A stretch of DNA of 64,000 bases from Candidatus Latescibacterota bacterium (GTDB taxonomy: Bacteria > Krumholzibacteriota > Krumholzibacteriia > WVZY01): positions 96,001 to 160,000 of the forward strand of contig CAWBQK010000006.1 in the NCBI GenBank assembly GCA_963791045.1. The letters run 5' to 3'. A program made the translations under genes and the position numbers. Shown here piece by piece: positions 1 through 64,000 of the stretch. Each line of letters begins with the position of its first letter. Position 1 is the first letter of the stretch. The notes under the pieces were generated by a model. The model was given only the letters and a program-made list of their open reading frames with translations, had not been told where the DNA came from and did not search any database.

Positions 1-136
1 CAACAGTATCCCGTAGGTACCAGGCTAAACCAGGAATAAAGGACCTCATGAATTGGAGGCCAAAGGTGATTACCAGGACGGGGAGGGAATAAGAGCGAAT
101 CTGGGTTGCGATCCTTGAATAATATGACTGTTCCAT
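1..136 (-). CDS. 5' part of a membrane protein running off the window edge (MEQSYYSRIATQIRSYSLPVLVITFGLQFMRSFIPGLAWYLRDTV...)
   Basis: Translated by hand: ATG at 136 with GGGAG RBS upstream, frame open to nt 1, hydrophobic segment. Confidence 0.6.
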   Translation of the reverse strand, partial: MEQSYYSRIATQIRSYSLPVLVITFGLQFMRSFIPGLAWYLRDTV

Positions 137-392
137 CTAAAACTCCCTGATAAATAACTGCAGTTTCGAATATCTGGTCATGAAGACAGAGTGACTGAGC
201 ATCTTTGCATTGTTCAATGAGAGGTAGCTATATTGAAAATTAAAAAAGGAAGAAAAAAACTATATTTATAATAGCATATCAAAAATTTTATTACAATTAG
301 CACCAAATATCCATTGAGATATAAAAATTTGTTAGTAATCTTATTAACCAAAACTTGGTAGAATAGGCAGTATTGATTTATGAGGAGAAGGA

Positions 393-2416
393 ATGATCTC
401 GGAAAAAAAATCCAAGTCATCTGATGAGCGGCTGCTAGTGAGCGTTCTATTTGTGGATATTATTGGTTTTTCATCCATGGCGGATCAGCTCAAGCCGGAA
501 CAGATCAGTTCGGTTACTGGAGATTTATGGGGTGAAATCAACCAGATCATCAAGGAACATGGTGGTTTGATTGTCAACCAACTGGGAGATTCGCTGATGG
601 TGATCTGGGGAGCACCTGAATCCCAGGAAGATGATACTGAAAAAGCAGTGTTTGCTAGCCTGGCATTAATGGACGGACTCAATCGTTATCAAGAATCAAC
701 TAAGCATCCGGCAGCAAAATCCCTCCGTTTGAGGATGGGTATCCACACCGGGCTGGCTCTGGTTGGTAATGTTGGCGCGCGCGGTGATTTCACAGTGCTT
801 GGTGATACAGTTAAAATTGCTAAAAGCATGGAAGAATGTGGCCGGCCGGGTGACTTGGTTGTCAGTGAAGCAACTTTCCAGAATATCAGGGGAGCGTTTC
901 AGGTCAAACGCCTGGCCCCGATCCAACTCGTGGATACAAAAGCTCTCGTGAATACCTTTCAGATTATCGAAGAGCTTCCTCAACCAACCAAACTTCGGTA
1001 TCGCAGTAAAGGCGGCCTGGAAACAAACCTTGTTGGCCGTAGCGATGAGATGGATCATTTGGCTGACATATACCTAAACGTTCAGGAAAAGAACGAAACT
1101 CACCTGGCGCTGGTCACCGGTGCGGTTGGTGTAGGTAAATCACGTCTGTTATTTGAATTTGCGGGACATCTTGAAACTGAAAACCCACTCCTGACAGTGA
1201 TGTCCAGCAGAGCTCTCGAACAAACCTCCCGGATTCCTTACTATCTCTGGAAGGAACTTTGGTGCAATCGTTTTGAAATTAATGAAGACGATCCGCTAGA
1301 AGTCTCTCAAAAAAAGACTATTGATGGTGTCCTGACTCTATGGGGCAGGGCGCTTGGAGAAGTAACGGCAATAGAAGCTGCTCATTTCCTGGGCAGTTTA
1401 ATCGGAGTGAATTGGGCGAAAAGTCGCTATCTGGATTCTTATCAAACCAAACCCAAAGAAAGGGTAGAAAGAGCTTTTGAATTGATGGGAGAACTGCTGG
1501 TTCGGGCTTCGCAGCGGGGTCCATTGGTATTGATATTGGATGATCTTCATTGGGCGGACCCTGGCAGCTTGAAATTGATAAACATCTTTGGGGAACAAAT
1601 GGTCAAGCCTTGCCGCTCTTATTGCTAACCAGTGCCAGAGAGGATTTCCTGGATGAGGGTGGGTCCGATTTCTTGAGCGCAGACCGCATCGAATTACAGG
1701 CATTGCCAATTTCTGCTGATCTTGTGCGGGAAGCCTATCCAATATTGAAGAAAGAGCCTGAAAATGTATTGATCGCCCTTGCAAGAAAATCTCAAGGGAA
1801 TCCTTATCATCTTGAGGAGATGATTAAAAAATTGCTAGAGGTGGGAGAATTAAATGAGGCCAATGTCAATAAACTACCACAAACATTGGATGGTCTGTTG
1901 CGATCACGTTTGGATTCTCTATCTCTTGAAGGCCGGGCGACAGCTTATTTTGCCGCCGTATCTGGAAGAGTATTTTGGAAAGGCTCTGTCCTGGCAGCCT
2001 ATCGGGGCGCACCTGGCGTGACTCAGGTTTTAGATGTTTCAAGTCATAACCTGGTAGGCAAAGTACAGAAATCCCTGGACGAATTGATGGAAAAAGAACT
2101 GGCTTTTTTGAGGGTGGGAAGCTCATTCTCAGGTGATCGGGAATACATATTCAAGCATTCATATCTGAGGGAAGTAGCCTATCAACGATTGCCGGATGAC
2201 TTGAAAGAAGCATGTCATCATGCGGTGGCAACCTGGTTGGCTGATAGGATTGGACCTGAGAGAAGCATCAGTGTGGCCTATCATTTTGAAAAAGCCAGGG
2301 TCTTTGATCGCGCCCAGGAGTTTTATACCAGGGCTGCAGATTATGCCAGAGAATTAGGAAGTATTGAAGAGGCGGATGATATCCAGTATCATGCCCGCAC
2401 CTTGCCGAATGAGTAA
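393..2416 (+). CDS. Class III adenylate/guanylate cyclase-like domain fused to an AAA/STAND-type ATPase; one frameshift near 1570-1600 (ORFs 393..1628 and 1550..2416)
   Basis: LFVDIIGFS, LGDS and RMGIHTG cyclase motifs; Walker A GAVGVGKS; Walker B LILDDLHWAD; GNPYHLEE and FKHSYLREVAY motifs in the second ORF. Confidence 0.85.
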
Positions 2417-2426
2417 ATGGGGGTAA

Positions 2427-4385
2427 ATGATGTCAAAAATCTATTTGGAAGATATTCCCCTGGATGAAGCCAGGAATCGATTACAAGAGAAAATCAAAGC
2501 TGCCGGTTTGTGGAAGCTTCTTGAGGTAGAAACCTTGGGGCTGGATGAAAATCTAGTAGGAAGGATGCTGGCAAGAACATTGTGGGCTAAGATCAACTCG
2601 CCGCATTATAACGGTTCAGCGATGGATGGTTTTGCTGTTAAATCAGAGCTAACACACGGCGCTCTGGAAACAGCTCCGGTCTCACTTCAATTTGGCAAGG
2701 ATGCTATTTATTTGGACACCGGCGACCCGCTGCCCGAATGGGCTGATGCAGTGATTCCCATAGAAAATATTGAAGCATTAAACGAAAACGGTGAAGCAGC
2801 CAAAGACTCCCGCCAGCCCAGCTCTATCCAGATCAGAGCAGCTGTCTCCCCCTGGACCCATGTCCGTGAAATGGGTGAGGATATGGTTGCAACCCAATTG
2901 GTATTGCCGCAAGGACATAAGCTAAAACCTGTAGATCTGGGGGCTGCAGCAGGAGCAGGTTATGATTCTCTGGATGTAGCCCGCAAGCCAAAAGTTGCTG
3001 TGATCCCTACAGGAACAGAGCTGGTGTATCCGGGAGATCCGCTTCAGGCAGGAGATATCATTGAATATAACTCAATCGTGCTGGCTGCACAGGTTAAAGA
3101 ATGGGGTGGAGAAGCCACCCGGATTCCGAACGTCCCAGATGATTATGACCGAATCAAATCAGAAGTAATAAAAGCAGCTCAAGAGCATGACCTGGTATTG
3201 CTTGTGGCGGGTTCTTCAGCGGGCTCAGAAGATTTCTCGGCCCGGATTGTGGACGAGTGTGGAGAGCTGCTCGTGCATGGTGTGGCAGTGAGACCCGGCC
3301 ATCCTGTCATCCTGGGGATGATAAAAGGGGAGGGGAAAGAGACGCCAATTGTTGGGGTGCCGGGTTATCCTGTTTCTGCAGCCCTGACAGCAGAGATATT
3401 TGTGGAACCATTATTGGCAAACTGGTTAGGCCGGGTACCGACAAAACCAGAAGAACTTACTGCCTCAATTACAAGAAAAGTAAACTCTCCAGCTGGAGAT
3501 GATGAATATTTGCGAGTGGCAGTTGGATACCTGGGGGATAAAGCTCTGGCAGCGCCTCTTTCCCGGGGATCTGGCGTGATCACATCCCTGGTCAGAGCTG
3601 ACGGCTTGGTGGTCATCCCACGTGGCGTGCAGGGTTTACAGGCTGGTGCTGAGGTCAAGGTTCGTTTATATCGCTCGCGTGATGAATTATATAATACGAT
3701 ATTTGTGATTGGATCCCATGATTTGACCCTGGACCTGCTGGCCCAGTTCCTATCTCCTCTCGAGCGCAGACTGGCATCGGTGAATGTTGGCAGCCTGGGC
3801 GGTATTATGGCTCTAAAACGGGGAGAAACCCACCTGGCAGGCTCTCACTTGCTGGATCCTGAGAGCGGAGAATACAATCTTACTTATATCAGGCAGCATA
3901 TTCCTGAAATTCCTTTGCGTGTAGTAACATTAGTGGGGCGCACCCAGGGATTGTTCCTGGCCAAAGGAAATCCTAAAAAAATCCAGGGATTGGAGGATTT
4001 GAACCGCCAGGACCTCAGTTTTGTGAACCGCCAGCATGGGGCTGGAACCCGTTTATTGCTTGATTACCACCTGGAGGAGCTGGGCATTTCACATGATAAT
4101 ATCAGAGGTTACTCGCATGAAGAATATACTCACCTGGGTGCAGCAGCTGTGGTGGCTTCTGGAAGGGCAGATTGTGCCCTAGGTATTGAAGCAGCTTCAT
4201 TCGCATTGGATCTTGATTTTTTGCCCCTATATTCTGAGCGATATGATCTTTTGATTCCGGAAAAGTATGCCCAAACAGAGTTGTTGAATCCTTTGCTGGA
4301 TTTATTAGAAGATCCTATATTCAGAAAAGCTGTTGCGGAACGACCAGGATATGATGTCTCGGAAATGGGTAAGATTGTTAAATAG
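2427..4385 (+). CDS. moeA: Molybdopterin molybdotransferase MoeA with C-terminal PBP (LysR-type substrate-binding) domain
   Basis: SAMDGFAV, TGTEL, GSSAGSEDF, VRPGHP, GVPGYPVSA; C-terminal GSHD...VGSLGG...NRQHGAGTR PBP domain. Confidence 0.9.
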   Translation: MMSKIYLEDIPLDEARNRLQEKIKAAGLWKLLEVETLGLDENLVGRMLARTLWAKINSPHYNGSAMDGFAVKSELTHGALETAPVSLQFGKDAIYLDTGDPLPEWADAVIPIENIEALNENGEAAKDSRQPSSIQIRAAVSPWTHVREMGEDMVATQLVLPQGHKLKPVDLGAAAGAGYDSLDVARKPKVAVIPTGTELVYPGDPLQAGDIIEYNSIVLAAQVKEWGGEATRIPNVPDDYDRIKSEVIKAAQEHDLVLLVAGSSAGSEDFSARIVDECGELLVHGVAVRPGHPVILGMIKGEGKETPIVGVPGYPVSAALTAEIFVEPLLANWLGRVPTKPEELTASITRKVNSPAGDDEYLRVAVGYLGDKALAAPLSRGSGVITSLVRADGLVVIPRGVQGLQAGAEVKVRLYRSRDELYNTIFVIGSHDLTLDLLAQFLSPLERRLASVNVGSLGGIMALKRGETHLAGSHLLDPESGEYNLTYIRQHIPEIPLRVVTLVGRTQGLFLAKGNPKKIQGLEDLNRQDLSFVNRQHGAGTRLLLDYHLEELGISHDNIRGYSHEEYTHLGAAAVVASGRADCALGIEAASFALDLDFLPLYSERYDLLIPEKYAQTELLNPLLDLLEDPIFRKAVAERPGYDVSEMGKIVK

Positions 4386-4518
4386 TTGCTTGATCATCCT
4401 CCGGATGATATTCAATAACAGAGAGGTGGGTAATTCAATCTTTTTCTTCACAAATATTCAATCTCGTCTATAATGGTGTTGAAAAATTTCAAGTTCTTTA
4501 AATGTTGGAGGAAGGACG

Positions 4519-5726
4519 ATGGCTGTATTAAAAGAAATAAAGGTGTGATAGGTATCCTGACTGGTGGCGGAGACGTACCTGGACTCAATCCGGCAATCCG
4601 GGCTGTGACCATCCGGGCATTAAGGGAAGGCTATCAAGTGATTGGTTTGCGGCGGGGCTGGGCTGGAATAATGGAACTCATCCGTGACAAGAAAGCTGAT
4701 AACCAGTTTAATTTTGAAATCCTGACCGAAGAGCGTGTCAATAAAATGGGTCGCACAGGTGGAACTTTTTTGCACACATCCCGAACACGTCCCAGTAATG
4801 TATCCAAGGATTCAGTTCCAATACACCTGAGAGATGTATACACAGAAGAGGTGAACGATCTCACTCCAGAAGTTGTTAAAAACCTTGAATGGCTGGGAGT
4901 TGATTATTTGATCCCGATTGGTGGCGATGACACCCTCAGCTATGCAGTAGAGTTATACCGAAAGGGTGTGAATGTTGTGGGGATACCTAAAACAATGGAT
5001 AATGATGTGCCAGGAACAGATTACTGCATTGGATTCAGCACCGCAGTAACGCGGACGATCGAGATCGTAAATAACTTGCGCACGACTGCCGGCTCCCATG
5101 AACGTTTTCTGGTATTGGAGGTTTTTGGTCGCTATGCGGGATTTACCGCCATGCTTCCAACAATGGCCGGTGCTGCGAATCGTTGTGTGATCCCGGAATA
5201 TAGATTTGATATTGAACAATTAACAGAGTTATTGGCAGAAGACCGTTTCAAGAATCCCAGTCGCTACTCGATTGTCCTGGTGTCAGAAGGCGCTCTGTTC
5301 ACCGGTGAAGAGATGATCTTTGAAGATTCCATTGTTGACGCCTATGGTCATAAAAAATTGGGCGGTATAGGGGATTTGGTATCCGAAGAATTGAAAAATC
5401 GCTCGGCAAAATATAATGACGGGAAAAAGATCAATGTTGTTAACCAAAAGTTAGCTTACCTGGTTCGAGGTGGAAGCCCCGATGCCATTGATTCGATCGT
5501 TCCTATGGCGTATGGCAATCTGGCCTTGGATCTGATCCTGCAGGGCGTGCACGGGCGGTTGGTTGTGCTTAAGAATGGTCGATATGACAATATGCCAATT
5601 GAAGTCCTCTCCGGAAATAGCAAAGTAGTTGATGTAGAACGTTTCTACAACACTGAACGCCTGCGGCCGCATTATAAAAAGTTTGCTATGAAGCCTTTGT
5701 TCATTATGATGGCCGAGGATGGCTAG
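4519..5726 (+). CDS. pfkA: 6-phosphofructokinase, PfkA family, probably PPi-dependent; likely true start ATG 4519 with a 1-nt deletion in the following A-run
   Basis: GILTGGGDVPGLN, GGTFLHTSR, IGGDDT, PKTMDND, EVFGR; GGAGGAAGG RBS before 4519. Confidence 0.9.
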
Positions 5727-5789
5727 AGAGCGTTTCCAGTCAAATGCTGTTGTATAATGAAACCAGAACGGGAAATTATTTAGTTCATA

Positions 5790-6212
5790 TTGGAGGGTCA
5801 GGTGTTCTTTTTAGCCGGGAAAAACGAGAGGTTGGGTTATAAATGTTTCTGGGTCACACTGATCGGAATACCTATTGGCCTTATGGTCTGGTGGTTTTTG
5901 AGATGGTTCTTTTTACCAAGTGATGAACGAACCTCAGCGGTAGAAATCGAGGCTCCCCGCTCAGAAGCCAAGCGCTTACCTATCAAGAAAGATGATTTCC
6001 GAAAATTGAAAGGTGTCGGCCCCAAGAGTGCAGAAGCACTTTACCGGGCAAGAGTGTATTCCTTTGAGCAGTTGGGTTTGATGGATCTGGAAAAATTAGA
6101 AGGGATCTTGAAGAAAAATAATCTTCCCGCCTCTGGAGCGGCTTTTTGGCAGAAACAAGCTAGTTTGGCCGCCGCTGAAGAATGGAAGTTGTTCGAAAAA
6201 TTGCAGAAATAA
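5790..6212 (+). CDS. Small membrane-anchored helix-hairpin-helix domain protein (start uncertain)
   Basis: N-terminal TM segment; DDFRKLKGVGPKSAEALYRARVYSFEQL HhH-like motif. Confidence 0.7.
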   Translation: MEGQVFFLAGKNERLGYKCFWVTLIGIPIGLMVWWFLRWFFLPSDERTSAVEIEAPRSEAKRLPIKKDDFRKLKGVGPKSAEALYRARVYSFEQLGLMDLEKLEGILKKNNLPASGAAFWQKQASLAAAEEWKLFEKLQK

Positions 6213-6238
6213 ATAACACAAGCTGTAGATATAAACAT

Positions 6239-6276
6239 AAGGATACGGTTTCTTTAGGGAAAACGTATCCTTTTTT
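6239..6276. terminator. Intrinsic terminator between convergent genes
   Basis: AAGGATACG...CGTATCCTT stem followed by a T-run. Confidence 0.7.
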
Positions 6277-6279
6277 ACT

Positions 6280-8856
6280 TTAACGAGAAACGGCTAACTT
6301 CACCATCTTTCCGGCTTTATCGAAAGTCACCCGGGCGTAATGACGATGAGTTGTTTTGCCTTTGTCTTGCGGCGTCTCATAACTCTTGCTCAAAGTTACC
6401 ACGTGGCGCTGCCCAAGGGTTTCCTCATGTACTTTACTGCCAAAATGAGCTGTAGCGCAATCATGACCATCTCCGCTGCAAACCTTCTTTTCTGTGCTTA
6501 GAACCATTTCTGCACCTTCCATACCCGGCAGATAACGTTTAACAACATGTTTTACGTGCATGAGCGTTGCAGATGGGATGTCTGTTGTGAGGTTAGCGCG
6601 ATCACAAACGGTTTTTACTTCCACCGGTTTGTGCCGCGGATCGGCCACAGGGGTTTTAGCCTGGACCCTTTCCGCAGTTGAAGGACTTGCCAGAGGATCA
6701 CCGAAGTGCAGGAAGGAAATTAGAGTTTTCTGGTCTTCGCCATCCAGATATCCCTGGCGAGAGTTCATCTCATGGGCCAGCTCGATCTTTGCTTTTTGCA
6801 AGGCAATTCCGCTTGAAAGGCCCAGATCAATAAACTTCCAGAAGTTCTCTGCTAGAAGATCAGCTGCAATCAGGGGAGAAGCTACAGAACCATACGCCGT
6901 TACTGAGGACCCTACTACAGCGTGAGATCCCCGGGAAAGATATTTCAGAGATATGGAGTCTTCGATTTCACGTCCTTTTAAATGGGCCCCATAACAAGCC
7001 TCTGAGAATACGAATAATGGAGCATCATCAAATGCGTTGATATCTTGAGGTCGGAGAGCGATCGGATAATCTGGACCGACGCTGCCGTTAGTGAAATCCT
7101 TCTGGCCAAACCAATTTGGAGAATCCTCAACACCGTGAAGGTTAAAGTATCCATAGCGTGTCACAGGCACGGGAATCTCACTATCTTTTCCATAAGGAGG
7201 GGAGGTGACCAGATCACCACGCTCCTTGATGGTTTTGAAGACATCCTGGGATGCGGATTTCCAGGCTTCGGCCACATAGCCAAAACTTCGATTGTGGTGG
7301 GCTTTACCTTTGAACAGGGAAGCCAACCAGTCTAGAAAACGTTCCCAGAGGTTTCTTGGATCCTGGATCTTCCCCATATGATGTTCAGAGATATGGCGAA
7401 GCATATCTAAAAGCAATCCAGGGTCGCTATCGGCCCCTCCAGGAAGACGGCCAACAGGCCACTCAGGGATGAAATAATTTTCATCGATAGTTCCATATGG
7501 GTTATCAGATGGAACTTCTGCATCAACATCAGCAACTGGATTTGGCAGTTTATGATAGGGGACTACATCGGGACCACCCACGATTAACAGAGCGCCTATC
7601 ATCAACCCTTTTTCATTCAATACCCGATCCGTATCTGCCAGGGCGAGTTTCAGGGCCCAGGGATCATCGGAAAGAGTAGGTTTGAGCCCAAAGTTAGCCA
7701 TACTAGAGGGATCATCTGCCAGCAGCATAATAGCACCCCAGCCTGGTTTTAATCGTACTGCATGGGTTGTCTTTCTCATTTCTGTGAGGATTATTGAAGC
7801 GGTTTCAGGACCATATTTATTTTCCAGCCCTTTCCGTGTGGAAAAAACAACATACATGGGGAATTTTCCGCCTTCCCGCTTGGCTTTTTTCTGGGTCGCA
7901 AACTCGAGGTCATCGTCAATATTGATCAATATTTCCGGGGTATGAATTCCTTTGGATTCCATGGTTTCACTGAAGTTATGGAACTCATTCAATTCAGGGC
8001 CTTTATCTTCAATGGAACCGGAAGTCAATTGGTTCCTGCCCAGAGCGCCATTTACAGCGGCCGGGATAGGGATTTCCATAAAAGTGCTTAGGATTTCTGG
8101 CCATAAATTTTTATAGGCGTGATTTTCTCCCCACAGGCGGCGCGCCACCTGTCCGGTAAGATCAAGTGAGGCAGCTTTGTGTATCAAGCCAACACCTTTA
8201 TCAGATTGTCCCCCTTTGATCAAGGAATCTGCCAGGACCAGAAGTGGTAAAAGAGCATTGGGAAATTTCCTTTGATAATGTTCTGCCAGTTGTCGCAAAG
8301 CCAGGTCAGGTGTTTCTGAATCCATGACAAGCAGTTCTAGATGTGTAGTAGCTGCCAAAGCTGATTTTGGGTCTAAACCCAATAGTTCCGGTAGATTTTT
8401 CGCAGCAGATTTGTGATCGCCCTTTTCTAGGTAGGCTTTAACTTTCGCTAGTGGGCGTGCCCAATCCGGGATATGTTTCTTAATCTCTGGATCACGGAAT
8501 AGCCGCTGATTGGGTGCCAATGCAAATAATTCACCTATGATTTCCTCTTTCATCTCCTCAGGATTATTGACCTCGAAGCGCACTTGCTGTGCTTCTTGAT
8601 AATCTGGATCGATCTGACAAATACTGTCAATCAGAGCAATAGCCTGATCGTTTTTAGCGGCGATTGCAGTAGCCTGGGCATGGATCAGCTGGACTGGTAG
8701 GTCACCAGGATAAATCGCCAACCAGGTTAATGTTGCTTTCCTGATAAAGTTATATTCATTTACAGCTGCCGCGACACCGAGAATTTCAATCAATTGGTCT
8801 CGCTGCCAGGGTTGTCCCTGACGGGGTGGAGTTTGAGGAGTTTTTTTCATAAGCAC
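6280..8856 (-). CDS. TPR-like N-terminus plus C25 (gingipain-like, caspase/hemoglobinase fold) cysteine peptidase domain
   Basis: LLIVGGPDVVP, SDNPYG, VGRLP (C25 N-subdomain); YFNLHG His and FSEACYG Cys dyad; VVGSS and FLHFGDP. Confidence 0.75.
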   Translation of the reverse strand: MLMKKTPQTPPRQGQPWQRDQLIEILGVAAAVNEYNFIRKATLTWLAIYPGDLPVQLIHAQATAIAAKNDQAIALIDSICQIDPDYQEAQQVRFEVNNPEEMKEEIIGELFALAPNQRLFRDPEIKKHIPDWARPLAKVKAYLEKGDHKSAAKNLPELLGLDPKSALAATTHLELLVMDSETPDLALRQLAEHYQRKFPNALLPLLVLADSLIKGGQSDKGVGLIHKAASLDLTGQVARRLWGENHAYKNLWPEILSTFMEIPIPAAVNGALGRNQLTSGSIEDKGPELNEFHNFSETMESKGIHTPEILINIDDDLEFATQKKAKREGGKFPMYVVFSTRKGLENKYGPETASIILTEMRKTTHAVRLKPGWGAIMLLADDPSSMANFGLKPTLSDDPWALKLALADTDRVLNEKGLMIGALLIVGGPDVVPYHKLPNPVADVDAEVPSDNPYGTIDENYFIPEWPVGRLPGGADSDPGLLLDMLRHISEHHMGKIQDPRNLWERFLDWLASLFKGKAHHNRSFGYVAEAWKSASQDVFKTIKERGDLVTSPPYGKDSEIPVPVTRYGYFNLHGVEDSPNWFGQKDFTNGSVGPDYPIALRPQDINAFDDAPLFVFSEACYGAHLKGREIEDSISLKYLSRGSHAVVGSSVTAYGSVASPLIAADLLAENFWKFIDLGLSSGIALQKAKIELAHEMNSRQGYLDGEDQKTLISFLHFGDPLASPSTAERVQAKTPVADPRHKPVEVKTVCDRANLTTDIPSATLMHVKHVVKRYLPGMEGAEMVLSTEKKVCSGDGHDCATAHFGSKVHEETLGQRHVVTLSKSYETPQDKGKTTHRHYARVTFDKAGKMVKLAVSR

Positions 8857-8913
8857 ACATTCCGATGTGGACTAAATTTAGTGCAATTGGATCTTAGAAT
8901 TTGAATCAACTTA

Positions 8914-11900
8914 TCACACCCTGACTTGCTGACGCTTTTCTCCGTGCACCAGGTTTAATGTGACCAGAACTCCAAGTTGGCGGTGAATCTTTAAATCATT
9001 TGGTGCCAGTTTTGAGGCATTTCGCAGCATTTTTTCTGCCTGATTGTACTTTTTCAGGTCTTTAAGAACCTTTCCCGCCTGATAATAACCTTCCGCTTCT
9101 TCCGGTTCAATATCGATTGCTTTTTGGATCTGTTCCAGGGCCAGATTGTATTGCCGGCGGTCATGGTGCACACGGCCTAATTCCAGAATAGCCTCGTAGT
9201 TAGGAGTCACAAGTTTCTTCGCTTTATAAAGATGATGAACAGCCTGGTCCAATTGACCAGTATTTCGCAACATCCGGCCAGTTGTGAGATATAGATGGGC
9301 TTTTTGTTCCTTGGTGTGACCAATTTCATCGTTTTGTAAAAAGTCCAGGGCGGTTTTTATTGCCTGATCCATCTCTCCAGCCTCAGCTAAAGTAGTTACC
9401 AAATCCATTACTAAGGGATATTGGTCAGGAAAGTGACTTCCGATTATTCTCAATTCGTCAATTGCTGCCTGAGGGCCATCGATATACTTGATCATAGATG
9501 CACGCTGGAGTTTCAGTTCCAGAGATTCCTCATCAAGAGAGATAGCTTTGTCGATCACCCGCATAGCTTCTTCGCTTTGTTTTTGAGCAGTCAATGTTCG
9601 GGCAAAGAGTGCTAATAATTCAGTGTCGTGGGGTTCCTGTCCCATGAGAGTTACCAGATGTTTTTCAGATTCCCGGTAATTGCCATTTTCGAAGGTTAGT
9701 AATGCTGCAGTTTTTCTGGCTTCTTTGTGCTCTGGCGCCAGGGAAAGGGCTTCGTTGATGCTGGCCAATGCTTCCGGCATACGATGTAATTCTCTTTTTG
9801 CAAGGGCTCGCTGGATCCAGCTTTCAACATATTCAGGATTCAATGAAAGGGCAGTATCTATCGATTTCACAGCCGTTACTCCTTGCTTGGCAGTTAATTG
9901 ATGTTTACTAAGCGCAAGGTAATGACCGACGTATTCGGGTTCAAGTTTAATTGCCTTCTCATAATATGCAACACTTTGTTCGTAAGATTGAGCCATTTCT
10001 GCTGCCATCGCGTACCAGCGGGGTTCGGAATCCCAGATCTGAAGGGCTTTTTCCATCGATTCTTCAGCTGTCAGCAAGTCGTCAACAGCACTCGCAGTCA
10101 GTGCTTGCAGAACAAAATAGAGAGGAAGTTGAGTCTGGCGGGCCCGTTTAGCTCCTTCAAGAGCGGAGGCTGAGGCTTTGAAAGCTTGACTGGGTTTGCT
10201 TTTGATCAGGGCCAGAGCGATCTGAGCATCCAGGACAGGATCTTCCCCGAGTACATTGATGTGATCCAGAGCTGTCTGGGATGCAAATACCTTTTGGCGG
10301 CTATTGCGATAGGATGCAATCAAAGCTGCTTTTTCTGCGGATGTTGTTGCCAGAGATTGCAGAGCATCAGCTGATTCCTGGGTAGGAGCAAATACTGCGT
10401 TTCCCCTGATTTCCAGTCTATTGAGAATGGATTTTTCAACATCAAGCTCGCGGAGTACCTTCAGGCAGCTCTGGAAGCTTTGATAAACATCCGAGGAGAT
10501 TGAGATCTGGCTGGGAGCATTATGGATGACTTTGAAGCTCTCGAAAAAGAGCCGGTTCTCGGCCAGTAAGACATAACCATAAGCTAATTCATAAATAGCT
10601 CGTTTTTCTAATGGAGAGAGGTCAACGGCATGCTGCAAATGAACAGCTGCATCATCCCAGTGCTGGATCTCAAGGGCAGTTTTGCCTAAAGCGATTTCCA
10701 TCCCTGTGCTGAACATACGCTCCTCAGACGATGTGTTTTTCCAAGCAGTCACTGCTGCATCATATTTTGAACGAGCCTCTTTCAGGCTTCCCTGCCGGTT
10801 TAGAATGCGGGCTTGAAGGGCACTTACTCTGTGGTGCTCAGCGTGTTGAGAAACCAATAAATTACTGATCTCGGCAGCTTTAACCTCTTGGGATTGATCC
10901 AGGGCTAATTCTGCTGCCAGGCAAAGACTGTTGATCTTTTCCTCTGAGATTTTCTCTCCCTGGGGAATTGATCCAACTGTCAGATTGGTAAAAGGTCTAA
11001 AGCTGTTTCTGTCCGAAGTGTTCCACAGGCAAGATCCGCGGCCAGAGCCAGAGCAGCCTCAATTTCTTCAGCTGAACTGCCGTTTTCTTCATATTCAGAA
11101 AGGGCTTCCTGGGCATGATAAAAAGCTTCTTCGGATGCTCCGATTTGACTTTGCACTTTAGCCATCTTTTTGTGGAGAGCTGGTTGTCCTGGTGAAAGGT
11201 CCAGGGCATTTGACAAACTAGCAATCGCAGCCTGGTGGCGATCTCCCTTGATAAGTAGATCTGCTTTTTGGATGCGCCATTCAGGTTCATCAAGTTCTGC
11301 ACTGATAGCCTGGTCCAATAATTCAAGGGCTTTTTGCTGATCATCAAGCATGGCATAACCTGCCGCCTGAAGGGACCAAATTTTTGGCAGCAGGGGGGAC
11401 GGATCAGGATTGGCTTTGCAGATACTGATTGCCTTGTTTAAACTGTTCATTCCAGCTTCCATTTTTCCTAAATGGATCAGGGCATCACCAGCAATAAGAA
11501 GCTCCTCTGGTTGAATATCATCAAAATCTGACAGCATCATAAAAGCTTTACATGCTTCATCTTGATTCCCGGCTGATGATTGGGCTTTTCCAAGCAATAT
11601 ATAAGCTCTGGGATTATCAGGGTTGATACGGATTAATTTCTTTAATGAGGAAAGACCCTGTTCCGGGGAGCCAAGTTCTAATGTAAATGATGCTACCCAG
11701 GAGAGATTATCAGGATCCTGGGGAGCAATTTCAGCAGCTTTCTTAGCTGTTTCAAGTGCATTGGCTGTTAGGTTGGCAGCTTGATATGCTTCTGCAAGGC
11801 TGCGGGTCAGAGTCAAATCAGTGGGATAGCGGTCATGGCCATCTTTAAAAGCAGCGATAGCCGTTTCGGTTTCTCCTAATTTGAGAGCTGCTCTTCCCAA

Positions 11901-14234
11901 ACCGGCACTGATTCTGGGTGACCAGCTTGGGTTTGTCATCAGGTGGCTTTCTCTGGCTTTTTGGAAAGCGAGGACTGAGTTTTTATAATCACCGCTGGCT
12001 GCCTGGGCATCTCCCAGTAATACCTGAGCAATTTCGTTTTCCGGTTCAATGGAAAGCGCTTTGCTGAGAGCCGCAGTAGCAGCCTGGGGATCCCTGCCGA
12101 CCTGGATCAGTGAATCCGCATAAGAAAGGAAGGCATCTGCGCTGTCAGGGTCCTGATCAACAACCTGGATCAAATAAGGCAGCGCTTCCTGGGGATTCTT
12201 TGCGTTCAGGAGGAGTTTTCCGTAAAGTAAATTCGCTTCAAAATTGGCAGGAAAACGATCATTGATCTCTTTCAGAATAGTCAGGGCCTGATCATGATGA
12301 CCCAGGGTATAGTATGATTTTCCGATCCCTAATTGGACATCATATCTAGATCTTTGATCAATTTCTTCAGATTCAGCAGCGGCAAATGATTTTTGGTAAT
12401 GATCCAGCGCCTTAGAATGATTGTTTTCTTCCGTTTCCGTCTTTCCCAGCTGATAATAGATCATGGCCTTAGTACTTGCAGAAGTCAATCCAGAGTTGAG
12501 AGTTCGCCGGGACTGTTTATCAAGGCCGAATAATTTCTGACATTCTGCCAGGGTTAACCAGGAATTTTCTAATTGAGGAGTGAGCTCTACTGCACGGTTC
12601 AAATATGCAAACCCTTCTTCTTCCTCTCCAAGTTCACAGAGAGCTTTTCCTTTTAAAGACAATGCAGAACTGTTCTCTTGATCCTGCGCGAGGACCTGGT
12701 TGGCAGCAGATACTGTTCGGCGATATTGTTTTGCTGAAAAAGCGCAGTTTGCAAAATCTATCAGATCTTTGAGGGGTAATGACGTAAAGAGAGCGGTATC
12801 TTGCTCAATAGCTGTCTGCTGTTTAGTCAGGATCGAGGCACGGACTTCAAGGGCTTCCTGCCAGTTCTCCGCTTCCTCAAGGTATCCCGCCACCTTTCTT
12901 TGCAGTACAAGGTCTTTTGGGAAAAGAATCGTCAGGATCTGAGCTGCTTTAGATGCATCTAAGTAATTCCCCAGGGATCTCAACGCTTCTATATAATTCA
13001 AATGCGAAACCAGGTGATTTGGATATTTTTCTAGATAGTGTTTGGCAGCCTGGGCGCTCTCGCGGAATAGACCTGCCTTCAGGAGAATTGAGCTGAGGTG
13101 TTCTTGGGGCTCGGTAATGGACAAGTTTAATGCTTGCAAGGCTAATTGTTCAGCCCGGATAGGTTGATTTTGTTCTAAAGCAAAATCAGACAGGGTAATA
13201 AGTAAAGCAGGATGTTCGGGCAACGGATCGGGCAGTTTTTCAATTAAGTCTCCGATGGCTGCATATTGTTTGTTTAGCAGTAAGGAATGGATGATGTCGG
13301 CAACTTCTGAGAGTTTTTCTTCAGATATATCCTCTTTTCCAAGGGAACCTTTTAAGTCTTTCCAAGCCTGATCACTCACCCTGGATTCATCCAGGTGGGT
13401 TTTGACTTTTGTAAGGTTAGCAGTTACCTTACCCTGCAGTTTTTGATTTTGCTCAGCGGCTTTCTCCAACAGTTTTAATGCTTTGCCATCATTGCCTGCC
13501 AGCTGATTTAAGAATGATAGTATCAATACTTCCTGTATGCTGCCGCTTGCAAGATCCAGACTTGATAAGAGAGCCTGGGCAACCTTTCCAACCAGATCAG
13601 GAACTTCTTTTTGGATCACTTTAAACCATTTTTCCAGGTTTCCTATCTCCAGGTTGACCACGACTTCGACCAGAAGATCTACCAAGCATTCAGGTGAAGA
13701 AGGATTTGAGAGCAGAACTTGCAGGGCAAGATCTGGATGGAGAAAACGAAGAAAATCCGCAGGGTTGTTCACCAGGTTGAATAAAATGGTAAGAGGTGTC
13801 TCCCATTCAATCCTTCCCTTATACTGGTTCAGAATCTCAGGCCAGTTTTTGCCAGCTCCTTTTTCTCCCAGTAAGGCCAGTGCTAACAAAAAACTCTTTT
13901 TCAGATCTGGGGATTCGCCCTCATGCTCTTCAAATTCCTGATAAGTTTGGTGTACTATTCCCTTTATTTCAGCCGGTATGTTTTCAAAGGAATCGATCGG
14001 GTAAGGGATCTCTTCATCTATACTTCTCGCGAAGAGAACAGCACCTATCCGGCCCGGAGTCCAAGATTGAGGTTCCACTCCGATATCCTGGATGAGCTTT
14101 TGAGAAAATTCAGGGTTGTCGAACTCAGCCCAGATGGTGGGATTGCGCCTTAAAGCTGAAATCGCCCAGGACCATGAGTCTTCAGGAAAAATGCTTTTCA
14201 GTGTTTTGAGTCGTTGAAGCTCCAGTTGTTCCAT
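8914..14234 (-). CDS. Giant tetratricopeptide-repeat protein (about 1770 aa); frameshift near 10980 splits it into ORFs 10980..14303 and 8914..10857
   Basis: Many TPR-like helical repeats in both ORFs; likely start MEQLELQ at 14234, just after the upstream stop. Confidence 0.8.
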
Positions 14235-14244
14235 TGCCTGTCCG

Positions 14245-14580
14245 TTAGTTAATGCCGATATAGAGGGTGAGGACGATACCAAAGACCATAAAGATGGATC
14301 CACTGATGATCAAGAAAACCCCAATGCCTTTAGTGGTCTGGATTAGGTTTGTGGTCGCTGCCATTAAATTTGAGGCATTGTCGACCAGGCCCGATAGATC
14401 ATCCGCAATTCCTTTTTGAACCATTTGGACGATTGATTTACTGATCGCGCTGGTATCCCTGCCGATCGAGCGGATGATCAGGATGGCAACACCGATTGCA
14501 AAGGTGATCAAACCGATCAGGAATAAACCTGATGCCATAGCAGATAAAACGCGAGCAATTTCAAAAACAGTCATAGTCAT
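14245..14580 (-). CDS. Small two-TM hypothetical membrane protein, first gene of the TPR/peptidase operon
   Basis: 111 aa ORF with AAGGAG RBS and two hydrophobic helices. Confidence 0.75.
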   Translation of the reverse strand: MTMTVFEIARVLSAMASGLFLIGLITFAIGVAILIIRSIGRDTSAISKSIVQMVQKGIADDLSGLVDNASNLMAATTNLIQTTKGIGVFLIISGSIFMVFGIVLTLYIGIN

Positions 14581-14615
14581 TGTAAAAACTCCTTTTTAGT
14601 GATTTCTTCTAATAG

Positions 14616-14631
14616 TGCAAGTTGCATGCCG
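14616..14631 (-). promoter_or_regulatory. Sigma-54 (RpoN) -24/-12 promoter
   Basis: Minus strand CGGCATGCAACTTGCA is GG-N10-GC with TTGC at -12, about 35 nt before ATG 14580. Confidence 0.6.
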
Positions 14632-14762
14632 ATTGCTAGAAAAAGTTGAATGGTCAATTTCCATCCATAAAAATTAAAAGTTCTTGTGATTATTATGCAA
14701 GAACTACGCCAAATTTACTGAGAAATGTATCGCATCAATTTCCTCAAGGATTTTGCCAGCTA

Positions 14763-14791
14763 TTGACGAATTTTAGTCAGCAAGTTACAAT
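14763..14791 (+). promoter_or_regulatory. Sigma-70-type promoter of rplY
   Basis: TTGACG-17 nt-TACAAT. Confidence 0.75.
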
Positions 14792-14797
14792 CTCCCC

Positions 14798-14945
14798 GGC
14801 TAAAAATATCGTCACCGACATGTGGCGGTCTTTTTTTGTGGACCGCGTTTGGAAGATGGTATGCTATAGCTGGTAATCATTACTCTATAGAAGCGAAGGT
14901 AACTGCCCATTGTGGGGGGTGAGAGGCGCTTCGAGGATGGAAGAA
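14798..14945 (+). promoter_or_regulatory. Structured rplY 5' leader with a 5S rRNA loop-E-like hairpin (candidate L25 autoregulatory site)
   Basis: Stem GAAGC/GCTTC enclosing GAAGGTA/GAGAGGC, then AC/GT, at 14890-14932, directly before the GAGG RBS; further hairpins upstream. Confidence 0.55.
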
Positions 14946-15644
14946 ATGGAAAAGTATATATTAGATGCAGAGAAACGAGAAGTAATCGGCAAAAAAGTTA
15001 AAGCCCTTCGCCGTGAAGGTAAACTCCCCGCAGTCATTTACGGCCAGGAGATCGAAACCATGGCAATCACTTTAGAGACCAGGCAGGTTCAACAGGTCTT
15101 AAAAGTTGTTGGTGCCAACACATTGATCAGCGTTAAACTTGGCAAGGAAGAATATCTGGCTCTGGTTCGAGACATTCAGCGCGAAGTGATCATGCGTGAT
15201 CTGCTTCATATGGATTTTCAGGCTGTATCACTCGAAGAAACTATCACCACCACAGTGCCAGTGGTTATGGTTGGTGTGGCACCGGTGATAGAAGAATTTG
15301 AAGCTTTGCTGATCTTAAGTATGGATGAACTGCAGATCGAAGCAAAAGCGAAAGACCTGCCGGATACAATATCTGTGGATGTCTCTGGAATGATGGAAGT
15401 AGGAGACAACATCCAGGTAAAAGATCTTGTAATCTCAGGTGATGTAACAGTCCTCGATGATCCGGATGAAGTAGTGGTTGTTGCAACCGTTCCAACCTTG
15501 ATGGAAGAGATCGTTGACGAGGTAGAAGAAGGTGCAGAACTCTTTGAGGAACTCACCGACGCCGAGTTGATGGAAGGTGAAGAAGGCGAAGAAGTTGGAG
15601 CAGAATGCAGCAGCAGCAGAAGAAGAAGAGTAAACTGTAAGTAG
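14946..15644 (+). CDS. rplY: 50S ribosomal protein L25/CTC (long form with acidic tail); the last few codons are probably shifted by an indel (intended stop about 15633)
   Basis: GKKVKALRREGKLPAVIYG, RDIQREV, HMDF, LPDTISVDVSGM, DPDEVVV. Confidence 0.95.
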   Translation: MEKYILDAEKREVIGKKVKALRREGKLPAVIYGQEIETMAITLETRQVQQVLKVVGANTLISVKLGKEEYLALVRDIQREVIMRDLLHMDFQAVSLEETITTTVPVVMVGVAPVIEEFEALLILSMDELQIEAKAKDLPDTISVDVSGMMEVGDNIQVKDLVISGDVTVLDDPDEVVVVATVPTLMEEIVDEVEEGAELFEELTDAELMEGEEGEEVGAECSSSRRRRVNCK

Positions 15645-15652
15645 TAAAGAAC

Positions 15653-15691
15653 AACCATCCCGATAGGATATATCCTGTCGGGATGGTTTTT
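15653..15691 (+). terminator. Intrinsic terminator of rplY
   Basis: AACCATCCCGATAGGA/TCCTGTCGGGATGGTT stem plus T-run. Confidence 0.85.
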
Positions 15692-15717
15692 AAATTAAAT
15701 GGAGTATGATAGAGTCC

Positions 15718-16339
15718 ATGAAGAAATCTGTCTTGTTTGGTTTTGTTGTTCTGGTAGTCCTCATTTCGGGCTGCAGTTCACCAACAGTTGAAATCGATAC
15801 CTTCCCCAACTGGAACTATTGAGCAAACTTTTACTCTGGATCCCACCCAAATTGCGGCAGAGCGCTATCCTGCAGCTGGTGTGGTTTATCAGTGGAGCAG
15901 CAGCGCCGAAGCGAGTACAGAGTTTGCCAGCCCTGAATGGGGAGCTGAACAAGTAGTCGGAGAACCGGATGCACCCGGCTGTGGTGATTATCAATTTGCA
16001 TGGGCTTCAGCAGCCAGTGATTCAATCGCTACACTGGAAGTTACATTTTCAGCATCAGTTTATCCCCTGGAAATTGTCATCCATGAAAGTTATAACCCGG
16101 ACCAAGTCGTAAAAGTTGAAGTTTTTGATTCGGAAAGTGGTGGGTACTATAGTGTTTTGCAGAAAAATCCGGTCCAGGTGGATCGTCCCTGTCCATATCA
16201 GCTGATTGTTCCAATTGATGGGATTGATTTCAAAACGAATCTGCTGCGGATAACTATAGATCAATCTCAACTTGGTCTGGGTTGGAATGAGATCGATGCT
16301 GTGCAGCTAATTGGATCAATAAATCAGCCAGAGGAATAG
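15718..16339 (+). CDS. Lipoprotein with a discoidin/galactose-binding-like beta-sandwich domain; frameshift near 15790
   Basis: ATG 15718 gives MKKSVLFGFVVLVVLISGC (lipobox); body QWSSSAEASTEF...GEPD...AWAS...WNEIDAVQLIG. Confidence 0.7.
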
Positions 16340-16346
16340 GTCTATA

Positions 16347-16957
16347 TCAGAGAGTATTTTGAATCAGATCCAGGAAATCTACTACGATCTGAGCTGTAAC
16401 TCCCCATAAGATTTCCCCCTCAAAATTATTAAAGAATACAACTGGAAGTTCAATACCAGGTCCAAAGGGTGATTCCCAGGTTTTTATTTGATGATTATCT
16501 GGATCTGCCAGCCAGTCGATTGGGATCAGGATAGTCTTTTCGACTTCTTCTTTTGAGAGAGCAATTTCATAAGGCCAGGGCAAGAGTCCTACATAGGGGC
16601 TGACCTCATAATCGGTCACGGTTAGGATCGGGCAGGATTGTCCCAGGATCTCAACATCACCCGGGGATACACCAATTTCTTCCTGTGTTTCTCGTAAAGC
16701 GGTATCTTCAAGGGTATTATCATCAGCTTCCACTCTTCCCCCGGAAAAGCGATTTGGCCGCTGTGGCGGTCATAAATATGTTGGGTGCGCTTGATGAAGA
16801 GGAATTTCCAGATATTTCCATCCTGCACAAGTGGCATTAAAACTGCTGCAGGCGAGGTCTGTTTAGTCTGGATATCTGGTAGAGGAGGACAGGTCCGGGG
16901 ATTTTCTGCTTTGAAATTCTTGAGTTGTTGTTTGATTTTCTCGGGATCTATAATCAT
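16347..16957 (-). CDS. Nudix CoA pyrophosphatase (NudL/PCD1-like); frameshift near 16740
   Basis: AAVLMPL, HSGQIAFPG, ALRETQEEIG Nudix box, ILWGVTA. Confidence 0.85.
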
Positions 16958-17213
16958 GATTGATCCAAACGGCTAAACCAGTTACCAACCACCAAAAATA
17001 GAATACTTCCAATTACTCCAAAGCCTCCCGATACAGGACCTATCATTAAGAATTCGATCCTCCAGGTTGAACCTAGTAGATGGCCAACGATAAAACCAGC
17101 CCAGGATAAGACCAAATATAATACAAACTGACCACCGCCACCTCCTTTCAAAAAATGAAATGCAGATCCCAGGAACATTGCCATCAGGAAACTGTATATA
17201 AACGCTGGTGTGG

Positions 17214-17217
<4 letters not shown>
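16954..17217 (-). CDS. Small hydrophobic membrane protein
   Basis: 87 aa, three hydrophobic stretches, ATGA overlaps with both neighbours. Confidence 0.7.
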
Positions 17218-19454
<2,237 letters not shown>

Positions 19455-19611
19455 AATCTTTTCCCTCAGCGATTATAGCATGCCCGCCTGACTCTGAAAA
19501 ATTCTGGTTTGAAGAATGTTAACAGTGCATAACAGTCTCAAGTATCTTCCCCAATCCGAAGGCTCTTTGTTATAATAACTTGGCTTTGACTAACAATTTG
19601 CGGGAGGAATT

Positions 19612-21040
19612 ATGGTTCAGGAGATCAAGTTTGGAACTGATGGTTGGCGTGGACATGTCGGTGAAGATTATACTTTCGCTAATGTTCGGCGGTGTACGCA
19701 GGGTTTTGCATCTTACCTGGCAGATGAAGGATAGAGAGGATAGTTGGGTTGTCGTTGGACATGACCGGCGTTACCGGGGGGAATATTTTGCTGCTGCGGT
19801 TGCTGAGGTGCTGGCTGGCAATGGCTTAAAGTCTATTTGACCGATGGTCCCACACCTACACCAGTGATATCCTATGCAGTAGTCGATAAAAAAGCTGCTG
19901 CTGCAATAAATATCACAGCCTCCCACAATCCATTTACGGATAATGGTTTTAAAGTCCGGGATGAGAATGGCGGCGCAATCGATCCGGAAGGATTAACCAG
20001 ATCGAAAAGAATATCCCTGATACAGAAGAAGAGGTCAAAAGGATCCCGCTTCGGATGCACTTGAAAAAGGGCTGGTAAAGTATTTTGATGCTGCGCCAGC
20101 CTATATAGAACACATAAAGACACTGATAGACCTTCAGCCAATAAAGGATGCAGGATTGCGGGTGCTTGTAGATCCGATGTGGGGGAATGGAGTTGGGTGG
20201 TTCCCAAAATTGATTGGTGGAGGAAAGACAGAGGTTTTTGAGATCCACCAGGAACGAAATCCAAATTTTCCCGAAATGACCCGGCCGGAACCCATACCCC
20301 CTAATGTTGATGTTGGCCTTGCTGCCATAAGTGAGTATAAGGCGGATGTGTTGTTGATCAATGATGGGGATGCAGATAGGGTTGGGATTGGCGATGAAAA
20401 CGGCGAATTTGTGGATCAGCTGCGTGTTTATGCTCTGCTGGCCTATTATTTATTAGAGGTTCGAGGAGAGCGAGGTCCGATAGTAAAAACCCTTTCCACA
20501 ACTACTATGCTGGAGAAATTGGGAGAGATCTATGATGTCCCTGTCTATAATACAGGGGTGGGTTTCAAGTATGTTGCCCCAAAAATGCTTGAAGTGGATG
20601 CCATGATCGGGGGAGAAGAATCCGGTGGATATGCATTCAAGGGCAATGTTCCTGAACGGGATGGCATTCTGGCTGGCCTCTATTTCCTGGATTTCATGGT
20701 CAAGATGGACAAAAAACCCTCTGAGCTACTGGAGTTTTTCTTTGAAAAGGTTGGTGCTCATTATTATGATCGCATCGATACTCCCTTTAAAGGAGATCGG
20801 GCTGAAAAGATTCGAAGGATCGAAACAGCCAATCCGGAAACTATCGGTGGGTTAAAGGTCAAAGATCTGGTAACAATTGATGGATATAAATTTGTCCTTG
20901 AGGATGGAGGTTGGTTGTTGATCCGTTTTTCTGGAACAGAACCGATCATCAGGGTTTATTGTGAAACAACATATGCTGACCGAGTTGAAGCAATCTTGAA
21001 AGATGGACTCACGATTGCTGGTATTGATGATGAGGATTAG
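19612..21040 (+). CDS. Phosphoglucomutase/phosphomannomutase family protein, several indels in the 5' half
   Basis: [14 protein letters not shown] start, ITASHNP, DGDADR, GEESGG, RFSGTEP. Confidence 0.9.
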
Positions 21041-21857
21041 TGAAGTTAACAGATACTCATTGTCATTTGAACTTTCACAACTATCAGAGATGATTTGCCT
21101 GAAATCCTGGATCGAGCCCGAGCGACTGGCCTTTCCAGGATATTGGTTCCAGCCATCGATTTGGAGTCCAGCTAGGAAATTCTCGATCTGGTGGAAGCTG
21201 ATCCGATATTATTTGCTGCCGTCGGTATTCACCCCAACAGTGGTACAAGTTGGGATTCAAATACCCTTGATTCGCTCAGAGAATTGGCCGGCCATCCCAA
21301 AGTTGTAGCAATTGGGGAAATTGGCTTGGATTATTACCGGGACAGAACGCCAAGAGAACTTCAGAAAGAAATTCTCATTGAACAACTGAAGTTGGCACTG
21401 GAAGTGGATCTCCCCGTGATCCTGCATGTCAGGAACAGATCTGAAGAAGACCGGTCATGTATTGAGGATCTGCTATTGATATTGGAAGGTTGGGTAGCTT
21501 CTGCGATTCCACCATTCTCGAACCGCAGCCATCTCCAGGTGTGGTCCATAGTTTTTCCGGGAATACGCAGGAGAGCCAACGTGCTCTTAAGGCTGGATTT
21601 TATATTGGCATTACTGGCCCGGTGACATTTAATAAAGCAGACCAGTTGCGAGATGTTGTTCGGGAGATTGACATCTCCAGGATTCTGGTAGAGACAGATG
21701 GCCCGTTCCTGTCTCCCAACCATACCGGGGAAAACGCAATGAACCTGCCCACGTTCGGTATATTGTTGATAAAATAAGTGAAGTAAAAGGGCTGCCGTTT
21801 GAAGTGGCAGCAAGACAGACTGCTGAAAATGCCGCCTGTTTATTTCAGTGGGAGTAG
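21040..21857 (+). CDS. tatD: TatD family hydrolase/DNase, several indels
   Basis: GTG start, DTHCHL, GIHP, IGEIGLDYY, LHVR, ETDGPFL, ENAACLF. Confidence 0.85.
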
Positions 21858-21861
21858 AAAG

Positions 21862-22825
21862 TTGATTGATGTCGGTTTCTTAACATACCTTGAGGATCAA
21901 TTGAACAAGGTAGATCAAAAAATGGTATCCAAGTCCAAGGGATATCACCCAGACCTGACAGCAGCTTTGGAGCATCTAATGAACTCAGGGGGGAAGCGGA
22001 TCCGTCCGATCATTACTTTGTTAATGGGTACTTTGCTTGGCGCAGAGGAAGATAAGCTGATATCCCTGAGTGCATCAATTGAAATGCTGCATACAGCCAC
22101 ACTGGTCCATGATGATTTGATCGATGGTGCCTTGCTGCGCCGAGGAAATCCGACCTTGAATTCACATTGGACACCTGCCGCAACTGTTTTGACAGGAGAT
22201 CATATTTTTGCCCAGGCTGCATTGCTGGCAGCTGAATTGGATAATACTGAGGCGATGAGTTTGTTCGCCGAAACGTTGAGCATCATTGTTAATGGAGAGA
22301 TCTCACAATTATTTGGACGCAACCATTTACCAAGCCGGGATGATTATTATCATCGGATCTATGAAAAGACCGGATCATTATTTGCACTATCTGCAAGGGC
22401 AGCTGCTTTGATCAGCCCGGCAGATCGAAAATATATCCAGCCAGCCGAGACATTTGGCAAGGAGATAGGAAAAGCTTTCCAGATCGTGGATGATGTATTG
22501 GACTTTACTGGAGATCAAGATCTGGTAGGAAAGCCAATTGGCAATGATCTGCGACAGGGTACTCCCACATTACCGGCGATCTATTATGGTGAAGCAGCAT
22601 CCTGAAGATGGAGTCTTGCTGGCTTGCCTGGATGGAAGCGCCACAGAAGCTGAGGCTGATAGATTGATCCTGCGAATCAATCAAAGTGGTGTGATCGAAA
22701 AGGCGCTGGATGAGGCCAGGAAATGTGCTGAAAAAGCGGTTCAAAACCTGAAGGTTTTCCCCGAAGGCAAGGAAAAGGATTCCCTCGAAAAATTAGGGAA
22801 ATACATCATTGATCGGGATCTATGA
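21862..22825 (+). CDS. Polyprenyl diphosphate synthase; frameshift near 22590
   Basis: GGKRIRP, HTATLVHDDLID (FARM), KTGSLF, FQIVDDVLD (SARM), GKPIGNDLRQG. Confidence 0.9.
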
Positions 22826-22844
22826 ATCCTGACCAAATATGAAT

Positions 22845-22879
22845 AAAAAACCCGCCTATTGAATAGGCGGGTTTTTTTT
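22845..22879. terminator. Bidirectional intrinsic terminator
   Basis: A6-CCCGCCTATT/AATAGGCGGG-T8 between convergent genes. Confidence 0.9.
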
Positions 22880-22939
22880 ATTAAAAATAGTACACGCCTG
22901 AGTCCTTCTTGCTGGAATCAGGCGTCTTGTTTTTTGTTA

Positions 22940-24423
22940 TTAGTTTTGATTGTAGAAATTATAGATTGCAGCAGAAAGCTGTCCAACCAGGAATGAGCCA
23001 TTGTCCCAGATCAGCTGCTCGGGATGGTAGAGGAAGATCACCAGAATGTAATCCCCGCCCGGGGAGAAGATGATCCCTGCGTCTCCCAGGGTTTGCATAA
23101 TCCCGTTGATATGTAACCCAACCATGTTTATGAGCCACTTCTGTGACATCAGGCACACCAGCTTCCAGCAGGGAAGGCATTTTATTCTGGGAGAGATAAT
23201 CGATCATGATCTGGCATTCAGCTTGAGTGATCTCATCCCCAAAAACTGCCTTGAAGGTTCCCTGGCCATTATCAGCGCATAAATAGATATCTTCCAGGAG
23301 CATGCCAATATCAGATGGGGTGCTCTGATTGTATAGATCTGGATCGGTAGTGACATCCTCCCGCTGGTTTGCAGGAGTCTTGTAGACCCGCAATAAAGGG
23401 GAGCCCAATCCGAATTCTCCAGCCAGGAAAGTGTTTTCAAGCCCCAGGGCTTTCATGTCTCTGTCACTTCCAGTGGAGCCAGGTTGGTATGGATCACGCT
23501 CTCCATCACCCAATCTGCCGGATCATTTCCGGATTCGATGATCATTTTTTGAAGCAAATTGAGGGTTTCTGGATCCTCATCCTCATCGATCCGGCGGAAG
23601 ATGGAGGTCATGATCGGAATTTTTACGATACTGGCAGTAGTAAAAGCGACATCCGGATTGGTGGAGATTTCAAAGCCATTTTGATAGGCAAAATGGACTT
23701 CTTCCAGGGTGCTGACATTCAGCATATACAGCCCGGCAATGCCATCAAACTCATTCAGATCAATGGTTTGTTTTAGCAGGGTTTCCAGATTTTGGAGGGA
23801 AGGCCTGGGAGGACTGGTTTGTTTGCGGGGCAGATTGACTGAGCGGTTGTTGATGGATTGCATGGCGGTATCGATCAACAAGACTGCGGTATCGAGATCC
23901 AATTCAGTGCCGAATGTTCCGGCGACAAAATTCACAGTCCCGGGTTGGGGGACAGCTGGAGATGGTGGTTTATCATAGCGGGATGCGATCTCATCCACCA
24001 GGTATGTGCTCAGACGGGTTTCGGAATAATGTTGCCCGCAGAGGGATGGAGAGACTTGATATCTGCCGCCCCCAGAGATAATCCCAGAACCCGACCCAAA
24101 AAGATTGTTTGGTTCGTTCCAGATCTGCTGCGGCCAGCATGCTTTCCAGATCCAGCTCAAATCCGCAGATGGAGGGTTCAAAGAGGATTGATTTGGTCAT
24201 CATAGACCAGTTCAACCGGGAGGGAATAAGCTTCAAGCAGTCGCTGGGCTGCCTCCTGGCGGTCCAATCCACCAACAGGGACTTCAGCTATTGTCATATT
24301 GCCGGGATAGGTTGTCCTCAGACGGCTGAACTGGACAAATTGCAAGATCGAGAAGAATACTGCAGCGATCAGGAAAAATACTGCCAACCAGCTTAATGCT
24401 GAAAATCTGGGTCGTCGTCTCAC
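22940..24423 (-). CDS. Membrane-anchored serine hydrolase, class A beta-lactamase/PBP-like fold; multiple indels
   Basis: GTG start with AGGAG RBS; N-terminal TM; TIAEVPVGGL segment; ASIVK (SxxK), SGN, AHKHGW motifs. Confidence 0.75.
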
Positions 24424-24587
24424 AAAATAACTCCTATCAAGGAATAGGTCTTGCTGCGGGGGTAGTTTATCACAGGAAATCATGGATGCCAAATCGGATA
24501 GGAAAATACCAGGAAATAAATCCGTCTTGGAATATCCAAGACAGATTTAGATATTTGCTCAGTCAAGAAGTGATCTAGTTAGTGAGC

Positions 24588-24903
24588 TTAGACTTCGGGG
24601 AGTTCGATCACACAATTGTCTTTGCCGAAATCTCCCAGAATATATTCATCTGCTTCCCATTCGTTGTACCATTTTTTATTATTCAACAGATAGCGGAACT
24701 CATATTTTTTCCAGGTTCCAGTTCAACAGTCACCTTAAAATCCCCATTCTTGAGGGATTCCATGGGGTGTTTGTGAAGCTCCAGTCATTAAAATCTGCCA
24801 CCAGATGAGCTGAGTGAAATCGATAATCCGGCTGTTCATGTTTTGCAAGACGAAAGGTTACTTTATACACATTTCGACTCTTGATATATTGTTTTTTTAG
24901 CAT
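24588..24903 (-). CDS. Isoamylase early-set (CBM48/AMPK-like glycogen-binding) small protein, with indels
   Basis: MLKKQYIKSRNVYKVTF, LVADFNDW, LEPGKKYEFRYL, W-N-WEAD. Confidence 0.8.
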
Positions 24904-25155
24904 TTCACGTCCTTGTATATGACATTCGTCCAAAATTCACGTTTATTTTATCACATAATAGATATTTCAAGATCAGAGAGCTGTTTGAAATCAAGGGTGC
25001 CTGGAAATCTGGCGAAATTTCCAGTATCCAGATTATGGATCGATCTCGATCAAGGACTGACATTTTGCACCTTATTGAAGTAAATTTGACATGGAAAATA
25101 AGTCTCAATAATGGGTAGGATTAGAGTAATCTGAGCGGATGAGTGTCTGGAGGAT

Positions 25156-26118
25156 ATGATAATGTTGAAACTGGTTTTAACTTATTTATCACAAGCTGCC
25201 TGGGCCAGGCGGATTGTCCAGGGGTGGGGGTTTGCAAAACGGACAGCGGCAAGATTTGTAGCTGGGGAAACTTTGGATGAAGCATAGCCGTTGTGAAGGA
25301 CTCAACAGCAGAGGAATTTTCACCACTCTGGATCACCTGGGAGAGAATGTCACTTCCGCGAAGAAGCTATCCTGGCGGCAGACGAGATCATAATGATCAT
25401 TAACCGCTTGGTTGAAGAAGGTGTCCCTTCCGGAATATCAATCAAACTGAGCCAGATCGGATTGGTCCTTGATCCTGGAAATCTGCCGTCAGAATTTGCT
25501 CCGATCATGGAAAGAGCCATGACAAGGAATATCTTCATCCGCATCGATATGGAAGATTCGTCATTGACCCAGGCAACTCTGGATCTTTTTAATTCGGCTA
25601 GAAATGAAGGGATTTGAAAACTGCACAGGTATTGTGATCCAAGCAAGCCTCCTTGCGCAGCCTGGATGATATTAAAGGTCTTGATGTCTGAATCCTGTAA
25701 GAGTCCGGATCTGCAAAGGCGCATATAAAGAGCCGCGAAAAGTTGCTTATCCCAAGAAAAAATCTGTGGATCGAGAACTTTGACAGGATCACTGAGCTGT
25801 TGCTGGATAGATCCCTGGAAATCGGAACCAGCGTCAGTCCGGATGGAAGGTTTCCTGCTCTACCGGCAATCGCTACCCATGATCAGATCAGGGTAGAAAA
25901 TGCCCTATCCTATGCTGAACGGATTGGACTCGATAAGCGAGGACTGGAGTTCCAGATGCTTTATGGCATCCGCGAGGACATCCAGGAAAATTTGACAATC
26001 AGGGCTACCGGTGAGGGTATATGTTCCCTATGGCAGTGAATGGTATCCTTATTTTGTACGCCGCTTGGCTGAACGACCAGCAAATCTGTGGTTTTTCCTC
26101 TCGAATTTTTTCCGGTAA
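25156..26118 (+). CDS. Monofunctional proline dehydrogenase, heavily frameshifted
   Basis: [62 protein letters not shown]. Confidence 0.85.
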
Positions 26119-26192
26119 TGAGTAATATTTCAGTCTCTGGTATCTGAAGAAACCATTACCATCCCCGGAAAGCTAGATATAATCAGAGACAG

Positions 26193-27094
26193 ATGACAGA
26201 GACGAGAAAATTGGATCTGGTTCAGCATATTCGCCCCTTGCACCTGATGACCCTGGTTGTTTTATACATTTTGGGTGGAGGATTTGGTCGTTATCTGGGC
26301 CATAGAATTGATCCGGCTTTTATCATTGATCGGATTAGTTTGGATCCTGTCCTTATCGATAGGTATGAATTTCCTGGGAGATTATTTCCACACGCCATTT
26401 GACCGGGGTTTGATCAGAAAAGAGCAGACGAAAAAGATCACAAGAAAATCACGATAGCAGGATGAGGTCCTATTATATATCTCTGTAGCTTGCCTGGCAG
26501 TAGGCGCAGTTCTTACATTGATCCTTGGGATATCAGGATCACTATCTCTTTCCAGCGGTTTAGTTATGGGCTTTATTTTCCTCTTTATTGCCTGCTGATC
26601 ATTCCGGGAGTTTCGCTGGACCTATCCGGGATCGGGGAATTTTTCACTTCCATTATTCTGGTAGTATTGCCGCCTGCTATCGGGTATCTTTTGCAGGTCG
26701 GTGAATTTCATCGATTTCTTATATCTGGGCATCTTTCCTTTATTTCCCCTTCATCTGGCAATGATTTTGGTTATACGTCTGAAAACTTATCCGAATGATC
26801 TCGGAAGGGCAGGAAAACCTTGCTTGTGCGCCTGGGATGGCAGCGGGGTATATATTTGCATAACCTGATGGTTCTGAGTGGATTTTTATTATTTGGAGTG
26901 GCGTTGATTTTTGGCATGCCTTTTCGGTTGATCTTGCCGGTATTCTTGACGCTTCCTGTGGCTGGATACCTGATCTGGTACTTGTCCAGCCTCAAGTATG
27001 GCGCTCCTGTCCGCTGGCCGCTAATAACTCTCTTATCCCTGATAATTTCTTTTTACCGGTCTATTTGGTCACTTTTACAGTCTGGATCCGGTAA
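26193..27094 (+). CDS. UbiA/MenA-like prenyltransferase family membrane protein, several indels
   Basis: IRPLHL start, FLGDYF, GIGEF, GRKTLLVRLG motif, multiple TM segments. Confidence 0.6.
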
Positions 27095-27112
27095 GGCCGG
27101 ATCTCAATACTT

Positions 27113-28351
27113 ATGCCAGAATTTTTATCCTTGGTTTCCCCTGAAGATGCCTTATCCCTCCTGTTCAGTTATCTTCATCCTGTTCTCAGAGATCAAGAAA
27201 CAGTAACGGAACAAGCCCTGGGAAAAGTCACAGCTGAAGATATTCTTTCTCCCCAGGATCTGCCGGAGTTCAGGCGATCAACGGTTGATGGTTATGCAAT
27301 TTCGGCCCGGGATAGCCACGGAGCAAGTGAATCCCTTCCAGCCTACTTGAAAGTTGGCAGGCGAAGTATTGATGGGAAAAGAACCTGGATTTGATTTGAA
27401 AGATAAAGAATGTGCCCTGATCCATACCGGGGGAATGCTGCCGAATGCTGCCAACGCTGTAGTGATGCTAGAGGATACGCAGGTACTGGATTCCGGGGAG
27501 ATTGAGATCTACCGCTCAGTTGCTTCCGGAGAAAATTTGATCGAGATAGGAGAGGATGTTCCTGAAGGGGGTGTTGTGATTCCCAAAGGAACCCGCCTCA
27601 GACCAGCGGAGATTGGCGGTTTACTTGCGCTGGGAATCACAAGAATTAGAACTGTCACACCTCCTAAAATTGGGATCATTTCCAGTGGCGATGAAGTAAT
27701 TCCGACCAGATAAAAAACCCAAACCGGGAGAAGTTAGAGATATCAATTCTTACACTTTGGGAGCGATGATCAGCGAGTTGGGTGCTGAGCCGATCCATTA
27801 TGGTATCATTCCAGATAACCGGAAAAAATTAAGGGAAATCATCCAGGTCGGGTTAAGTGAATGTGATCATCTTATCGTGACAGCAGGCTCATCGGCCAGC
27901 TCGAGGGATTTGACCGCGGATGTAATGAACGAGCTTGGGGATCCGGGTGTGCTGGTGCATGGTGTGAGCATAAAACCGGGAAAACCGACCATCTTAGCTC
28001 TTGCGGGCGAAAAAGTGATGATCGGCTTGCCGGGCAACCCGGTCAGTGCTTTGGTTATTGCTTATATCCTGGTGAAACCAATTATTGAGATGTATCTGGG
28101 ATTGGAAAACCGGAATTTCTCATCTTCCATCCCGGCAATACTAATAATGAATATTCCTTCCCAGGCGGGCCGGGAGGATTGGATCCCGGTTAGATTGATT
28201 CGAAGGGGAAAAAGAGACTTTCCTTGCAGAACCGATCTTTGGACGAAGTAACTTGATCTTCCTGCTGGCAAAAGCGGACGGCCTGGTGAAAATTTCCTCT
28301 CCAAGAACAGGATTAGAAGCAGGAGCAGTTGTGTCAGTTCGATTATTCTAA
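27113..28351 (+). CDS. moeA: Molybdopterin molybdotransferase MoeA (gephyrin-like, no PBP domain), several indels
   Basis: RSTVDGYA, IHTGGMLP, SSGDE, IKPGKPT, GLPGNPVSA, GREDWIPV. Confidence 0.88.
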
Positions 28352-28360
28352 AGAAGAGAA

Positions 28361-30637
28361 ATGAATATGAATTTCATCCTGACCATACCAGCAATATTCT
28401 ACATATGTCTTGCTGTATATAGTATCAGTCTGATAGCTAATGCAATCCAGAAACTGCGCATTTATAAGATAGCTGATTACCTTCTGGTATCTCATGCTTT
28501 GTTCTATTCTTATTGATCACTGTGATCCTTTTTGGTTCTGAACTAAGATGGTGGAATTTCCTGAGTCAAGGCATCAGGCTGAGGTTGCCCTGGTATGCCT
28601 TGCTGCTATTCAGTGGTGTGATTTTTGGTCTGACAACTGCTGTTTTCAGAACAGAAAATCCGGGCTGGACCTGGTTAATCATCTCCCTGGTCATTATCAG
28701 TGTTGCAGTTGTGGCGGATGAAATGGGTATACTTCCCGGTGATCTCAATTGGGGTCATCAGCAGGATGGATATTTCCATTCGATACTATCCACTGTGATC
28801 CAGGCTGTAGGTTGGGGGTTCTTTGTTATCCTGACCAGTATTCAGGTATTCAGGAATATCGAATAACAGATCGAAGTGTCGTCAAACAACGAGCAATATA
28901 TTGGACCGCAGCGTTAATTCTCTACATCGGAAGTACAGTATTATTGATGATGGACCATAAGTTGATTGCCAGTTTGCTGCTCTTATTCACGACTATCATA
29001 TTAAATTTCCTTGTTCTTAACCTATCGACTGCCGGACTTGAAGATCCTGGCCTTCCGTGGTGCTGGATATGCGTTGACCGGGATCATCATTATCTTGGTC
29101 TATGCCCTGGGCTTCCTGATCCTTGAGGGATTTTTTGTAGAGCTCGATTGGTATAAACCGGTTTACAACGGAGTTTTCTTTTCCGTTATTGTCCTGATTT
29201 TCTTCCTGCCAATCAATCGGCTGGTAAACTCTATACTTGAACGTATGCTTTCAAGTGAAGGGGCGAGGACCCTGGAAATTCGGAGCTACAGCAAAACACT
29301 CAGCAGCATTCTTGATATTGAACTGCTATCCAAAGTTACTATTGAGATGATCTGTGATTCCCTGGAATTAAAAAAGGGTACTTTGTTCCTGGTGGATCGG
29401 ATAGAACCTGATAAGGACCCACCAAACTGGCACCTCAAGGCAGTCCAAGGGTACATCGGTGACCTTGCCAGATCTTGATTTTCTGCCTGCTTTCAGCCCA
29501 ATCACCAAGGTCCTTGTAGAAGAAAAACGTCCATTAACTCAATCTGAGCTGGAATTCATACCCAAGTTCCAGACCATTCCGGAAAATGTGCTGGTCTGGA
29601 TTAAAGCTCTGGATGTGGAAGCGTTGGTGCCAATTCATTCAGAAGATGAATGGATCGGTTTGTTTGCCCTGTCCCAGAAACGCTCAGGTGCATCCTTTTC
29701 AGATGAGGAGCTGGAACTGCTTTCTTCCCTCGCGGATCAAACCTCCGTCGCACTGCAGAATGCGCGCCTGGTTCAGAGCCTGACAAAGATCGATAGCCAG
29801 TTGAGACGAGCCAAGGCATCCCAGAATACTGCGCTGGATAAGATCGAGCAGATCAAAAAATCATCATCTGACATTATCAGCATCAAAGCTCATGAGCTGC
29901 GATCGCCATTGACTGTGGTCACTGGGTATTCCCAGCTGCTGGCAAATGATGAAAAATTGATGGGAGATGAATATTACAGTGAGCTGGTAAAAGGGATAAT
30001 TTCTGGTTCAGATAGATTACAGAATATCATTGAGAATATGATAGACACGGCCAGTGTCCAGCCAAAAAACCTGAATATTGACACTACCCCGCTGTCCCTT
30101 TACACGCTGGTAGACTCGGTTTGCAGAGATCTGGGAGGACAAGTAAGAGCTAGAAAGATCACACTGTCCCATGATAATTTGGGTGAAATCCCACCTGTAT
30201 ACGGTGACAGTAAAGCTCTAAAGAAAGTTTTTGAGATCCTGATCAATTATGCTATGACTCACACGCCAAGTGGAGGAAAAATCACCATCACCGGTCGGCA
30301 TATACCACCTCGGTCTGATGTGTTGAAGTGGGAGGGAGCAGAAATTGTGGTTTGTGACACGGGGATCGGGATTGATTCTGACGCCAAAGATCGTTTCTTC
30401 CAGGAACGAATGAATCCGATGATGGCAGATTTCTCTCTTCTTGATGAGTTGGCAGCCGGTGAGGAAAAACCTGGAGAAGAATTGGCAATTGTGCGCAGCA
30501 TCATAGAGGCGCATAATGGGCGGGTCTGGGTCGAGAGACTGCAAAAAGACGCCGAACACCTGCCGGGAAGCGAGTTCCATGTAGTTTTACCGCTGGAACA
30601 ACAATCTTACCCGACACAACCAGATCGTTCAAAATAA
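28361..30637 (+). CDS. Multi-TM GAF-domain sensor histidine kinase-like protein, several indels
   Basis: N-terminal TM helices; GAF (FSDEELELLSSLADQTSVALQNARL); H-box HELRSPL; DTGIGI; IIEAHNGRVWV. Confidence 0.8.
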
Positions 30638-30661
30638 AATATTTAGGGGGAAATGTAGGGG

Positions 30662-31789
30662 CTATTCATCCGGGTAAACCCGCGGAACCCTGGCACCTAT
30701 CCCGCAAGTAACTTCGTAGTTAATGGTCTGCCAAACACGAGCCAGGTCATTCACGCTGATAACCTCATCACCCTGTTTTCCGATCAGGACAACCTCATCA
30801 CCAATTTCAGGGTTGGGGACTTTCTCCAATTTCACCATGAATTGATCCATGCAAACCCTGCCTATAATAGGTGCTTTGACACCATTGATCAGGACTGAAT
30901 TTCCTGGGACCCTGCGGTATCCGTCTGCGTAACCGACCGGGATTACTCCGATTAACTCTTTTTCGGTTGTCACATAAGTATGCCCATAACTGACTCCATG
31001 ACCAGGGGGAAGTTCCTTCATGCTGGCAAGCACTGACTTCCAGCTCAAGACTGGCTCAATACCGGCTGGTAGTTGAACCTCCGGGGATGGTGACAATCCA
31101 TATATGATGAGGCCGGGCCGAACCAGCTGAAACCGTGTTCCAGGATGGGCCAGAGCACCTGCGGAATTAGCCATATGCACGATCCCGGGGAGAAGATTCT
31201 CATCCTCAAGGTCTTTGATGACTTTATGGAATACTTCTTCCTGCTTCCTGGTGGGCTCGGGATCAGCTTCATCTGCTTTAGCCAGGTGTGAGAATAATCC
31301 TTCCAGATCAATTCGATCCATTTTCTTTGCTAACCGGGCAAGTCCCAGTGTTTCTGCCGGATGGCAGCCCAATCGCCCCATTCCGCTGTCTACCAGCAGG
31401 TGCACCCTGGCAGTTTTCTGGCACCTGGCTGCAGATTTCTCTACTAGGCTGATGTGTTCCTTGGTCCAGACAGACAGGGAAACATCCAGGCAGATCATCT
31501 GTTCAATACGTTCTGGGGCGATATATCCCAGAACCAGGATGTTGCTTTTGATGCCTTCTTCGCGCATTTTAAGAGCCATTCGGGGGCGGGCAACGCCAAA
31601 CCAATCCACGCCGGCTTCTTCAGCAGTACGGGTGATCGGCATGTAACCATGGCCGTAGCCATTAGCTTTTACCACGGTCATTAAAGGAACACCAGTTTCC
31701 TTTTGGATGATCTTGATATTCTTTTGGAGGGCTTTGAGATCTACTTCCACCCAGGTGGCATAGGATTGTTCAGCTTTCATCGGATTCAA
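30662..31789 (-). CDS. alr: Alanine racemase
   Basis: VVKANGYGHG PLP motif, DSGMGRLG, SHLAKAD, GYADG, IGRVCMD, TINYEV. Confidence 0.95.
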   Translation of the reverse strand: MNPMKAEQSYATWVEVDLKALQKNIKIIQKETGVPLMTVVKANGYGHGYMPITRTAEEAGVDWFGVARPRMALKMREEGIKSNILVLGYIAPERIEQMICLDVSLSVWTKEHISLVEKSAARCQKTARVHLLVDSGMGRLGCHPAETLGLARLAKKMDRIDLEGLFSHLAKADEADPEPTRKQEEVFHKVIKDLEDENLLPGIVHMANSAGALAHPGTRFQLVRPGLIIYGLSPSPEVQLPAGIEPVLSWKSVLASMKELPPGHGVSYGHTYVTTEKELIGVIPVGYADGYRRVPGNSVLINGVKAPIIGRVCMDQFMVKLEKVPNPEIGDEVVLIGKQGDEVISVNDLARVWQTINYEVTCGIGARVPRVYPDE

Positions 31790-31870
31790 TTTTCCTGAGG
31801 GAATGTTTACTTATTTACAGGGCTATTCTACCAGAGAATAGAGTGGGGGAAGATCTAGGAAAATCAAGCC

Positions 31871-31899
31871 TTGACAAAGTAGAACAAATGTTCTACACT
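31871..31899 (+). promoter_or_regulatory. Sigma-70 promoter with an embedded LexA/SOS box (GAAC-N4-GTTC)
   Basis: TTGACA-17 nt-TACACT; palindrome GTAGAAC-AAAT-GTTCTAC at 31879-31896. Confidence 0.75.
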
Positions 31900-31948
31900 A
31901 TCTGCAGATACACTTATTATCTTTTTTTCACTAGAACAGGAGGTACAC

Positions 31949-32623
31949 ATGTCCGCCAACAGCATTCCTTTTATACCCGAACGAGTTCAGATCAAAAGAG
32001 GTGTGGTCTTTGGTCTTTTGATCATCACCGCTCTGGTTGCATTTGAGATCTTCAACTTCAGCACCACTGATTTTGCATTAGTCGATCTTCTGGGTGATCT
32101 TCGTTTCTGGGGCGTGCGCTGGGCCACGATCCTGGCCGTTGCCTTCTGCGGGATCGATTTCGCCGGGATCGCCCGGTTATTCACACCAGAGGGCAAAGTC
32201 GGGGAACAGACCGAAAGCTGGTACCTGTTTGCTGCCTGGTTGATCGCTGCCACCATGAATGCTCTCTTGACCTGGTGGGGCGTTTCCATTGCCATTGCCA
32301 ATCATGAGACCCTGGGAAACGCGGTGATCGCCCGTCAGACCCTGCTCAAGGTCGTACCGATCTTTGTGGCTGTCATGATCTGGCTCCTGCGGGTCTTGAT
32401 CATCGGCCTTTTCTCTGTAGCCGGTGACCGTTATTTCGGTAAGGACCAGCTGAGTGTGGATTTCGCTCCATCAAACCGCAAAGCACAAATTTCCAGCCGC
32501 AAGAAACCAGCTCCTGGTTACCGACCATCACCCAAACCGGCTGTACGTGCCCCTCAGCGTGAGCCCTCCTATCAGCCGCTCTCTGCTCAAGCTCAGGATG
32601 ACTCTCAGTCCCAACTTCTATAA
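31949..32623 (+). CDS. Hypothetical membrane protein (about 4 TM plus a Pro/basic C-terminal tail), probably SOS-regulated
   Basis: Intact 224 aa ORF, AGGAGG RBS, own promoter and terminator. Confidence 0.8.
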   Translation: MSANSIPFIPERVQIKRGVVFGLLIITALVAFEIFNFSTTDFALVDLLGDLRFWGVRWATILAVAFCGIDFAGIARLFTPEGKVGEQTESWYLFAAWLIAATMNALLTWWGVSIAIANHETLGNAVIARQTLLKVVPIFVAVMIWLLRVLIIGLFSVAGDRYFGKDQLSVDFAPSNRKAQISSRKKPAPGYRPSPKPAVRAPQREPSYQPLSAQAQDDSQSQLL

Positions 32624-32663
32624 GGTTAACCCTCATATCATAAGGACTTTGTGCCTAAATAAT

Positions 32664-32692
32664 AAAACCGCTGGTCATTACCAGCGGTTTTT
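32664..32692. terminator. Bidirectional intrinsic terminator
   Basis: AAAACCGCTGG/CCAGCGGTTTTT. Confidence 0.85.
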
Positions 32693-32695
32693 GTG

Positions 32696-32769
32696 TCGGG
32701 ATGGAGGGATTCGAACCCACGGCCTCGCCGACCCGAACGGCGCGCGCTACCGGACTGCGCCACATCCCG
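32696..32769 (-). tRNA. tRNA-Pro(CGG), CCA not encoded
   Basis: CGGGATGTGGCGCAGTCCGGTAGCGCG CGCCG-TTCGGGT-CGGCG ... GTGGG-TTCGAAT-CCCTC CATCCCGA cloverleaf. Confidence 0.95.
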
Positions 32770-32823
32770 ATGCCGAGAGATTATAACTCAGCTTACCATC
32801 TTCATCAAGCTTTTTGGCTCAGC

Positions 32824-33498
32824 CTACCAGTGATAAGCAGGATATTCCATTTCGGGTTTCTTAAGCACCTGTCCTAATATTACACCTGTTACAAATCCGC
32901 CTATGTGAGCCCAAAAAGCAACGCCGCCAACATCCGGACCGCCCAGAGAAAGAAGGCCTTGTAGAAACTGCAGCCCGAACCAGACAATTAGAACAATACT
33001 GGCAGGAAGCATGGTCAATCTCAGCCAAAAACCCAGGGGAATTAACGTGAGGACTTTTTGTCTCGGGAAGAGGACCAGATATGCACCCAGGACAGCTGCG
33101 ATAGCGCCGCTGGCACCAACGGTTGGGATGATTGAATTTGGGTTAGTCAGGATATGGGTGATAGAAGCAACTACGCCGCCAACAATGTAGAAAATAAAAT
33201 ATTTTCCGCTGCCCAATCTGTCTTCGACGTTATCTCCAAAAATCCACAAATAGAGCATATTGCCGCCGATATGTGCTAACCCGGCATGCATGAACATGCT
33301 GGTGAAGATATTGAAAAGGCTGCTCAGTGACATCAGTGAGGTTACATTTGCAGGTATCAGAGCAAACTGATAAACGAAGGCTTCATTATTGGATCCAAGA
33401 AAGGTCTGAAAGATAAAGACCAGAATATTGATCAGGATCAAGAGGTAAGTGACTATAGGTACGCTGTGGGTGGGGTTTTCATCACGAATTGGGATCAT
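32824..33498 (-). CDS. Rhomboid family intramembrane serine protease
   Basis: MFMHAG..HIGGNM, GASGAI (catalytic Ser), AHIGGF (catalytic His). Confidence 0.92.
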   Translation of the reverse strand: MIPIRDENPTHSVPIVTYLLILINILVFIFQTFLGSNNEAFVYQFALIPANVTSLMSLSSLFNIFTSMFMHAGLAHIGGNMLYLWIFGDNVEDRLGSGKYFIFYIVGGVVASITHILTNPNSIIPTVGASGAIAAVLGAYLVLFPRQKVLTLIPLGFWLRLTMLPASIVLIVWFGLQFLQGLLSLGGPDVGGVAFWAHIGGFVTGVILGQVLKKPEMEYPAYHW

Positions 33499-33655
33499 TG
33501 GTGTTCCATAAATATTGAATATGTGAAGGTAATGCGATGGAGTGATTTTACCATAGGGATAGTTCAGAAGCAGAACAGCGGATTTAGGAAATAGTTCAAG
33601 GGTTTATGATAGGTGAGAGTTTGATGGACTTTGCATATTTGTTGGGAGATGCATA

Positions 33656-33684
33656 TTGCATAATAGTTTATTCTTCGTTATGAT
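33656..33684 (+). promoter_or_regulatory. Sigma-70-type promoter of the flp pilin gene
   Basis: TTGCAT-17 nt-TATGAT. Confidence 0.5.
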
Positions 33685-33751
33685 GTGTACTAGTTATTCA
33701 GTACGCGAGACGTACACGAAAAAATCTATTTATTTATAAAGGAGACACACC

Positions 33752-33898
33752 ATGTTATTCGCACCTAAAGAAAAAGGCCAAGGTCTAGTTGAGTACGCGC
33801 TCATTCTTGTATTGGTCGCAGTTGTAGTGATTGTTATTCTCTCTCTGCTTGGCCCAGCCATTGGCAACATTTTCCAAAATATTGTTGACAATATCTAA
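33752..33898 (+). CDS. flp: Flp family (type IVb/Tad) pilin, 48 aa, not in the ORF track
   Basis: MLFAPKEKG/QGLVEYALILVLVAVVVIVILSLLGPAIGNIFQNIVDNI: prepilin Gly cleavage site with E+5 and Y+6; AAGGAG RBS. Confidence 0.92.
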   Translation: MLFAPKEKGQGLVEYALILVLVAVVVIVILSLLGPAIGNIFQNIVDNI

Positions 33899-33945
33899 GC
33901 AAACCTTATGTTTCTAGGCGGGTGACCGCCCCAATGCAACAAATC

Positions 33946-33978
33946 CTAAACCCTACCTATTGGTAGGGTTTAGCTTTT
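33946..33978 (+). terminator. Intrinsic terminator after flp
   Basis: CTAAACCCTACC/GGTAGGGTTTAG plus T-run. Confidence 0.8.
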
Positions 33979-34096
33979 ATTGGGATGGACTTCATTGCAG
34001 TATGTGTTGAGAATTATATTAGGTGTGTTTAGAACTTTTTCCCGAGCTGATTCTGATGAAATTCATGCCAAACATAATTTTCTCTTATCTGCAGGG

Positions 34097-34342
34097 TTAT
34101 TTCTTTACCGCTCGATAGATCACGATAACAAGGACTGCACCTGCAAAGGCAACCAGAATGCTTGTGAGATTAAATCCACTAATTAGATCTACTCCGAGAA
34201 GCAGACTGGTAATCCAGCCGCCTACAATGGAGCCTGCTATACCCAACAGTATATCGACTAAAGCACTGGTATCAGCTTTCATTACACGGGAGGCCAATAA
34301 ACCTGCGATAAGACCAACCACAATGGTAGCTATAAAACCCAT
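34097..34342 (-). CDS. GlsB/YeaQ/YmgE (transglycosylase-associated) membrane protein
   Basis: IVVGLIAGLLA...ILLGIAGSIVGG...SILVAFAGAVLVIVIY pattern. Confidence 0.9.
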   Translation of the reverse strand: MGFIATIVVGLIAGLLASRVMKADTSALVDILLGIAGSIVGGWITSLLLGVDLISGFNLTSILVAFAGAVLVIVIYRAVKK

Positions 34343-34457
34343 GATAATTCTCCTTTATTAATCTGATAGAAAACAAATAAGTATTGAAACAATATTCTGC
34401 CCCCAATATCAAGTTAGGGTCATGATGTACGAAAGAACATAACTTGAATTTGTGAGC

Positions 34458-34898
34458 CTACAAACTCTCAACCAGTTTTCTAAGATTGTGAACCGTTTTT
34501 TTGACCTGGATTGCGTCCTTTGGATTTCCTCCTGATACAAAACGGCCAAGAATACCACCCCCGCTGAGGGTGTCCAAAGTGTATTCCACTTTACATTCAT
34601 CTTCCCCAAGGCCAAGAAATTTTCCTACAGGCTTAAGTTTAAAGTCGTGTGCATCTTTGTCATTGCCAACCTGAGTGACGATTTCCAGTTCTTTCTCGGG
34701 TTTGAATTTTTGGATCATCCCTGTGCCTTTTCTATCCTCGCTATTCCACTCAAACGATGCGCCATTTCCTAGAGGGGTAACATTCGAAACATTGTCAACG
34801 CCAGGAAACCATCGTGGCCAATAATCAGGGTTGACAAGAGCTTCCCATACGGTTTTTACTGTTGCATCGATTTCTACTTCACGTTCAAATTTAGCCAT
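34458..34898 (-). CDS. SRPBCC (polyketide cyclase/START-like) protein
   Basis: EREVEIDATVKTVWEAL..PDYWPRWFPG; GGAGA RBS. Confidence 0.8.
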   Translation of the reverse strand: MAKFEREVEIDATVKTVWEALVNPDYWPRWFPGVDNVSNVTPLGNGASFEWNSEDRKGTGMIQKFKPEKELEIVTQVGNDKDAHDFKLKPVGKFLGLGEDECKVEYTLDTLSGGGILGRFVSGGNPKDAIQVKKTVHNLRKLVESL

Positions 34899-35143
34899 AA
34901 TCTTCTCCAATAGGATGTCTTTGAAACCAGGCCGCAATTCTTAAAAAAATGCGGATATCTGGCACGATTCTGTATTTGTGCATATTAGTTATAACACTTC
35001 AACGAAAATTGGTGCAAAACCAATTTATTTTTTTTCAGCTTGAGAAATAAATTAAATGAGATCAATTTAGGCGGCAGCTCACAGGTGATACGCAGATCAC
35101 CTGTGCAAGTCAAGATCAAGTTCGAATGTTTATTCATTGCATA

Positions 35144-35797
35144 TCAGGAACCCTCTGATATTTTCAAATAACTTTTGATGGCCTTATCAAGTTTTGCTGG
35201 TTTAAAATCGTAAGGACCCAGACCCCCGCCATAAACGATCCTCCCATCCAAGCTGACCAGGTATAACCGCGTTGGCCAGGCGGCATAGCTATCATTCACA
35301 AAGTCATCCATCTCGTCAACATAGGTATGGACACCGTATTTTAGTGCGGTCTCACACTCTCCCGCCACTGATCGCCTTTCCTCCAGAGTTTTAGGGTCAT
35401 AATGCTCCATCGAAACCTTGGGAGCCATTTTGAGCATGATGTTTTTTGTAAGACGCCGCCCCAGCCACCAGCCATCAACTGGATGTGCCTCGCGAATGTA
35501 AATGCTCAGGAACTGGACCTGCTCATGATATTTTTCATAGAGCTGCTGGATACTCACGGTACCCTTGACATATGGAGGTCAGGTAAAGCTGCCAAAAACC
35601 AGGGCAACTGGTTTCTTTCCCTGGAAGTCCGAAAGGGTGACCGATTTTGTGCCAGAGACATCTTTGAGTGTGAAATCTGGCGCCAGGTCTCCAGCCTTAG
35701 GCGCTTTTTTGTTTAACGCCATTTGTTTTTTCATAACTTTGCTGCGAAAGCTAAATATAAATCTAAGGTCCTCATAAAGTTCAGCCAGAATTGCCAT
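35144..35797 (-). CDS. Iodothyronine-deiodinase-like thioredoxin-fold selenoprotein (217 aa; Sec at codon 73, UGA 35579-35581)
   Basis: ORFs 35579..35878 and 35144..35557 are in one frame, separated only by TGA in FGSFT*PPY; GDLAPDFTL, IYIREAHP.DGW, YAAWPTRLY, GGLGP motifs. Confidence 0.85.
35548..35564 (-). promoter_or_regulatory. Candidate bacterial SECIS hairpin
   Basis: GGGUAC-CGUGA-GUAUCC stem-loop starting 14 nt 3' of the UGA, with G in the apical loop. Confidence 0.55.
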
Positions 35798-36141
35798 TTT
35801 TGACTCCAATTGCAGATATATTTTATTATTGGTTTTGAAGTTTAGTTCTTTGGCCCTATGATGAATTGTATCTTGCAATCTGGGAGATTACCCCGCAATC
35901 TATATTGATTGATAAAATTTCTCGAATTTCGGTCCAATTCATAAGAATAGAATAGGAAATCCATACTTCTTGTTCCTTTTGATGAGTACCGTATAGAATC
36001 GATAGACTTCATTTTACCCCCTGAATTGAATAGACAATTTTTTCCTGTTCAACCGAGGTCAGGGGATTACCCAGTTTTCATAATTTTCATTACGCTAGAC
36101 TCTGGACAGGTCAGCCGTAGGACTCCAATCTATTTCAGTCC

Positions 36142-36169
36142 TTGACAGGCTTACAGCCTTTGGTACACT
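36142..36169 (+). promoter_or_regulatory. Sigma-70 promoter of proS
   Basis: TTGACA-16 nt-TACACT with extended -10 TG. Confidence 0.7.
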
Positions 36170-36178
36170 AACTTCATC

Positions 36179-36312
36179 ATGAATAAAAGGAACCAAGCAA
36201 AAGCCCCCGTCCCTAGCATCCTGATCCTGTAGATGGATTTTGGTCGCCTGGTGTTGGGTTTGTTCGATGTTACATATAAACCTCCGGACTAAAATTCCGG
36301 AGCTTTTTATTT
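36179..36312 (+). promoter_or_regulatory. Candidate attenuator: nearly leaderless leader peptide MNKRNQAKAPVPSILIL* plus intrinsic terminator upstream of proS
   Basis: ORF 36179-36232; terminator CTCCGGA/TCCGGAG plus T-tract at 36282-36312; alternative GGGTTTGT/ATAAACCT pairing. Confidence 0.45.
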
Positions 36313-36352
36313 ATATTTGAAAGTAATTTAAAGCGAAGTTAGGAGAATCTCC

Positions 36353-38130
36353 ATGAGAATGTCCAAATTGCTCAGTCAAACACTCAGGGAAGCCCCGTCA
36401 GATGCGGAGATCATCAGCCATCAGCTGCTTGTTCGTGCTGGCTATATCCGCCAGATGGCAGCCGGGATCTTCACTGCCATGCCTCTTGCAAAACGTTCCC
36501 TGACCAAGATCGAGAATATCATGCGGGATGAAATGAACAAGATCGGTGGGCAGGAAATGTCCATGCCGGTAGTCCATCCGGCGGAGATCTGGCAGGCAAC
36601 TGGACGCTGGGAAAAAGTCGGTCCTGAAATGGGGCGCTTCCACGATCGCAACGGGCGCGATATGGTGTTGGCAATGACCCACGAAGAAGCGGTGGTATCT
36701 GTGTTAAGGATGAGGTCCAGTCCTACCGCCAGCTGCCTATGCTGATCTATCACATTCAGACCAAATGGCGTGACGACCCGCGTCCCCGGGCAGGATTGAT
36801 CCGGGTCAGGGAGTTCATGATGAAGGACAGCTACAGTCTGGATCGAGATTGGGCTGGATTGGACTTACAGTATGCCAATCATTACCAGGCTTACTTCAAT
36901 ATCTTTGGACGCTGCAAGCTTCCGGTTATCGCTGTGGAATCCGATGTGGGTATGATGGGTGGCAACCTGGCCCATGAGTATATGTACATTACCCCCATAG
37001 GAGAAGATACCCTGCTGTTATGCGATAAATGCGGCTATTCCGCTAATCGTCAGATCGCAGAATTTAGGAAGGTCAAGTATGAAGAAGAGAAAGTTCTGAA
37101 ACGCGAGAAGATCGCCACACCTGAGACGAAGACAATTGCAGACCTGGCAGAACTGCTGGAAATCCCCAAGAGTAAAACAGCCAAGGCAGTTTTCTTGATG
37201 GCAGCCAAATCAACCGAGGACGGTGAGATGGAAACACTGGTTTTTGCTATCGTGCGTGGTGATATGGAACTTAATGAGACCAAGCTGGTAAACGCTGTGG
37301 GTGCAAGGAGCCTCAGGCCTGCCGAGGAAGAAGAGATCAAAGCTTCCGGTGCTGTACCTGGATATGCATCCCCTGTAGGATTAAAGGATATCCTGGTAGT
37401 TGTGGATGACTTGATCCCAGACTCTCCAAACCTGGTTGCCGGTGCAAATGAAAATGGGTTCCACTTCAAGAATGTGAACTACGGCCGAGATTTTACTGCT
37501 GATATTGTGACAGATATTGCAGCCGCCCAAGATGGAGATGGCTGTCCAAATTGCGGCGCAGACATGAATGCTGTCCGCGGTGTGGAAGTTGGCAATATCT
37601 TCAAACTGGGGACCTGGTACAGTGAGGCGGTCGGAGCAAACTATCAGGATGCTGACGGAGACGAAAAGCCGGTCGTGATGGGAAGCTATGGTATTGGCAG
37701 CGGCCGATTGCTGGCTTCTGTTGCAGAGGAATATAACGACAAATATGGCTTGATCATGCCAATCACTATCTCTCCTTATGAGGTGCACCTGGTTGAATTA
37801 GTTGGTAAGAAAGATGAAAGTGGAGAAGTAAAGAGAGTAGCTGAACAGCTTTACAAGGATCTGACAGCAGCCGGTGTCGAAGTCCTGTTTGATGATAGGG
37901 ACGAAAGTCCCGGTGTGAAATTTAACGATGCGGATCTGATTGGTGTTCCACTCCGATTAACAGTGGGCTCACGAGCGCTGCAAGAAGGCGGTATTGAAGC
38001 CAAACTCCGCACTGAGAGTGAAAAGAGCTCTATTCCGCTTGATCAGGCCGTTGAAAAGGTGAAAGAGATTATTCAGGGTTTGTATCAAGATATTCTGGAT
38101 GATCTGGAAACAGTGGAGTTCGAGAGGTAA
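36353..38130 (+). CDS. proS: Proline--tRNA ligase, bacterial type with INS editing domain; frameshift near 36700
   Basis: SHQLLVRAGYI, MTHEE, KWRDDPRPRAGLIRVREF.MKDSYS, GVEVGNIFKLG, MGSYGIG, GVKFNDADLIG. Confidence 0.95.
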
Positions 38131-38141
38131 CTTCAAAGCAG

Positions 38142-38180
38142 CATAAAAGATCCTGCCAATCAGCAGGATCTTTTATGTTT
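38142..38180. terminator. Bidirectional intrinsic terminator
   Basis: CATAAAAGATCCTGC/GCAGGATCTTTTATG. Confidence 0.85.
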
Positions 38181-38284
38181 AATTTGATTCAAACGAGAGT
38201 GACCGATCACTTTGATTGAGATATAACAGGATCTGGGGCTTCTGTTTGAGGGTCTTATATTGCAGACCAGAAAACCAATAAAGT

Positions 38285-38617
38285 TTAACCACCCATCTTG
38301 AAGAAACTGGTTAATTTCATGGCCAGATTCAGGTCCCCGGCCAATTGGAGTTTACCGTCCATGAATCCTTTCATGCCGTCTTCTCTGCCGAGCAGTACAT
38401 CTCCAAAATATTTCCCATCTGCTGTCATGGACATGACAGGATTTTCTGCTACACCTTCTTCCACTTTACATTTATCGCCACCAATGGTGATGATATAGTC
38501 ACCCCCCTCGTCGCCGGTCAGATGGTATTGAACTACAGCTTCCAAACCGGCAGCTTTCTCTGGCATGAAAGCTTTCTCGTGATTGAAGATCAATTCTTTT
38601 ACTGTATATTCCGCCAT
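38285..38617 (-). CDS. SCP2 sterol/lipid-binding domain protein
   Basis: AVVQYHLTGDEGG, DGMKGFMDGKLQLAGDLNLAMKL. Confidence 0.9.
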   Translation of the reverse strand: MAEYTVKELIFNHEKAFMPEKAAGLEAVVQYHLTGDEGGDYIITIGGDKCKVEEGVAENPVMSMTADGKYFGDVLLGREDGMKGFMDGKLQLAGDLNLAMKLTSFFKMGG

Positions 38618-38642
38618 TATTTTCTCCTTGATGTGATCCTGG

Positions 38643-39830
38643 TCAATTAATATTCTGGAAAATCGCCGCTGCGCCCATTCCACCGCCGATGCACATGGTC
38701 ACCAATCCAAATTCTTGATCCCTTCTCTTCAGTTCATAGATGATTTGGACTGATAATTTAGCTCCGGTGCATCCCAGGGGATGACCCAGAGCTATTGCGC
38801 CACCATTAACATTGGTGATCTCTTGGTTCAAGCCTAATTCCTTGATAACAGCCAGACCCTGAGCTGCAAAAGCCTCATTCAGTTCGATCAGATCGATATC
38901 CTTTAGGCTCATTCCAGTGCGTTCCAATACCTTGGGAACTGCAACGATAGGACCGATGCCCATAACGTCTGGTTCAACACCTCCGGCTGCGAATGAGATG
39001 AATCGCGCTAACGGTTTTAAGCCCAGGGCATCTGCTTTGGCTTTAGACATGATAATGACACCCGCGGCTCCGTCTGACATCTGGGATGAATTTCCGGCGG
39101 TGACTGTGCCGCCTGTTTTGAAAGCAGGCCTTAATTTGGCCAGGACTTCCAGGCAGGTATCACCGCGAGGACCTTCATCACGTTTAAAGGTGATCTGTTT
39201 TGTGCCGGCAGGTGAAACGATCTCAATTTCAAGAGGGACGATCTCTTCGTCAAAGCGGCCCGATTCCACAGCTTCATAGGCTTTCTTGTTGCTCTTGAGG
39301 GCGAACTCGTCCTGCATTTCCCTCGAGATCTTGTAGCGCTCACTAACATTTTCTGCTGTGATACCCATGCTGGTATATGCTTCTGGATAATCGTCTGCCA
39401 GGATCTGGTCCGGGCTGAATTTGTATCCGGTCATTGGTACCATGCTCATCACTTCAACGCCACCAGCGATTGCGGCGTCAATATATCCGGCTGATATCGC
39501 CTGGGCCGCGTGAGCGATGCTTTGTACTCCGGAGGAACAGAAACGGTTGACTGTTTCTGCAGGAATCTCTACGGGGAGTCCTGCGCGGAAACCTATTTGA
39601 CGGGCTATATTCATCCCCTGTTCACCTTCAGGAAAAGCACAGCCCACGATCAAATCATCCAGCTCATGGGGGTCCATATCCTGGGCCCGCTTGAGAAGTT
39701 CTTTTATAACAGCTGCTGCAAGTGTTTCCGGGCGAGTAGATTTCAGAGTTCCCCTCTTGGCCTTTCCAACTGCAGTTCTCGTAGCCGCAACGATCACTGG
39801 ATCATATCTGGGATCTTTTGGTTCTATCAT
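38643..39830 (-). CDS. fadA: Acetyl-CoA C-acyltransferase (3-ketoacyl-CoA thiolase)
   Basis: NRFCSSG, NEAFA, GHPLG, CIGGGMG. Confidence 0.93.
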
Positions 39831-39869
39831 AAAACTCTCCTTCACTTCCTGATCAGAATTCCCTGGGGA

Positions 39870-40406
39870 TTAATTGTGGAGTACCTTGCCTTTTTGAAGC
39901 AGATGCCACATTCTCTCCTGGGTTTTCTGTTCACCGCATAAACTGAGGAATGCTTCCCGCTCCAAATCCAGGAAGTATTGTTCATCTACCCACTCTGGTT
40001 GGGAAATATTCCCTCCGGTCATAACATGGATCAGTTTGCTGCCGATCACTTCTTCAAATTCAGTGATATACCCACCTGATCTAAAGCTGTGCAAACCGAC
40101 CTTCAAACCTGACAGGCCATCCCGACCAGCGGCATATATTTTTTCTGGTGGGGGAGGTTGATAACCACCCTGGGCCATATGAAGTACCTCGCGTTTGGCT
40201 TCAGCCAACAGATGATCGCGATTGATGATGATGCGGTCTGCAGGACTTAGAATACCCATTTCCTGGCCTTCAAGGGCACTTGTAGCAACTGCTCCCATAC
40301 CTACCTGCTCAAAAACACGCTGCAGATAAGGGAAACAGACTGCGTCATTGGTTCGCATGGGTGGACTGACGACCCTGCGGATCATTTCTTTGGTTCCACC
40401 ACCGGC
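39870..40406 (-). CDS. 3' fragment of a 3-hydroxyacyl-CoA dehydrogenase/enoyl-CoA hydratase (FadN-like), cut at the junction
   Basis: AGGGTKEMIRR, VATSALE, NRDHLLAEAK, LDLEREAFLSL, HLLQKGK; sits directly upstream of the thiolase. Confidence 0.85.
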   Translation of the reverse strand, partial: AGGGTKEMIRRVVSPPMRTNDAVCFPYLQRVFEQVGMGAVATSALEGQEMGILSPADRIIINRDHLLAEAKREVLHMAQGGYQPPPPEKIYAAGRDGLSGLKVGLHSFRSGGYITEFEEVIGSKLIHVMTGGNISQPEWVDEQYFLDLEREAFLSLCGEQKTQERMWHLLQKGKVLHN

Positions 40407-40408
40407 GG
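40404..40408. other. Probable chimeric or concatenation junction between two genomes
   Basis: Two divergent genes both lose their 5' ends here; abrupt change in GC content and codon style. Confidence 0.85.
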
Positions 40409-43400
40409 CGCCGGGCGCGGGTTCATCTTCGAAAACGGCGAGGACTCAACGGCGGTTCTTTCGGGCGTCACGATCAAGAACGGGCAGGAGCAAGTGGGCG
40501 GCGCCGTGTATGTCCGCATGTCACGCCCGAGAATCATCGATAACAAATTTGTGTCAAATAATGCGGTGACCGACGGCGGGGCCATTTATTGGAGTCTTGC
40601 CGGTGGCGCGCCCGTCGACGGGAATCGTGGGTAATATTTTCAGGGACAACGTAGCCGGAGACCGCGGCGGCGGACTTGTTTGTCCAATCGAGTTCGCCGA
40701 TTGTCACCGACAACACGTTTGCAACCAACAATGCCTCGCGCGGCGGCGGGGTCGCGGTAGGGAGTTCGAGCGCTGTTTTCAGAGATAACGTCGTTGAGAC
40801 GAATACCGTCACGCGAATCGGGTGGCGGCCTCCACTGCTCGGGGTCGTCGATAACCACATTCAACGGGACGAGGATTATCAGGCAACGATGCCGGCCAGA
40901 ACGGCGGAGGCGTGTACTTTGATATTTCGGGCAATATTCTGACAAACGTTTTGATCGCCGGCAACACGGCGGGACTGTTGGGTGGCGGTGTGTATTGTTG
41001 GGTGTCGGGCGATCCGGTGTTTACAAACTGCACGATCGTCGGCAACGGCGGTGGGACCAACGCGGGCAACATTGTGACCACTGACGGCAGCCCCGTATTC
41101 GACAGATCGATTGTCGCTTTCGCGACCGAAGGGCCCGCGGTTCAGTGTTTCGGTTCGGCGGTTCCGGTTTTTACCTGCTCGGATTTGTATGGCAACGCCG
41201 GGGGAGACGTGATTTGCGGCAGCGATGGCGGTGACAATTTTTCGCTGGATCCACTGTTTTGCGACGTTGGAGCGGGTGACTTTGCACTTGGAACGTGGTC
41301 TCCGTGCACGGCCATGGAGAGCCCTTGCGGTGAGCTTGTCGGCGCGTTTCCCGTGGACTGCATCGGTTCCGTGCCCACGAGGCGAATTTATGTCAAACAT
41401 GACGCGGCGGGGTTGAGTAACGGAACGTCGTGGGCCGACGCCTATCCAAATGTACAAGCTGCTCTGGGCCCCGCGGCAAGCGGCGACACCATCTGGGTTG
41501 CGGTGGGGACGTACGTTCCCACGTCAACGACCGACCGGACTGTTGGCGTTTGTGATGAAGAACGGTGTTGATGGTTGTCGGTGGGTTTGCCGGGACGGAA
41601 ACACTGCTCGAAGAGCGCGATGTCGACATGAACCCGACGATTTTAAGTGGCGACATCGGCGCTCCCGGTATGGCGGACAACTCATACCACGTTGTTATCG
41701 CGATCGGGAGTGGATTCCACATCCGTTTTCGATGGATTCACGATTACAGGAGGAAAAGCCGACGGAGCTATCCCGAATATCTCGGCGGCGGGATTTACAT
41801 GGTCGCCGGCTCTCCGACATTCAAGAACGTCACGGTCACGCTCAACTCGGCGATTGGTGGCGCCGGGAATGTTTGCGGCGGATGCGAGCGATCCGACTTT
41901 CGTCGATGCCGCTTTTGTCGACAATTGCAGCTGCGAGTACGGACTCAAAACCGGGGGTGGGATCAAGCTCGACTACAGCGATGCGACTCTAATCAATGTG
42001 GTGTTCGACGGCAATTCAGCCCGTCTCGGCGGTGCGCTCTATCACCGCGGGACCGGCACCACACGTCTTATCAATTGTCTTTTTATAAACAACCTCGCCA
42101 CCGATGACGGCGGAACCGAAGGATGGGGTGGCTGTATTTATGCGACCAGCGACGGGGTTATAAATCTCACAAACGTGACAATGGTGGGGAATCATGCGGA
42201 TCAGACGTGTGGAGGGATCTACAATACCGGGTACGGTGCTCCAGCTTATGTGGTGCTCACAAACTCGATTGTCTCGGGAAACACATCGTCTATCGGCGAA
42301 GACAACATACGAAATGTCCAGGATGCGGTGACAACGGTGAGTTACTCGCTCGTGCGCGGGTCCGGCGGCAGCGGCCCCGATTGGGTTGGGTCTGTCGGAG
42401 TCGATGCGGGTCACAACATCGACGCCGATCCTCTTTTTGTCGACGAAATCACACTCGACCTTCGGCTCTTTTTCGGCTCGCCCGCGATGGAGGCGGGGAA
42501 CAATTCCGCGCCGGATCTCTACATGAGCGATCTCGAAGGCGATCCGAGAGTTCTCGGAGCGGTTGTCGATATGGGCGCCTACGAAACCGAAATCGAATGC
42601 CCGCCAGCGAATGTTTTTTATGTCGATGTGGATGCGACGGGTGTGGGGAATGGGTCGTCATGGGGAGATGCGTTCAAGACGGTACCGCAGGCGCTCAGCA
42701 TGCGTTCGGTGTGCGGAGCCATCGACGAGATCTGGGTCGCGGCGGGCACGTACACACCGGTTGTCTCGGGCTACCAAACGGAGACGTTCACCCTCCGAAA
42801 CGGGCTGGCTCTCTACGGTGGATTTCGCCGGCGGGGAGACATCGCTCAGCGAACGAGACATCACGGCCAACCCAACAATACTCTCCGGTGAAATCAAAAA
42901 CGCCGGCACAAGCGACAACAGCTATCATGTCGTAACCGCTGACGGTGTCGATTCGACGGCCGTTCTCGATGGTTTTGTGGTAACAGCGGGAAACACGTTC
43001 GGAGCGTCGAACGAACATGGTGCGGGACTTATCTCCACGAGCGCAAGTCCGACAATCCGCAACACGACCTTTGCCGACAACTCGGGAGAGTTTGGTGGCG
43101 CGGTCTACTGCAGCGGCGGCTCGCCCGTCTTTATCGACTGCCGTTTTGTCGATAATGCCGGAGAGCTCGGCGGCGCCTTCGCCGCCGTGAATACGGCGGG
43201 CGCGCGTCTCGTGAACGCATGGTTTGGCGGGAACAACGGAAACTTTGGCGGTGCCGTGTATGTGCAATTGGGGACCCTTGCAATCGTCAACTCTGTATTC
43301 TACGACAATTATGTTATCAACTATGGCGGAGGGATCTACAACGTCGTTGGTAACGTTACCGTCACCAACGGAACCTTCCACGCCAACACGGCAACCGACG

Positions 43401-44080
43401 GCGGCGCCATGGCAAACAATGGCGCCAGCCCGGTGATCACCAACTCGATCTTTTGGGGCGACACAGGCGGTGAGATTTACAACTTTGCCGGCAGTGCTCC
43501 GGTGGTGTCGTATTCGCTTGTCGAAGCTTCGGGAGGAAGCGGTCCCGGTTGGAGCTCGGCCGTTGGCATTGACGGCGGCAACAACCTCGACACCGATCCG
43601 CTTTTTGAAGACGCTGCGAACGCCGATTTTCGCCTGGGTTCGGGATCTCTTGCGATCGACAGTGGGGACAACACCGCGTCTGAACTTGCAGTCACCGATT
43701 TCGACGGCCTTCCGCGTGTGATGGGGGGGACGGTCGACATGGGTGCCTACGAATTTGATTTGGGTGTCGGAATCGATCCGCCGATCACGCCCACGATCAT
43801 CTATGGAACCAAAATCAATTCGGTCTATCCGAATCCCTTCAACCCATCTACGACGATCTCATTCGAGCTCGCGCGTACCGGTCATGCCCGGATCGACATC
43901 TATGACGTCAGGGGTCGCCGCGTACTTCGGGCCGTCGACGATGTGCTCACTGCTGGGCCGCACACTTTTGTGTGGAAAGCAATCGACGTCGACGGTGGAC
44001 ACGTGGCGAGCGGCGTGTATTTCGCGCGTCTCAAGTTCGACGGCAAAGTCGATGTCCGCAAAATCGTTCTTCTGAAGTAG
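40404..44080 (+). CDS. Large secreted right-handed beta-helix repeat protein with choice-of-anchor-Q-like DMGAYE motifs and a C-terminal FlgD-Ig-like domain; 5' truncated, several indels
   Basis: GRGFIF..GEDSTAVLSG, repeated N.A..GGG motifs, two NG.SW.DA modules, YPNPFNPSTTI, ASGVYFARL. Confidence 0.85.
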
Positions 44081-44102
44081 GGCACAAGGAAAGATAACCC
44101 GT

Positions 44103-44148
44103 GAAAACGCCCGGGCTTGCTGCGAAACAAGGCCCGGGCGTTTTCTTT
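44103..44148. terminator. Bidirectional intrinsic terminator
   Basis: GAAAACGCCCGGGC/GCCCGGGCGTTTTC. Confidence 0.8.
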
Positions 44149-44176
44149 CAATCAGGCTGGTTCGTGCGGTTCGCCG

Positions 44177-44713
44177 TTAGCGCTTCTGCACTTTCGGCGG
44201 GTACTGATCCATTGTCTTCGCGATCGCCTTGTTGATGTTGTTCTCCATCATCTCCGGCGTCGGGTCGACATTCATGGCTGTGTGGGCGGTTCCACGCCAG
44301 GCGAGATGTTCCGTCTTGGCGTCAATCAGGTCAATAATCAGGATGCCGCCGCCTTCCTTCCAAACTTCGGCGTTTGTGTAATCTTGCTTGTAAGGTACCG
44401 AGTAATCGACCGACTGACTGGTTTTATCCGCAGTGCCAAAGGTGTAGAAGACGAGAACGTCGGGGTTAACGTCGACCTTTGTGAAACCCTTTTTCGCCAT
44501 CTCCCTATCCATCGCCATTCTCATCAGTTCATCCGCCCGCATCCACTTGCCCGTTGGGGCGCGCTCGTCCTGCGGAACATCCATCCACGCGTACGTGTTG
44601 AATTTCTCAAACGGCGCATAATCGTCGAATTCCTGTTTGACTTCAACCATCTGTGAGCAGCCGAGGGCGGCGATCATCAATACGCAAACTGCACCTAGAA
44701 CCAATCGTCTCAT
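44177..44713 (-). CDS. DUF4136 family lipoprotein
   Basis: ALGC lipobox, FNTYAW, PDVLV, GILIIDLIDAKT..LAWRG, YPP. Confidence 0.8.
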   Translation of the reverse strand: MRRLVLGAVCVLMIAALGCSQMVEVKQEFDDYAPFEKFNTYAWMDVPQDERAPTGKWMRADELMRMAMDREMAKKGFTKVDVNPDVLVFYTFGTADKTSQSVDYSVPYKQDYTNAEVWKEGGGILIIDLIDAKTEHLAWRGTAHTAMNVDPTPEMMENNINKAIAKTMDQYPPKVQKR

Positions 44714-44926
44714 CAGAATCCTCCCGGTCTAACCAACGCGGAATAAGAAACGTAACTAACGAATGAGGGGCCCCCTCACTCGGGATTTTTGACGTGGAGA
44801 AATCAGTTTTTGCGGCTGATTCGACACGCCGCTAGCATACTTCAGACACCGAAACTTTGCAACCGGTGCATGCCGGGGGGGGAGATTCGGCTGTACAAGC
44901 GCCGATCCTGATACAATATTTGGGCA

Positions 44927-45977
44927 ATGACCCACCTTTTCCGGCAGCGCTTATCGATTGTAGCCCTTTTTCTGTCCGCCGCCGTTCTGATCGGCTGCGG
45001 CCCTGAAGAGCGGATCAGCTCGCCCGACTCGGGGCAAGCGGCGTATTCTCTTGACAATCAACAAGTTGCCACACCGCACACCAGGGGATCTTTCCCGCTC
45101 GAGACGGCCAGCCGATGGGAATATTTGCGGACATTTGAGTTTCAAGATCGAATACCTCAATGCGCCGGCGCCGGCGCCGGGAGAGGTATATGAAGCCGTT
45201 GTCGAGCGTACGATGATCGGGACTGAGAGAATCTCCGGGCTGGAGTACGCCGTTGAGGAAGCGGTCATTTGGATTCCAGACGGTAATCCTCCCGTCAAAC
45301 GATGGACCCGTTTCCGGGAAGATCACGCGGGTTTGTACGTTGCGGACGTCCCCATAAACTGGCCGCCGGGCGCGCCTATCGCGGCATCTACGGGTGGGCG
45401 CGGCGCGAGCGCCGACGGGACGCTTGATAACATGATGATCCCCGGGTGGGATTCCATCGCCCCCAGCGTTGATGAAACAGTCGCCGAGTTGACACGGTCG
45501 GCATGGCGCCGGCACACGCGGGCACTCAGTGAGATACACTCGATGCTCGAACCCGGCGGGACCGCCGGCGGGGGAAAGATCGCGATGGAAATGACGGGCC
45601 GGCCGGGCGGCCTGCTCGCCGGTGAACTCTTCTGGCTGCCGTATCCGCCGCATCCCAGGATGACCTGGATCCAGAGATTCGCCCCATTCCGAATCATCTC
45701 GGAAGTAGAGGCCCACGAATCGCTCGACCTGCCCGCGGGACGGTTTCCCGCCTGGAGGGTGCGGATCCACAATAGTCTTCTCGACGAGGATGACAGCGTG
45801 GTCGTGTGGTTCGGGCGTTGCGGTCGTTTGAGTTTTGACATTCACAAGGAGACAATTGCTCTCGACATCGATTCGGGCGAGATGGTTCGGATCTCGAGCG
45901 ACGAGGTTGAAGTTCTCACGCGTGTCGATCTCGCCGAGCCCGGTCGCTGCAGCGGTGGTTCCGGCGCCGACGAGTAA
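44927..45977 (+). CDS. Hypothetical lipoprotein; frameshift near 45140
   Basis: LIGC lipobox, FPLETASRWEY, continues in ORF 45051..45977 (LPAGRFPAWRV, WFGRCG). Confidence 0.6.
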
Positions 45978-46205
45978 ATACCTCGGGCTGTCTCGTTCAA
46001 AGACCCTCCTTCCCCAAATAATCTTTCCGTCGATTTCTTCTCGGGCTCTTATCTGCTTTCTCTCGAAATGTATCCACTTTTTGCCGCTCGCACGCCCTGT
46101 TCGACGTTTTGTTTATTGACGATTTTCGAACAAGCATCCAATATAGGGCGATTCAACGCGATCTCACGGCACGCCAGGCACGGGCAATCCAAGAAGGAAC
46201 ATCTT

Positions 46206-47021
46206 ATGACAAAGACAGAGACAAACGAGGCAGTCACCGGTCTCGATTCGTTAGATCATCATTGGTTGTACGAGCAGGCCGTCCAGAGCCCCGATCACGA
46301 CATCCCGTTTTTTGAAAAGATTTACAAAAAGAAAAACGACAAGATGCCGCGTGTTTTCCGCGAGGATTTTTGTGGTACCGCGCTGCTTTCGGCGACGTGG
46401 GTCAAAAGGCATCCCGAGAACAGGGCCATCGGCATCGATCTCGATGAGTCGGTCCTCGACTGGGCGCGGACCCACAATCAAAAGCCGCTGGGGGATGACG
46501 CGGATCGCCTGACGCTTTTGTGTTCCGATGTGCGCGAGATCAGTGAGCCCAAGGCCGACGTCATCGCGGCGTTGAACTTCTCATATTTTATTTTCAAGGA
46601 ACGGGAAGATCTGATCGGGTATTTTCGCTCGGCGCGCCTGGCGCTCAACGACGGCGGGATCTTTGCCCTCGATATATTCGGAGGCTGGGAGTCGCAGATG
46701 GAGAAGAGGGAGAAAACTCGTAACGAAGGGTTTACCTACACCTGGGAACAAAAACGTTTTGACCCGGTGACCAACCACACGCGATTTCATATTCATTTCA
46801 CATTGCACAAGGGCGGCTCAATAAAGAAAGCATTCACCTACGACTGGCGGATGTGGAGCATTCCCGAGATCAGGGATATTCTCAACGCTGCGGGGTTCGA
46901 GAAAACAAGGGTGTACTGGGAAGGCGTGGACAAGAAGACGGGGGAGGTCGACGGGGATTTCCGCCCGGTGGATTCGGCGAAAAACTGCCCCGCGTGGAAC
47001 GCGCTGATAATCTCGTCGTGA
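46206..47021 (+). CDS. Class I SAM-dependent methyltransferase
   Basis: LYEQAVQSP, REDFCGTA, IGIDLD, ALNFSY, FTYDWRMWSIPE. Confidence 0.85.
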   Translation: MTKTETNEAVTGLDSLDHHWLYEQAVQSPDHDIPFFEKIYKKKNDKMPRVFREDFCGTALLSATWVKRHPENRAIGIDLDESVLDWARTHNQKPLGDDADRLTLLCSDVREISEPKADVIAALNFSYFIFKEREDLIGYFRSARLALNDGGIFALDIFGGWESQMEKREKTRNEGFTYTWEQKRFDPVTNHTRFHIHFTLHKGGSIKKAFTYDWRMWSIPEIRDILNAAGFEKTRVYWEGVDKKTGEVDGDFRPVDSAKNCPAWNALIISS

Positions 47022-47026
47022 GTTTT

Positions 47027-47500
47027 CTATTCGGCTTCGGGAGAGCGGAGAAGCGCCGCAATCCGTTCGACCCCGCCGCCTATCAGGACGATTCCCGCAA
47101 CGATCATGATGATGATTCCCGCGATGGGGATCGGATCGAACTTGACCGACGCGTTGATTGATGTCGTCTGCTCGGAATCATCAGCGCCTATCCAGGTCGC
47201 GGTGATCGTTACGATTCCCGATTCGGACGGCGTCCAATCAAACGTTCCATCCGCCGCGGTCTTGCCCACAACACTTGCCCGTTCAACGGCGCTTCCCGGG
47301 CGGTATGTCGCCGTGACTTCGGCGCCGGCAACCGAGATTCCCATATCGTCGGTTACATGAATCCGCGTGGACTGTTTCACCGAGGGAAACGCGGTATCGA
47401 GAATGATATCCGCGTGAATCGGCGGGGCCGCCAGGGTGAGAACCACGGTAACTGCGACTGCCAGCGCAAAGACTTTTCCCAATAGAAGGGCGTCATCCAA
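47027..47500 (-). CDS. Hypothetical exported Ig-like protein with a C-terminal TM anchor
   Basis: Signal-like N-terminus, beta-rich core, C-terminal hydrophobic helix; TTG start uncertain. Confidence 0.6.
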   Translation of the reverse strand: MDDALLLGKVFALAVAVTVVLTLAAPPIHADIILDTAFPSVKQSTRIHVTDDMGISVAGAEVTATYRPGSAVERASVVGKTAADGTFDWTPSESGIVTITATWIGADDSEQTTSINASVKFDPIPIAGIIIMIVAGIVLIGGGVERIAALLRSPEAE

Positions 47501-47510
47501 CAAAAGAGTC

Positions 47511-49065
47511 CTATTCGTCTTTCGCAAAGCTACCCCTCCGCGCAAGAATGAAGGCAACCACGGTACATGAGATAAACCAAAACGCGAGAATCACGGGTGG
47601 TGAATAGCGCATAAAACTGTATTTGTCGCTGTAATTATCCGCGTAGTCCGTCCCAAAGATTCCGTTCTCCACTTCGCCCCAGATCGAGTACCCCAGGACC
47701 AGCAACAGCAGGACGGGAATGACGTATTTGATTAGAACGTCGAACCACACTCCGAGTTTTATCATCGAATTTCCATTGAGGTGTGTTCGGATCTTGTCCG
47801 CTCCAAGAACCCACCCAACGAGGAGGCACTCAGAGAGCCCGACCATAAGGAGCCCGTACGAGAAAGCCCAGTGATCCATCAGGTCGAGGAGCGACAGGCC
47901 CAGCGTGCCGTTATTTTCGAGCCCCGGGATTGACGACCTGGGGAAGCGCAAAAATGGCGCTGCCGGTAAACCCGACGCCGGCGGCGATCGCGATTGTCTT
48001 TTTGCGCGTCCAACCGAACTTGTCGCGCATCGAGGAGACAAGTGCTTCAACGAGTGACACCGATGACGTCAGTCCGGCAAGAAGCAAGAGCGCAAAGAAC
48101 ACCACGCCGAAGATTGTTACCGAGTTGGAGGGAAGTTCGGCGATGCCCTGCGGTAGAACAAAAAACATCATTCCGAGTGTGCTCGCCTGCGGGACGATGG
48201 CGAATGCGAAAAGGATCGAAAATACGGCGAGACCGGCAATATAAGCGAATCCCGAGTCAAGTAGTGACGTGATCACCGAATTTGTCGTCAGATCGCTTTT
48301 TTTGGGCAAATAGGACGCATATGCGGTCATGATTCCAAACCCGAGAGACAAAGAAAAGAATGTTTGTCCAAATGCACCCTGCCAGACGGCTGGATCTTTC
48401 ATCACCTCGAAGTTTGGTGTGAAGAGAAGATAGACACCCTGCATTCCGTTCTCGAGTGTGACTCCTCTTACGATGAGGATGATCATAAAGAGCCACATGA
48501 GAGGCACGAATACCTTCGTTGCCGACTCGATCGTCTCGACACCTTTGCGGACGATAATGATATTGAACACCCATACCAGGGCGACAAAGAGGATCGGCTT
48601 CCATGTCGAGAGCATCTGAAAAAAGAACGCGTACGGGTTCGCCAGATCGCCTTCGGCCATCCCGAACGCGGGAAGCGGAAGAGACTCTTTCCATAAAGCG
48701 CCAAATGCCCCGAAAAGCATTCCGACGACCCACGAAAGAATCGTGATGTAGTACATCGTGATGAAGCCGGAGTTGAGGTTTGCCCACCAACCGACAAATT
48801 CACCCTTCTTCCCGGCGACCCGATGCAGCGATTCGGGAAATGCGCGGCCGGTGAAGTTCCCGAGGCCGAACTCGAGAATCATCACGGGTATGCCAAATAC
48901 AAATAGTGCCAGCAGATAGGGAAGATAAAAAGCGCCGCCGCCAAACTTGTAGGCGTTGGCCGAGAAGAAAACGATGTTTCCAAGGCCGATGGCGGAACCG
49001 GAAGCCGCGAGGATGAATCCGACACGAGATTTCCACTGACCGCGATGAGAGAGTTCCTGTGACAA
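47511..49065 (-). CDS. Sodium-dependent transporter, NSS/SNF family; frameshift near 47920
   Basis: W.SRVGFILAASGSAIGLGN, GGGAFYLPY, QTFFSLSLGFG, AGLTSSVSL. Confidence 0.92.
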
Positions 49066-49344
49066 AGGGTCCCCCTGGTTTGGAATAAGTCGACCCGGCG
49101 CCGCGATCGCGGCAGACGGTATTCAATAACCCATGTGGCGGAAACGAAACGACGACACTATATCGTTGACACAACACAGGTGTCAAGATGTTTAGCATTG
49201 GATAACGGATGTGGTTGCAATCGGTTCTGCGCTTTTACGGGTGTTTTGATTCGGCTTGAATTCGTATCATCTATAATAGATACTCGACATGCGGACGACT
49301 CTGGAGGGACTCCGGATGGTAGCTATTTTTGACTGGGGGGACCC

Positions 49345-50352
49345 ATGCGATTTGTTGTCTATGGCGCAGGCGCCGTCGGGAGCGTTCTCGGTGGTCACCT
49401 CGCGCTAAAAAAGCATGACGTGCTGCTCGTTTGCCGTGAACCGCACGCAAAGGCCATCAATGACAACGGCGGGTTGCGGATGAAATCGGCGACGGGTGAG
49501 TATGTCGCCGATCTCAAAGCGGTGACGGCGCTCGGCGAGGCCGATCTGCAGGGCGACGTGTGTGTGATTTTCACACCGAAATCAAATGACACCGAGAGTT
49601 GTGTGGAGACCCTCGCGGCGGTGGCTCCGCCGGATATTCCTATCGTTAGTTTTCAGAATGGAATATCCAACGAAGACATCATCGCCGGGACCTTCGAGAA
49701 TGTGTTCGGCGGGGTGTGCCGGATGACGTGCTCTCTGCTTCAGCCCGGGCACGTGTCATTTCGGAAATCGGGCCGGCTCATACGTAGGCAAACACCCGCG
49801 GGGCGCCCACAACTTTCCCAAGATGCTGGTGCCGATCTTGAACGATGCGGGTTTCGAGGTCTCCGTCTCGAAGAGTATCCTCTGCGACAAATGGCTCAAA
49901 CTCGTTGTCAATCTTCAGAGCGGGCTCAACGCGATAATTGATAATCGCGATCACGACACGTTTGAGTTTATTGAGCTGAAGGTCGGCGTACTGGAGGAAG
50001 CGAAAAAAGTTCTTCGAGCGTCAAAAAAACGGGCGAAATCGTGCGATGACAGGGACCTGTCCGTCGATGACGTGATCAACGAACTCAGGAAACCGAAAGC
50101 GCCCGGCCCGTCACGGGCGTCAGGGTCAACAATTCGACGTGGCAGAGTCTGTATCTCAAACGAAAAAAAATCGAAAATAGTTTTTTCCACGGGCCGATAA
50201 TCGAAATGGCGGCGGAAAACGATATTATGGTCCCGTTCAACGAGACGGCGCTCGCGCTCGTGAACGAGTCGTCAAACGATGACCTGGGCCCGGGCGCGTT
50301 CAGAGCGCGCGAAATCCTCAATGAAATCAAGAAGAGGGGCGGAGATAGTTGA
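49345..50352 (+). CDS. Ketopantoate reductase family protein (PanE/ApbA), with indels
   Basis: YGAGAVGS, FQNG, KWLKLVVNL, NSTWQSL. Confidence 0.8.
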
Positions 50353-52016
50353 AAGCTTTTTTGTACACTTTGATACTCACAGCCGTGCTGATTTCAGCCG
50401 TCATCTATCTTCAGTCTATCCCCGAAGAGCCGAAGCCGATCCATGGTGATGATCCCATGCCGATGAGCGTAAAAAGCGAGACGCCCGAACTGTCGTCCAT
50501 AGGCAAACAAGAGGTCGCCGTAGAGAATCGTGATGCGTTGTTCTCCACCGGTGTCGAACTTCTCGACCTGTGGCATCTCCCCGAGGCCGCTGATATTTTC
50601 GAAGCCGTCGTCGAGTTTGATTCCACGCATGTGGGGGCGTATCTCAAGCTCGTCGAATGTTACGCGCACCCGATTATGCGTCTCGAAACCAGGGCGAAGC
50701 AAAACCTCGACAACGCGCTTCGGGTCGCGAGGGATACCGGCGCGGACACGCTCTGGGCCGTAGCTCTCAGCAATCTGTTTGTTGCGGGTGAGCCCGAAGG
50801 CGCGATTGGCGCGCTCAAGAGGCTCGAACGCGAGAACAAGAATGTCGATGATGTGCTTCTTTTTCTCGGCGCCGCTCATATTGAGAACGGTGAACCCAAA
50901 GAGGCGGAGCGCTATCTTGGCGATCTTCTCGATCGCGATCCGAGCATGGGGCGAGCCAAGGAACTCTTTATCCGCTGCAAGGTGGCGGCGGGTGAACTCG
51001 AAGTCGCCGAACTTACGGCGAGGGATCTCGCGGCGCTCTATCCGGAGGAGCCTTACCCCTACGTTCTTCTCTCCCAGGTTCTTCTTCTCGAGGGCAAGGT
51101 CGACGAGGCGGTTGAGTTTGGAAACAACGCGCTTCGGCTCGACCCGAGGTACGTCCCCGCGATTGCCGCCCGGGCGCGGCTGAACGTGGCCGAAGGAGAA
51201 CTCGGAGCCGCCAGGGTGAATTTCGAAAAACTGCTTCTGTTCGACAAACCGATGCTGTCCTCATTCGGGACGGCCGGGATCGCGCATGTGGAGTTTCTTC
51301 AGGGTGATTTTGATCGGGCGGCCCGGGACATGGACGAGGCGATCCGTCTTGCGATGAGTGCGGGGTCGACGCAGTGCGGGCTGGTTCACGCCTTTCATTT
51401 GATCGGGTACCTTTGTGAACTCGGCCGGATCGATATGGCGTTGGCCGTTCTCGATAGATGGGTGACGCGTTTCGGTGACATCCCGACCCGGTTGGGGCAG
51501 ATGAGAATCCTTGTCGCCCAGGGTGACATGGCTTCCGTTCGTCACGGGCTCGACAGGATAAAAGAGGCGAGGTCGTGGCGGCATTGGATGCGCATCCTGG
51601 AGATGGATTATATAAATATCGAGGCGCTGACGATGATCCACGAGGACAATTTTGCCGGCGCTCTTGAAACGATGACCGCCGCCGAATCGGGTTTTGACAG
51701 CGGCGGGCGCCGTGCGTATCTCAGGGGCTATGCATCGTTCGAGAGTGGCGCGGCCGAGCAGGCGGCGGCCTATTTCGAAACGGCGAGGGCGCGGATGCTC
51801 GACCTCGAATTTCCCTACCTGGGCGATCCGGTATTATATGTTAAGTCGGTGTTCTTCCAGGCCGAAGTGGCGTTTGCCCGCGGTGAAGCGGATGCGGCGG
51901 GCGTGTTCTATGCGGAGTTTCTCGACATGTGGGGGGGCGCTGTGTGGAGTCTCCAGGCCGTCGACCGGGCCCGGGAAAATCTCGACACGCTTTCAGGAGC
52001 CCCATCGGACGGTTAG
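50349..52016 (+). CDS. Membrane-anchored TPR protein
   Basis: N-terminal TM, several TPR-like repeats; start overlaps the upstream stop (TTGA). Confidence 0.75.
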   Translation: MKAFLYTLILTAVLISAVIYLQSIPEEPKPIHGDDPMPMSVKSETPELSSIGKQEVAVENRDALFSTGVELLDLWHLPEAADIFEAVVEFDSTHVGAYLKLVECYAHPIMRLETRAKQNLDNALRVARDTGADTLWAVALSNLFVAGEPEGAIGALKRLERENKNVDDVLLFLGAAHIENGEPKEAERYLGDLLDRDPSMGRAKELFIRCKVAAGELEVAELTARDLAALYPEEPYPYVLLSQVLLLEGKVDEAVEFGNNALRLDPRYVPAIAARARLNVAEGELGAARVNFEKLLLFDKPMLSSFGTAGIAHVEFLQGDFDRAARDMDEAIRLAMSAGSTQCGLVHAFHLIGYLCELGRIDMALAVLDRWVTRFGDIPTRLGQMRILVAQGDMASVRHGLDRIKEARSWRHWMRILEMDYINIEALTMIHEDNFAGALETMTAAESGFDSGGRRAYLRGYASFESGAAEQAAAYFETARARMLDLEFPYLGDPVLYVKSVFFQAEVAFARGEADAAGVFYAEFLDMWGGAVWSLQAVDRARENLDTLSGAPSDG

Positions 52017-52949
52017 AGTAATCCTCGTATCGCAGTTTTTATCGAGAACGGCCGGCCCCAGCGCCGACCGCACGTACGATATGGTTTCAGTTACCGCCAA
52101 CGATCCGCCAATGCACGACCAGCTATCCTTGTGAACGACAAGCCTGCCCTTTAAAAGATAACGCCCGCCGACGATACTTGCTTCCTCGCCGTTTGGCAGC
52201 ACCGTCTTTATATTGCCGATCGGCGATTCCGTTTCGAGAAAGAGAACCAACGCGGTCGGGTCGCCAGCGCTCTCTTCGAGCCGGCAGGTCATTAGATAAT
52301 GCGGGGCAAAACCCAGCCCGGCAAAACTCGGGCACAACGCTTCCTCTTGCCAGTGGGCGCCCGTGCGGCGGTGTTCCGCGGGGATTCGAACGATCATCGA
52401 ACGCAGAATCTTGGGAAGATCGAGCCTGCTATAGAGGCCGCCGGCACATTCTGATTTCATGTGAATGATGTCCGTCGGCGTCGTGCCGTCGCCGAGGGTT
52501 ATCCGGACGGCCGGTCCCGCAAAAAGACACTCGAGCATCGCGGTGTCCTCGCCGCGGTCGCCGCCCTGGACCGCCCCGTGTTTTTGCTCCGAGACGGCAA
52601 ACAGGGTATCCCGCGACATAAATATCCGGATACGGAACGGGTATTCCTCGCGAAGCCTCAACGAATCGTTGAAAGTCCGGATCTCCACCGGGCCGCCGGT
52701 GTTGTGAATCGAAATTCGACCGAAGTGTGTAAGGGCCGATTTGAACTTCATCGTGAAGACCGAATCGGTCGGGGCGTCGAGGACGGTTTCGTTTCTCAGT
52801 TCCTCGACGGTCAATACCGTGTGTCCCAGTGGGTTGGAGTCGGACGATGACGAATGCGGAGGCGGTCCGCCGCAAGCCGCGATTCCCACACAAAGACATG
52901 CGGCGAATACTATGGCGGAGAGTGATATGATTTTTGACGTTTTGTGCAT
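51993..52949 (-). CDS. Hypothetical lipoprotein
   Basis: MHKTSKIISLSAIVFAACLCVGIAAC signal/lipobox just after the NhaC stop. Confidence 0.65.
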   Translation of the reverse strand: MHKTSKIISLSAIVFAACLCVGIAACGGPPPHSSSSDSNPLGHTVLTVEELRNETVLDAPTDSVFTMKFKSALTHFGRISIHNTGGPVEIRTFNDSLRLREEYPFRIRIFMSRDTLFAVSEQKHGAVQGGDRGEDTAMLECLFAGPAVRITLGDGTTPTDIIHMKSECAGGLYSRLDLPKILRSMIVRIPAEHRRTGAHWQEEALCPSFAGLGFAPHYLMTCRLEESAGDPTALVLFLETESPIGNIKTVLPNGEEASIVGGRYLLKGRLVVHKDSWSCIGGSLAVTETISYVRSALGPAVLDKNCDTRITLTVRWGS

Positions 52950-52960
52950 GGTTCGCGCGG

Positions 52961-54901
52961 TCACAGCACATCCGCATCCCGGTAGCTTTTCTCTGTTTTG
53001 CCAAGCCACCAGATGACGCCTGCTATCAAAATTGCGGACACGAGATACGATATTATTGGCGGGCAGTTGAATCCCGCCGGCAGGTAGCCTAAAAAGATGG
53101 CGAAGAAACCAACGACCATTGCGTAGGGAAGCTGGGTCCGGACGTGGTCTATATGGTCGGATGCGCTGGCCATCGATGACATGATAGTCGTATCCGATAT
53201 GGGCGAACAATGATCGCCGAAGACGCTTCCGGCAAGGATCGCGGCGATACTCGACAATAGAATCGCCTCGTGGGCTCCCGGCGTGACGGCGTGAAGTTCC
53301 GAAATACGGACGACGAGCGGGATGCTGATCGGCGTCAGGATCGTCATCGTTCCCCATGAAGTTCCCGTCGAAAAACTGATTCCCGCCGCAATAAGAAAAA
53401 TGATAGTGGGGAGCAGTTCCGGCGTGATAAATCCGGAGACCTTTGTGACCAGGTATTCAGGTGTTTGGAGATCCGTGCAGACGGCGCCGATGCACCATGC
53501 GAGAACGAGGATTACTATCGCGAACACCATCGAGCGAATCCCGGCGACCCATGCGCTGATCGCCTGGGTCAGCGTGGCGAGGCGTTGAACAACGCCGAGC
53601 ACAATGGCCGTCACGCACCCCGCGAGAGAACTCCACAATAGCGCAACGAACGAGTTGCTTTCACGAATGGCGTCCATCGCCGAGAATTCCGTCACCCCTG
53701 CCTCGTGAAGCGCGATCCGGCCCGTGACCACCAGCCCGACGAACGTTCCCAGGACGACGATGGCAACCGGGATCGCCGCGTTGTACCAACGCGGCGACTT
53801 CGAGGCGTTGAACTTGATTTCCGTATCGATGTTCGATAGCGGGATCGCTTTGTCCGACAGTACGCGGCCGGTGCGGCGGGCCCGGACTTCGGCTTTTAGC
53901 ATCGGCCCGAAGTCGCGTGTGGACGCGGCGACGAGAAGCCCAAAAAACAAAGTGAGGATTGGATAGAAACTGTACTGAATCGAGGCCACAAATGTCGTGA
54001 ACGGGTTGCGATCGATGCCCAGAGAGATGAAAGCGTCTTTTATAAGGCTGATCTCAAACCCGATCCAACTGGTGATAACGGCGATCACGGCAACGGGAGC
54101 CGCCGTTGAATCGACGATGTAGGAGAGTTTCTCTCGCGAAATCTTGAGCTTGTCCGTGATCGGCCGCATCGTGTTTCCGACGATCAGAGTGTTGGTGTAG
54201 TCGTCGAAAAAGATCGCGATCCCCATGAGCCAGGTCGCCAGCTGCCCGCGTCTCGGTGTGGTCGCTATTCGGGAGATTTGGTTCACCACGCCTTGCGTCC
54301 CGCCGATGCTCGAAAATACGCCGACCATTCCACCCAACAGGAGAGTGAAGATAGCGATCGAGACATGGTCGTGCCCACTCGATCCGGCGAACGCGTTTAC
54401 GACGTAATGATCGACCACATAGAAGAAGCTCCTGACGATGTTGAAATCATTAACAAAGAGTGCCCCCAGCCAGATCCCCGCAAACAACGCTATGACGACC
54501 TGCCTGAAGATAAGCGCCATCAAAATGGCGAGGAGCGGAGGGAGTACAGTGAGAAACCCGGGAAGCGCGCGAATGTTCTCGGTGGTTGATTCGTCTCCAC
54601 AGGAGACGGTCAATTGGTGCCCGCCCCCCTGTGTGACGACGATGTCGGTCACGCTCTCCGGCGCCGTGCCCGCGTGTGAAAAAACAGTCTCATTGTCCTT
54701 TTTGATTTCAAGAAAATAGGATGATGGGTCGCCGGATGTTGCTTCGACCTGGATTTCGAAAGGAATCCCCGAAATCAGGACAACCGGCTTTTTGACCGAA
54801 ATCGACTGAGATGGGGCGGCGGGGGACAATATTGGTAATAAAAAAATTATCGCTGTGAACACGGCAAAAAGAGGGAACATCGTTGTGGTTTTGGAGCGCA
54901 T
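52961..54901 (-). CDS. Na+/H+ antiporter NhaC family protein with an N-terminal extracytoplasmic domain
   Basis: FFDDYTN, SREKLSYIVDSTAAP, FSTGTSWGT, GDHCSPISDTT, DHVRTQLPY. Confidence 0.92.
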   Translation of the reverse strand: MRSKTTTMFPLFAVFTAIIFLLPILSPAAPSQSISVKKPVVLISGIPFEIQVEATSGDPSSYFLEIKKDNETVFSHAGTAPESVTDIVVTQGGGHQLTVSCGDESTTENIRALPGFLTVLPPLLAILMALIFRQVVIALFAGIWLGALFVNDFNIVRSFFYVVDHYVVNAFAGSSGHDHVSIAIFTLLLGGMVGVFSSIGGTQGVVNQISRIATTPRRGQLATWLMGIAIFFDDYTNTLIVGNTMRPITDKLKISREKLSYIVDSTAAPVAVIAVITSWIGFEISLIKDAFISLGIDRNPFTTFVASIQYSFYPILTLFFGLLVAASTRDFGPMLKAEVRARRTGRVLSDKAIPLSNIDTEIKFNASKSPRWYNAAIPVAIVVLGTFVGLVVTGRIALHEAGVTEFSAMDAIRESNSFVALLWSSLAGCVTAIVLGVVQRLATLTQAISAWVAGIRSMVFAIVILVLAWCIGAVCTDLQTPEYLVTKVSGFITPELLPTIIFLIAAGISFSTGTSWGTMTILTPISIPLVVRISELHAVTPGAHEAILLSSIAAILAGSVFGDHCSPISDTTIMSSMASASDHIDHVRTQLPYAMVVGFFAIFLGYLPAGFNCPPIISYLVSAILIAGVIWWLGKTEKSYRDADVL

Positions 54902-55385
54902 CCTCTTCTCCATTGTAGTGGTTATGGAGTCTGTTTTTTTGACATCGCGTGTTGTAGCGAATGCGAAGAATACCAGAACGGAGAGACAACTGCAAGTTGC
55001 TTGAACGCGTAAAGACGTTCGTATCAAGCGATAGTGTGAGGCTACGTGGTACGCTGATTGCATTTGATTATGTGCAACATCAGGGAGTGCAAAGTGAATG
55101 ATTACGTTTCAATACCAACATCAGAGTGTTCAATTCCTTGTCAACATCGTTGGGTAATGAATCAATCGTGATGATTTGGCCGTTCAGATCCCCCAAACTT
55201 TTTTGAATATTTTTTTAGAAAGGTGAAAAAAATCTTGACACTTTTTTACTGAATAGCTTTTCATCACAAAATGAGACGTTGCAAAGGGCAACGTCGGGAG
55301 TTGTCAGTTGAGTGGTTTGACAGGTGGAGATAAAACGACGATGATCGTCGACTCTCCCTCACCCTCACTCAAGGAAGGATCAAAC

Positions 55386-55802
55386 ATGGCAGTGAAGAAG
55401 AAAAAGGCGAAGGCCAAAACCAAGGTGAAAGCCAAGGGTAAGGCCAAGCGCAAGACCAAGGCCAAGGCGAAGGCCAAGAAGAAAGCCAAGGCTAAGACCA
55501 AGGTCAAAGCCAAACGTAAGGTCAAAGCGAAAGCCAAGCGTAAGGTCAAAGCGAAAGCCAAACGCAAGGTCAAAGCAAAAGCCAAGCGCAAGGTCAAAGC
55601 GAAAGCCAAGCGTAAGACCAAGGCTAAAGCCAAGCGTAAGACCAAGGCTAAAGCCAAGCGTAAGACCAAGGCTAAAGCCAAGCGTAAGACCAAGGCTAAA
55701 GCCAAGCGCAAGACCAAGGCTAAAGTGAAGAGAAAAGCTAAAGCCAAGGCCAAACCGAAGCGCAAAGCCAAAGCCAAGAAAAAAGCCAAGACCCGCAAGT
55801 AG
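55386..55802 (+). CDS. Histone H1-like Lys/Ala-rich nucleoid protein (138 aa)
   Basis: AAGGAAGG RBS; almost entirely K/A/R/T/V; synonymous variation between repeat units; own terminator. Confidence 0.8.
   Translation: MAVKKKKAKAKTKVKAKGKAKRKTKAKAKAKKKAKAKTKVKAKRKVKAKAKRKVKAKAKRKVKAKAKRKVKAKAKRKTKAKAKRKTKAKAKRKTKAKAKRKTKAKAKRKTKAKVKRKAKAKAKPKRKAKAKKKAKTRK
55493..55725 (+). repeat. 24-bp coding tandem repeat (KAKAKRK[V/T] octapeptide)
   Basis: Consecutive AAGGTCAAAGCGAAAGCCAAGCGT and AAGACCAAGGCTAAAGCCAAGCGT units. Confidence 0.85.
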
Positions 55803-55835
55803 CGGTGTCGTCAGGCCAGCTGGTCAACTAGGCTA

Positions 55836-55889
55836 GGCAAAAAAAAGATGAGGAAGAGGGAGGAGCACCTCTTCCTCTTCTTTTTTGCC
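55836..55889 (+). terminator. Intrinsic terminator after the H1-like gene
   Basis: GAGGAAGAGG/CCTCTTCCTC stem, T-run. Confidence 0.8.
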
Positions 55890-56078
55890 CCCGATTTGAG
55901 CCCCTCGATATTCCCCGTTACTGCCAGTCGCCATTGGGTTTGCCGGGTTTCGCGCTTGACTTGAACCGCGGAATTAGCCTATAAGTTAGCGAGATTTTTT
56001 GTTGAGTTTTTTTAGCGCGCCGAGCCCGTGGAGTCAGGTGACGCGCATCAGACTATCCTTAAAGGGGAGGTGATCGCG

Positions 56079-56624
56079 ATGCCATACGTCCCAGCTGAAC
56101 TTTGTCTCACCAAAGGCAGGGGCACGCACCGTGAAAGACTCACGAGCTTTGAGCTCGCGCTTCGTGACGCGGGGATCGCGTCATTCAACCTGGTGTCCGT
56201 CTCGAGTATCGTTCCGCCCAACTGCAAACTTCTACCCGCAAAGCGGGGGCTTGCCAGTCTCACCCCCGGCGAGATCGTCCACTGCGTACTTGCGAAAAGC
56301 CAGACGAACGAAGCCAATCGTCTGATCGCGTCATCAATCGGCGTGGCTATCCCTAAAGACCGAAGCAGATACGGGTATTTGTCTGAGCATCACATTTTTG
56401 GCCAGAATCATCGCCAGGCGAGCGATTATGCCGAGGATCTTGCCGCGTCGATGTTGGCATCCACGCTGGGTATCGAAATCGATCTCGATCAGGCGTGGGA
56501 CGAGCGCAGGGAACAGTGGAAAATCGCAGGGCACATTGTCAAGACGACGAACATCACGCAGACGGCTACGGGGATGAATGGTCTGTGGACGTCGGTCGTG
56601 TCCGCAGCGGTTTTTTGCGGCTAG
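56079..56624 (+). CDS. pdaD: Pyruvoyl-dependent arginine decarboxylase
   Basis: SFELALRDAGI..FNLVSVSSIVPP (Ser-Ser self-cleavage site), GYLSEHH, AEDLAASML. Confidence 0.9.
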   Translation: MPYVPAELCLTKGRGTHRERLTSFELALRDAGIASFNLVSVSSIVPPNCKLLPAKRGLASLTPGEIVHCVLAKSQTNEANRLIASSIGVAIPKDRSRYGYLSEHHIFGQNHRQASDYAEDLAASMLASTLGIEIDLDQAWDERREQWKIAGHIVKTTNITQTATGMNGLWTSVVSAAVFCG

Positions 56625-56650
56625 CGCATTGCCACCGGAAGGAAGATATC

Positions 56651-57538
56651 GTGAGTGAAGATCGCCCCGGTTTTCTCGAAGACAAGCTCGACGGGTTTTA
56701 TCTGTCGCGCGGTGAGAATCAATACGTGGTGTCCCTCGTTCCATACGAGGAAACGACGACTTACAAGACGGGGACCCGTTTCGGTCCGAAGGCCATTGTC
56801 GATGCGTCGGGTCATATGGAGAGCCTCGACGAAACGCTCAGGGTCGATGCCTCCCGGTTTGGAATCCTCACGCTTGAACCCGAAATCACCGATCTGGGTT
56901 CGATAACCCGCCATACAGCCGATGCGGTTAACGCCCACGAAGGCGCGTTCCATGGTTTTCTCGGCGGCGAGCACTCGGTTACGCCGGCCATCCTGGAGGG
57001 GCTCCAGAAACAAAACATGGGGATCGTATGGATCGACGCTCATGCCGATCTTCGCCGGGAGTACCGCGGTCGTGAGGACAATCATGCCTGCGCGGGGTTC
57101 AACAGCCTCGGGTTCGGCCCAATCGTTCAGTGCGGTATTCGGAGTCTTTGCGCGGAAGAGGCCGAATATCTGAACACATCGGACAGGGTGAAATCCTTCA
57201 GGTACTGGAACGACCAGGTCAAGGATGCCATCCGCGGACTTCCCAGGGATGTCTATCTGACCATCGATATGGATGGATTCTCGCCGACGCTTGTGCGCGG
57301 GGTCGGCACGCCCGAACCCGGCGGATTGTCGTGGGAGATGATGATGGAAATTCTTGATTTCCTCTTCGAGGAAAAAGAGGTGTTCGCGTACGACGTCGTC
57401 GAACTCTTGCCGCACGAGGACGATGCCGTGTCAAGCTACACGGCGGCCCGTCTCGTCTACAAGATCATGAACTATCACACTTATTACAAACTCAAGGGCA
57501 GAGTTCCGCCCCACGCGGACGGGACGTCCGAGGAGTAA
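56651..57538 (+). CDS. speB: Agmatinase
   Basis: GTRFGP, GGEHS, DAHADLR, TIDMDG, GTPEPGG; follows pdaD. Confidence 0.9.
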   Translation: MSEDRPGFLEDKLDGFYLSRGENQYVVSLVPYEETTTYKTGTRFGPKAIVDASGHMESLDETLRVDASRFGILTLEPEITDLGSITRHTADAVNAHEGAFHGFLGGEHSVTPAILEGLQKQNMGIVWIDAHADLRREYRGREDNHACAGFNSLGFGPIVQCGIRSLCAEEAEYLNTSDRVKSFRYWNDQVKDAIRGLPRDVYLTIDMDGFSPTLVRGVGTPEPGGLSWEMMMEILDFLFEEKEVFAYDVVELLPHEDDAVSSYTAARLVYKIMNYHTYYKLKGRVPPHADGTSEE

Positions 57539-57552
57539 ACCCCGTTTCACCG

Positions 57553-57897
57553 TCAATTCTTGTTTCGATACATCAGGTATATTCCGATGACGATGACGAT
57601 AATCGGAAACAGCGGAATATTGAGCCATCCCATCGATAAAGCCAGCCAAAGAATGCCGACAATCAAAATGATGGTTCCACCCCTGAATGTCTTGAAAAGA
57701 TTCGTGACCCGGCCCTTTGTGTCTTCCGGGTTGTCTTTAATACGCTCGAAAGTACTCTCAAGCTGTTTGACTCCATCGGACATCGTTTTGGAGAACTTGT
57801 CCGCCACTTCATCGAGCTTGTCCTCGAATCCCTTTTTTGCTCCCGCCTCCTGCTCAGGTCCTTTTGTTTCCTGATCTTCGGGTCCTTTTGTCTCCAT
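57553..57897 (-). CDS. Hypothetical membrane protein (charged N-terminus, two C-terminal TM segments)
   Basis: 114 aa ORF with AAGGAA RBS. Confidence 0.7.
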   Translation of the reverse strand: METKGPEDQETKGPEQEAGAKKGFEDKLDEVADKFSKTMSDGVKQLESTFERIKDNPEDTKGRVTNLFKTFRGGTIILIVGILWLALSMGWLNIPLFPIIVIVIGIYLMYRNKN

Positions 57898-57936
57898 GGG
57901 GGTTCCTTTCCAAGAAGCGGGCTGCCCGTGGTTACG

Positions 57937-59193
57937 TTAGTTGGTGACCTTGGGTACCCGCCGACTGAATACGATCAGCCAGACTATACTCAACACGAGA
58001 AGAAGCGCAACTCCCGCCAGAAATACATAAACAGTTTCCAGCGTGTGGCGCGTTTTAACATATCCAATCATATAGACTACGGTGGAGCCAATTCCAAAGT
58101 TCAGAATAAATTTGACCGCGAACCCGGTACTGCGCCATCGGGTTGGGGTAAATGCCGCAATCAAACTGTTCTCGATCGGCTGCATTCCGAGGCTGAACAG
58201 AATGTATAGTGCGGCGCAAATTGCTAGGAGGTAATCGGTTGTGAACGCCATCGCCAGAAGGAATGGGACGCCGAGTCCGTGAAACGCGAGGTAGGCGTAT
58301 CGAAGGTCGTACCTGTCGGCGACCCGCCCTCCGAGAATCTGGCCGAACATGCCCACGACAAGAACCAGTGACGTCAACAGTGTGGCGGCCAGCGTGCTCG
58401 TTCCCTGGGTTTTGACAAAAGCGAACGAGCCGATAAGTTCCTTGAAGAAATCCGCTTTCAACTCGAGATACGCGGGAAGCAGCACCATGTTTCCGCGGTA
58501 GGCGATTCCGGCGAACACCAGCGCAACGCACAGCACAACATAGTACTTGAGGTACTGGTTGTTGTTGTCCCCCTTGCGGCGCTCGTATGCCGTGACCGTC
58601 TCATCGATGCGGATTGTTCCGATGGCGAGCGTGAGTGCGATGGCAGAGAGCCCGAGAATTACGAATGCCGATTGCCAGCTGAACGCCCATGTAAGGATCC
58701 CGGTGAGAAGAGGGGCGGACGCGATCCCCAGGTTGCCCCATACGCCGTTGATCCCAAGCGCGTAACCACGTCTGCGGATCGTTCGCGATATGAGGGCGAG
58801 TCCGGCGGGGTGATAGATGCTCGCGCCAATTCCGACGAGCGTCAGACCCGCGGGAATCATGGTCGGCGATGCGAACAGTCCCGCCAACGTCAACCCCGTG
58901 CCCATCAGAACGACGCCGATGATGAGCATCTTTTTAGCCTGCCAACGGTCGACAATATACCCCGCGGGCAACGCCCCCAACCCGTAGAGTAAGTACATGA
59001 AAAAGCTTAGCTTGATCACGTCTTCGATGGGCATGCCCAGAGAGTTGACAATGGGCATTGTCACGGCTGGAAAGACGAGCACGAACATGTGAGTGAGAAA
59101 GTGACACACACATGTGAGCACGAGGATCCTCTTCTCGGGACCCGACAGGTCGCCTTTGTCGATCGGTTCCTGTATTTCAATGTTTTCCGTCAT
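57937..59193 (-). CDS. MFS transporter
   Basis: GYIVDRW, YHPAG, GGRVADRY, about 12 TM; AGAGG RBS before MTENIE. Confidence 0.9.
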   Translation of the reverse strand: MTENIEIQEPIDKGDLSGPEKRILVLTCVCHFLTHMFVLVFPAVTMPIVNSLGMPIEDVIKLSFFMYLLYGLGALPAGYIVDRWQAKKMLIIGVVLMGTGLTLAGLFASPTMIPAGLTLVGIGASIYHPAGLALISRTIRRRGYALGINGVWGNLGIASAPLLTGILTWAFSWQSAFVILGLSAIALTLAIGTIRIDETVTAYERRKGDNNNQYLKYYVVLCVALVFAGIAYRGNMVLLPAYLELKADFFKELIGSFAFVKTQGTSTLAATLLTSLVLVVGMFGQILGGRVADRYDLRYAYLAFHGLGVPFLLAMAFTTDYLLAICAALYILFSLGMQPIENSLIAAFTPTRWRSTGFAVKFILNFGIGSTVVYMIGYVKTRHTLETVYVFLAGVALLLVLSIVWLIVFSRRVPKVTN

Positions 59194-59343
59194 CGGTCCT
59201 CTGTGCGGGTTGTCGTACGCGGGTTGTTGAACATGCGAGTTTATGCTACGCTGGCCGTCTCTGCCATACTTTTTGTATCCCCGTTTTGTCCGGATGTGGC
59301 GCAAGGCCACGGTGTGATGGGTTGTTGGTGAGGAGGTTCGGAC

Positions 59344-61023
59344 ATGCACACGACTGTGTTTTCAGGATCCATACTGGGTGTCGAGGGTTTGACCGTGGAG
59401 GTCGAGGTCGATCTTGCGCGTGGCTTGCCCTGTTTTTCGATCGTGGGGCTGCCAAACACGGCAGTTCGTGAAAGCCGCGAACGGGTCACGGCGGCGATAA
59501 AGAACACCGAACTCGAGTTTCCACTCGAACGGATTACCGTTAACCTCGCGCCCGCCGATATAAAAAAAGAGGGGGCGGCGTTCGATCTGGCGATTGCGCT
59601 TGGGATCGTTCTGTCCATGGCGAGGAGAGACGCTTCGCTTGACGGCCCTCCGCCCGGCTGGCGAAACACACTTTTTCTGGGCGAACTCACCCTCGGTGGA
59701 CATCTCCGATGGGTCCGGGGCGTGCTACCCATCCTCCTGCACGCGCGGGAAAACGGTTTTGAGCGTGCGGTAATTCCACATGACAACTTTGCCGAGTCGT
59801 TGTCCGTTGAGGGGATCGAGGTGTTTGCGTGCAAAACGTTCAGGCGTGTTCTCGATCTCGTCGCCGAAGAGGCGCCTTCCGAACTTCGAGAATCTATCGG
59901 GCGAAGAGATCGTCGTTGTGCTCATGCCGATTCGGGGTCCTCGTCTGCCGACGTGACGGAGGTTCTCCACAAACCGGCCGAAGATACGTCTATTAGGCAC
60001 AATCTTCTGCCCGGCAATGACGGCGCGTCCGACCGTTTTGGCGACATGGTTGACGTCCTCGGGCAGGAATCGGTCAAGCGCGCGCTGCTCGTTGCGGCTG
60101 CGGGAGGTCACCACGTTCTCATGGTGGGTCCGCCGGGCGCGGGCAAGACGATGCTTGCCCGGCGATTCTGTTCAATTCTTCCCGGTCTCGAAGATCACTC
60201 GGCCCTTGAGACGACGATGATATACAGTACGGCCGGGTTGTTGAAAGGCGCAGGACTCGTGACCCGATCGCCGTTTCGGGCGCCCCATCACAGCGCGAGT
60301 GACGCCGGGCTCATCGGCGGTGGTATGGTTCCGCGCCCGGGCGAAGTGACTCTTGCACACAACGGCGTGTTGTTTCTCGATGAGCTCCCCGAATTCAAAC
60401 GTCACGTCCTCGAGACTCTCCGGGAACCGATCGAGGAGGGACGTATCACGATATCGCGGGCAAAAGGTACCGTGACTTTTCCCGCACGCTTTCAGCTGAT
60501 TGCCTCGATGAATCCGTGTCCGTGTGGAAACGCCAACAACAACGGAGGCGGGTGCCGGTGCCCCCAGCCCCTGATTGACCGTTACGTGGGCAAGATATCG
60601 GGGCCGCTTCTCGACCGGATATCAATCCATGTTTTTGTCCGCCCCGTCGAACTGTCGTCATTCTCCGGGGCACGGGGGGATTCGAGCGCGGACATGCAAA
60701 AGGAAATTCTGTGCGCGCGGCGGGCCCAGAGCGAGCGCAACGGAAAGTCACGAAGGACAACGGGTAAGGGGTTGTTCTCCAAACCGCCGTTTGCATTGAA
60801 TGCCCGCCTCTCCGAGAAACAAATGAAATTATTTTGCGGACTCGACCGGGATGGCGAGGCGCTTCTTATCAAGGCTCACAAGCAACTTGGAATCAGCGCG
60901 AGAGGCAGAGGCCACATACTGAGGGTCGCGAGGACCATTGCTGATCTCGAGTCGCTCGAGAGGATCGAAGCGCCGCATTTGGCGGAAGCGATACAGTACC
61001 GGATTCGTGAACTCAGGGTGTGA
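59344..61023 (+). CDS. comM: YifB/ComM Mg-chelatase-like AAA+ ATPase
   Basis: IVGLP..AVRESRERV, NLAPAD, GPPGAGKT, FRAPHHSAS, LFLDELPEF, NPCPCG, ARTIADL. Confidence 0.92.
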   Translation: MHTTVFSGSILGVEGLTVEVEVDLARGLPCFSIVGLPNTAVRESRERVTAAIKNTELEFPLERITVNLAPADIKKEGAAFDLAIALGIVLSMARRDASLDGPPPGWRNTLFLGELTLGGHLRWVRGVLPILLHARENGFERAVIPHDNFAESLSVEGIEVFACKTFRRVLDLVAEEAPSELRESIGRRDRRCAHADSGSSSADVTEVLHKPAEDTSIRHNLLPGNDGASDRFGDMVDVLGQESVKRALLVAAAGGHHVLMVGPPGAGKTMLARRFCSILPGLEDHSALETTMIYSTAGLLKGAGLVTRSPFRAPHHSASDAGLIGGGMVPRPGEVTLAHNGVLFLDELPEFKRHVLETLREPIEEGRITISRAKGTVTFPARFQLIASMNPCPCGNANNNGGGCRCPQPLIDRYVGKISGPLLDRISIHVFVRPVELSSFSGARGDSSADMQKEILCARRAQSERNGKSRRTTGKGLFSKPPFALNARLSEKQMKLFCGLDRDGEALLIKAHKQLGISARGRGHILRVARTIADLESLERIEAPHLAEAIQYRIRELRV

Positions 61024-61186
61024 AATCCTGTTCGACCTCGTGAATCGCGGGCCGACCGTGCGCGGTAAGGCAGCGTGCGAAAGCCGGACGAGACGGCTGA
61101 ATTCGTTTGGAATGAACAGGTTATTTCTGTATATTGGTCGGACTAATTGGCCGGAGTGGGTCGGTGGACCAATCAGGAGACAACGC

Positions 61187-61861
61187 GTGATCTCACGATT
61201 CAAAAATCAGAACGGCCGCAAGGTTGAGAAATACATGCGCGGGATGAGTAAAGCCGTGGGGTCCGATTTGCCATCGGTATCGACCATCGCCCGCAAGAAA
61301 CGCGATCCGTTCAGGATTTTGATTTCGACAGTTTTGAGTCTGAGGACGAAGGACGAGGTGACGATGGCTGCGTCAAAACGTCTTTTTGCAGTCGCCGTGA
61401 CGCCCGAGAGCCTGTCGCGGACGCCTGTTCGCGTGATCGAGAAAGCGATTTTTCCGGTCGGTTTTTACAAGACGAAAGCGCGGTCGATCAAGAACATCGC
61501 AAAACGATTGCTGAAGGAATACGACGGAACCGTCCCCGATACGATCGACGAACTCCTCACGTTCAAAGGCGTGGGACGGAAGACGGCGAATCTCGTGATA
61601 ACGCTTGGATATGGAAAGAAGGGGATTTGCGTCGACACACACGTTCATCGCGTGTCGAACCGTCTTGGGCTTATCGAAACGACGACGCCGGAGCAGACGG
61701 AATATGCCCTGATGGAAGTACTGCCCGATAAATACTGGATCGGTTACAACGAGCTGCTGGTGAGCTTTGGACAGAAGGTATGCAAGCCGATCTCCCCGCA
61801 CTGTTCGACATGCCCGCTCGAACGTTCCTGCCCCCAGATCAGCGTCGAAAAACACCGCTAG
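61187..61861 (+). CDS. nth: Endonuclease III
   Basis: LSLRTKD, FKGVGRKTAN HhH, VDTHVHRV, CKPISPHCSTCPLERSC 4Fe-4S motif; GTG start with AGGAG RBS. Confidence 0.93.
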   Translation: MISRFKNQNGRKVEKYMRGMSKAVGSDLPSVSTIARKKRDPFRILISTVLSLRTKDEVTMAASKRLFAVAVTPESLSRTPVRVIEKAIFPVGFYKTKARSIKNIAKRLLKEYDGTVPDTIDELLTFKGVGRKTANLVITLGYGKKGICVDTHVHRVSNRLGLIETTTPEQTEYALMEVLPDKYWIGYNELLVSFGQKVCKPISPHCSTCPLERSCPQISVEKHR

Positions 61862-61876
61862 ACCGCGCCGGACGAG

Positions 61877-62353
61877 TTATATTTTTTTGACGAGGATCAG
61901 GCGGTCGACGCCGTCGTCGTAGTAGTTTTGCTGGATGCCGAGAGATCTGAAACCGCGGTGGTAATAAAAGGCGCGGACCTTCTCGAACGGCTTGTATTTC
62001 ACCGTGTACGCAAGTGTCGATGCGATCAGCTTGTTGATTCCCTTGCGTTCAAGAAGACGTTCCAGTGTTTCGAGCATCATGCTGCCCAGGCCCAGGCCGT
62101 GGAAATCTTCCTTGATTCCCATCCACATGATTTCGGATGTCTGTGATTCCCGGCTTGCGTAGATGAGAAACCCGACGATTTCGTCTCCGAGCAGCCCGAC
62201 AAGCGCCGGGTGTTTGCTCATGCTCGACTCTATCATCGGAATCACATCTTCCGGAAAGAACTCGGCGAGAGAACGCGCGAGCGCGACTACGGAATCCTGG
62301 TCATTCGGAGTCATCGAACGGATGTGGAAAGGTTGTGTTGGTGTCGACTCCAT
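61877..62353 (-). CDS. GNAT family N-acetyltransferase
   Basis: IVGFL, FHGLGLGSMML acetyl-CoA motif, RAFY..RGF. Confidence 0.85.
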   Translation of the reverse strand: MESTPTQPFHIRSMTPNDQDSVVALARSLAEFFPEDVIPMIESSMSKHPALVGLLGDEIVGFLIYASRESQTSEIMWMGIKEDFHGLGLGSMMLETLERLLERKGINKLIASTLAYTVKYKPFEKVRAFYYHRGFRSLGIQQNYYDDGVDRLILVKKI

Positions 62354-62535
62354 TTGCTGTTCCTCAAAGTTTGACGTGTTTGGTCGTCGCGTATATGGCC
62401 AGGGGGGGCACTGTCCGTAGGTATTGTAAGTATCGACAGGGGTATTCGCAAACGGAAAACGCACGTTGATCCACAAAACACTTGCGTACAACGTGTTCCA
62501 GGTGTTAGAAATAGACGGTACACCCACGTCGGGTT

Positions 62536-62610
62536 GGGGGCTTAACTCAGCGGGAGAGTGCTACCTTCACACGGTAGAAGTCACTGGTTCAATCCCAGTA
62601 GCCCCCACCA
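62536..62610 (+). tRNA. tRNA-Val(CAC), CCA encoded
   Basis: GGGGGCT...CTACC-TTCACAC-GGTAG...ACTGG-TTCAATC-CCAGT-AGCCCCC-ACCA. Confidence 0.95.
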
Positions 62611-62669
62611 TTTTTCCCATCAAAATTCTGAAACGTTACCCCCGTTCGGTCGCCTTTGGTCGTCGATTT

Positions 62670-64000
62670 TCACCGCGGAATCACGATAGGTTGGCCGCTC
62701 TCGAGAACCTGCTTGAGATCTTGCGCCTTGCGCCGGAGTTCTCGGTCCGCCGTCGAGGTGAGAAGGAGATCGAGCAGCTGGACCGCTTCATCCCTTCGGT
62801 CTCCGTAACCCAGCGATAGTGCGCCGTAGAAAAGTGCGTCTTTGTTGTCCGGGGCGTACTGGAGAACCCGGTTGTACGCATTGAAAGCGTCATTGGGCCG
62901 CTCGAGCCGAAGAAGAGAATCACCGACACGAAGCCACGCATCTGTATACGCCGGTGCCTGGTCGAGGCAGTAACGCAGACGCCCGAGTGCGGCCTCTTCG
63001 TTTCCATTGTTTTGCGCGATGATGGCGGTTTGATAGGTCAGGAGAATGTCGACGACCCGGTTGTAGAACGAGTCGATTGTGTCTCCATGCGCGCCAAGGA
63101 TGCTTTTTTGATATATGGGCGGATGATCGGTGATAAATGCGGGCTGTGTCTCCGCGGTCACACGGAATAGTCGGTAATTGTTGTTTTGATAAACAAGTTG
63201 AAAGTGGCGGAGTGTCTCGGGCGCAAAGTGCATCCGGACCGCTGCCGTCGTCTCGGATACTTCGTTGGCCCCCGCCGCAAAACGCGGGGAATTCTTCGAT
63301 GAATCGAGAAGCATGTCGATTGAGTACAGCACATGGGTCGCACCCAGCGCTTCGCACATGGCGTACAGTCCGTCCTCGTCCCCGTAAAACGCGGCGAGGG
63401 CGCTGACAGTTTTTTGTGACATCGCGGCGGTGTGTATCCCCGGCGCGATGTTTGTTGCGCGGCCGCCAAATGTTGGAATGAGCGACGAGGCTTCGGGTGC
63501 GGCAAGAATGACATCACGCCGTGTGGAGGTTCGTGCCACAAGAAACCGTATCACGTCGCGGTCAGCGTTTCCCACGCCAATCCACACGAAGTCGCCGCTT
63601 CCCGAAGGCGGTATCCCGAGCATTCTTCCCGTCCACCCCGTTGTGTCCACAGTGCCTGCGGTGAACGGCAGGCTCGTTATCAGAATTGCCGCGGCGATGG
63701 CGGCGGGAAGCAACCTGGTTTTGATACGACTGCTGAATCCGCGAAACGCAACGGCTACAAACGGAAAGACGATCAGTGCTATGGCAAGTATCGCCCGCCG
63801 GTCGATCAAGAACAGCACGATGGCTCCGGCGACCGCCGCCAGCGCGGCCCAGAAGGGAAGCTTGTCCTCGTTCCGTATCGAACGCAGAGACACGACCGCC
63901 GGGACGGCGAGAAAAACCAACGGAAAGAAAATGGCGAATACGGTCAATATCGATGGAGAGGCATGGCTGTGTGTCCAGAGCGCACGAATTGACTCGGGAA
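62670..64000 (-). CDS. 3' part of a multi-TM protein with an STT3/GT-C-like soluble domain and C-terminal TPRs (continues beyond the window)
   Basis: TM helices, then DVILA...GGRAT...LGATHVLY...LVYQNNNYRLFRV, then about 3 TPRs. Confidence 0.6.
   Translation of the reverse strand, partial: PESIRALWTHSHASPSILTVFAIFFPLVFLAVPAVVSLRSIRNEDKLPFWAALAAVAGAIVLFLIDRRAILAIALIVFPFVAVAFRGFSSRIKTRLLPAAIAAAILITSLPFTAGTVDTTGWTGRMLGIPPSGSGDFVWIGVGNADRDVIRFLVARTSTRRDVILAAPEASSLIPTFGGRATNIAPGIHTAAMSQKTVSALAAFYGDEDGLYAMCEALGATHVLYSIDMLLDSSKNSPRFAAGANEVSETTAAVRMHFAPETLRHFQLVYQNNNYRLFRVTAETQPAFITDHPPIYQKSILGAHGDTIDSFYNRVVDILLTYQTAIIAQNNGNEEAALGRLRYCLDQAPAYTDAWLRVGDSLLRLERPNDAFNAYNRVLQYAPDNKDALFYGALSLGYGDRRDEAVQLLDLLLTSTADRELRRKAQDLKQVLESGQPIVIPR

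Follow-up and report, generated by a model that had tools for sequence, protein, structure and literature searches.

A partial copy of 5S rRNA loop E in a conserved hairpin of the rplY leader of an Anaerolineales-type lineage: a candidate L25 operator

Introduction

Feedback through a leader that copies the rRNA site of a ribosomal protein is a classic arrangement, with leaders that mimic the rRNA site known for S8 (spc), L1, L20, S15 and L4 (S10); E. coli, the only L25 case that has been studied, shows no visible mimicry. In 5S rRNA, the protein L25 recognizes loop E by its widened minor groove together with the adjacent major groove of helix IV, and the loop E bases that it contacts are reportedly those described by Lu and Steitz in 2000 and by Stoldt et al. 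in 1999. Loop E consists of seven non-Watson-Crick pairs with a centre of symmetry at G75.A101, and a contact of L25 lies near U80 (PMC1976436).

In E. coli, L25 represses the translation of its own gene, rplY (Aseev, Bylinkina and Boni 2015, PMC4408793). That paper describes an rplY hairpin, HII, that "does not resemble" loop E and a weak Shine-Dalgarno (SD) sequence, GAGA(G); it also reports that no distinct band shift of the rplY mRNA was seen with purified E. coli L25 and that a strong SD abolished the control by L25. According to a 2024 review (PMC10931766), the features of E. coli-type rplY control are limited to species with a short, one-domain bL25, and the "L25 r-leader in Enterobacteria" is the only L25 leader given in the sections of PMC7247131 that were covered.

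This study follows up the leader of an rplY gene within a 64,000-nt stretch of DNA (the window), for which an earlier note had proposed feedback by L25 through a mimic of loop E. The window leader and the E. coli leader have in common a monocistronic rplY 5' UTR, an irregular hairpin before the ribosome binding site (RBS) and L25 as the proposed translational repressor. By its published description, the E. coli leader differs in both sequence and structure, with no likeness to loop E, a weak SD and a short L25, whereas the window leader serves a two-domain L25 and combines a classic GAGGA SD with a loop that copies loop E; because of this different build, the window element is treated as a family separate from the E. 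coli rplY leader. The S8/spc, L1, L20, S15 and L4/S10 leaders share its logic of an rRNA-site copy near the translation start, and differ from it in the protein, in the rRNA (here 5S) and in the fold.

The comparison with Rfam that the earlier note had suggested gave no family matching the leader: a cmscan of positions 14300-15300 against all 4227 families of Rfam 15, with E up to 10, returned two chance matches in the coding region. The literature searches, which took in text sections of PMC7247131, found an L25 leader only for Enterobacteria-like bacteria and no report of a mimic for L25. The earlier note was not aware of a leader of this type in Chloroflexota, and none was found in the literature searched; within that scope, no such rplY leader element is in print for the Anaerolineales-type group.

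Host lineage of the contig

The assembly that holds the window (G000) contains a second L25 gene, located on contig C7 in a prs-rplY-pth setting. The L25 proteins of the listed relatives of G000 are 50-63% identical to the C7 copy and about 30% identical to the window's, and close homologues of the window's L25 (68-89%) are frequent in Anaerolineales/Chloroflexota MAGs. The window's MnmA shows 79-80% identity to five genomes that have a single L25 gene and 39-44% to the listed relatives of G000, and the Prs of C7 displays the opposite affinity. The contig carrying the window (C6) has a GC content of 52.7%, compared with 53.6-58.6% for the other contigs; its genes are 79-88% identical to one Anaerolineales-type lineage, and C7 together with the 5S rRNA on contig C1, which is unlike the 5S of the window's lineage, represents another. 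Duplicated open reading frames (ORFs) make up 9.7% on C6 and 2-13% on other contigs with at least 40 ORFs, a measure that is not decisive alone. Judging from these affinities, G000 is a mixed bin and C6 derives from a different Anaerolineales-type lineage than most of the bin; two L25 genes occur in one assembly because the bin is mixed. All comparisons were therefore re-centred on G044, a genome of the window's lineage, and the 5S rRNA found in the assembly itself is, for the same reason, not the one to compare with the leader. The possibility that the window's rplY is a paralogue of the C7 gene was considered and rejected, given that five window-type genomes have a single L25.

Organization of the rplY locus

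The features of the locus are collected in Table 1. Both domains of the rplY product are assigned by Pfam (Ribosomal_L25p, 1.1e-20; Ribosomal_TL5_C, 2.2e-17), and many bL25 chains in solved ribosomes match it. The gene is the sole L25 gene of the window's lineage, with one per genome in all five genomes considered. Its conserved start is the ATG at 14946, an alternative ATG at 14937 being missing from relatives, and its upstream neighbour is a divergent gene on the opposite strand. The promoter and leader of about 150 nt that the earlier note had read here were recovered by the consensus scan, with a predicted leader of nearly the same length. The promoter block is also present in close relatives, and 38 of the 88 motif-bearing loci have a TTGACR-N16-18-TAnAAT sequence no more than 200 nt upstream. 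Since a predicted intrinsic terminator follows the gene, rplY appears to be monocistronic, standing alone in the window's lineage with its own predicted promoter and terminator.

Table 1. Features of the rplY locus in the window, in order of position.
Feature	Position	Strand	Basis or remark
Sigma-70-like promoter: TTGACG (14763-14768), 17-nt spacer, TACAAT (14786-14791)	14763..14791	+	Consensus scan, 10/12
Predicted rplY 5' leader, about 148 nt	14798..14945	+	Promoter position and conserved start codon
Hairpin ATCGTCAC/GTGGCGGT (14808-14829), then C and U7 (14831-14837)	14808..14837	+	Terminator scan
Basal stem, 5' strand, GAAGCG	14890..14895	+	Pairs with 14927-14932
Internal loop, 5' strand, AAGGUA, equivalent to 5S A73-A78	14896..14901	+	Column counts
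Upper stem-loop, in place of 5S helix IV	14902..14920	+	Minimum free energy (MFE) fold
Internal loop, 3' strand, GAGAGG, equivalent to 5S G98-U103	14921..14926	+	Column counts
Basal stem, 3' strand, CGCUUC	14927..14932	+	Pairs with 14890-14895
Shine-Dalgarno GAGGA	14933..14937	+	Begins 1 nt past hairpin; conserved columns
rplY, two-domain bL25, 232 aa	14946..15644	+	Pfam
Intrinsic terminator 3' of rplY, 16-bp stem then T-run	15653..15688	+	Terminator scan

Structure and conservation of the hairpin

The hairpin at 14890-14932, for which the earlier note had given both sequence and coordinates exactly, is 43 nt long and reads GAAGCG-AAGGUA-ACUGCCCAUUGUGGGGGGU-GAGAGG-CGCUUC. Its basal stem has 6 bp and is followed by a symmetric 6x6 internal loop (AAGGUA/GAGAGG); the upper stem is irregular and is composed of A-U, C-G and U-G pairs, a G.G mismatch and a CCCA/UGGG helix closed by the loop UUG. 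Folded alone, the segment adopts this hairpin as its MFE structure (-18.1 kcal/mol, z -3.27, with 1 of 200 shuffles equally good), and the same hairpin is present in the MFE fold of the 163-nt leader (z -2.76).

Among close relatives, the hairpin was found in all 30 orthologue loci that include the upstream region, and each of the 20 distinct sequences among them folds alone to the same shape. A plain MAFFT alignment of 19 whole leaders, analysed with RNAalifold, gave the hairpin as well. Covariation was assessed on 89 copies, 86 of them distinct, fitted to a covariance model. Across the 86 distinct copies, 93.0% of the cells are paired and 9 of the 12 pairs are changed on both sides, with a covariation score that was reached by none of 500 shuffles; sliding the partners by 1-3 columns left 35-55% paired. 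In the basal stem, 99% of the cells are paired and 4 of the 6 pairs show changes in both partners. Copies differ in the sequence and length of the distal upper stem (matches of 46 to 73 nt), with compensatory changes, and the first two upper-stem pairs are nearly fixed (A-U in 80 and C-G in 78 of 86 copies).

In the same 86 copies, the counts for the 5' loop columns are A 86, A 54 / G 31 / C 1, G 86, G 86, U 85 and A 85, and those for the 3' loop columns are G 82, A 83, G 86, A 86, G 86 and G 86, next to an invariant closing G-C pair. Ten of the twelve loop positions are put at 85 or more of the 86 copies, the first two 3' positions being listed at G 82 and A 83. A loop that stays fixed while the stems around it change is what would be expected of a specific binding site. 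The earlier note had pointed in advance to relatives as the place where its proposal could fail, and in these relatives the loop is kept and both stems covary.

The SD is conserved as well, being GAGGA or AAGGA in nearly all of the 86 distinct copies (columns 83-87 of alignment A5: G 68 / A 13, A 81, G 85, G 84, A 82), and the rplY start codon in the window lies 8 nt after GAGGA. In the RNAalifold structure of the 19 close leaders, the basal stem is extended by UCU paired with the GGA of the SD, where the bases are invariant; the bases upstream of the basal stem show no conservation in distant copies. Such an extension of the basal stem into the SD is a possibility.

Distribution of the motif

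A covariance model (R1) was built from the 20 distinct close copies and used to scan whole genomes, where, among 101 relatives of G044, 80 gave a match and 78 of these 80 gave a single one. A total of 81 of the 83 matches, including all of at least 27 bits, are placed 4-14 nt upstream of an L25 start codon; the remaining two are second matches that are weak (about 21 bits) and are not followed by an L25 gene. Of the 101 relatives, 96 yielded an L25 gene, and with the filters off the motif was detected in 5 of the 16 L25 loci that had no match in the genome scan, bringing the total to 85 of the 96 relatives with an L25 gene. The variant leaders of L194 and L208, described below, are two of these five. 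The 11 L25 loci that lacked the motif with filters off each encode a protein with at most 38% identity to the window's L25, and the motif persists where L25 identity has fallen to 33%. Sampling the phylum evenly gave a true match in 13 genomes out of 151, eight of which were new, strong and all located 4-14 nt before L25, and three weak matches were false. The element is confined to part of the phylum. Overall, the covariance models placed the hairpin in 89 genomes, nearly all with one copy, before rplY.

Outside this group, R1 gave no match before 40 L25 loci (30 from the other lineage and 10 from distant phyla), the best score being 11.7 bits, and a loose regular expression for a loop-E-like hairpin found one chance match there. 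The other lineage of the bin has its rplY in the prs-rplY-pth arrangement, and none of 30 such loci carries the motif. No second copy of either leader element was found elsewhere in the bin. The leader model R2 returned no true match in 151 Bacteroidota genomes, where two weak matches had no L25 gene behind them, nor in 4 genomes from other phyla.

A loose descriptor of the motif gave 4 matches in 7.3 Mb as against 0, 1, 4, 0 and 0 in five shuffles. With up to 4 matches in a shuffle, a single match anywhere in the 3.66-Mb bin is unremarkable; the chance expectation of a descriptor match within the 60 nt before rplY is about 3 in 100,000.

Resemblance to 5S rRNA loop E

The E. coli loop E strands used as a reference in the earlier note, GAUGGUA and GAGAGUA, agree with the 1DFU sequences as given in Table 1 of PMC1920249. 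In 66 genomes of the group, the 5S rRNA reads (C/U)NGAUGGUACU ... GGGAGAGU(A/U)(G/A)G with three exceptions, so that the loop E strands are AUGGUA and GAGAGU in 63 of the 66, set against ARGGUA and GAGAGG in the leader. The earlier note had claimed that the four non-canonical pairs G75.A101, G76.G100, U77.A99 and A78.G98 are reproduced in the leader; at the level of sequence this is true, and the match is wider, with 10 of 12 loop bases identical in register. For a target named beforehand and equal base frequencies, a match of 10 in 12 would arise by chance about 4 times in 100,000.

The loop bases shared by the leader and 5S rRNA are A73, G75, G76, U77, A78, G98, A99, G100, A101 and G102; outside the loop, G72 and the C71-G105 pair are shared as well, and in both RNAs an irregular helix follows on the helix IV side. 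The leader differs in having A or G for U74, G for U103 and, at position 104, a C that is paired with G72, so that its loop has 6x6 positions where that of 5S has 7x7, and loop E's second half-motif is missing. Further differences lie directly above the loop, where the first pairs are A-U and C-G in the leader and C-G and U-G in 5S rRNA. The bases that would form the half-motif on the helix IV side (A78.G98, U77.A99 and G76.G100) and the central G75.A101 are kept in 82-86 of the 86 copies, and the second half-motif is absent, with G-C, A.G and R.G in the leader in place of G72.A/U104, A73.U103 and U74.G102. As far as its bases tell, the leader is a partial copy of loop E, comprising the helix-IV half and the central pair and not the far half. 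From the leader it can be read which half of loop E has been retained, and hence which half probably matters for L25.

Model R2 gave no match to the 5S rRNA loci with filters off and E up to 10, and the whole-genome scans with leader models never returned a 5S rRNA; the likeness is therefore confined to the loop. In three genomes, G119 (locus L211), G133 (L213) and G139 (L212), the G76.G100 pair of the 5S rRNA is changed to C.A, U.A and A.A, and the leader retains G.G at the equivalent of 76.100. Because the leader keeps this pair despite the changed 5S, it does not track the 5S rRNA base for base. The same three leaders are unusual beside the upper stem, with UUGAGG in two of them and A-U replaced by U-A in one, and of the genomes that combine the usual 5S core with a recorded leader, three (G108, G110 and G136) have a leader changed in the loop or in the first helix pair. 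The genomes G119, G133 and G139 are probably kin, so the association between leader and 5S is a hint that may reflect few independent events. Within this subclade, L25 may be co-evolving with both of its RNA partners, 5S rRNA and the leader.

Upstream part of the leader

The earlier note had listed further stems upstream of the hairpin (ATATCGTC/GATGGTAT, GCGGTC/GACCGC and CTATAG/CTATAG). These did not hold up in the RNAalifold consensus of the 19 close leaders, and the first two occur in the single-sequence fold of the leader only. The consensus contains a hairpin formed by ATCGTCAC and GTGGCGGT, with 8 pairs, a variable loop and a change from U-G to U-A in 4 leaders; with the U7 run behind it, this hairpin resembles an intrinsic terminator, perhaps a two-way one, within the leader, and it might act as an attenuator, a pause site or a 5' stabiliser. 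Hairpin and U7 occur together in just 20 of the 88 motif-bearing loci and are therefore placed outside the core element. The hairpin lies about 10 nt past the predicted transcription start, is preceded by an A-rich run and is almost invariant; it is also present in loci L033-L037, L039-L041 and others.

Proposed regulatory mechanism

The leader holds a conserved structured RNA in the 5' UTR of a ribosomal protein gene, adjoining the RBS, which is a general feature of autoregulatory r-protein leaders. The comparative evidence favours the feedback of L25 on its own translation that the earlier note had proposed, with L25 as ligand and repression as outcome being what we infer from it, and the hairpin is probably a translational operator at which free L25 would repress its own gene, rplY. 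The loop and the first upper-stem pairs would imitate the loop E/helix IV site of bL25, so that L25 in excess over free 5S rRNA would bind the leader hairpin; the bound 25-kDa, two-domain protein would then exclude or trap the 30S subunit, and rplY translation would fall. Since the hairpin ends 1 nt before the SD, a bound L25 would be positioned to keep the 30S subunit off or to trap it. Several points count against an L25 operator: the leader model does not match 5S rRNA, the copy lacks the far half of loop E, the first pairs above the loop differ from those of 5S, and where 5S has changed at G76.G100 the leader has not followed. Moreover, the SD here is strong, and in the E. coli study a strong SD abolished control and no distinct band shift of the mRNA was seen with L25 (PMC4408793).

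Some of these points would be accounted for if the hairpin were bound by a factor other than L25, such as another protein that recognizes purine-rich non-Watson-Crick loops, or by no ligand at all, and acted as a standby site or in mRNA stability, which we consider unlikely. The loop E likeness would then reflect a common RNA module, in which a sheared A.G pair is combined with a reverse-Hoogsteen U.A pair and which is also found in sarcin-ricin-type loops. Such an explanation is consistent with the missing 5S cross-match by the model, with a likeness to half of loop E only, with two pairs above the loop that are fixed yet unlike 5S, and with leaders that do not follow the G76.G100 change in three genomes. 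A general module would be expected at other genes too, whereas the hairpin is nearly always a single copy before rplY; 10 of its 12 loop bases match the sole RNA site known for the product of the downstream gene, for which autoregulation has a precedent in E. coli.

Alternatively, L25 may bind the hairpin and exert its control mainly through transcription or mRNA decay, for example in concert with the terminator-like hairpin and U7, an arrangement that we regard as improbable. The conserved hairpin and U7 run in the window and its close relatives would suit such a mode of control, as would the attenuation by which some r-protein leaders of Bacillus act (L10; PMC10931766). That hairpin is present in 20 of 88 motif-bearing loci only and, lying 5' of the L25 site, would be made before L25 could bind, and it is the contact between the loop E-like hairpin and the SD that stays conserved everywhere. 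A resemblance to loop E without meaning in a hairpin that is itself real is highly improbable, for although the loose descriptor matched the bin 4 times and its shuffles 0-4 times, the loop bases are fixed over 86 distinct copies while L25 diverged to 33% identity, and 10 of 12 bases match a target named before looking.

If the hairpin is an L25 operator, it runs counter to the view of rplY autoregulation as limited to the short L25 of E. coli-like bacteria, and it would be the first L25-mRNA pair with a mimicry that is legible in the sequence, offering a route to the loop E features that L25 needs. A leader for a two-domain L25 with 10 of 12 loop E bases would provide a clean test system. We tentatively entertain the broader possibility that L25 control by a loop E copy is recurrent, having arisen separately in several phyla and serving the common two-domain L25. 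The leader family, present in 89 genomes and backed by strong covariation, is an addition to a phylum for which few cis-regulatory RNAs have been described, and an Rfam entry for it could improve the annotation of such genomes.

Variant leaders

Departures from the common form of the leader were seen at several loci. At five loci without the motif (L195, L196, L199, L201 and L207), the sequence before rplY is G+C-rich and coding-like, with little or no leader, which suggests a different gene arrangement at rplY in several of the motif-less relatives. At L208 (G136), the 5' loop strand is AUUGGUA, one base longer than usual and with the U of 5S position 74 present, and this leader loop is nearer to 5S rRNA than the consensus leader. 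At L194 (G071), the upper stem contains an insertion with a long perfect inverted repeat, of which the model catches the 3' half at 20.8 bits; the insertion could be a small mobile insert.

Follow-up and report, generated by a model that had tools for sequence, protein, structure and literature searches.

An in-frame UGA that almost certainly encodes the active-site selenocysteine of a bacterial protein of the iodothyronine-deiodinase family

Introduction

The window analysed here, a 64,000-nucleotide stretch deposited under Candidatus Latescibacterota bacterium (GCA_963791045.1, CAWBQK010000006.1:96001-160000), contains two table-11 open reading frames, 35579..35878 (N-terminal, ending in VFGSFT) and 35144..35557 (C-terminal), that share a common frame on the minus strand. 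Are these the halves of one selenoprotein gene, and what might such a protein do? An earlier interpretation (the sequence-only reading) had claimed that the frame is split solely by the TGA in GTT TTT GGC AGC TTT ACC TGA CCT CCA TAT, and we found this string directly, with both halves in one frame.

Proteins of this kind have been described before. A 2005 report on Sargasso Sea surface water presented bacterial deiodinase-like proteins, four sequences with Sec and six with Cys, and proposed a redox function (Zhang, Fomenko & Gladyshev 2005, PMC1088965), and reviews from 2022 and 2026 list the family with the motif UxxC (PMC9312934, PMC13188914), as far as the excerpts of these sources go. The 2005 account bears out the statement, in the sequence-only reading, that such proteins had been reported computationally and had no established function. 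As a selenoprotein the gene is thus ordinary, the family having been catalogued since 2005. The excerpted description of the catalogued 'deiodinase-like protein' (PMC1088965) fits it in that the gene is bacterial, belongs to PF00837, has an in-frame UGA at the active site and has a SECIS-like element just downstream. In contrast to the UxxC family, however, the window's protein reads U-P-P-Y and its relatives read U-P-P-Y/F (or U-S-P-Y, U-P-T-H), and a Cys at +3 from the Sec was found neither in the window's protein nor in any of the 80 loci examined (the best 80 of 415 relatives). The provenance differs as well: the 2005 set, according to the same excerpts, came from surface ocean water, whereas the present subfamily comes from Anaerolineales/Chloroflexota MAGs.

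Results and Discussion

One reading frame with a conserved internal TGA

Translated with TGA as U, 35797..35144 (minus strand) gives 218 positions in one unbroken frame (M1...FGSFT-U73-PPYVKGTVS...SEGS, then the terminal TGA). The complete gene, 35144..35797, starts at ATG 35797..35795, has 217 sense codons (35797..35147) and ends with TGA 35146..35144. Its codon 73, the candidate Sec-UGA (35579..35581, minus strand), was located in the motif G-S-F-T-U-P-P-Y from the translation, the TGA of homologs and alignment to Dio. The start is supported by homologs L021-L038, which match residues 1-211/212 from the same start, and a GGAG read from the sequence 6 nt 5´ of the ATG (35804..35807, minus strand) may serve as a Shine-Dalgarno element. 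Of the deiodinase signatures cited in the sequence-only reading, FGSFT-U-PPY and E-A-H-P-x-D-G-W are present, but ERLY is not, the protein reading PTRLY at that point. A promoter scan of the minus strand found no sigma-70-like site upstream of the gene, and a terminator scan found no intrinsic terminator after it. About 40 nt past the stop there is a perfect 10-bp inverted repeat (35080..35105; arms 35080..35089 and 35096..35105, 6-nt spacer, no T-run), which might form a hairpin at the end of the transcript or bind a protein.

A homolog scan restricted to one genome per species gave 415 relatives, of which the best 80 loci were examined; these encode proteins 53-80% identical to the window's copy. 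The sequence-only reading had suggested checking homologs for Cys or Sec at this site: the aligned codon is TGA in 80 of these best 80 loci (77 recognized by the motif pattern, three by inspection), and no Cys form was found among them. Among 208 genomes sampled from the same phylum, only four other matches span the deiodinase part, each with one TGA, and the remaining matches are short generic-redoxin ones. U73 aligns with the active-site Sec (crystallized as Cys) of mouse Dio3 and Dio2.

Public gene calls present a different picture of these genes. Among the best 120 clusters of a large protein database, 105 are C-terminal pieces of 132-147 aa that start just past the TGA, and the other 15 are full-length with W at the Sec column, all of them on contigs of <=1837 bases. 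For the window, the public calls list only the C-terminal piece, as a 137-aa 'hypothetical protein' at 35144..35557 (minus strand) with a GTG start internal to the true gene; entry P0003 (137 aa) is 99% identical to this piece, and there are ~100 similar truncated entries. Stubs and W entries are both expected if gene callers stop at TGA or read it as Trp, and we read the W in the 15 full-length entries as a TGA that was probably translated under another code.

A hairpin held in register after the UGA

The sequence-only reading had placed a hairpin just 3´ of the UGA, and GGGUAC-CGUGA-GUAUCC indeed begins 14 nt after it (35548..35564, minus strand), with a 6-bp stem formed by 35564..35559 and 35553..35548, a 5-nt CGUGA loop (35558..35554) and a UGA-to-loop spacing of 20 nt. 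The register is kept across 81 sequences in a gapless alignment of the 63 nt from the UGA on (homologs from the best 80 of 415). In this alignment, 90.7% of cells in the 6-bp helix (columns 18-23 with 29-34) pair, versus 28-58% after shifting the 3´ partner by 1-3 columns. Neither the observed pairing nor the covariation score was reached in any of 500 column shuffles, although much of this result and of the conservation could arise without RNA structure, as the hairpin also encodes a conserved G-T-V-S-L/I peptide and comes from related sequences. RNAalifold independently gave the inner five pairs of the helix. At pair 21:31, 69 sequences have G-C, nine have U-A and one has A-U, and in two the pair is broken. 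Column 21 falls on the third, synonymous position of a Gly codon and column 31 on the first position of an Ile/Leu/Phe codon, so that this coupling is not predicted by protein constraint alone. In the quick tree described below, the nine U-A rows are spread over several of the clade's branches, but with many forks open they do not give a count of independent changes.

Folded as a single sequence, the 71-nt context of the window's hairpin (-17.7 kcal/mol, z -1.97, hairpin part of the MFE structure) is only modestly better than its shuffles, 8 of 200 of which matched it. The bSECIS model, as given in the excerpts of PMC13188914, has an apical loop of 3-9 nt, an upper stem of 4-16 bp, a G within the first two nucleotides of the loop, with G or U usually next, a UGA-to-loop distance of 16-37 nt and an MFE of -7.5 kcal/mol or lower. 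The window's hairpin lies within these bounds for loop length (5 nt), stem (6 bp), loop sequence (G at position 2, then U) and spacing (20 nt), and the loops read N-G-[G/U] in 81 of the 81 aligned sequences. With respect to the energy limit, the outcome depends on the stretch folded, as the hairpin alone gives -6.5 and nt 4-45 give -6.9 kcal/mol, both short of the limit, compared to the far lower value for the 71-nt context. The limit is reached by 22 of the 81 hairpins folded alone and by 61 of 81 for nt 4-45, and the helix is included in the MFE structure of nt 4-45 in 44 of 81 sequences. A lower-stem extension, present in the window's local fold, was left out of the element; its columns 12-14 and 36-38 look variable by eye. 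An Rfam scan of 35100..35900 in E-value mode gave no SECIS family match, and its four matches were eukaryotic (miRNA, snoRNA, prion pseudoknot), at chance level and far below gathering scores.

Selenocysteine machinery and the reading of the UGA

The source genome (3.66 Mb in 21 contigs, with a completeness of 81%) has profile matches for selB (373.7 bits), selA (460.5 bits) and selD (373 bits), as well as a tRNA-Sec (66.1 bits) that ARAGORN calls tRNA-SeC with anticodon tca. Thus selA, selB, selC and selD, which the sequence-only reading had named as the genes to look for, are all present, each above its curated cut-off. To judge from its sequence, selD (G000:C6:361456-362382, locus L010) also encodes a selenoprotein: it has a single in-frame TGA, at locus position 1531, within the motif SCAG-U-AAK. 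The hairpin after this UGA has a 6-bp stem, the loop CGGGU and a spacing of 19 nt, so that two UGA-containing genes of one organism have a common hairpin geometry. Elsewhere in the genome, a GTPase-like frame (G000:C18:159590-160189, L006), which matches the selB family weakly at 66 bits, contains one in-frame TGA and lies ~700 nt from the tRNA-Sec gene (C18:158792-158887).

TGA otherwise serves as a normal stop codon and has not been reassigned: it ends 14 of the 35 window frames of >=250 codons, the deiodinase-like gene itself and 36 of the 80 homolog genes (best 80 of 415). Given this normal use together with the TGA in all 80 of these homologs, the conserved hairpin and the sel machinery, we conclude that the TGA at 35581..35579 almost certainly encodes the active-site selenocysteine. 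This UGA would be read by Sec-tRNA(Sec) delivered by SelB, which presumably binds the 6-bp hairpin with the C-G-U-G-A loop 14 nt downstream, and the UGA that closes the gene would terminate translation normally. Overall, an intact PF00837 gene with Sec73, recoded by way of SelB and the hairpin, is very probably the best explanation of the locus; the chemistry of the protein is graded separately below.

A thioredoxin-fold protein of the deiodinase family

The Pfam profile T4_deiodinase (PF00837), suggested earlier as a check, matches residues 20-205 with 101 bits against a cut-off of 27 (E 8.5e-29). This is the sole PF00837 match in the source genome, and none of 14 control genomes has one. The best sequence matches among solved structures are mouse Dio3 (4tr3, E 1.5e-19) and Dio2 (9h48, 8.7e-14). 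An AlphaFold2 model built on the 80-sequence alignment (mean pLDDT 83.2, pTM 0.83, with 60-70 over an insertion at residues 101-130) gives the same two proteins as Foldseek ranks 1 and 2 (4tr3, E 8.5e-13, TM 0.77; 9h48, 3.0e-12, TM 0.78), followed by SMc02350, ResA, AhpE and Bcp-type thioredoxin-fold proteins. With Dio3 and Dio2 as the top matches in both sequence and fold, the deiodinase-like, Sec-dependent thioredoxin-fold identity proposed in the sequence-only reading holds, and it is strongly supported that the protein is a cytoplasmic thioredoxin-fold enzyme of the iodothyronine-deiodinase family with Sec at position 73. The best NCBIfam match, NF038285 'deiodinase_rel' (181.4 bits, below the 250-bit cut-off), covers profile positions 169-340 of 347; unlike that family, the window's protein does not have the N-terminal half.

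Conservation was read from an alignment of 80 protein sequences, with homologs from the best 80 of 415 and with L065 excluded because of a second TGA. That in-frame TGA (L065:3273-3275) replaces the invariant Trp of D-G-W-W and may reflect either mutation of W to a stop or an error in sequencing. S70, T72, Y100, E103, H105 and W110 are invariant across the 80 sequences. The excerpts of PMC11592359 describe a proton relay and loop-D residues of Dio as Ser, Thr, Tyr, Glu, His and a second His. Numbering these by the Dio3/Dio2 sequence alignment, the ungapped Sec-to-His stretch and the residue numbers in the same excerpts, we found that the six invariant residues of the window's protein, Trp110 among them, match Dio relay and loop-D positions and that five of the six named Dio residues are kept; the sixth, at the Dio3 His219 position (H132 here), is variable.

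Like vertebrate Dio1-3 (4TR3, 9H48), the protein thus has the G-S-x-T-U-P-P active site, the Y-I-x-E-A-H-P-x-D-G-W loop-D edge and the Ser, Thr, Tyr, Glu and His of the relay, and the distance from Sec to His is 32 residues without a gap in both. It differs from the vertebrate enzymes in that no membrane anchor is evident, the N-terminus being a charged helix (residues 2-31), and in that the SECIS element lies in the coding region rather than in the 3´ UTR. The other differences lie at functional positions of Dio: in addition to the variable His219 position, the carboxylate clamp (Dio3 Arg275, Dio2 Lys241) is replaced by Leu193 (GGLGP vs GGRGP/GGKGP), and the proximal and distal Dio cysteines are replaced by Phe71 and Val156, while a family-specific Cys148 is conserved in >=90% of sequences. 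The absence of the clamp argues against thyroid-hormone-like substrates but not against membership of the family.

RDH-like genes beside the deiodinase-like gene in close relatives

In the window, genes for SRPBCC and transglycosylase-associated proteins lie downstream of the deiodinase-like gene, and a divergent proS lies upstream. These and other window neighbours (SRPBCC, transglycosylase-associated, rhomboid, proS, SCP2, thiolase, alanine racemase and others) were sought around the relatives, and none of the 80 loci (best 80 of 415) shares any of them, so the window gives no local operon clue. No reductive-dehalogenase-like (RDH-like), TetR or AhpD-like gene was found beside the window's own gene.

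The relatives themselves are more informative. In a quick maximum-likelihood IQ-TREE analysis of 80 rows (without L065, with SH-aLRT support only and a midpoint root), the window and L021-L038 form a 19-row clade with an SH-aLRT of 97, and the other clade has 61 rows. By tblastn, RDH-like genes lie near the deiodinase-like gene in 11 loci among the best 80 of 415. Ten of these are among the 18 clade relatives (L024, L025, L026, L028, L030, L031, L032, L035, L037 and L038), in which small RDH-like genes flank the gene directly and on the same strand, one or two per locus and on both sides in L028, L031, L032, L035 and L038. Intact copies of these small genes encode 324-368 aa, and some are split into shorter pieces; on TIGR02486 they score 55-84 bits, below the 160-bit cut-off and above their own QueG scores. 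The RDH-like neighbour in L038 is nearest to PceA-type dehalogenases (8q4h, 7.4e-23; 4uqu, 6.3e-14), before NpRdhA and QueG. In five carrier genomes, 9 of the 16 RDH-family matches (E <=1e-10) fall within the 6.6-kb deiodinase-like locus by contig coordinates. In the 61-row clade, an RDH gene occurs close by in L060 only; it belongs to the large type (164.6 bits) and is separated from the deiodinase-like gene by one gene. The sole RDH-like gene of the window's genome lies on another contig; it too belongs to the large type (149.2 bits) and shares 56% identity with that of L060.

A TetR-type gene is present in eight loci and an AhpD-like gene in two, L024 and L030, where it lies downstream (best 80 of 415). 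Read from these sequences, the order in the relatives appears to be a small RdhA-like gene, the Sec-deiodinase-like gene and a second small RdhA-like gene, often with TetR, which is a new lead. Full-text searches, with subscription journals and supplements outside their scope, found no report of RDH-like genes beside bacterial deiodinase-like genes. As carriers occur on both sides of the deepest fork of the 19-row clade, as placed by the midpoint root only, the cassette is probably ancestral to this clade, and the lineage leading to the window, L021 and L022 probably lost it or left it behind.

Several RDH-like copies are broken by frameshifts or TAA (L028:2031-3001, L031:3662-4705, L035:1919-2952 and 3689-4694), which could point to faulty assembly or to copies in decay. 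Two relatives (L028:1021-1998, L034:310-2967) have a PEP-synthase / rifamycin-phosphotransferase-like gene upstream. In the other clade, genes that recur upstream are a diacylglycerol-kinase-like gene (12 of 80 loci) and a cyclophilin gene (11 of 80; best 80 of 415).

Dehalogenation or peroxide reduction

The reading that we tentatively prefer, at somewhat less than even confidence, is Sec-dependent dehalogenation of a halogenated aromatic compound that is not an amino acid. The preference comes from the Dio-specific network that is kept and from the RdhA-like and TetR neighbours, and the missing carboxylate clamp points away from an amino acid of the thyronine type as substrate. In this mechanism, a halogenated aromatic, probably phenolic, would give up its halogen to the selenolate, formally as X+, the conserved Ser-Thr-Tyr-Glu-His network would protonate the ring, and the oxidized selenium would be re-reduced by a thiol, possibly that of Cys148. 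In the relatives the enzyme would act in a TetR-linked cassette beside small B12/Fe-S RDH-like enzymes, and in the window's genome it would act alone. Several observations speak against dehalogenation: the window's gene stands alone, His219 is not conserved, and the clamp and both Dio cysteines are absent. Moreover, gene adjacency does not tell the chemistry of the deiodinase-like protein.

The strongest alternative is that the protein is a true selenoprotein but a peroxiredoxin-like peroxidase or thiol-disulfide oxidoreductase with no dehalogenase activity. Sec73 would then be oxidized by a hydroperoxide or disulfide and recycled by Cys148 or by an AhpD-like or thioredoxin partner. The protein does share the core fold and the position of the reactive residue with peroxiredoxin and ResA-type proteins, the latter and AhpE and Bcp-type proteins following Dio3/Dio2 among its fold neighbours, and Redoxin (40.4 bits) and AhpC-TSA (31.5 bits) pass their cut-offs, although over residues 34-111 only. 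Deiodinases have been described with a peroxiredoxin motif (excerpts of PMC11592359), and a redox role was suggested in 2005 (excerpts of PMC1088965). The AhpD-like, 'peroxidase-related' gene downstream in L024 and L030 (2 of the best 80 of 415 loci) would fit a peroxidase system equally well. However, the protein has the deiodinase-specific insertion, Sec in place of Cys and no CxxC, and its matches to deiodinases are far stronger than those to peroxiredoxins or thioredoxins. The E-A-H-P-x-D-G-W motif and the relay residues, invariant in the 80 sequences, would be superfluous for a generic peroxidase, and within the clade RDH-like neighbours occur in 10 of 18 relatives versus 2 of 18 for AhpD-like ones. 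On balance we consider this alternative only slightly less probable than dehalogenation, and likewise below even odds.

A broader version of the preferred dehalogenase reading, which we put forward as doubtful, is that the clade consists of cofactor-free, Sec-dependent reductive dehalogenases that share one TetR-controlled pathway with small B12/Fe-S RdhA-like enzymes and act on natural halogenated phenolics. If this were true, deiodinase chemistry would be an ancient bacterial activity for detoxifying or scavenging organohalides that animals later used on thyroid hormone.

Readings in which the TGA does not encode selenocysteine fare much worse. The TGA could be a nonsense mutation or an assembly error, leaving a pseudogene or two small genes: the frame is broken under table 11, the C-terminal piece stands by itself in public gene calls, and at least one probable frameshift affects the assembly close by, in proS. 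This is very improbable, as the same codon is TGA in every one of the best 80 of 415 loci, from different species, both halves are conserved in one frame, the TGA falls exactly at the deiodinase Sec position and the genome has the full Sec machinery. Least credible of all is a genome-wide reassignment of TGA to tryptophan or another standard residue (e.g. table 4 or 25), in which the W in all 15 full-length database homologs (among the best 120) would be correct, since the normal stops at TGA counted above, the presence of selA, selB, selD and a tRNA-Sec with anticodon tca, and the short contigs of the W entries, on which a gene caller may choose another code, all speak against it.

Two points are of practical use. 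This subfamily is consistently miscalled in public gene annotation, with 105 of the 120 best entries being C-terminal stubs and 15 having W at the Sec site, so that inventories of the Chloroflexota selenoproteome and of redox enzymes undercount it. In addition, the RdhA-like cassette in the window's own clade offers a concrete, testable lead on the function of bacterial deiodinase-like proteins, one that points to halogenated aromatics.

Host assignment and taxon labels

The prolyl-tRNA synthetase encoded next to the gene shares 90-91% identity with its counterparts in Anaerolineales MAGs, including the MAG with the best homolog of the selenoprotein. This agrees with the Anaerolineae-like host proposed in the sequence-only reading, and we take the organism, by its sequence, to be an Anaerolineales bacterium. 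The proS gene (36353..38130, plus strand) is itself in two overlapping open reading frames of different frames, 36353..36745 and 36739..38130, with the class II core in the C-terminal one matched only from profile position 39; a frameshift or assembly indel near 36740 is probably responsible. Several homologs (L029, L036, L079, L085, L092, L095, L099 and others) come from MAGs labelled Desulforhopalus, Actinomycetes, Methanosarcinales archaeon, Rickettsiales, Enterobacterales or Coriobacteriia. For these odd labels mis-binned contigs seem more likely than transfer; L079, labelled 'archaeon', is near-identical to L093 from Anaerolineales.
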